This document shows, piece after piece, positions 1-32,000 of a stretch of 32,000 nucleotides of DNA. The notes beneath the pieces were generated by a model. The model worked only from the letters and a program-made list of their open reading frames with translations. It ran no database searches and had not been told where the DNA came from. The position numbers were made by a program, and so were the translations under genes. The DNA is from Trichodesmium erythraeum IMS101 (lineage in GTDB: Bacteria > Cyanobacteriota > Cyanobacteriia > Cyanobacteriales > Microcoleaceae), in NCBI RefSeq assembly GCF_000014265.1, contig NC_008312.1, forward strand, positions 6,720,001 through 6,752,000, written 5' to 3'. Every line of letters starts with the position of its first letter. Positions within the stretch are counted from its first letter, which is position 1.

Positions 1-750
1 TGTGGTTTTCTCTACTCGTTACAGCAGTTTTTTGGCACCCTAGACAACAGTAGGAAGTTTACATACAACATCCCTATATGCAAGTCTCGACAAGGTTTTA
101 GTTATGGCAATGTCGTTCATTAATTTGCATTAATTTGAAAAGCGCTGTTAATCAAAAATTATAACGGGAGCTTCTGAAACGAGGATAACTATACCCAAGT
201 CTCAGAAGTTTCTGACTTTAGGGGCTGACTAAGGTCTAAGCTTTGTATAGCTATACAAAATGAGACCCACCTCCCTTCATATTTTATTTAATATGTTTCG
301 TGTTCCATTCTCGTGTCTATCTAATACTTTTCTAAATTTATGACTATTGGGAGTTCTGAGTGATAGATATGAGTAATAAATTTTTAGGTACTTTGCTATT
401 AGAATTGCTACAATAAGTGTGAAGTATTATGAAGATTTACTGTAAAAAAGGTGTTGCTGAACTAAGGGATGAGTCTTTGCAGAGTTTGCAGAAAAGGTAA
501 ATTCTATCTTTGACTTCCTATTTCTCTAAAACTGTAATTCATCCTGTAAATATGAAACGCTTTTAAAAATGACAGGCATATTTTGCTCCTACTGCTGGAA
601 GTTTTATAAATTACTTGGAAAAGCTATATTATATATGTTGGGTTAATAGTGGGGATGAGCTTTCCTGCGGAATGGTGTGCCTAGGCTAATGCACCACCCA
701 ACCGCGACTAAAATTCCTAAATTTTTTTTCAATTAATAGAGGCGATAAGT

Positions 751-1128
751 ATGAGAGAATGGAATCTAAATAAACTTATAGTTATTAACTTAATTGTTCT
801 GAATGTTGCGATTATTTTATTAGCAATAGTATTGATTTTTTTTCCCTATCAAACTTTAGCAACTTCTACCCCTAAACCTCAAGGAAAAACAGAGTCAAAA
901 ACTGAATTTGTAAATTCAGAAAAGTTAAGTCAGGGTAGGAAGAGACGATATGAGTATAAGGTTGAATATCAATTTGGTTTTCCTCAAAGTGAGCAAGAAA
1001 GAGACAATTATACAAAAGCTTTAAATGAAGCTGGAAAAGATGGGTGGGAATTAAGTCAAACTAATGTTGTTTTTAATCCTACTAATGGACAGGGTTTATA
1101 TATTTTGATTTTTAAAAGAGAGAAATAA
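751..1128 (+). CDS. small membrane-anchored protein with DUF4177-like C-terminal domain
   Basis: ATG-started 125-aa ORF. It has an N-terminal hydrophobic helix (LIVINLIVLNVAIILLAIVLIFF). The C-terminus (RRYEYKV...LNEAGKDGWEL...LYILIFKRE) matches the DUF4177 pattern from memory. Confidence 0.55.
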   Translation: MREWNLNKLIVINLIVLNVAIILLAIVLIFFPYQTLATSTPKPQGKTESKTEFVNSEKLSQGRKRRYEYKVEYQFGFPQSEQERDNYTKALNEAGKDGWELSQTNVVFNPTNGQGLYILIFKREK

Positions 1129-1500
1129 ACTTTGATTTTTATCTTGATATTTAATCAGGCTGCATAAAGTTAATTTAACTCTGGTTAGAATCTGCTATTC
1201 GGGTACAGTTTATATTGTTTTTTATAGTAATACTAATTCCCAGATATTAATACTAACTATTTGTAAGAATTCATAAATTTAAGTAATGAAGATAAAGGGA
1301 ATAATTTTTTTTACGATTAACGCTATTGAATTGAGTTAATGTTATAAATCATGTACAGATGTTGTATGCAAAGTCTCTAATGTCATAATTTTTTATACAA
1401 TATCTCTACAATTATTCCCATCTTCTGGAATTATTTCAAGTTAGGTGTTCTACTCAAAGTGGAAGGTTGAATTTTTTTTAATAAATAGTATTAGTTAGTC

Positions 1501-1986
1501 CTATTTTTGTGCTACAACTTCAATTATTTCTGTATCCATAATCATCTGGTTATTACTAACTAAATTTTCGTGTTTATTGGTATTCAGACTAACAGTTATT
1601 TTATTCTTACCTGGCTCTAAATTTCCGAGATAATACCAATTGCTATAAATTCTAGTTATTTTTTTGTCGTTGATGTAAAGATGAGCATGACCTTCATTAA
1701 TGTTGCTATTTTGATTAACTGTTTCTGGGGAAAATTGAAAGTTAGTTAACTTGATATGTAAATTCCATCCTTTCATGGTATCTTGATAAACAAATAAATC
1801 TACTTTAGGAACTGGTTTTTCTGATGGAATTTCTATGTTTTTATGGCTATGATTTATGTGATTGTGAGACTTATCAGCAACTAAATGATTATTAGCATAA
1901 TTTACTTTGATAGCAACTCCTAATCCAGTAGCTAAAATTAGTATTGTAGATACAATCTTGAGTATTTTGTTCATCTTTTTTTTCAT
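1501..1986 (-). CDS. secreted hypothetical protein, His-rich after the signal peptide
   Basis: ATG-started 161-aa ORF. The N-terminus (MKKKMNKILKIVSTILILATGLGVA) is signal-peptide-like. A His-rich tract (HNHINHSHKN) and a GHAHLYIN motif suggest metal binding. I do not recognise a family. Confidence 0.55.
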   Translation of the reverse strand: MKKKMNKILKIVSTILILATGLGVAIKVNYANNHLVADKSHNHINHSHKNIEIPSEKPVPKVDLFVYQDTMKGWNLHIKLTNFQFSPETVNQNSNINEGHAHLYINDKKITRIYSNWYYLGNLEPGKNKITVSLNTNKHENLVSNNQMIMDTEIIEVVAQK

Positions 1987-2382
1987 TATTTATGATTAGT
2001 CTGCCTACCATAAAAAATGATAGTAACTGAAGCTTAGACTAAATTTTTTGGTATTCAAATAATCTACTCAGAAGCAATAAAAACTTGCCACTTAGAACCC
2101 TTGGGTAATGTAAGGGAGGCATATGTTTTATGTTTTTAGTGCTCTTGATTATTTTTATTTATTTGGCAAGTTTAGGTAATGCTGAGATTATTCAAACTAT
2201 TTAAAAAGTTTTTCTAGGACACAATTACCTTGTAGCAAAAACTGTGGATAATTCTAATACAAAAATAGTTTTAGTCTAGTTGGCTTCTGTCACTATTTTT
2301 TTTGTACGCAAGTTTTTGAGTATATTTAGTTAATATAAACTTCAGTAATGAAAATGTCAAAAGACAAGTTGTCATACTTAAT

Positions 2383-2498
2383 CAGTAAAAAAAAAATTAA
2401 GAATTAATTAAAAAATTATATATGTTGGTGATATTTTGGTCAGTAAAAAAAAAATTAAGAATTAATTAAAAGGTTATATATGTTGGTGATATTTTGAG
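2383..2498. repeat. tandem duplication, 2 x 58 bp, AT-rich intergenic
   Basis: The unit cagtaaaaaaaaaattaagaattaattaaaaaattatatatgttggtgatattttgg starts at 2383 and again at 2441. The copies differ by 2 substitutions within the unit plus 2 at its 3' edge. Confidence 0.85.
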
Positions 2499-2744
2499 CG
2501 GCTAGATTGTATAATACAAGGTGAACTGCTAGAAGCGATCGCTTTGACAGATAATCATGAAACGACTTCAGTTTTACCAATGGGCTGGGGAAGCTCAAAG
2601 ACTAGAAAGATAGCTATTTTTAGCCATCGGTCATGCCACATCTATTGAACATTTGCAAAAACTAATTTTTTAGCTTGTTGTTTAGGCTAAAGAGAATTAA
2701 GTTATCAGTTTTTATTTAGAGGAAGTATTAAAATCATCAAAGGA

Positions 2745-2937
2745 AACTATATCAAACGGAAAATCTAGAAGCAGTTATTGGTTCTGCTTATTGAGAAAAG
2801 GAAGAAGGGACTTTAACAACTTTGGATAAATTATTAGAAGTTTCAGTTGATATGTTGACTGTAATTTTAATAGGTTATCAATTTACAGGAGTTTATAATA
2901 ATTGGATGATTACACCTAGAGGTTATTTAGGGTTAGA
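2745..2937 (+). pseudogene. decayed copy of the 3' end of cobJ (precorrin-3B C17-methyltransferase tail)
   Basis: By-eye alignment to 10334-10528 shows only scattered substitutions across the last ~120 bp. The translation AVIGSAY*EKEEGTLTTLDKLLEVSVDMLTVILIGYQFTGVYNNWMITPRGYLG matches the CobJ tail VAVVRSAYRENEEATLTTLDKLLEVSVDMLTVILIGNQSTGIYNNWMITPRGYLG. A CGA>TGA stop interrupts it and no upstream gene body remains. The track ORF 2822-3061 is this remnant read from a TTG. Confidence 0.8.
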
Positions 2938-3029
2938 AATAGATGAGCAGGTCGGGAAAACAAAATTGAATGGATGGAAGCATAATTTACCTTTCAGTAG
3001 AAGGCGTCCTTGTGATAGAAACTATTGCT

Positions 3030-5207
3030 TTACTGTTTTTTTATTGATTCTAATAAGTTGAGTGCTAATTCTATATGCCCATGTCGGTCCAGGTTATTCA
3101 CAAGGGCGTCAATTTCTCTATTGTAGCCTGATTCTGCAATCTCAGAATAATATTTTTCTACAAATGTGCTTAAGTCTGTATCCTGGAGATAATTTTCGAC
3201 TATTTTACAAAAATTACTTAAATGATTTCGTGTTTTCAAGTCTTCTCTGAGAGCGGCTATTGTATCTTCAAATTCGCTATATCGCCCTTGGTTAGAGTAA
3301 AGACCAGCTAAGTTGATGAAGCTTGAAGCAAGAGAGGGATGATTTGCTGGTAGGGCAATTTTATTAATTTCTATCGCTTGTTTGTACAAAGCTTCGGCTT
3401 CGCTGTATCGCCCTTGGTTAAAGTAAAGAGTAGCTAAGTTATCGAGACTCGAAGCAAGAGAGGGATGATTTGCTGGTAGGGCAATTTTATTAATTTCTAT
3501 CGCTTGTTTGTACAAAGCTTCGGCTTCGCTGTATCGCCCTTGGTTAAAGTAAAGAGCAGCTAAGTTATCGAGACTCGAAGCAAGAGAGGGATGATTTTCT
3601 GGTAAGGCGATTTTATTAATTTCTATCGCTTGTTTATACAAAGCTTCGGCTTCGCTGTATCGCCCTTGGTTAAAGTAAAGAGCAGCTAAGTTCTCGAGAC
3701 TCGAAGCAAGAGAGGGATGATTTGCTGGTAGGGCAATTTTATTAATTTCTATCGCTTGTTTGTACAAAGCTTCGGCTTCGCTATATCGCCCTTGGTTAGA
3801 GTAAAGACCAGCTAAGTTGTTGAGATTGAAAGCAAGAGAGGGATGATTTGCTGATAGGGCAATTTTATTAATTTCTATCGCTTGTTTGTACAAAGGTTCG
3901 GCTTCGCTATATCGCCCTTGGTTAAAGTAAAGACTAGCTAAGTTGTTGAGACTCGAAGCAAGAAAGGGATGATTTGCTGGTAAGGCGATTTTATTAATTT
4001 CTATCGCTTGTTTGTACAAAGGTTCGGCTTCACTATATCGCTCTTGGTTAGAGTAAAGACCAGCTAAGTTGTTGAGACTCGAAGCACGAGAGGGATGATT
4101 TACTGGTAGGGCGATTTTATTAATTTCTATCGCTTGTTTGTACAAAGGTTCGGCTTCACTATATCGCCCTTGAGAACGATAAAGAATAGCCAGGTTGTTA
4201 AGATTAGAAGCAATTTCTGGATGTGTTGCTCCTAACAGTTGCTTGTTCATCTTTAATGCTTCGAGATACAAGGGTTCGGCTTCGCTATATCGCCCTTGGG
4301 AATAGTAGAGACCAGCCAGGTTGTTAAGATTAGAAGCAATTTCTGGATGTGTTGCTCCTAACAGTTGCTTGTTCATCTTTAATGCTTCGAGATACAAGGG
4401 TTCGGCTTCGCTATATCGCCCTTGGGAATAGTAGAGACCAGCCAGGTTATTAAGATTAGAGGCCACATCCGGATGTGTTGACCCTAACAGTTGCTTGTTC
4501 ATCTTTAATGCTTCGAGATACAAGGGTTCGGCTTTGCTATATTGCCCTTGATTTTCATAACAAATGCCTAAATTACCTAAGGCTTTACTTTCTGATTGCC
4601 GATCTTTTATTTCGCGAGTAATCGCCAATTGTTGTTGAAAATAATTAATGGAGCGTTCAAAATGCCCTAGTGACTGATAAACAATTCCTAAATTACCTAA
4701 GGCTTTACTTTCTGATTGCCTATCTTTTGTTTCTTGAGTAATCGCCAATTGTTGTTGAAAAGAATCAATGGAGCGTTCAAAATGCCCTAGTGACTGATAA
4801 ACAATTCCTAAATTACCTAAGGCTTTACTTTCTGATTGCCGATCTTTTATTTCGCGAGTAATCACCAATTGTTGTTGAAAATAATTAATGGAGCGTTCAA
4901 AATGCCCTAGTGACTGATAAACAATTCCTAAATTACCTAATGCTTGACTTTCAGATTGCCGATCTTTTATGTCACGAGTAATCGGCAATTGTTGTTGAAA
5001 AGAATCAATGGAGCGTTCAAAATGCCCTAGTGACTGATAAACAATTCCTAAATTACCTAATGCTTGACTTTCAGATTGCCGATCTTTTATTTCGCGAGCA
5101 ATAATCAATTGTTGCTGAAAATATTCAATGGAGCGTTCAAATTTTCCTAGCGAATGGTATGCAATCCCTATTTTTCTATATAGTTCTAATGTTAGTGGTT
5201 CTGGCAT
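3030..5207 (-). CDS. tetratricopeptide-repeat (TPR) protein: 5 x 40-aa repeats, about 10 x 42-aa repeats, then a ~85-aa non-repeat C-terminal domain
   Basis: ATG-started 725-aa ORF. The repeat units LGNLGIVYQSLGHFERSI..FQQQL.ITR.IKDRQSES.A and NLAGLY..QGRYSEAEPLY.QA.EINK..L...HP..A..LN are classic TPR_12 / kinesin-light-chain-type. The start lies 7 nt after the CHAT stop, which suggests coupled expression. Confidence 0.9.
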   Translation of the reverse strand: MPEPLTLELYRKIGIAYHSLGKFERSIEYFQQQLIIAREIKDRQSESQALGNLGIVYQSLGHFERSIDSFQQQLPITRDIKDRQSESQALGNLGIVYQSLGHFERSINYFQQQLVITREIKDRQSESKALGNLGIVYQSLGHFERSIDSFQQQLAITQETKDRQSESKALGNLGIVYQSLGHFERSINYFQQQLAITREIKDRQSESKALGNLGICYENQGQYSKAEPLYLEALKMNKQLLGSTHPDVASNLNNLAGLYYSQGRYSEAEPLYLEALKMNKQLLGATHPEIASNLNNLAGLYYSQGRYSEAEPLYLEALKMNKQLLGATHPEIASNLNNLAILYRSQGRYSEAEPLYKQAIEINKIALPVNHPSRASSLNNLAGLYSNQERYSEAEPLYKQAIEINKIALPANHPFLASSLNNLASLYFNQGRYSEAEPLYKQAIEINKIALSANHPSLAFNLNNLAGLYSNQGRYSEAEALYKQAIEINKIALPANHPSLASSLENLAALYFNQGRYSEAEALYKQAIEINKIALPENHPSLASSLDNLAALYFNQGRYSEAEALYKQAIEINKIALPANHPSLASSLDNLATLYFNQGRYSEAEALYKQAIEINKIALPANHPSLASSFINLAGLYSNQGRYSEFEDTIAALREDLKTRNHLSNFCKIVENYLQDTDLSTFVEKYYSEIAESGYNREIDALVNNLDRHGHIELALNLLESIKKQ
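3276..4560. repeat. intragenic tandem array, period 126 bp, about 10 units
   Basis: The motif gct(a/g)tatcgccc recurs at 3276, 3402, 3528, 3654, 3780, 3906, 4032, 4158, 4284, 4410 and 4536. Adjacent units 3339-3464 and 3465-3590 differ by a single base. Confidence 0.9.
4561..5170. repeat. intragenic tandem array, period 120 bp, 5 units
   Basis: acaattcctaaattacctaa recurs at 4681, 4801, 4921 and 5041. The units are near-identical and encode the 40-aa TPR repeats. Confidence 0.9.
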
Positions 5208-5214
5208 TTTAATT

Positions 5215-6819
5215 TTATCTACTGTATAACTCTGATTGTAATAACTTTTTTTGATTAAACTCTAAATGTTCTATTTTTTCTATTTCTTCTAAAATTTTTG
5301 GTTCTTTGCACTTTTTATAGAGCTTATAGAGTCCAGCTTTTAATTCTGATAATGTTGCTAAAGTATCAACTACAGTATCAACTACTAAGATTTCTGGCGA
5401 ATTAATGTTATTAATGTTTTGATTGGGAATTGCTCTCAAACTTAATTTTATTTGATCCTCTATAATTGGTGGATGATTGCTCGGAATTGGCTTATTTACA
5501 CTCTTATTTATACTTTTTATCGTAGATTGAGTAACAAACAATTGGCCCCCCTCATTATCCTGCCAGCGCAAATAAAGCACGGGACGATACCACTGATTTC
5601 CATCCACACCCATGGCTGCCCGCCCCTGACTAACAGCCACCGCTAGAGAATTTTTCTGTCCCAGAGAACGATAAAATTGTTCAGCAAACTTAGTTGCACT
5701 GTCTACCCTCACAGAATATTGCATGGCCACCACCGCCGGCACCCGATGAGCAATCAGACTTTGAGCAGCACCATTAAACACAGACTCTCCCACTATAGCC
5801 ATTCCCGACTGACAAGCACTCAACACCACCAAAACCACACCCTCTGTTTTACCATTACCATCCCTCAAACCAGACTGTTGCAGCAGAGTACCCAATTCTT
5901 GACCACTAATATAATCAGCATCTCCATCCTTATCCTCAAAAACCAGATATCCCTGAGGCAAAGGCAACTCTGTCTCACACTTACGGCATCGTCGAGATTT
6001 TGTCCCCCCATTCATCGCCCCACATTCAGAATTAGGACAACGTTGGCCAAACAAACCATGTCCATCAAAATGGATCACATGGGGTCCCTTATCCCCCCGA
6101 TGTTCTGTCAGATAATTTCTTAACTCATCCAAAGTAGGTTCTTCCAGTTGTGCCAAAAAAATATCCCCTCGATCTCTAGCTTTTTCCAACCCCTTAAGAA
6201 CAGCCTTTTGTTCCTTGCGGGACAGAGGTTGGAGATTAAGTTTATGATCAGATGCGGCGGAGGATACCAATAAAACATTCAGTTTTTCCGCTGTGGGTAA
6301 GTTAGGAGGAACAGATGGATAGGCAATATACCGAGAAAACTCAACTTGGTAATGACAGAGAAAGCCTTGGTTGTGCAAAAGTTCCCAAGGATAATCTGCC
6401 AGTCGCGTTTTCTGGGCCACATCCCCGTCAAGTTTCAACCGCACCAACAGTTTAGTAGATTTAGATTCAGCAAAACTAATAGACTTCTGCAATAAATTTT
6501 CTACCTTACTACCTGGAGGAAACAGAGAAGAGTAAAGAGCTTTACCGATATTGATCAAATAATTAGGATGGAAATTTGAGCGATCGCTTCCTAAAATACC
6601 CGCTTGGCTCATCCATTCCTGTTCCTGTGCAGAAAAAAACTCAGGACGGAAAGTAGAAACCTCCAAACTTCTAATCACAGTAATGCGCCAGTCCCATTCA
6701 GCATCCAAAAAAGGCAACAATGACTCATTCCTTCCCTGTCCCGCAGGAGAGTCAGTCACAATAACCTCAAATTTAGTAGAGTCATCAAGGGGTGACAGGT
6801 ATAACTCCAAAAGTTCCAT
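5215..6819 (-). CDS. CHAT-domain (caspase-like) cysteine protease with a zinc-ribbon insert
   Basis: Caspase/CHAT catalytic dyad motifs are present: VIHFDGHG (His259 in track numbering, nt 6058-6060) and VLSACQSG (Cys341, nt 5812-5814). The PWELL motif in the N-terminal region is typical of CHAT proteins. CPNSEC-x11-CRKC lies between the His and the Cys. The track start at 6834 is a TTG inside a heptamer repeat, so I prefer the ATG at 6819 (MELLELYLSP...). Confidence 0.9.
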   Translation of the reverse strand: MELLELYLSPLDDSTKFEVIVTDSPAGQGRNESLLPFLDAEWDWRITVIRSLEVSTFRPEFFSAQEQEWMSQAGILGSDRSNFHPNYLINIGKALYSSLFPPGSKVENLLQKSISFAESKSTKLLVRLKLDGDVAQKTRLADYPWELLHNQGFLCHYQVEFSRYIAYPSVPPNLPTAEKLNVLLVSSAASDHKLNLQPLSRKEQKAVLKGLEKARDRGDIFLAQLEEPTLDELRNYLTEHRGDKGPHVIHFDGHGLFGQRCPNSECGAMNGGTKSRRCRKCETELPLPQGYLVFEDKDGDADYISGQELGTLLQQSGLRDGNGKTEGVVLVVLSACQSGMAIVGESVFNGAAQSLIAHRVPAVVAMQYSVRVDSATKFAEQFYRSLGQKNSLAVAVSQGRAAMGVDGNQWYRPVLYLRWQDNEGGQLFVTQSTIKSINKSVNKPIPSNHPPIIEDQIKLSLRAIPNQNINNINSPEILVVDTVVDTLATLSELKAGLYKLYKKCKEPKILEEIEKIEHLEFNQKKLLQSELYSR

Positions 6820-6823
6820 AGCT

Positions 6824-6865
6824 CTAAAAGTCAAAAGTCAAAAGTTAAAAGTTAAAAGTTAAAAG
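6824..6865. repeat. STRR-like heptamer array, 6 units (CTAAAAG, TCAAAAG x2, TTAAAAG x3)
   Basis: Read directly from the sequence. The array sits immediately upstream of, and partly overlapping, the 5' end of the CHAT ORF. Confidence 0.85.
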
Positions 6866-6972
6866 TGAGATTTTAATAGATCAAAACTTTTACCCCCTCA
6901 GTAATTTCGCGAAATTATTTCAGAAATGGAGATAAGTGGTGTAGCCTAAGTTAATAAAATTGGTATTATTAT

Positions 6973-7329
6973 TTAGAAATTTGGTTCCGGGCCTTTCATC
7001 CCAGCATCACTCACTTTTTCCAAAAATTCTGGCCAATTTTCCGGATACTTCTTTTGATACATTTTTAAAAGCTGTTCCCTATTCAAAAGTGGAGATAATT
7101 TCACCTTAACCTTCTGGACATCATCCCGACTGCTACCTCCTCCCATTTCTAGAACATATATTTTAATTCCAGCTTTTCCTGATTTTTTGACTGTAACTTG
7201 TAACTCTAATTCCACAGAATCAACTGCAAAAATAGGAATATCTGTTTCCCCATCTGGTGCTTGAGTTAGCAATTCCTCTTTTACTTGTTGAATTAACTCT
7301 GCTAAACCAATCGAACTTTCATCATTCAT
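6973..7329 (-). CDS. trypco2-like small protein (protease-co-occurring conflict-system domain)
   Basis: ATG-started 118-aa ORF. The pattern LAELIQQVKEEL...IPIFAVDSVELELQVTVKKSGKAGIKIYVLEMGGGSSRDDVQKVKVKLSPL matches what I remember of trypco2 family proteins: an N-terminal helix, then F.V..VELEL.V.V, a G-rich turn, and .V.V.L.P. It lies directly upstream of a CHAT protease on the same strand. Confidence 0.6.
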   Translation of the reverse strand: MNDESSIGLAELIQQVKEELLTQAPDGETDIPIFAVDSVELELQVTVKKSGKAGIKIYVLEMGGGSSRDDVQKVKVKLSPLLNREQLLKMYQKKYPENWPEFLEKVSDAGMKGPEPNF

Positions 7330-7532
7330 ACTTTTTAACCTTATCCTTTTTTTTGTTTTAAACCAAAATAAATATTATAATTCAACACAAAATTAAATGT
7401 CAAAGAATTTGATAAATATTTACTTCTTAAACCCCTGTAGAATTGACCTCTAATTTATGGAAAAAATGCCTACATTATTCATGTTAAACTAATTTAATAC
7501 AGGTAGTTATTCTATAGTCTGGGAAAAAAATT

Positions 7533-8279
7533 ATGAATAATATAGCAACAATACTAGAAACAAAAATGGCTTTGAGAGAAGCTTTAAAAACCTATGATGG
7601 AGACGTGAAAAACCAGAAAGTTAAGGCAAAAATTGAGCAACTTTCTCAACTTAACCCCATAGAAAAACCGACCCATAGCTCCCTACTAGAATCTCATTGG
7701 TTATTAATTAGTGCCCCTTCTTTTCCTCAAGGGCAAAAACTTTCTAATGGCAAATATGCTTATACCTTGGGTAAATTAGCATTTAATATGTTTCAACCTA
7801 CCAATTTAAAATTAGTTATTGACTCTGTTAAACAACCTGTTGTGTTGTTAGGAGAAAAATCAAAACGTAGCCATGATATTGTAGTTGAATTTAGTATTAT
7901 TGATGAATTATTCCCACCATTAAAAGGTATTGTTCGTAATTTAGCTGTTTGTTATCCAGTGGATAATAAAAACTTACAAGCTGAATTTACAGGAGGTATT
8001 TTTGCTCCACAAAAAGGTGAAAATTTATCAACTTGGAAAGATATATTTGTTCAAGCAAAAGCATCAAAAAAAGGATTAAAAGAACAATTAATGTCTGTAT
8101 TTTTCAAGTTGATGTTTGGGTTAACACCTCCCCAAGGTATGAATACAGAAACAGGAGAAATTTCTTTTACAATGAAGCGATCGCCTAAAGGTCGTTTAGA
8201 AATACTTTTTTTAGATGAGGAGCTTCGCATCACAAAGGGAAAAAAGGAAAATATTTTAATCTTTGAACGTATGGTATAG
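7533..8279 (+). CDS. PAP/fibrillin-family (plastid-lipid-associated-like) protein
   Basis: ATG-started 248-aa ORF. The N-terminal motif K..L.EAL.........KI.QLSQLNP..KP.....LL.S.W.L resembles the fibrillin signature (E.LNP...P ... G.W.L.Y). Confidence 0.55.
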   Translation: MNNIATILETKMALREALKTYDGDVKNQKVKAKIEQLSQLNPIEKPTHSSLLESHWLLISAPSFPQGQKLSNGKYAYTLGKLAFNMFQPTNLKLVIDSVKQPVVLLGEKSKRSHDIVVEFSIIDELFPPLKGIVRNLAVCYPVDNKNLQAEFTGGIFAPQKGENLSTWKDIFVQAKASKKGLKEQLMSVFFKLMFGLTPPQGMNTETGEISFTMKRSPKGRLEILFLDEELRITKGKKENILIFERMV

Positions 8280-8461
8280 CTTTTACTTAATTCATCATTA
8301 TTAACTGACCATTAGCACTCACTCATCTGTTAAATTTTAGTAGGTTTCCGGTTTCAGGTTCTAGACAAAAATAAAAATGATTGAAGTAAAAAGTTGTCAA
8401 AATTTAACAGGCAAAAATTATCACTTTGGTCCTAAAATATTATCAATTTGTTGACTTTTAA

Positions 8462-8496
8462 ACTTAACACCTAACATCTGACACCTAACACCTTAA
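8462..8496. repeat. degenerate heptamer array (ACTTAAC ACCTAAC ATCTGAC ACCTAAC ACCTTAA)
   Basis: Read directly from the sequence. It lies about 40 nt upstream of the cbiG-cobJ start. Confidence 0.7.
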
Positions 8497-8534
8497 ATTA
8501 TAAATACAACTTCATATACCCAAACAGCTAAAAA

Positions 8535-10526
8535 ATGAATGTAATTGGCCAAGAATTTCAACCAATAGCAGCGATCGCGACTACCCCTACAGGAGCAAAA
8601 TTATTACAACCTATTTGCCAAAAATTGGAAGGTACTCTCTGGATACCAGAGTCTTGCCGAAAAACCGTAAACCTCTCTCTTAACACTCAGGTTTACACCG
8701 ACTCTCTGAAAAACCATCTGGCAAATATTTGGCTAGACTATAATGCTATTATTTTTTCTCTTGCTAGCGGTGCAGTAATACGTTTAATTTCTCCACTCTT
8801 GCAAAATAAATATCACGATCCAGCAGTAGTTATCGTCGATCAAACAGGTAAATTTGTCATTAGTTTATGTAGCGGACATCAAGGAGGCGCCGATCAACTA
8901 ACCAATATCCTCGCTCCCCTCCTCAATGCTACCCCAGTTATTACAGGCGCATCTCATAATTTAGAATTACCTGGTATTGATATTTTGGGCAAACCTTTTG
9001 GTTGGCAACGTGGGGAAGGTGACTGGAATACAGTTAGTGGAATTATTGCCAGAGAAGAAACTGTACAAGTGCTTCAGGAAGTAGGTTCCATGTTGTGGCA
9101 AAAACATCTACCACACCAACATCCATTTTACTTTGGGTTTCCCAAAATGGGTGAAACATCTCCAACTCCTAAAGCCAGAATTTGGATTAATTTTTATCAA
9201 CATCAGTTTTCGCCAGATTCAGATTTACCAAAGGTCCAGTGGCACCCGCGAGTTTTATGGGTAGGAGTTGGTTGCGAAAGAGGAACTTCTAAAAAGTTAA
9301 TTGCCACTGGTATTGAAAAAATATTGTCCACTTATAATTTAGCAGTAAAAGCGATCGCTGGCATCGCCACTATTAATATTAAAGCTGATGAAATAGGACT
9401 AATAGAATTTTGTCAGGAAAAAAACTTACCTTTGCAGACCTTCTCAGCAGAATTATTAAACTGTGTTGAAGTACCTAATCCTTCTGATATTGTGGCCGCA
9501 GAAGTAGGAACTACTAGTGTGTCTGAAGCAGCAGCAATTTTAGCGGCAAAGCAACAGCAAGACACAGATTTTAAACAGAAATATAACGTGTTTGAACAGG
9601 AAGAAATAAGAGACAATAAACAGGAATCAAAATTACCTTTACCTGGAGAATTTCAACAGGAAAAACAACAATTAAAATTATCCACAAATTTATTAGTTAG
9701 TAAAGAAATATTCCGCCTAGAAGGAGAACCAGGAGCAATGACTATTGCCATTGCTTTATCGGAAAAAGAATATACAGGCAGAACCGGAAAATTATTATTA
9801 ATTGGTACAGGTCCTGGTCAACTAGACCAGATAACATCCGCAGCTAAAACTGCCATTAGTTATGCAGATGTTGTAATTGGTTATTCTCTTTATATTGACT
9901 TAATTCAACCCTTATTTAATCCCGGACAAATAGTCGAAAAAATGCCAATAACTCAAGAAAGACAACGAGCAGAAAGAGCAATTGAATTAGCAAACTTTGG
10001 TTTAACTGTGGCGGTAGTTTCTTCTGGAGATTCTGGAATTTATGGTATGGCAGGGTTAGTTTTAGAACAGCTTCGAGCTTCTTATTGGGATGGCAAAAAT
10101 CCGGCAGTAGAAATATTTCCGGGAATTAGTGCTTTACAATCTGCTGCTTCAAGAGTTGGTGTGCCTTTAATGCACGATTTTTGTGCTATTAGCTTGAGCG
10201 ATTTATTAACACCTTGGGAAGTAATAGAAAAACGTTTAATTGCTGCTGCAATGGCAGATTTTGTAGTGGCAATTTATAATCCTAAATCTCAGAAGAGAAC
10301 CGAACAATTAGTTAAAGCGGTCAACATTTTTTTAAAATATCGTCAACCAAAAAATCCAGTAGCAGTTGTTCGCTCTGCTTATCGAGAAAATGAAGAAGCA
10401 ACTTTAACAACTTTGGATAAATTATTAGAAGTTTCAGTTGATATGTTGACTGTAATTTTAATAGGTAATCAATCTACAGGTATTTATAATAATTGGATGA
10501 TTACACCCAGGGGTTATTTAGGGTAA
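8535..10526 (+). CDS. cobJ: bifunctional cobalt-precorrin-5A hydrolase (CbiG) / precorrin-3B C17-methyltransferase (CobJ/CbiH)
   Basis: 663-aa ORF. The C-terminal half carries tetrapyrrole-methylase motifs (LLLIGTGPG, VVSSGDSGIYGM, FPGISALQSAASRVG). The N-terminal half has CbiG-like motifs (FSLASGAVIRLI, SGHQGGA, VGVGCERG). A low-complexity Q/E/K-rich linker joins the two halves. Confidence 0.9.
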   Translation: MNVIGQEFQPIAAIATTPTGAKLLQPICQKLEGTLWIPESCRKTVNLSLNTQVYTDSLKNHLANIWLDYNAIIFSLASGAVIRLISPLLQNKYHDPAVVIVDQTGKFVISLCSGHQGGADQLTNILAPLLNATPVITGASHNLELPGIDILGKPFGWQRGEGDWNTVSGIIAREETVQVLQEVGSMLWQKHLPHQHPFYFGFPKMGETSPTPKARIWINFYQHQFSPDSDLPKVQWHPRVLWVGVGCERGTSKKLIATGIEKILSTYNLAVKAIAGIATINIKADEIGLIEFCQEKNLPLQTFSAELLNCVEVPNPSDIVAAEVGTTSVSEAAAILAAKQQQDTDFKQKYNVFEQEEIRDNKQESKLPLPGEFQQEKQQLKLSTNLLVSKEIFRLEGEPGAMTIAIALSEKEYTGRTGKLLLIGTGPGQLDQITSAAKTAISYADVVIGYSLYIDLIQPLFNPGQIVEKMPITQERQRAERAIELANFGLTVAVVSSGDSGIYGMAGLVLEQLRASYWDGKNPAVEIFPGISALQSAASRVGVPLMHDFCAISLSDLLTPWEVIEKRLIAAAMADFVVAIYNPKSQKRTEQLVKAVNIFLKYRQPKNPVAVVRSAYRENEEATLTTLDKLLEVSVDMLTVILIGNQSTGIYNNWMITPRGYLG

Positions 10527-10527
10527 G

Positions 10528-10561
10528 TAGGGAGTGGGGTAGTGCATAAAATGACTCCCTA
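10528..10561 (+). terminator. stem-loop immediately after the cobJ stop
   Basis: There is an 8-bp perfect stem (TAGGGAGT 10528-10535 / ACTCCCTA 10554-10561) with an 18-nt loop. No clear T-run follows, so its role as a terminator is tentative. Confidence 0.3.
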
Positions 10562-10927
10562 TTCATGATATAATTATTAATATTAAACTCAAATATTCAA
10601 AAAATATTTTGCATTTCACAAGTTTAATATTAGGAATAATTAATTATGGATATCTAGATAGTATTATTAGCATTAGATGGAAAACTTGAATTACTCCCAC
10701 CAAAAAAAAATTAAGCACTAAGCAAAATTAAAAAATCAAACTAACTATTAGCGATCGCTAAGTTTATATCAGAGAAAGTTTAATAATTTTAGAAAAAGTT
10801 CAGCAACCCCTAAACTTAAGTCATTGGTGTCAACATATTGAATATTTAGCACCAGGCTCAAATAAACCTTCTCTTTAAGAAATTAGTGAAATAGTAAAAA
10901 AAGTCGACGGGAACGGAAGTTTGATCA

Positions 10928-11335
10928 ATGAGAGTTTTTCTAGATATAAATATTTTGATTTCGGCTTGGTTGTGGGGTGGTGTTCCTGGTCAAATTATAT
11001 TCATTACTAAAAATCAGCAAATTACTGCGTAAGCTTTCTCAACCAATTTGATAGGAGTTAGAAACTACTTGAAAAATAGCAAAACTTCAGGCAAGAATAG
11101 AGTTATGAGAATAGTGGAGCCTTTCATTTCCAGAACCCAAAAGTAATCACAATTTTGTCTAACAACTGTTGTCAATTTTTTTCTACTCTGTGACCTAGAT
11201 GATACTGTGATGTTGATCACTGCCCATGGATCTCAAGTTAATGTTCTTCTTGCTCGCGATTTAAATTTACTAAGTTTGTCAGAATTTTGAAGCATTCCGA
11301 TCTTGAAACCCATAAATTTGATCACGGCTTATTTT
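10928..11335 (+). pseudogene. degraded PIN-domain toxin gene
   Basis: The N-terminal piece MRVFLDINILISAWLWGGVPGQIIFITKNQQITA* has the PIN signature VFLD.N.LISA. After stops and frameshifts, a C-terminal piece DLDDTVMLITAHGSQVNVLLARDLNLLSLSEF*SIPILKP resembles the D..D...L..A......LVT.D.DLL.L..F.GI.I..P end of PIN proteins. Confidence 0.55.
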
Positions 11336-11612
11336 CCTGCTACATAAAATATGATTTTCACTTATAAAGCGATCGCTCCTGGGTAGTCCTGTAGATCAAG
11401 TGATATTTACAGGTAAACTCTTTTTCTCTCTCATGAGTCTAACTGCAAAAATCACTACTTGTACACCACTACTCACTCCTAAAACTAGGAAGCGATCGCT
11501 CTGACCTAACATTTATAGTCATTTCAATTGAAGTCAAGACGAGGCTTGATTTTTTGTGAAATAGCTTCAGAACAAAAAGTGTTATACTCTTATTTGAAAT
11601 GACCATATAACT

Positions 11613-12389
11613 TTAGTTATTCTTTTTCTGTTTTAACATCGAACCAGTACCAACAGCGCCTATAGCCAATAAACCTAAAATTGAAGTTGGCTCAGGTACC
11701 GGAGTAGACTTACTAATCCTGACTGGACCAACAATAGCATCCATTGACTCTGGACTACTAATGTCTAGTTGAATTGCCCCAACATTAGTGAAATCTGCAG
11801 TACCAACAAAATCTTGAAAGAGGAAAGTTTCTGCTTTTGAAGTCAACGTACTGCTGTTAAGGATCCGTGAAATACTTGAACTGTTGCTGTTCATATCATA
11901 GATAGTAAAGGTCATATCTAAACCAGCAGCCTCGGCTAACATGATATCCATCGAAATACTATCTAGATTACCCTGAGTTATATTTATTCCTCCCAAACCC
12001 TGAGGATTTAGTGTTTGAGAATTATTAACTCCATCCCAACGTATCATTCCAGTCCCAGTGATGCCAGCATCGTTGTTAAAAGATCCTTCTCCGTTAACTA
12101 CTGAGAGATTACTGCTGAGATATGGATTATTACTATTGTTGTTTACTACCTCAACAAATATATCCCGGTAACCACCCAGAATATTACCTGTTGGTCCTAC
12201 TTGGCTGTTAGTTAGTGGACCAGTACTCTCAACCATCTGAAAATCGAGAAACTCGTCGATAAATATATTTTTTGTATTTGCTTGAGCGTTACCTACTCCT
12301 AACAGAACTGTACTAGCTAATGCAGCAACTGTCGTTTGTACTGTCTTAGTTAGAGTATTTTTTTTTGACACTTGAGCTTTATCCTTCAT
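11613..12389 (-). CDS. PEP-CTERM sorting-domain secreted protein
   Basis: ATG-started 258-aa ORF. It has an N-terminal signal-like region (TTVAALASTVLLGVGNAQA). The C-terminus PVPEPTSILGLLAIGAVGTGSMLKQKKNN gives the PEP motif, a TM helix and a basic tail. Confidence 0.85.
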   Translation of the reverse strand: MKDKAQVSKKNTLTKTVQTTVAALASTVLLGVGNAQANTKNIFIDEFLDFQMVESTGPLTNSQVGPTGNILGGYRDIFVEVVNNNSNNPYLSSNLSVVNGEGSFNNDAGITGTGMIRWDGVNNSQTLNPQGLGGINITQGNLDSISMDIMLAEAAGLDMTFTIYDMNSNSSSISRILNSSTLTSKAETFLFQDFVGTADFTNVGAIQLDISSPESMDAIVGPVRISKSTPVPEPTSILGLLAIGAVGTGSMLKQKKNN

Positions 12390-13492
12390 AATTATTATGA
12401 TCCTTAGAGTTGTATTTCCCCGGACTGAGGCAAAGAAAGCCGATTTCTAGGATAAATGGTTATTTTACTAAGCTAGCCTGCATAAGTCCTATTTATTTAA
12501 CTACTCGTTAAATATTTTTGATTAATCTAACATCAATTATAGCAGAAATAAAAATAATCTACATACTTGCCCCTTTTGTCAATCTTTTATTTTACTTATT
12601 TCTCCTAATAATTATACTTATGCTTTGTTTTTTTGTCAATGCAAAGCCCCTAGAGGATATTATATTACAAACCAATACAATATTTAGCATCTGCTTCATC
12701 CCATTTTTATTAAATAAACATAAAAACTAGAAACAGGAATTCAGTTTCATAAACATTCTATTTTATAAATAGTATCATTTTTTCTATGGATACAGCTACT
12801 ATAAAATATATGAATTGATTTTTTTTTAGGTCTATTCATAATAATCTATAAGTGGAAATAATAGTAAACAATATGATTTTATATTAAATATTATATACAT
12901 AGTTTTATCTTTTGTAAGGTAATTATAAATCTACTATATCTCTACTAAAATCACCATTCTCATAATAGTAATTAGTCTGTATCTTATTAGCACCATTGAT
13001 ATTAAATGTAAGTTCAGCTTCTTTTGCTTTGCTTACAATATTTAGAAAAGACGATAAAGCTATATCTGATAAAATCCTAATAATAATAATCACTACAAAT
13101 CACTCAATACAAGTAAATAAATAGTTATTATTTTGCTTGTTTAAACCTTGTAAAATCACCTAATTGTTCTTCTAAATTGAATAAAAATGAAAACTTTTAT
13201 GTGATATCTCTATTAACATTCATATTTTTACCTTTGATATAAATATGATTTTTTATCAAGTTTGACCTTCATCTCTTCTATTGATATTCTTGTCTGCAAT
13301 TTTATAAATTATGCAGTTATTTAGGTAAATATTTCCTGAGTAATATTGCGCAAATAGCCGTTAGCAATCAACTATAAACCATGAATTATTAATATTATTT
13401 CCATTTGAATAGTTCAGTTAAACCTCATCCCAGAGTTTGAGTAATAAGATAGATAAAGCTCAAACCCTACTACAAACAAAAACTTTTTTATT

Positions 13493-13617
13493 GCTTCCCC
13501 ATCCACAGTAACAACTTTCACCTTGACAGATATCCCATACTCTGAAACCTTACTATTGAGTGTGGAACAAGAAGAAAACCCATATCAAGAACCTGGAAAA
13601 ATTGTTGTTCTAAATTA
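13493..13617 (+). repeat. copy 1 of a 125-bp dispersed direct repeat (carries an ORF tail ending in TAA)
   Basis: Aligns with 13884-14008. I count 6 substitutions, 5 of them in the first ~25 nt. It reads ASPSTVTTFTLTDIPYSETLLLSVEQEENPYQEPGKIVVLN* with no start codon upstream. Confidence 0.85.
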
Positions 13618-13883
13618 ATAGAAACAGGACTTACGCAAATTCACTGAGGCCCAACCTCTATAGGGACAACAGCCATTTGACCTCACAATTAATACCTGCC
13701 CGTGCCGAAGTCCTGAGAAATATATTATTTTCTATTATTTCACTAAACAAGTGCATAAATTTTCCTCCTCAATAAAAAAGAATTAATAGAAACTCGAAAA
13801 ACCTATATATAGGAGTTATCCAAATATTATCTTTTTTCAACAGAATAGTTTTCTTGACCAATATTATTACTTTGATAGCGATC

Positions 13884-14008
13884 GCTTCCCCATCAATAGC
13901 AACCACGTTCACCTTGACAGATATCCCATACTCTGAAACCTTACTATTGAGTGTGGAACAAGAAGAAAACCAATATCAAGAACCTGGAAAAATTGTTGTT
14001 CTAAATTA
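13884..14008 (+). repeat. copy 2 of the 125-bp direct repeat
   Basis: Reads ASPSIATTFTLTDIPYSETLLLSVEQEENQYQEPGKIVVLN*. A HIP1 site lies at its 5' edge. Confidence 0.85.
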
Positions 14009-14150
14009 GAAGTATAATATTAAATATTGTCAATTTTCAACAATTTTTTTTAATCTTCGTTTTTAATATTTGTGCCTTATGATTAAAATCAAGTTATTGC
14101 AAGGAGAAAACTATTCAATGATTTCCATAAAATAGTTATCAAGACTTATT

Positions 14151-14888
14151 ATGGGAGCTCCAACTATTGCCTCAATAACGACAATGTCAGCTTTAAGTGC
14201 CAAAGCAGGAACATTTACTTACTCCGACTCAACATTTAATAACGAAGACTGAGAACTAACCAGAAAAAACACTGGTTACTTAAGTGGTTCAGCAACTGTA
14301 ACCCAAGTCAATTCAGGAGATATTGATAGTAAATTTCGTCGTATAGTCAACTCTGTTAACTCATCTTCCCCTTCTCAAAAATCTACTGTTTGGGGAGTCC
14401 ATCTTTAGAATAGCGATACCCATAGCCCACAAACTCAAGGAGCAATTTTTTCTATTAATTATTCTGAAAACTCTATTATCTATTCCGTTGTCTGGTTTTG
14501 GCCAAAGACAAAGTGTAGGTTTAGCTTTGAAACAAAACGGCAATTTTTATCTAGGGGTGGGCAATAACTATTTTATTAAGCCAGAGACAAGCTGGACTAA
14601 AAAATATTTAACAAATTTGACAGAAAGCAATTTTCAGTTAATAGGCGGCGGGGTTAACCAGCATCCAGACTTTTCTGAACAAGACGTAGACATTCAATGA
14701 TGATTTTCCCGTGGCAATACCCCAGGTTTTAATGCTAATGGTTATTCCATATTTGGTGGTATAGACAACTAGTCAGTGGTAGTCACAATAGAAAAACAAG
14801 AAACAGCACCAGTTCCCGAACCAACAAGCACAGTGGGAATTGTGGTTTTAGTAGCGATCGCTTTATTCAGACACAAACGTCATAGTTA
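14151..14888 (+). pseudogene. frameshifted and stop-interrupted PEP-CTERM protein gene
   Basis: Starts MGAPTIASITTMSALSAKAGTFTYSDSTFNNED*. It continues in other frames (track ORF 14488-14700, then FSRGNTPGFNANGYSIFGGIDN*). It ends with an intact sorting signal, APVPEPTSTVGIVVLVAIALFRHKRHS*. Confidence 0.6.
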
Positions 14889-15475
14889 GAAATTCTAGCC
14901 CACCCATCTCACCAACACCTGAGTCAGATAAAATTCACTATATAATTTTATCTTCTCGGATACAAGAATAGTCCTGTTATTAATTCAAACAGGACTTACC
15001 TACGGGCACTACATGAGCGTGAGTGCGAACGCCTAAAAGCCTATACATATCGCGGACCTAGGTAAACTTGTACAACTACAAAACAAATGCCGTAAACTAC
15101 TAAGTGCATCCTGAAATTTTCTAGCCTGTGTCATCACTAGGAAGCTCCTGGAGAAGGAAGTTACAATAACTAAAGGTATAGCTATTTTAGGATCGACAGA
15201 GGTTGCTATAGTAGGCAAACATATATTTAAAAAACCCAGTCATCTTATTCCTTTGAGAAAAGCTGCAAAGAAAAACAATAAAAGTATGGAAATTATTGCC
15301 TAGAAATTCATATCAGAATTTACCCACACACATGAAGTTATATAACATTTGTAGGGGTTAACAGCCATTAACCCCAAGCATCATATAGAATAGTTATCCG
15401 TAACTCCTGATATCATAGTGCTATTTATAAAAGCCAATTAATTAACTGATAATCATTTCACGAATATACACCAAA

Positions 15476-16471
15476 ATGTCTACAAACATCTGGACTCCTC
15501 GTCATATCCTCTCTCTAGCAGAATTTACACCCACTGAATACAACATCATATTACAAACAGCAACCAGTTTTCAAGAAGTTCTGGGTCGCCGAATGAAAAA
15601 AGTACCTGCATTACAAGGTCAAGTAGTAGCAAATTTATTCTTTGAACCCTCAACACGCACTCGTAATAGTTTTGAATTAGCTGCCAAACGCTTATCTGCA
15701 GATACCCTAAATTTTGCTCCAGGAACCTCCTCTCTTACTAAGGGAGAAACTATTCTTGATACAGCAATGACCTATCTAGCAATGGGAACAGATATGATGG
15801 TCATCCGACATCGAAATGCAGGAGTTCCAGCAGCGATCGCCTCTGCCATGGATCGAAACGGTCATCAAGTTCGAGTTCTTAATGCTGGAGACGGTCAACA
15901 CGAACATCCTTCTCAAGCTTTACTGGACCTATTTACTATTTGTAAATTATTAAATTCAACTGAACCCAGAATAGAACTTTTAGAAACAAAAAAAATTGCT
16001 ATTGTAGGAGATATTTTGCACTCTAGAGTAGCACGATCTAATATTTGGAGTTTAACAGCTTCTGGTGCAGAAGTACATTTAGCAGGAACCCCCACTTTAC
16101 TACCTAAATATTTTGGTGAATTTGGAAAACTAAGACCCTCAAAATTATTTGTACATTGGGATATCGAACCGGCCTTAGAAAAAGCTGATTTTGTCATGAC
16201 TTTACGTCTACAAAAAGAAAGAATGAGTCAACATTTACTGCCAAGTTTACGGGAATATCATCAACTATTTGGAATTACACGTGATCGCCTAAAACTTTGT
16301 CAACCAGGAGTCAAAATATTACACCCCGGACCTGTTAACCGAGGAGTAGAAATTAGCTCTGACTTAATGGACGACCCACAGTTAAGTCTAATTTCTCAAC
16401 AAGTCACCAGTGGCATTGCTGTCAGAATGGCTTTACTATATCTTTTAGGAGGAGGCAAAGCTGATCAATAA
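15476..16471 (+). CDS. pyrB: aspartate carbamoyltransferase catalytic subunit
   Basis: 331-aa ORF with the ATCase motifs [23 protein letters not shown] and HPGPVNRG. Confidence 0.95.
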
Positions 16472-16986
16472 TTAAAAACAATTAAAGCCTAAGTGCAAAC
16501 ATTCAGCAGTCATCTATTATCTTGAGCCGGTGATCAGGTAGAAACATTACATCCAACCTCAGTACTAAATAAGAATAATTAACATGAACTAGGCTCAAAT
16601 TAGCAATAATATTCTTGATTTTTTTTCATTACTTAATAACTGAAATTTGACCTAAGTATATTATTAATTCATGAGAATTGGTATCAAATACCCACCCCAA
16701 TTCATCTTTAAATTATCTTACTATATTATAATCTATTTTTATTTCAAATTAAACATACAGCATATTTAATAGTTTATGAAGTGAAATAGCAATAAATTTT
16801 GAGTTTTTGAAATATGCAATTAAGTTTTTCTTCTGACTTTCCCCAACCTACTATAACACTGCACCCAAATTACATGAATGGAAGCTATAAATCTTCATAA
16901 CTCCTCATTTATCCTCTGAAAAAATCACAATTTTGCTATAATTAATATATTTTTGATATTACTGAAAAAAAAATATTTATACTACC

Positions 16987-17511
16987 ATGAATTCTAATTT
17001 TACAGCACCTTTCTCTGGAGAACTGAAAGAAGAAAAAGATAACTTTTCTATTACTATAGCTCCTTTATCTATTGCAGAAATATATGCTTTAGCAGATAAC
17101 CCTAGCAATGGCGCTGTAGTTGTAATGAGCGGAATGGTTCGTAATATAACAGACGCTAAATCTGTTATTGCTTTAGAATACCAATCCTATCAACCTATGG
17201 CTATCAAAGTCTTCGAGCAAATTGCCACAGAAATTCGCCATCAATGGCCAGAAGTTAATACAGTCGTAATTCATCATCGGGTGGGACGTTTAAACGTTGG
17301 TGACATCAGCGTATTAGTCGCAATAGGTTGTCCCCATCGCTCAGAAGCATTTGAAGCTTGTCGTTATACTATTGACACTTTAAAGCATACAGCCCCTATC
17401 TGGAAAAAAGAACATTGGGCCGATGGATCAAGTAGTTGGGTAAGTATTGGAGCTTGTGAAATAGAAAATCAGAATAACTCGGAACCTCTTAAAAATATTC
17501 CACGCCTATAA
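16987..17511 (+). CDS. moaE: molybdopterin synthase catalytic subunit MoaE
   Basis: 174-aa ORF with a MoaE-like core: NGAVVVMSGMVRN, LEYQSY.PMA, HHRVGRL.VGD.SV and PIWKKEHWADGS.WV. Confidence 0.85.
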   Translation: MNSNFTAPFSGELKEEKDNFSITIAPLSIAEIYALADNPSNGAVVVMSGMVRNITDAKSVIALEYQSYQPMAIKVFEQIATEIRHQWPEVNTVVIHHRVGRLNVGDISVLVAIGCPHRSEAFEACRYTIDTLKHTAPIWKKEHWADGSSSWVSIGACEIENQNNSEPLKNIPRL

Positions 17512-17679
17512 ACATAGTTGCACTGTATTATATAACCCCCGTTCTAGATTCAAAAAATTCTAGTATAAAATGCAGGAGTCAGAATATGCAATGGTTCTGG
17601 CTAATAGCCATTCCCTTGTACAGAAGTTAGGATAAAATCATAGTCGTCCATAGGAATAAATATTTAACAAGCTGTGTAT

Positions 17680-17930
17680 ACTTGGGTAAGTCTTGGAGCT
17701 TGTGAAATAGAGATTCAGAAGAAGTTAGGAACTCTTAAAAATATTCCACGTCATTAGATATAATTACTTTTTTTATAATAAACACCCATATCTATATGTA
17801 ATGTTCGTATGAAACCCGTTGTAGTGTAAAAAAAAGTCCAGGAGTTGTAAAGGCTGATAGCTATCCGCCTGCAAGCGCAGTTAGGATAAAATTATAGTTG
17901 TCTTACTTGAGTAAGTATTTTAACTAACCT
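17680..17930 (+). repeat. diverged tandem second copy of the unit (moaE 3' end plus downstream spacer); 17680-17757 is a moaE-tail pseudo-fragment
   Basis: 17680-17757 (acttgggtaagtcttggagcttgtgaaatagag...aaaaatattccacgtcattag) aligns with moaE 17434-17511. The downstream blocks cccgtt(c/g)tag, (g/c)caggagt and gttaggataaaat(c/t)atagt(c/t)gtc recur in the same order. Confidence 0.75.
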
Positions 17931-18116
17931 ATTTATATCTAGTATTTTCTTGAGGATATGACCAATAAAGATAAAGTTAATAAATACAATATATATATTA
18001 ATTATATATACCTAACAAGCAACGGATTTTTATAGTATTTTTAATATTACAAGTTGACGTGGGGAATGTGGGTTGTAGTGAAGTAGGAAAATAAAATTAT
18101 TAAGCCAATTCCGCCA

Positions 18117-18773
18117 ATGAGTCAATATATGTATGTACCGTGGTCTAAGGTAGAACAAACCCTTTCGCAAGTGGAATTGCCACCAGAAAAACTCTCTAAC
18201 TACGATCTAGTATTGCGCTGCCAACAAGGTAGTCGCCCAGATCGTACAACTTTTGCAGAACTTCTACATCGATACCAACTCCATGTAGATAAAATCTTAT
18301 ATCACTTGGCCCCCGAATGGCAAGATAGATCTGATTTGGCCCAAGAGGTTTGGATCCGTGTATATCGTAATATTAGAGGCCTACAAGAACCAGCAAAATT
18401 TAAGAGCTGGCTCAGTCGGATAACAACTAATCTATTTTATGACGAGTTACGGAAACGAAAACGAATTACCCCACCTCTATCGTTGGACGCTCCTTTGACT
18501 TTAGATGATGGTATAGTAGATTGGGAAATTGCTACAGATAAACCAGGACCAGAAGAACAATTAACCACACAAGAATTTTACGATCATCTTAGAGATGCGA
18601 TCGCTCAATTACCTGAAGTATTCAGAGTAACTATTATCTTGAGAGAAATTCAGGGTTTATCATACGAAGAAATTTCAGAAATTACAGGAGTTTCTCTAGG
18701 AACTGTTAAATCAAGAATTGCTAGAGCTAGACAAAGATTACAATTGCAGCTCCAAAAATATTTAGATATTTGA
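18117..18773 (+). CDS. ECF-type (group 4) sigma-70 family RNA polymerase sigma factor
   Basis: 218-aa ORF. Region 2 reads DLAQEVWIRVYRNIRGL....FKSWLSRITTNLFYDELRKRKR. Region 4 reads ILREIQGLSYEEISEITGVSLGTVKSRIARARQRL. It may be a SigG-like orthologue, but I cannot confirm that. Confidence 0.85.
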   Translation: MSQYMYVPWSKVEQTLSQVELPPEKLSNYDLVLRCQQGSRPDRTTFAELLHRYQLHVDKILYHLAPEWQDRSDLAQEVWIRVYRNIRGLQEPAKFKSWLSRITTNLFYDELRKRKRITPPLSLDAPLTLDDGIVDWEIATDKPGPEEQLTTQEFYDHLRDAIAQLPEVFRVTIILREIQGLSYEEISEITGVSLGTVKSRIARARQRLQLQLQKYLDI

Positions 18774-19029
18774 TGATTTTAATAAGCTACATTAAGTTCT
18801 TACATTCTCTTGTAAATTATTCAAAAATCTATCCAAAAAAACTAACAATATTAAAAACTAACAATATTTCAATATATACCTAAAGTTTAGCTAAATTTAA
18901 GTAAAAAAAACTAATTGCCAAACAAATTTATTTTTTGATAAATAAATCTTAACTCCATAATTTACAAGTATGAGTAAAAAATTGAATTAAGATGAGTTTT
19001 GTCATCATCTTCAAAGTAGGAAAAAAACG

Positions 19030-19482
19030 ATGAAACAAGAAAAAATTGAACTAATAAGTGCATACATTGATGATGAGGTGACACCATCACAACGCAGAGA
19101 AGTAGAAGCTTTATTAGAGACAGATCCAGTTGCTAAACATCTTTATGAAAGACTACTACAACTACATTCTGAATTTCAAAGAATACCAATAGATATAACA
19201 CTAGAACCTGTCGACAAAACCATCGAACAAGTATTTAATAAAATTGACCGTAGATCGAAACGCAATTTTGTGTTAGTTGGTAGTGCAGTTGTTGGTCTAT
19301 GCATAGCAGTTATATCAGGATTTATTTCTACTACTCGCTCTCCTGTAACTAAGTTGGCGGAAGTATCTGATTCTGAAACTTTACAAATTGCCTTAAATGA
19401 ACCCGTTATAGAAACACTTAACCCAGATAATGTTATTTTAACTGTAAATGAACCATTGCTACAAATTCCCCAAGCATATTAA
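19030..19482 (+). CDS. membrane-anchored anti-sigma factor (non-zinc variant)
   Basis: 150-aa ORF. The N-terminus LISAYIDDEVTPSQRREVEALLETDP resembles anti-sigma N-terminal domains. It has a single TM helix (FVLVGSAVVGLCIAVISGFI) and lies downstream of the ECF sigma gene. Confidence 0.65.
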   Translation: MKQEKIELISAYIDDEVTPSQRREVEALLETDPVAKHLYERLLQLHSEFQRIPIDITLEPVDKTIEQVFNKIDRRSKRNFVLVGSAVVGLCIAVISGFISTTRSPVTKLAEVSDSETLQIALNEPVIETLNPDNVILTVNEPLLQIPQAY

Positions 19483-19764
19483 ACCTAAAAAAAATTAATA
19501 GTAGTTTCCGCTCCTTATGAAGTAGACTGAGAAACAATAGACATTTCGACCTCCGAAAATAGTCAAAAACTTCTTAATAGAACTTTCTTGTAGGAAGTGA
19601 TAACTAAACCGAAAATAATAGTTGATTTGCAAAATATAATCATTCTTAAAAATATAGATATTTAGTATAACAATTACCCCTAAAATACCATCTATTTTTT
19701 ACTCATTTTTATATTTTATTGACTAATTTATTATTACAAAATAAATATACCTATCCGGAAACAA

Positions 19765-19870
19765 ACTAAAAAAAAGTTAAAAAATAACTTGTTTCAATAT
19801 TTATTCTAGCTGTTCATACTAAAAAAAAGTTAAAAAATAACTTGTTTCAATATTTATTCTAGCTGTTCAT
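19765..19870. repeat. perfect tandem duplication, 2 x 53 bp
   Basis: The unit actaaaaaaaagttaaaaaataacttgtttcaatatttattctagctgttcat occurs at 19765 and 19818. Each copy contains the hairpin AAGTTA-aaaaa-TAACTT. Confidence 0.9.
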
Positions 19871-20259
19871 ACTTGATAACTAGTAAAGGTTGCGTTTCTT
19901 CGGTAATTATTTTGAATATATTCAACTATACTACTCATAATCTAGTGGAAAATTTATATTTTTTACGATTTGATCACGGTCTATTTGTTTTTCGCAGATG
20001 TCTAACAATATTTTCTGGGAGCTAAAAGTCCTAAGTTTATCTCTACACTCTCCTGAAAGTTATCCTATTGAATTATGATGCTCCTAACTGAAATCTTTTT
20101 TGGGGCATAGTTTTTCTCCCACTTAATACAAAAAATGCTTGATATAATCATCAGGCATTGCAGTGGAGTTAATAATCCTCAACATTTAAAAACTGGTTAA
20201 CTAAGTGGTATTAGCATACCTTATAACAACAGGAATTAAGGTATAATTTTACTATAGCT

Positions 20260-20658
20260 TTAAGGTTTCCAAAGCCCACCAGGTAATATTTGAGACCCAA
20301 GTAACTCTACCCTTTCTTGTGACATTAAATAACTCCAAGCTTTACCTAGATATTTTCCATCAGAGCTAAAGGTATTAATAATTTGTCTTTGATATTCGTT
20401 TTTCTCTGGAGAACGTTTCGGATGATAATCTTCTAACTTATCAAGTTCTGATAAAACCAAAGGATTTTTAAATAATAAGACAAATCCATGCACATTACTA
20501 TCTCCTTTAGTCATTGCCGGATAACCAATAGGTAGTTTATACAGCACACCCTTTGCCACCGCTGGAAAAAAGTGCACAACATATTCAGCACAGTAAAACT
20601 GATAATTAACCTCCCCTGGTTTGAGAGTGCCATAGACAAACACTTTAATATACTTCAC
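20260..20658 (-). CDS. gamma-glutamylcyclotransferase / AIG2-like family protein
   Basis: 132-aa ORF with a GTG start. The N-terminal VFVYGTLKPGEVNY matches the YGTLK.G..N signature, and an LEDYH motif follows later. Confidence 0.7.
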   Translation of the reverse strand: MKYIKVFVYGTLKPGEVNYQFYCAEYVVHFFPAVAKGVLYKLPIGYPAMTKGDSNVHGFVLLFKNPLVLSELDKLEDYHPKRSPEKNEYQRQIINTFSSDGKYLGKAWSYLMSQERVELLGSQILPGGLWKP

Positions 20659-20960
20659 TTTAACATCCTTCTGGGGAACCAGTTCCTAAACTTCAAGCTA
20701 AATTGAAGATACCCTTAAAAGATTTTCTACATAAATTGTCTACTGAAATAATTTGATAATTCCTTGGCTTATAGCAGTGAGCTATGGCATATTGACAGTC
20801 CAAATCCTATAAAGTAAGTCTTCATAACAAAAATTGTCAATACACAGCGAGAACTTTACTATATATAGCGTGCCATAGTATAGCAGTAATGTAAAACTTA
20901 AATTAAACTTGTGGTAAAGTCAAAAAAACCTATTTATAATAATACTTTATATCTGATTGA

Positions 20961-21560
20961 ATGATGTCAGTAAATGTTATGGCTTTATTGCTTCCTAAGT
21001 TTCACATAAGTGCTTTTTTACCACAATTGCCCCTTGATAGTCTATTTTCTACTCAGGGAATAATGGTCATGCTATTAGCTGCTTATGCTGTAGCTATGTG
21101 GATGTTTCTGACTAGCGCTCCAAAAGTTCATACAATAATGGTTTCCGACTTAGCTATCGCCCAACAATTATATGAAGGGATGCTAGAGTTACCAGTAGCA
21201 GAAGTACCTTTACATTACTACTATAATTATGAACAAACATTAGGAGCAACTGGTATGGATCCACTTTACCTATCAAATGATTATACCAGACTGAGTACTA
21301 CTAACCAAGGAACAGCAGTTTCAGATGGTTTGTGGTATCAATTAATGAAAAACACTCAACTACATATTATCAGTGGAGCGAGTCTCGGTGCTAAAAATCA
21401 CCAACGTCATGTTTGTTTTGATAAAGACTGTTTAGAACAAATATTAATGCGTGTACAAATAAGAGGTATTAAGTACAAAATTAGGTCTGAAAAGCCCCTG
21501 AATTTATTAGTTAAAGACTGGAATAGTCGAGTAATAGAAATAGCAGAAGTTAAGAACTAA
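20961..21560 (+). CDS. VOC (glyoxalase/bleomycin-resistance-like) family protein with an N-terminal hydrophobic segment
   Basis: 199-aa ORF. VHTIMVSDLAIAQQLYEGMLELPV and HVCF resemble VOC beta-alpha-beta-beta-beta modules. The assignment is weak and the start is uncertain. Confidence 0.45.
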   Translation: MMSVNVMALLLPKFHISAFLPQLPLDSLFSTQGIMVMLLAAYAVAMWMFLTSAPKVHTIMVSDLAIAQQLYEGMLELPVAEVPLHYYYNYEQTLGATGMDPLYLSNDYTRLSTTNQGTAVSDGLWYQLMKNTQLHIISGASLGAKNHQRHVCFDKDCLEQILMRVQIRGIKYKIRSEKPLNLLVKDWNSRVIEIAEVKN

Positions 21561-21639
21561 AGATCGATTAAGTAGTTTTAGAAAAAATATAGCAGTCCGC
21601 CTATTGGTCGTGGCAAGATTTCATACTGAAAAAATTTGG

Positions 21640-22480
21640 TAAAGTCTAATATTCAAACAGATCCCCAAAGACTTCAAATAACTGCAAAAATATTCAAATT
21701 ATCTGATGAAATTTTTGCCTGGTTACCAAACATCTTCAACGGATTTTTGCTCCGGGGCATTTGGAGTAAATTATGTACAATTTATCCATCATTCTGCTTC
21801 GGGTTTTTCTGTATTAATGATAATTAAATATTCTTGCAATTCTCTCCAACTATGATCAGTATCTTCATCCCCAAGTATTGCCCATCTTTTTCCCAGCCTT
21901 TACTTCTGTAAATATGTAATAAATTTCATGGTCTTTTCGGTATTTCCAATTCTTTTCAATAGGAATAAATTATTAGCTTTGATAGTCTAAGGTAGAAGAA
22001 TAAGTAAGCATTGATTTTTCATTTTTTATCAGAATTTTTCTTCTTTGATATATTTTTCCTAAATATAACCTCAAAGGTGTCCTCATAGCAGATTACATTC
22101 CTCAATCATAAATACTGCTTGCTGTCTGAGTTCTATTTCTGGTTGCTATTTAGTCAATTTATCCCCTCTAACTTTTTTTGCTTTCACTAATTCATTGTTT
22201 TTGGTAGAATTATTTTTAGTTTTTTTCCAAGTCCTAACTGCCCTTTTCAGGTTCGTTATCATAACTTTGATTAGACTCAAAAACTACATTATGTTATTTG
22301 GTAGAAATAGTTTTGCCAGCCTGAAGAGTCATTGAACAAATTTTAGTACTCCAATTGCTTCTTTAAATTGGATTTGGATCCATGCTCTTAAAAACAATAC
22401 AGCAGCAAAAAAGGCAGGATGAGCGATCGCACCCTAAACTTGGAACGACTTAACTCATCATCCCACACGTTACCCTCTGC
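21640..22480 (-). mobile_element. heavily degraded IS630-family transposase remnant
   Basis: Minus-strand fragments are FMIEECNLL*GHL*GYI*EK (compare IDE.HLLWGD.CGYVWGK around the first catalytic Asp) and WRELQEYLIIINTEKPEAEWWINCT*FTPNAPEQKSVEDVW*PGKNFIR*FEYF (compare FAPNAPEQNPVEDIWLQ.K.F.R). There are many stops and frameshifts. I identified no intact terminal inverted repeats. Confidence 0.55.
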
Positions 22481-23090
22481 ACCACCGTTATTTCTTTGGC
22501 CTCTTTTCACTGAAATATAAAATCATCTAGTTCATCTATAATATTCATTTTTTATCTAGTGAAGTAGAGATATTATTTTTACCATGATATCTTTTATGAC
22601 CTATTTAGAATTGCTATTTACTCTAATAAACTCAGAAACCTATTGGCCAAACTTTATCATTTGATTAAGCTTTGCTGATTAAATCTTAGAGTATTCAATG
22701 ATATGGCCTCAAACCCTTTTGTGATTGAAAAAAGTGCCTGAGCACATATCTAAAGCCCTCACATAAGTTAGTATTTTGATGAGAATAGTTACAGAAAAGT
22801 CAACAGACCAATATACCTAACTATTTCCTCCTTATGGACATTGCATAAACTATCCTTACCAACTGCTTTACTCCCTCTCCATAGTTAGAAGAGTGAGTCC
22901 TGAAAAAACTTAAAAAAACCCTTATAAAAATAAAATCATCAGCATTCAAAAATTATCAGCATTTAGTCATTAGTGGTCAGCTATCAGCTAACCAATGAAT
23001 TAAGTAAGCATTGGTTTCATTTCTACTATATTACTTTTAATTCTTTGAAACCTCTAAAGGTAATGAAGCTGATAGCTGAGAGCTGAATAG

Positions 23091-23648
23091 TTACATAAAA
23101 TCATTTTTATGATCATAAATCAAAGAGTGAGTAGTCAAATTCAAAGATACTCCTAATATTTGAGAAACCCATACTTCAAAAGAACGAACTTTATAGTTAG
23201 AAAATTCTAAACCATTACTAGATATAGGTTCAACAAGAATAGTAAACATTCCTAAACGATTTCCTGCTAAAACATCAGTAAACAAGCGATCGCCTACCAT
23301 AGCAACTTTTTCTACTGGTAAATTCATCGCATCAACAGCCTTTTTTAACTTACGACGAGAAGGTTTCCCAGCAGCAGTAATATAAGGTATATTGAGTAAA
23401 TCACCAATTCGACCTATTCTATCTTGACTAAGATTATTACTGACTAACCATAAACTTGCTACACTTTTAATTTTTTCTACCCACACAGCTAATTCAGGAG
23501 AAGCTTGACTATGGTGAATTGGCACAATAGTCTCATCTACATCTAACACCAAACCTTGAATTTGATATTTTTGGAGAATTTCTAATGTTAGACTTAAGAC
23601 TGAGTTACCCAGAACTAAATCTGGTTGTAAAAGTTTACCCCAACACAT
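23091..23648 (-). CDS. yqeG: YqeG-family HAD-IIIA phosphatase
   Basis: 185-aa ORF with HAD motifs LVLDVDETIVP, LVSNN and MVGDRLFTDVLAGNRLGM.TILVEP. Confidence 0.8.
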   Translation of the reverse strand: MCWGKLLQPDLVLGNSVLSLTLEILQKYQIQGLVLDVDETIVPIHHSQASPELAVWVEKIKSVASLWLVSNNLSQDRIGRIGDLLNIPYITAAGKPSRRKLKKAVDAMNLPVEKVAMVGDRLFTDVLAGNRLGMFTILVEPISSNGLEFSNYKVRSFEVWVSQILGVSLNLTTHSLIYDHKNDFM

Positions 23649-23829
23649 AATATTAATATTTATAACAATAATTTTCAGCTGCTCAATTATAAAGTAAAAA
23701 ATTAGCAGAGTATAAATAGAAAAAAATATTTATTAACAAGTCGCTAATTTTCACTTTTTTAAGCATCAAAAAAATCTACAAAATTACTATTTACTAAAGT
23801 AATCCCAAGCATAATAAAATGGATCACAA

Positions 23830-24918
23830 TTACTGAGATGATAACAATCTCTCTACCTCTGCAATAGCAGCCTCATGTTCTCTAGCAGTACGACTAAAAA
23901 TATGGGTACCATCATAGCGAGCCATAAAATACAAATATTCTGTATCTTCTGGATTAAGAGTTGCTTCCAAACTGGCCTTACCTGGACTAGAAATAGGAGT
24001 TGGTGGTAACCCAGTATTCATATAAGTATTATAAGGTGAAGGAGTTTCAATCTGACTATAAGTAAGAGGCTTATCTTTCGTTTGACGAATACCAAGACCA
24101 TATTCTACTGTTGGGTCTGCTGCTAACCTCATACCCTGTTCCAAACGGTTATTAAACACCCCCGAAATTAAACCACGTTCTTGTGCAACTACAGCTTCCT
24201 TTTCTACAATACTTGCTAAACTTACCCATTCATGAAGACTCAATTTTGTTGTATTGTTCTGGTTTTTCTGATAAACTGGCAAAGCTACTTGTTCAAACTG
24301 TCCTATCATTTGATTGATAATAGCTTCTGGAGTAATATTATCCGCTACTATTTTATAAGTATCTGGGAATAAATAACCCTCTAGATGAGGTATATTAGTT
24401 GGTAACCATGGAAACTTATCATAGGGAATATTTTTTGTTGCTGCAATAAAATCAGCAGCTGGAAAAAAACCTTCATCATCCAAATATGCAGCCATTTGTT
24501 GAATTGACCATCCTTCACGAATGACATAGCTGAGTTTAACTACATCTCCCTGTAGAATTTTATCTGCGATCGCGCTTAGTGGTTCTGTAGGCAATAAATT
24601 ATAAGTTCCAGCTTTAAACTCAAGATTGGGATTTTGTAGACTCAACCATTTTACCCATAAATTCCAAGCTGTTGCAGAGCGAATAATACCAGCATCTTCT
24701 AAATACTCACCTATTTGTTGACCATAAGTTCCCACAGGAATTTTAATTCTTATAGCATTAGCTTGTGAAGACTGAGTAGAGGATGTTGGTGAAACTACAG
24801 GTCTACTTACCCAACTCCACCAACTCCAACCCTGCCAAGCAAAAACACCACAGCTTACAGGTAGAATGGCCAAGTAAAATAAGGCACGATTGGAAATAAG
24901 TTTAATACTTTTTTTCAT
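23830..24918 (-). CDS. mltG: endolytic murein transglycosylase MltG (YceG-like)
   Basis: 362-aa ORF. It has an N-terminal TM helix and the motifs LASIVEKEA, ADPTVEYG, SPYNTY...GLPPTPI..PG and YLYF......G.H.FS.T..EH. Confidence 0.9.
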   Translation of the reverse strand: MKKSIKLISNRALFYLAILPVSCGVFAWQGWSWWSWVSRPVVSPTSSTQSSQANAIRIKIPVGTYGQQIGEYLEDAGIIRSATAWNLWVKWLSLQNPNLEFKAGTYNLLPTEPLSAIADKILQGDVVKLSYVIREGWSIQQMAAYLDDEGFFPAADFIAATKNIPYDKFPWLPTNIPHLEGYLFPDTYKIVADNITPEAIINQMIGQFEQVALPVYQKNQNNTTKLSLHEWVSLASIVEKEAVVAQERGLISGVFNNRLEQGMRLAADPTVEYGLGIRQTKDKPLTYSQIETPSPYNTYMNTGLPPTPISSPGKASLEATLNPEDTEYLYFMARYDGTHIFSRTAREHEAAIAEVERLLSSQ

Positions 24919-25055
24919 TTGATTGGTTAATATGGGGCAACAAAATTGCTCTAAGCTTAAGTTTGTCGTAAAAATTATGATTCGACTATTCTAGAGTATT
25001 ACTAAGTGCTAAATCTTTGACCAAAGGACTGAATTTACTAAAACCTACAAATGCT

Positions 25056-25637
25056 TTACTCCATATCATTAAACAATTGATTTTCTAGCATTGTTTGAAC
25101 CATTGGCTGAATTTGCTTAAACTCTTCTTCTGAAAGTAATTCCAGTTTTCCATTATCACTTTTACGAGCTGGAATCAAAAATGGATCTAATGGTGTGTAT
25201 ATAGCGTATTTCCGATCTTCATACAAAAAAGTTGCCAATTCTTCATAATATTCACTGGCCTCATCATTTTCATCTACTTCATCTAGTTCATCTTCACCCC
25301 ATTCTGGTAACTCCCCAGTAACAGTTAACGTTATTGCTGTTCTTTGCAAGACTAGGTTTTGTTCTTCAAGGACAACTTTAGCAGTATCAAAAATTTTATC
25401 AATTTCTAATTCATTATCTACAGGAATACTTGCTTGTTCTACATCTTCTGGCCCCCAAGTAAATATTTCAACAGGTAAGTCTAATGGTAGTAACATTACA
25501 TACTCTTCATCATCTGACTCTAGAGAATACTCTATAGTACAACATAGTATTCGTTCTGCCTCATCAGTTAAAGTGATATAGGTTTCTTGAGATTGTCCAT
25601 TTTCTTGTGATTCTGGGGATGAAAACATTTTAGGCAT
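25056..25637 (-). CDS. acidic DUF1292/DUF3727-family protein
   Basis: 193-aa highly acidic ORF (ITLTDEAERIL.C..E........EYVMLLP). Its position between ruvX and mltG mirrors the yrrK-yrzB-yrrL arrangement in Firmicutes. Confidence 0.6.
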   Translation of the reverse strand: MPKMFSSPESQENGQSQETYITLTDEAERILCCTIEYSLESDDEEYVMLLPLDLPVEIFTWGPEDVEQASIPVDNELEIDKIFDTAKVVLEEQNLVLQRTAITLTVTGELPEWGEDELDEVDENDEASEYYEELATFLYEDRKYAIYTPLDPFLIPARKSDNGKLELLSEEEFKQIQPMVQTMLENQLFNDME

Positions 25638-25654
25638 TTTAATTATTTGTTAAT

Positions 25655-25848
25655 GTGATATAACCCCATACTAACCTTGCGGTATAGTTTGGGTCTCTCG
25701 CTTCCCAGTTCCGCTGTTGCATCAGACAAGCGTGTATTTCAAGGAGGGGTCTCTGCCCTGTCTTTAATATTTCTGGCTGCGGAGCACGACATACCACAAT
25801 TTTACAATGTGGATAGTGGATAGGAATGGGTTATCTCTAATAATTTTT
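25655..25848 (-). ncRNA. candidate structured small RNA, possibly 6S-like
   Basis: A GC-richer block of about 190 nt sits in an ORF-free 900-bp gap. The ends pair (ATAACCC 25660-25666 / GGGTTAT 25838-25844). An imperfect long helix forms between gtctctcgcttcccag (25693-25708) and ctggctgcggagcacgac (25774-25791). On the minus strand the hairpin CCACA-uuguaaaau-UGUGG is followed by GCUCCGCAG, which resembles E. coli 6S CCACAAGAAUGUGG-C-GCUCCGCGG as I recall it. Strand and ends are uncertain. Confidence 0.35.
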
Positions 25849-26542
25849 TAGGGTATGTGTTCTGACAATATGAGCAATCTTGACTTGTGCTTTTTGGATT
25901 CACGCCTATAGCTTTCTGGCCAGCATTTAAGTCCTGGGGACGACCTAATGCTAAGGCTTTGATCATTAAAATAGTTAGGAATTAACTCCCACCTGCATTG
26001 TAGATTGATTTGCTTAATCTTATTTTTCCTAATCTTTTTATGTTTAAGTTTTCGTAGGTAATAAATTCGTGCTTTAATTATAACTTATTAGCAGAATAGA
26101 AAGTGGAAATATATTTTTTTTATTTACTATTTTTGTATGTTATTTTGCCAACTCCTATCATAGCCATAGCTGTGATTCACCTTTCACTTACTTTTTAATT
26201 ACAATATCTCCAAAAATGCCAATTTAGGAAAGGGGGAGCCAGGGGCAAGAAAACGTTTTTTTTGAGATATCTATTGTAATCCAGTGTATGATTTTAGCTT
26301 ACCTTTGTGTAATAGTATTTTTCACTATACTCAATAAGCACTAATAAGGTGTAATATAACCAAAGTATTTAACGAAAAATAAAATTATTAAAAAACCTCT
26401 TTAATTCTGCATTTTACACTTCCTAAGTTGAACATAATTCGTCAATTAAACAGCTACCCTAACCCTAACCAATTATATTTTTATTGCTACTTATCTATCA
26501 AAATTAGCCTTTACTCAATATGTCAATGAAATATTGCAATGA

Positions 26543-26992
26543 TTAGCTTGTCAACTGAGTATTTTTTTCTCTGCGTTCATCAAGCCATTGTTGTAAAATC
26601 AATGCTGCTGCCTTTCTATCAATTAAGGCCTTATTTTGAGAAGGAGAAATATTAGCAGCCTTGAGCATTTCCTCAGCTTGGACCGAAGTTAAACGTTCAT
26701 CAACGTATTCTAGAGGTAATCCGAGAGTTTGTGACAACCTTTGAGCATATCTTTGTACTTTTTTAGCTTGGAAACCTATAGAACCATTCATAGAATAGGG
26801 TAAACCAACTATAAGAACTTGTACCTGACGTTCCTGGACAATCTTTTGCAATTGAAATACATCTTTCTCAAATGAAGCCCGCTTGATAGTCATAATACCA
26901 GTAGCAATTAAACCAGTACCATCACATCCGGCAACCCCCATACGTTTTATACCTACATCCAAACCTAGGGCTGAAATACGCTTTTGAGACAT
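26543..26992 (-). CDS. ruvX: Holliday junction resolvase-like / pre-16S rRNA nuclease RuvX (YqgF)
   Basis: 149-aa ORF with the motifs LGLDVG.KR.GVA, VGLPYSMNGS.G.QA and VDERLTS. Confidence 0.9.
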   Translation of the reverse strand: MSQKRISALGLDVGIKRMGVAGCDGTGLIATGIMTIKRASFEKDVFQLQKIVQERQVQVLIVGLPYSMNGSIGFQAKKVQRYAQRLSQTLGLPLEYVDERLTSVQAEEMLKAANISPSQNKALIDRKAAALILQQWLDERREKNTQLTS

Positions 26993-27161
26993 TTGGTAAT
27001 TGTACTCCTTTTTATATTAATAATTGAATTTATAGTGTTATTTACATTGATTATATAAAAGTCTTATCCCCAGTATAAGTGCGTAAGTACCTTTAAGCAA
27101 AAATCTCTGTATTTTTGAATAATGAAAACTGCTATAGTTGTATGCTAAAAAATTGTAATTA

Positions 27162-28454
27162 TTAGATTTTTTTATCATCATTATTCTCTGCACTTTTTGA
27201 ATGATGAGGTATAAACTCCGATACCGAATTTAATTTTTCATTTTTCCCTTTCCAATCATGATTATTATCAGTATTAGTATTTTTCTGGGAGTTACTACGC
27301 ATCTCTTTTTTATTTCGCATCATTTTCAACCAAGAACTACGACTAGGAACTGGTTTGCGAACTGGTTGTAAACTTTGAAGAACTCCTGAAAACTGGAGTT
27401 CGGCAATAACTAATCTAGACTCCCGAATTTTATGCCAGACAGAACGAGACATTAACAAAGTATGTTCAATTTGTTTTGCTTTTATCTGTTCTAAATAAGC
27501 TTCACGTTCAGGTTGATAATCAGCACAAGCAAGTTGCAAAGATTGATTAGGAAAATCTTGAGCCAATGTTGCCATTTGTGATAATAATTCTGGATATAAC
27601 CAAGTATAAGCTGGATGTACAGTTAACTCAGCTATGTGTGGTTGTGTACCGTCACGGCATAATTTTACTTGGAAGTAACCTATTGCGGCCTTACGTTGAG
27701 ATTCAAACACATAACCACTTACCAACTCAGTATGATTAAGCCATTGCCTGATTCCTTCTATCAAACCACTAACAAAACTAGTTTGAAAATCTTGGATATG
27801 GCGGTCAAATACTTGGCGTACCAGGGGTGGCATTGATGCTGTGTCTAATTGATAGAGCAACTGAGCATCAGCATTACTAACAGGTAGTAAGTTGGGTAAA
27901 TTTGGCTGTGAAAGGGCTAAATCTTGTAGTTGTTGGGGAGTAATTGTCCAGTAAGTAATTTGAGCCAATGGCTGAAAACCATTTTGGCGATACAGTGCCA
28001 TTGTATCTTTATCATTAACATTAACTTGCAACAACCATGTCCGTGCTTCCCAAATTTTTTCAAAGCAGTATCGAAGTAATTGAGAACCTATTCCTCTTGT
28101 ATTTCCTGTTTCTTCGATAAATATCTTTTCTACCCGCCAACTGCTGCGAGTGCGATTACTTGGACAAACTTGAATTACCCCCTTGACTTGTCCATCTACT
28201 TCTGCAACATAAGAAGTTAACAAATATTTACAGGGATTAGGGAAAAAGCTCAACAGCTTTATAGGCCAGTACCAATGATGAATTTCTGGCAATTTTTGGC
28301 TAAGGTGAATGGGAGAGAGATTAAAAGTAACATCTTGGTGGCAATTCTGGGCTTCTGGAGTTTCCCGACATAGCTTTTTGATAGCTTCTAGGTCTCGGTA
28401 CTCTAGAGAACGGATAACCACCTGGCTTTGCTTTTGGCGGATAAAAGGTTTCAT
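27162..28454 (-). CDS. GNAT-family N-acetyltransferase with a long C-terminal extension
   Basis: 430-aa ORF. The GNAT core reads VAEVDGQVKGVIQV...VEKIFIEE..TRGIGSQLLRYC....W......LQVNVND...ALYRQNGFQP. The basic, low-complexity C-terminal tail has no recognisable domain. Confidence 0.75.
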   Translation of the reverse strand: MKPFIRQKQSQVVIRSLEYRDLEAIKKLCRETPEAQNCHQDVTFNLSPIHLSQKLPEIHHWYWPIKLLSFFPNPCKYLLTSYVAEVDGQVKGVIQVCPSNRTRSSWRVEKIFIEETGNTRGIGSQLLRYCFEKIWEARTWLLQVNVNDKDTMALYRQNGFQPLAQITYWTITPQQLQDLALSQPNLPNLLPVSNADAQLLYQLDTASMPPLVRQVFDRHIQDFQTSFVSGLIEGIRQWLNHTELVSGYVFESQRKAAIGYFQVKLCRDGTQPHIAELTVHPAYTWLYPELLSQMATLAQDFPNQSLQLACADYQPEREAYLEQIKAKQIEHTLLMSRSVWHKIRESRLVIAELQFSGVLQSLQPVRKPVPSRSSWLKMMRNKKEMRSNSQKNTNTDNNHDWKGKNEKLNSVSEFIPHHSKSAENNDDKKI

Positions 28455-29102
28455 AATTTTGTATTCTTAGTAATGGGGATGCTTACTTGACATTCTCCCG
28501 TGACTCAAGCTAAGGGGATATCACCGAGCCGAAGCTCTTTGGTTGATTGAGGTTTTGCAAACCTCATGAGCTGCGCTAACAAAGGATATTACTACCTTGG
28601 TGGTAGTCTGATGCTTCCTAGGTAAGGTCCACTTTTTGTCTCCGTTTAGCTTTTGAACTAATGAAAAGGGAAGCTAGGAGCTAAGGATGCATAGCCCTTG
28701 GAGCGACTAATATATTTATTGTTGTATTACCAACTAAAAAGTTGTCCTCAAACAAAAGGCTTGGCTATTGACTCAATTTTCCAATCAAATTAATTTGTCC
28801 CAAGGGTATAAACAAAAGTAATATTAAAATGATGATTGGGAAAGGGTTAAAACTTCTGGCGCTTCCCCAGGATTTTAACTTTTGGTAAGCTAAAGTTCTG
28901 GGGAAAAATCAAAATTATCCTAGTCACTCCACTCAAATCAAGATTGAGTATTGTAATTACTTTACTAATGATATTAACCAAAACAGTTAGAATAGATAGA
29001 TATCGACAATACCACTTCAGGGGAGCAAGATACTTTGACTGTTTCCTTGACCAAAATAATTACAATCAACTCCCATTAGAATCAACTTTCTGTCTTATTG
29101 TC

Positions 29103-30278
29103 TTATGATAATGATGGACGAATTAGAACTACAGGGGTTTGCTCGTCAGCATTTCCTGCGGGATTAGTTCTCAATGCTTCCTCTAGTAAAGAGTGGGATA
29201 CATTAGAGGTTGCTGCTAATATTTTAACTGCTTTCAAGTCGTTCACATCTACTATTGCTGCACTTAGACCTGTTGCTTGTTGTATTTTTTCTACTACTTC
29301 TTGAGGATTTTCTGGACCTAAAACTATAAATTGGTCATAAGGAGGTAAAGTTCCAGTAACATCATCTATTAGTCTGGCTTGTTGTCCAGCAAATTGGTAG
29401 AACATTCCTGATTTCCCTAATATTTTAGCAATAGAGCCTCCAAAAAAAGCTATTAATACTCTTATTGGTCCAACAATATCTACTAGAGTTTGCATTCCAC
29501 AAGCTGTGGCCAAGCTTGAGGTGGGCAGGAAGAAGTAACAAATACGTTTAGCAACCCATCCTAGTTTTATATCTGTGGGGTGACGAAAACGACCTTGTAT
29601 TAAGGCTAGGGGTGTTTCTCCTATGGTAACTATGTCTCCTTTTTGAGCATGAGGAACTACATAACGTTTAATAATTTCTATTGGATCGTCTAGTTGAGTT
29701 AATAGGTGAGTGGGAATAGGAAATACTTTGGCATTTGTTACTTCTCGCACTTTGGGCGTAGAATTAGGGTTGGGAAATTTGAGGGGGACTATAATATGCT
29801 GCACTTTGGGAATTCGACCCTCAGGTCCATATGTAATATAATGTACTTTAATCCATGCAGAATTTAGTTGCTTTAGGTTATTACCTTGAATATCAATTGA
29901 TATTTTGAGTTTTGTCTTTTTTCCTACTTTTACTATATAAGCAAACCAATAGTTATCGTATCTAGCGGGAGCATCTTTATGGAAAGGAATAATTCTAGTT
30001 TGATAATTTACTCCTTCTAAACTTCCACTAGATAATAGTTTTACTTTTGCTTGTACTTCTGGCACCATAATTTCTAGGCTTTTAGTACGGTTGCATAATT
30101 CCATTTCACCCACTAAAAGATACCTTTCTGGTTCTGCAACTGCTAAATTCCAATCTTGAGAGGTTAATTCTAAGGCATTCCCTGGACGATTACGATATTG
30201 TAATTCTATTGCTAACCAGATTAAAGTTATAAGTATAGCTAAAACAATAATTCCTGTTGTTAAAATATTTGTAATCAC
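29103..30278 (-). CDS. membrane-anchored CofE-like (F420-0:gamma-glutamyl ligase family, PF01996-like) protein
   Basis: 391-aa ORF with a GTG start preceded by AGGAG. It has an N-terminal TM helix. Three blocks align to archaeal CofE as recalled: GDIVTIGETPLALIQGR (cf. GDVLVVCSTVISKAEGR), LGPENPQEVVEKIQQATGLSAAIVDVND (cf. PPLDPDGSAEKLRRRILELTGKRVGVIITDTNG) and GNADEQTPVVLIRP (cf. GEGGDGIPAVVVRG). Confidence 0.6.
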   Translation of the reverse strand: MITNILTTGIIVLAILITLIWLAIELQYRNRPGNALELTSQDWNLAVAEPERYLLVGEMELCNRTKSLEIMVPEVQAKVKLLSSGSLEGVNYQTRIIPFHKDAPARYDNYWFAYIVKVGKKTKLKISIDIQGNNLKQLNSAWIKVHYITYGPEGRIPKVQHIIVPLKFPNPNSTPKVREVTNAKVFPIPTHLLTQLDDPIEIIKRYVVPHAQKGDIVTIGETPLALIQGRFRHPTDIKLGWVAKRICYFFLPTSSLATACGMQTLVDIVGPIRVLIAFFGGSIAKILGKSGMFYQFAGQQARLIDDVTGTLPPYDQFIVLGPENPQEVVEKIQQATGLSAAIVDVNDLKAVKILAATSNVSHSLLEEALRTNPAGNADEQTPVVLIRPSLS

Positions 30279-31039
30279 CTAATCTCCTACATTCATATAA
30301 TTTTATCTAAGTTTACTTCATATAATTAATTCCTTTATTTTATTTGAAAATCCTGCTTATTTTACATAAGTCTAGTTGATTTAAGCGACTATCAGAATAT
30401 GTTCATTATTGACATATACTATAAAATATGACACATAAAAAATGTTGTTGATGTTGATGGAAAAAGTAAAACTAAATTTAAGGCCAAAAAAATCATCAGC
30501 CTAGTTTTTTCCTCTCACTGAAAAAGAAAGCAAAATCTAAAAATATCAACAACAAAAATATCTAAGGCTATTCTGGTTATTTTTTTGTAAAGTTTTGTAA
30601 ACTACATAAATACCCTGTTGTGGAATTGATTAAAAGAAAAAATTAGTCCCACTATGAAAAAATGGTTCTAAATTTCTACTGCTGATGCTAAGGATGTAGA
30701 TTTAAACTATTTTCCCGAAAGTATAAACTTAGTAACTTTTGACAACAAAACAAAGCCAATAGTTTTTTTTGCTGAGAGTGAAAAAAAAATCAACTTCAGT
30801 ATCGCAATAAGAGTGAGTGGTTTTTAGGAGTAGATGAGGATACTCAACCAGCTCCAGGGGTAGTACCTAGTTTGGTTAAAAAGGCTGAGGCTGAAGGATA
30901 AGATGTGATTTCGCTGTCGCCACGGTTTATCCTGAAATATCCAGGATAACTTTGGCTACAACTTGCTTTATTAAAAATGTTAGTTTATAGGTTTGGGCTA
31001 ACGGGTACGGGGATACAAACACCAGGAAGAGTTATGGCT

Positions 31040-31233
31040 AATGGTCAGTATTTTTTGTGCGACGTTCGGTGTTATCGAAGATGGGGAGTTACATTGGTGC
31101 TCAGGGTTCTTTTTGTGATCATGTGGCTCTGGCTAGAAATATTGCTGCTGAAGGGTTTAAGGTGCTTCGTTTTGATGGAGCGGAGGTTTTGGGAGTGAGA
31201 ATGTATGAGGGGATGGTGAAAATTTTGCAGTAG
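31040..31233 (+). pseudogene. remnant of a DUF559 / Vsr-like endonuclease-domain gene
   Basis: The in-frame tail ...MGSYIGAQGSFCDHVALARNIAAEGFKVLRFDGAEVLGVRMYEGMVKILQ* resembles DUF559 C-termini (DG..H ... R...L...G..VLRF.N.EVL). Upstream parts are in other frames. The track ORF 30977-31198 is an out-of-frame read of the same remnant. Confidence 0.35.
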
Positions 31234-31329
31234 TGGGGGCGATCGCTTGACCTAAAGGATGCTTATTCAACCGTTCAAGTTGGGAGCGATCTTTGGTTAT
31301 TTTGGGTAACTCAGGGTTTACCTTTATTA

Positions 31330-31620
31330 GTGCTATTGGTTTATTTTCTTTTTGGTCTCCCTATTTCTATTTCTGTGTCTGCTAAATTTTTGTTATCTGC
31401 TTTGAATTTATTTTTATTATTAATTAGGTTTGTTTTGTTGTTAGTTATTCCTTCCTCCTATGACTTCAGTCAAGCTCAAGCTAGTTGGTTATTTTTATTA
31501 TCTCTTTTAGCAAGCTCTTTGGCAGTTTTACAGATATTTTTATCTGCTATCAAGACTCCAAAAAATGGCGGGGTAGAGTTTATGGAGAAAATTAGGCTGT
31601 TTGGTAGAGTTATGACTTAG
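31330..31620 (+). CDS. doubtful L/F-rich hydrophobic ORF
   Basis: GTG-started 96-aa ORF of low complexity with no recognisable family. It could be a T-rich DNA artefact. Confidence 0.15.
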   Translation: MLLVYFLFGLPISISVSAKFLLSALNLFLLLIRFVLLLVIPSSYDFSQAQASWLFLLSLLASSLAVLQIFLSAIKTPKNGGVEFMEKIRLFGRVMT

Positions 31621-32000
31621 GAGTCAAGGCTCAGGAGTCAGAATGAATAGTCTAAATATTCGTTACATAGTGAGGTTTATTAGTATTTAACTACTGAGAG
31701 TTAGCACATCTATTGTCAATGGGATAAGGGTTATTGCAGTTCAGCATGTCAGCAGGTCAGCACAGATAAATTGCATGGTCACCAGGTAGGGGTAGTAAGA
31801 ATTGTCTCCTGATTTTTCTACCTAGGTATGCCCAAAATTTTACCCATGCATGAGCTTCAGCGACAGATATTTTGGTACTTTTTGAAACTTCTTAATTTGG
31901 CGCATAATTTGTGTGAATGCTTTGAGAGTTAATTAGTAGGGTTTACTTAAGTCTGATGAGTTAGGGTTAAGCTTTTGCTCAAATATAGTAAACTCTTCAG

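Follow-up and report, generated by a model that had tools for sequence, protein, structure and literature searches.

A Trypco2, CHAT and TPR gene cassette of Trichodesmium erythraeum IMS101 as a predicted ATPase-less version of a protease-gated cell-suicide module

Our analysis suggests that three adjacent genes of Trichodesmium erythraeum IMS101 form a protease-gated cell-suicide module of the class that pairs Trypco2, now called Pepco (Evans et al., bioRxiv 10.1101/2025.11.14.688446), with a protease, and that the module has an unusual, separately encoded sensor without an NTPase; we put the probability of this reading at about 60%. Judged by homology, the cassette would be an uncommon variant, lacking an ATPase, of a bacterial suicide module that was characterised recently, with a caspase-like protease that would clip a small latent pore-forming protein and thereby kill the cell. 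Protease-gated death effectors are now seen as a dominant logic of prokaryotic immunity, with Pepco/Trypco2 reported to be the most abundant, and the tested cases all combine a STAND ATPase with a serine protease. By its gene content the cassette is a compact counter-example: it comprises only three genes, its protease is a cysteine (CHAT) enzyme, an ATPase is lacking, and the organism is cultured and biogeochemically important. Both the effector principle and the theme of Trypco2 with a caspase and a variable sensor are already known; what is new is the sensor architecture. An earlier, sequence-only reading had framed these genes as a conflict or cell-suicide system, which holds, but its statement that no such cassette had been characterised experimentally is out of date, since Pepco has been characterised by Evans et al.

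The features lie in a stretch of 32,000 nt (32 kb) of IMS101 DNA, here called the window, and are numbered from its first letter:

7374–7403, minus strand: promoter-like site (TTGACA, 18-nt spacer, TATAAT; 12/12 consensus positions), about 45 nt upstream of the Trypco2 ATG
6973–7329, minus strand: Trypco2/Pepco gene, Tery_4364, 118 aa (Pfam PF19631); predicted latent beta-barrel pore toxin and protease substrate
6976–7032, minus strand: predicted removable C-terminal tail of Trypco2, P100–F118, 19 aa, ~2 kDa (MAFFT alignment to SsPepco)
6820–6972, minus strand: spacer between Trypco2 and CHAT, 153 nt, with a 7-nt tandem repeat in 6 copies (6825–6866)
5536–6819, minus strand: CHAT protease module, Tery_4363, aa 1–428 counted from the ATG (Pfam, invariant residues, AF2, Foldseek)
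5215–5535, minus strand: C-terminal tail of CHAT, aa 429–534, a disordered linker of ~55 aa and a conserved helical hairpin of ~47 aa
3030–5207, minus strand: TPR-only protein, 725 aa, predicted sensor or scaffold (Pfam, DNA tandem repeats)
2752–2936, plus strand: degenerate duplicate of the final 185 nt of cbiG-cobJ (90% identity with 10343–10527)

All three ORFs are intact; they are co-oriented, as the sequence-only reading had described them, with CHAT at 5215–6819 and the ATG of the TPR gene (5207) lying 7 nt past the CHAT stop codon (5215–5217) in another frame; Tery_4364 matches IMS101 exactly. A mechanical ORF list places the CHAT start at a TTG (6834) and the earlier reading placed it at an ATG (6819, giving 534 aa). 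The ATG is the real start, because all homologues begin MELLELYLSP or MKLLELYLSP. Counted from this ATG the catalytic dyad is H254/C336, and from the TTG it is H259/C341, so the C341 named earlier follows the TTG numbering. The sequence at 7374–7403 is a putative promoter by its match to the consensus and is kept in the Trichodesmium contigs L014, L015, L019 and L020. The spacer between Trypco2 and CHAT and the 3' end of Trypco2 vary among Trichodesmium lineages, and the gap measures 20–60 nt in most other genera, compared with 153 nt here.

In agreement with the earlier claim that an NTPase or CRISPR partner is lacking, the 32-kb window contains neither an NTPase nor a cas gene, and neither a CRISPR array nor any tRNA or Rfam RNA. 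There was no Pfam NTPase match in any ORF lying between 1 and 12.5 kb of the window, and tblastn with six STAND proteins of sister loci revealed no NTPase remnant in the window, its matches being to the CHAT module, the TPR arrays and the C-terminal cap only. MoxR, vWA and VMAP genes are absent at the cassette. The neighbours are housekeeping genes and not a defence island; the cassette adjoins PAP_fibrillin and is syntenic across Trichodesmium, and no fewer than three assemblies of T. erythraeum, as well as several metagenomes, retain it. It had also been described as bracketed by a duplication. This duplication is real (185 nt, 90%), but the 7.6 kb that it encloses include PAP_fibrillin and most of cbiG-cobJ in addition to the TPR, CHAT and Trypco2 genes. 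The copy at 2752–2936 lies 70 nt past the end of cassette homology (3007) and is probably a rearrangement scar outside the functional system.

The assignment of the 118-aa protein to Trypco2 was borne out by a match to all 78 positions (1–78) of PF19631 (E=1.2e-19, 70.8 bits, cutoff 24.2). More than 300 cyanobacterial homologues have identities of 55–96%, and dN/dS is 0.06–0.25. Since the characterised SsPepco of Streptomyces subrutilus matches the same Pfam model (E=5e-18, 65.6 bits), Trypco2 is predicted to be the terminal pore-forming effector. SsPepco forms 9-10-mer beta-barrels and becomes toxic once a protease removes a 2-kDa C-terminal tail, described as unstructured, after I97; toxicity requires SsPepco, and its truncated form is enough to cause it (bioRxiv 10.1101/2025.11.14.688446). 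The predicted order of secondary-structure elements in Trypco2 (amphipathic helix, beta-hairpin, C-terminal extension) agrees with the published description of SsPepco, as seen in an AF2 monomer model of low pLDDT (59) with an N-terminal helix at 9–20, strands at 34–43 and 71–80, and C-terminal helices at 84–112. By homology, Trypco2 is probably both the protease substrate and the killing effector, with CHAT as its activator. Of the roles first proposed, that of Trypco2 as substrate would stand, whereas CHAT would be an activating protease and not the effector, which is most likely Trypco2.

In the MAFFT alignment P94-A-R-I97|R98 of SsPepco is in register with P96-E-N-W99|P100 of Trypco2. The SsPepco cleavage site aligns on a P-x-[RK]-hydrophobic motif that is conserved in cyanobacterial Trypco2 (family consensus Y-P-E-[RK]-[WLF]), and would leave a tail of 19 aa here. 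Cleavage is predicted near W99|P100, from a tail alignment with SsPepco that is short and could be fortuitous. Position 98, beside the predicted scissile bond, is N in the window and R or K in 102 of 120 homologues. Another candidate site is K112-G113, with K112 present in 119/120 homologues.

The protease matches PF12770 (E=1.3e-21). Its dyad, which the sequence-only reading had called intact, comprises the His of HFDGHG and the Cys of SACQSG, invariant in 118 and in 58 homologues; the four cysteines of an insert (C261, C266, C278 and C281) are invariant as well. An AF2 model (pLDDT 76, pTM 0.72) and Foldseek matches, the best to SAVED-CHAT 8tl0 (E=2.6e-8) and the next to separase and caspase-9, indicate the alpha/beta fold of caspases, and this fold, the Pfam match and the invariant His and Cys place the protein among the CHAT peptidases of clan CD; the protease is predicted to be catalytically competent from its invariant dyad and CHAT/caspase fold. 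Csx29, drawn on earlier as a parallel, is a distant analogue only. All DNA comparisons share a boundary of the CHAT module at 5535. The tail that follows has no Pfam match at E<=1; its AF2 pLDDT is below 50 for residues 431–484, after which come helices at 487–504 and 507–533, and its hairpin motif is ELLxDxLATLSELKAxxYxxY...IEKIE. It occupies the position of the EAD or Death-like adaptors of relatives and is confined to T. erythraeum contigs, L016–L018 and L102. An HMM of the tail matches CHAT C-termini only and never TPR proteins; as the TPR protein has no copy of the tail, the window falls outside the "EAD principle".

As first reported, the third gene encodes a TPR protein, with matches to TPR_10 (E=2.5e-153) and TPR_12 (E=7e-138) and no P-loop. 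It is built of five 40-aa units (4572–5171), about ten 42-aa TPR_10/12 units (3273–4571) and an 80-aa non-TPR C-terminal cap (3030–3272), and at the DNA level the gene shows tandem repeats with periods of 120 and 126 nt (92–93% matches). The protein shares 57–61% identity with the TPR arrays that CHAT-NB-ARC-TPR proteins carry in L022 and L035, and over its last 96 aa it shares 82% identity with the C-terminus of the L019 STAND protein. Between IMS101 and T. erythraeum 21-75, the first 266 aa of the TPR protein show 20 differences, whose pattern follows the position in the repeat, and CHAT has 14 substitutions in 534 aa. The TPR array evolves fast, as is expected of a sensor surface.

The CHAT module directly follows Trypco2 in 69 of the 72 related cyanobacterial loci that have a downstream ORF, a conservation that places the adjacency beyond chance. 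It is N-terminal in 67/67 homologues analysed, with sensors or adaptors at the C-terminal side (EAD9 in 19, NB-ARC in 15, EAD1 in 7, TPR families in ~10, CHASE2 in 5, NACHT in 5 and bDLD3 in 2). Going by these sequences, the CHAT C-terminus is a swappable slot for a sensor or adaptor. NTPase-less CHAT-TPR fusions of ~840 aa stand beside Trypco2 in L044 and L068, and the order of CHAT before TPR, taken at first to be unusual, is not so within this subfamily. The unusual feature of the window is that the CHAT tail consists of a disordered linker and a hairpin, and that the TPR-only gene after it stands by itself, without an NTPase.

Conservation of the neighbourhood, which the sequence-only reading had set as a test, was found for the full triad in two metagenomic contig sets (L016–L018 and L102), where Trypco2, CHAT with the same tail, and a TPR-only protein built of the two repeat types seen in the window recur; the triad is absent among the 80 species-representative genome loci listed. 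The proteins are about 60–69% identical to those of the window (CHAT 66%, TPR proteins 59–60%), and comparison of the window with L016 gives dN/dS values of 0.06 (Trypco2), 0.14 (CHAT module), 0.36 (tail; 0.23 in its helix part) and 0.28 (TPR protein). In L016 a second CHAT gene, CHAT-NB-ARC, lies directly downstream of the triad, so an NTPase may take part there.

A sister Trichodesmium carries a Death-like adaptor and a STAND NTPase-TPR gene at the same locus. Locus L020 (Trichodesmium MAG_R02) is syntenic with the window across PAP_fibrillin, Trypco2 and the CHAT module (92.7%), and the metagenomic contig L019 matches it from Trypco2 to the CHAT module (93.5%); both have CHAT-bDLD3 at the locus of the window's CHAT. 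The gene after it is annotated bDLD3-nSTAND-TPR in L019, and the next long ORF of L020 has a Walker A motif and 90% DNA identity to the L019 STAND gene. Homology of L019 to the window returns in the last 269 nt (97%). These loci correspond to the operons of caspase-bDLD3 with bDLD3-AP-ATPase/STAND-TPR (Kaur, Iyer, Burroughs, Aravind, eLife 2021, PMC8195603). They have in common with the window the locus, Trypco2 and the CHAT module (92–95% identical), the last 96 aa of the sensor protein, and the logic of an adaptor-tethered protease with a repeat-bearing sensor. In contrast to them, the window has neither a Death-like domain nor an NTPase, holds at the adaptor position a linker and hairpin that are not duplicated on the partner, and has TPR units of the TPR_10/12 type, compared with TPR_14/19 in L019.

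In the mechanism that we favour, a single promoter upstream of Trypco2 would drive the three genes, and Trypco2 would pre-assemble as a latent oligomeric beta-barrel, as its homology to SsPepco suggests. The TPR protein, with ~15 near-identical units, would bind a phage protein or a stress signal as its trigger and would, as we infer, be coupled to the protease via the hairpin that ends the flexible tail of CHAT; this is the weakest step. Trigger-dependent clustering or release would make CHAT active through H254/C336, CHAT would clip the ~2-kDa C-terminal tail off Trypco2, and the clipped barrel would permeabilise the membrane, causing the death of the cell and sparing the rest of the filament or population. 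Ecologically, the cassette gives a concrete candidate for how cells of Trichodesmium filaments may undergo regulated death. It is possible, though doubtful, that the CHAT tail and the free TPR array provide genuine NTPase-independent firing of a caspase-like protease, in which case the two alleles would compare ATP-driven with ATP-free activation. The hairpin on its 55-aa leash would then dock onto the TPR superhelix, and a ligand on the fast-evolving repeats would cluster or release several CHATs, replacing the apoptosome-like STAND oligomeriser of the sister allele. The module could also be one of the long-sought executioners of Trichodesmium bloom-collapse death. The STAND-bearing allele of the sister species offers a natural control for how a caspase-like protease can be licensed by nothing more than a TPR array, and also bears on whether CHAT-linked Pepcos use the same tail-clipping switch.

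We consider it unlikely that the cassette is a decaying remnant of a STAND-coupled system (CHAT-adaptor with adaptor-NTPase-TPR, or CHAT-NB-ARC-TPR) whose NTPase was lost by recombination, leaving a protease that can no longer be triggered and ORFs that drift or retain a residual role. Such a history would fit the STAND NTPase of the syntenic sister locus, which has only the ends of the sensor gene in common with the window, as well as the closeness of the TPR array to arrays that sit behind NB-ARC elsewhere, the N98 of Trypco2, the adjoining scar, and the elevated within-species dN/dS of the CHAT module (0.54–0.67, from few substitutions). Degraded derivatives do exist, such as L027, clearly one, in which the CHAT N-terminal domain is fused to TPR without the protease. 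However, the window's ORFs are intact with their catalytic residues present, the same architecture and tail are found in L016–L018 and L102 at about 60–69% identity (dN/dS 0.06–0.36), the cassette is retained in several assemblies and metagenomes, and the CHAT module is often paired with further sensors that lack an NTPase, namely CHASE2 and fused TPR. A role in physiological programmed cell death and not in phage defence, with the same CHAT–Trypco2 pore biochemistry, seems to us decidedly unlikely. The TPR protein would then sense endogenous stress (Fe or P starvation, or oxidative stress) and aid the caspase-like collapse of Trichodesmium blooms. Caspase-like activity in Trichodesmium programmed cell death, reportedly seen by Berman-Frank and colleagues, is in line with this, as are the housekeeping chromosomal context free of mobile-element or defence neighbours and the synteny beside PAP_fibrillin. 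Yet the contents of the sensor slot are swapped from one sister species to another and the TPR array varies between strains, which is how arms-race loci typically behave; Avs-type phage sensors are joined to related modules, and no mention of Tery_4362-4364 was found in the papers searched.

The wiring proposed by the sequence-only reading appears very improbable. In it CHAT is the terminal effector that degrades cell proteins, Trypco2 a regulator, inhibitor or adaptor, and the TPR protein perhaps a substrate or inhibitor of CHAT. An effector-less caspase-like protease does still give defence (Evans et al., bioRxiv 10.1101/2025.11.14.688446), Trypco2 was named solely for its co-occurrence with trypsin-like peptidases (Kaur et al., eLife 2020, PMC7159879), a 2023 DGR preprint citing Kaur et al. 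2020 calls it an effector-associated domain, and its C-terminal region in the window is well conserved and predicted helical by AF2, unlike the SsPepco tail. Nonetheless, the necessity of SsPepco for toxicity and the sufficiency of its truncated form argue for Trypco2 as the effector, as do the conserved amphipathic N-terminal helix and alternating hydrophobic/charged beta-strands of Trypco2, and the near-obligate pairing with CHAT fits an effector and its activator.

The module that we prefer, a Pepco with its activating protease, can be set beside known systems. The sole tested Pepco partners trypsin-like Avs4 (bioRxiv 10.1101/2025.11.14.688446). SsPepco–SsAvs4 resembles the window in a ~117-aa PF19631 protein immediately upstream of the protease on the same strand, in the predicted N-terminal amphipathic helix, beta-hairpin and C-terminal extension, in a P-x-R-hydrophobic motif where cleavage was mapped in SsPepco, and in a sensor on the C-terminal side of the protease. 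It differs in that the window's protease is a CHAT/caspase-fold cysteine protease and SsAvs4 a trypsin-like serine protease, that the window's sensor is a separate TPR-only polypeptide without a STAND ATPase, and that its Trypco2 has a predicted helical tail and N at position 98. Three classes were rejected: a STAND/Avs (NLR-like) protease system, as neither the protease nor the adjoining gene has a P-loop STAND NTPase; an EAD/Death-like adaptor ternary system, as no adaptor is common to CHAT and the TPR protein; and a type III-E Craspase, as the 32 kb hold no cas genes or arrays and CHAT and TPR are separate.

Csx29 Craspase of type III-E CRISPR and SAVED-CHAT of type III CRISPR likewise have no NTPase and a CHAT that is regulated by an attached sensor and cleaves a dedicated partner, as predicted for the window. 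Unlike them, the window lacks cas genes, a CRISPR array and a sensor of cyclic oligonucleotides; the TPR of Csx29 stands N-terminal to CHAT within one polypeptide, and the substrate families Csx30 and PCaspase are unrelated to Trypco2. The fused CHAT-TPR proteins (Leptolyngbya ohadii P0209; L044, L068) share with the window the upstream Trypco2, the N-terminal CHAT, the C-terminal TPR and the lack of an NTPase, but are single polypeptides with an extra middle domain, repeats of the TPR_1/2/8 type and no hairpin tail. The name Trypco2 comes from the vWA-MoxR (VMAP) ternary systems with Trypco1/2, in which Trypco2 goes with trypsin and caspases with alpha/beta-hydrolase (Kaur et al., eLife 2020, PMC7159879), whereas here Trypco2 goes with CHAT. 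Many Trypco2-CHAT-EAD9/EAD1 loci precede operons whose ORF sizes, and these only, suggest MoxR/VMAP-type systems, and each of these operons has a ~350-aa ORF bearing Walker A.

The sequence-only reading had proposed a three-gene cassette, and this observation was confirmed: three co-oriented minus-strand open reading frames carry Pfam matches to Trypco2, CHAT and TPR families.

6973-7329, minus strand: Trypco2 gene (Tery_4364), 118 aa; Pfam Trypco2 PF19631, E=1.2e-19
5215-6819, minus strand: CHAT protease gene (Tery_4363), 534 aa from the ATG; Pfam CHAT PF12770, E=1.3e-21
6001-6078, minus strand: zinc-ribbon-like four-Cys insert of CHAT, aa 248-273 from the ATG, reaching aa 281
3030-5207, minus strand: TPR gene, 725 aa; Pfam TPR_10/TPR_12, E about 1e-150

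Trypco2 and CHAT are separated by 153 nt and CHAT and TPR by 7 nt, with no terminator-like sites found between the cassette genes, and a putative promoter at 7374-7403 (TTGACA-18-TATAAT, agreeing with the consensus at every base) precedes Trypco2 by 45 nt. A mechanical ORF list places the CHAT start at TTG 6834; since every CHAT homologue begins with MELLELYLSP or MKLLELYLSP, we assign it to ATG 6819. The spurious upstream TTG stems from six tandem copies of a 7-nt unit, TAAAAGT when read on the plus strand (6825-6866), in the spacer 5' of the ATG, and this Trypco2-CHAT spacer varies among Trichodesmium lineages. An exact protein look-up identified the divergent neighbour of the cassette as Tery_4365 (PAP_fibrillin).

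The names Trypco1 and Trypco2 were given to genes that, in vWA-MoxR systems, co-occur with trypsin-like peptidases (Kaur et al., eLife 2020, PMC7159879); both were later renamed Pepco (Evans et al., bioRxiv 10.1101/2025.11.14.688446). The earlier statement that no such system had been characterised experimentally is therefore outdated, as that preprint describes a family member from Streptomyces subrutilus, SsPepco. It forms constitutive, denaturation-resistant 9-10-mer beta-barrels, from which an Avs4-fused trypsin-like protease cuts off a C-terminal tail of ~2 kDa after Ile97; a protein ending at precisely this residue suffices to kill E. coli, and an amphipathic N-terminal helix is necessary (same preprint). 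The particle is called a "Trypco2 beta-barrel" in its supplement, which lists the SsPepco sequence. This sequence matches PF19631 (E=5e-18, Pfam) as the window protein does, and thus the tested and window proteins belong to one family, with more than 300 close homologues of the latter in filamentous cyanobacteria. The AF2 monomer of the window Trypco2, of low confidence (pLDDT 59), has a predicted helix at 9-20, strands at 34-43 and 71-80 and a C-terminal helical extension at 84-112, with these elements tentatively in the expected order. In an alignment of 121 sequences, P94-A-R-I97|R98 of SsPepco aligns with the family motif Y-P-E-[RK]-[WLF], which predicts cleavage of the window protein after W99, leaving a 19-aa tail. 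Position 98 is R or K in 102 of 120 homologues and N in the window Trypco2 and its closest relative, while K112, conserved in 119/120, is an alternative candidate for the P1 residue. PDB sequence searches with Trypco2 and with CHAT returned nothing meaningful. What looked like a deletion at the 3' end of Trypco2 in L015, a Trichodesmium contig, is a scaffold gap of Ns.

The catalytic His (HFDGHG) and Cys (SACQSG) of CHAT are invariant among its homologues (sets of 58 and 118), as are C261, C266, C278 and C281 (CxxxxC...CxxC) between them, which look like a zinc ribbon. The AF2 model has a caspase-like core (pLDDT 76, pTM 0.72), and its best structural matches in the PDB are SAVED-CHAT 8tl0 (E=2.6e-8), separases and caspase-9. 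The module ends with the GGQLF motif at window position 5535, where all DNA comparisons break. Beyond it, aa 431-484 are predicted to be disordered and aa 487-533 to form a helical hairpin, which contains an invariant LATLSELKA motif. This tail had no match in Pfam, a word-indexed search found only two T. erythraeum-like fragments, and matches to a local HMM of the tail were confined to CHAT C-termini. The profile for the exhaustive representative search spanned all 524 columns of the CHAT query P0125, so that its 10,016 matches at E<=1e-3 (288 at E<=1e-30) are a CHAT-family census rather than a tail search; none of the best 150 of the 10,016 reaches into the tail. Judged by these searches, the linker and helical-hairpin tail is very rare.

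We surveyed Trypco2 neighbourhoods in cyanobacteria, listing 80 species-representative genome loci, 72 of them with a downstream ORF; the gene after Trypco2 begins with this CHAT module in 69 of the 72. A Pfam census of the C-terminal extensions past GGQLF (n=67) found EAD9 (19), NB-ARC (15), TPR families (about 10), EAD1 (7), CHASE2 (5), NACHT (5) and bDLD3 (2), and a wider protein search added fusions to FGE, GUN4 and VMAP. As the surveyed extensions are all C-terminal to CHAT, members of this subfamily as a rule have CHAT first, and the order of CHAT before TPR, previously considered reversed, is not unusual. Nor are sensors lacking an NTPase rare among these extensions, given the CHASE2 fusions and the ~840-aa CHAT-TPR fusions of two loci (L044 and L068). 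In another locus (L027, 3354-4997), a 548-aa protein adjoining Trypco2 joins the first 144 aa of CHAT to TPR_10/12 repeats, has no protease or NTPase domain and seems to derive, by degradation, from a CHAT-NB-ARC-TPR gene.

Two sister loci indicate how the variable part of the cassette differs. Trichodesmium sp. MAG_R02 (L020) matches the window at 92.7% from PAP_fibrillin to 5535, and a metagenomic contig beginning just upstream of Trypco2 (L019) matches at 93.5% down to the same position. Beyond it, both have CHAT-bDLD3. The following gene is annotated bDLD3-nSTAND-TPR in L019, and the next long ORF in L020 has a Walker A motif and 90% DNA identity to the L019 STAND gene; this layout is the caspase-Death-like-AP-ATPase arrangement of Kaur et al. 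2021 (PMC8195603). Homology between L019 and the window returns over the final 269 nt of the sensor gene (97%; last 96 aa 82% identical). These matches on both sides of the variable part show that the window's tail and TPR array and the sisters' Death-like adaptors and NTPase-TPR are alternative inserts in one cassette.

The TPR protein consists of five 40-aa units, about ten 42-aa units and an 80-aa C-terminal cap, and DNA copies in the tandem arrays match at 92-93%. A frameshifted CHAT-TPR fusion was rejected, as the genes are separate, with a gap of 7 nt or 23 nt, in IMS101, T. erythraeum 21-75, L015 and four metagenomic contigs (L016-L018 and L102). Strain 21-75 differs from IMS101 at 20 positions in TPR aa 1-266, recurring at the same repeat positions, and by 14 substitutions in the 534 aa of CHAT. 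The exact 725-aa translation (3030-5207) is not in a collection of 15 billion proteins that holds the adjoining IMS101 proteins; in public annotation, the gene may have a different start or be handled in some other way. Independent short-read assemblies stop at 5535 or within the TPR array (L101 at CHAT aa 435; L100 and L015 inside the array), and contigs L008-L013 stop shortly past Trypco2. The breaks at the CHAT boundary and TPR repeats are consistent with population-level heterogeneity together with repeat collapse at the variable part of the cassette.

We consider the cassette to be a protease-gated pore toxin, with a probability of roughly 60%, in which Trypco2 would be the latent effector, CHAT its activator and the TPR protein a sensor or scaffold. 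By homology to the one tested system, Trypco2 barrels would pre-assemble, lose their tails and form pores; we further infer that the TPR protein would engage the tethered hairpin of CHAT, and that a trigger would act through NTPase-independent activation. The sequence-only reading, with CHAT as effector and Trypco2 as regulator or substrate, is thus supported in part, but its roles have to be reassigned, since the effector is probably Trypco2. That CHAT itself is the terminal effector seems improbable. The same biochemistry, but serving stress-induced programmed cell death, is a somewhat less remote, though still unlikely, reading. Membership in Csx29/Craspase was rejected, as there is no cas context. 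The literature library that was searched has nothing on Tery_4362-4364, and nothing on Pepco-caspase-TPR and CATRA/CATASP beyond the Evans et al. preprint.

The least doubtful of the alternatives, yet still unlikely, is that the cassette is a remnant of the STAND allele in decay. The sister loci carry such an allele; tblastn found no NTPase remnant in the window, including its long non-coding stretches. The triad recurs: L016-L018 and L102 have Trypco2, CHAT with a homologous tail and a TPR-only protein with both unit types, at 66% (CHAT) and 59-60% (TPR) identity to the window. Long-range dN/dS values (Trypco2 0.06, CHAT module 0.14, tail 0.36, TPR 0.28) argue for maintained function. What sets the pore-toxin candidate apart is a split, NTPase-less TPR sensor on a Pepco-CHAT module of a kind already known. 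In L016, however, the triad is directly followed by a second CHAT gene (7367-11071; CHAT-NB-ARC, 1234 aa, in which TPRs were not detected). This gene lacks its own Trypco2 and may make shared use of either the TPR protein or the Trypco2 encoded upstream of it.

The gene-tail duplication said to bracket the cassette is real; the bracketed span is wider, comprising TPR, CHAT, Trypco2, PAP_fibrillin and most of cobJ. It is a 185-nt direct repeat (90%) made up of the 3' end of cbiG-cobJ (10343-10527) and an orphan copy (2752-2936), which still reads ...LEVSVDMLTVILIG...NNWMITPRGYLG and is located 70 nt past the end of cassette homology (3007). The locus was rearranged, because PAP_fibrillin in other Trichodesmium lineages neighbours a muconolactone-isomerase gene, not cobJ. 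Several insertion models for the duplication disagree with the orientation; a tandem duplication and a later deletion would fit it and are a candidate origin.

Outside the cassette, the window holds housekeeping genes (cbiG-cobJ, pyrB, moaE, an ECF sigma/anti-sigma pair, mltG/yceG and ruvX), and no tRNA, Rfam RNA or CRISPR-like array was found within it. The ECF-type sigma gene and the putative zf-HC2 anti-sigma gene after it (18117-19482) are unrelated to the cassette. The ~3 kb that separate pyrB from a PEP-CTERM protein gene (12390-15475) lack ORFs of at least 90 aa on both strands, and searches found neither Rfam families nor tRNAs in them. Intergenic AT-rich short tandem repeats occur at 2382-2496 and 19765-19873 (~2 copies each of a 58-nt and a 53-nt unit), with a further occurrence of a related A-rich 26-mer at 10702-10727.
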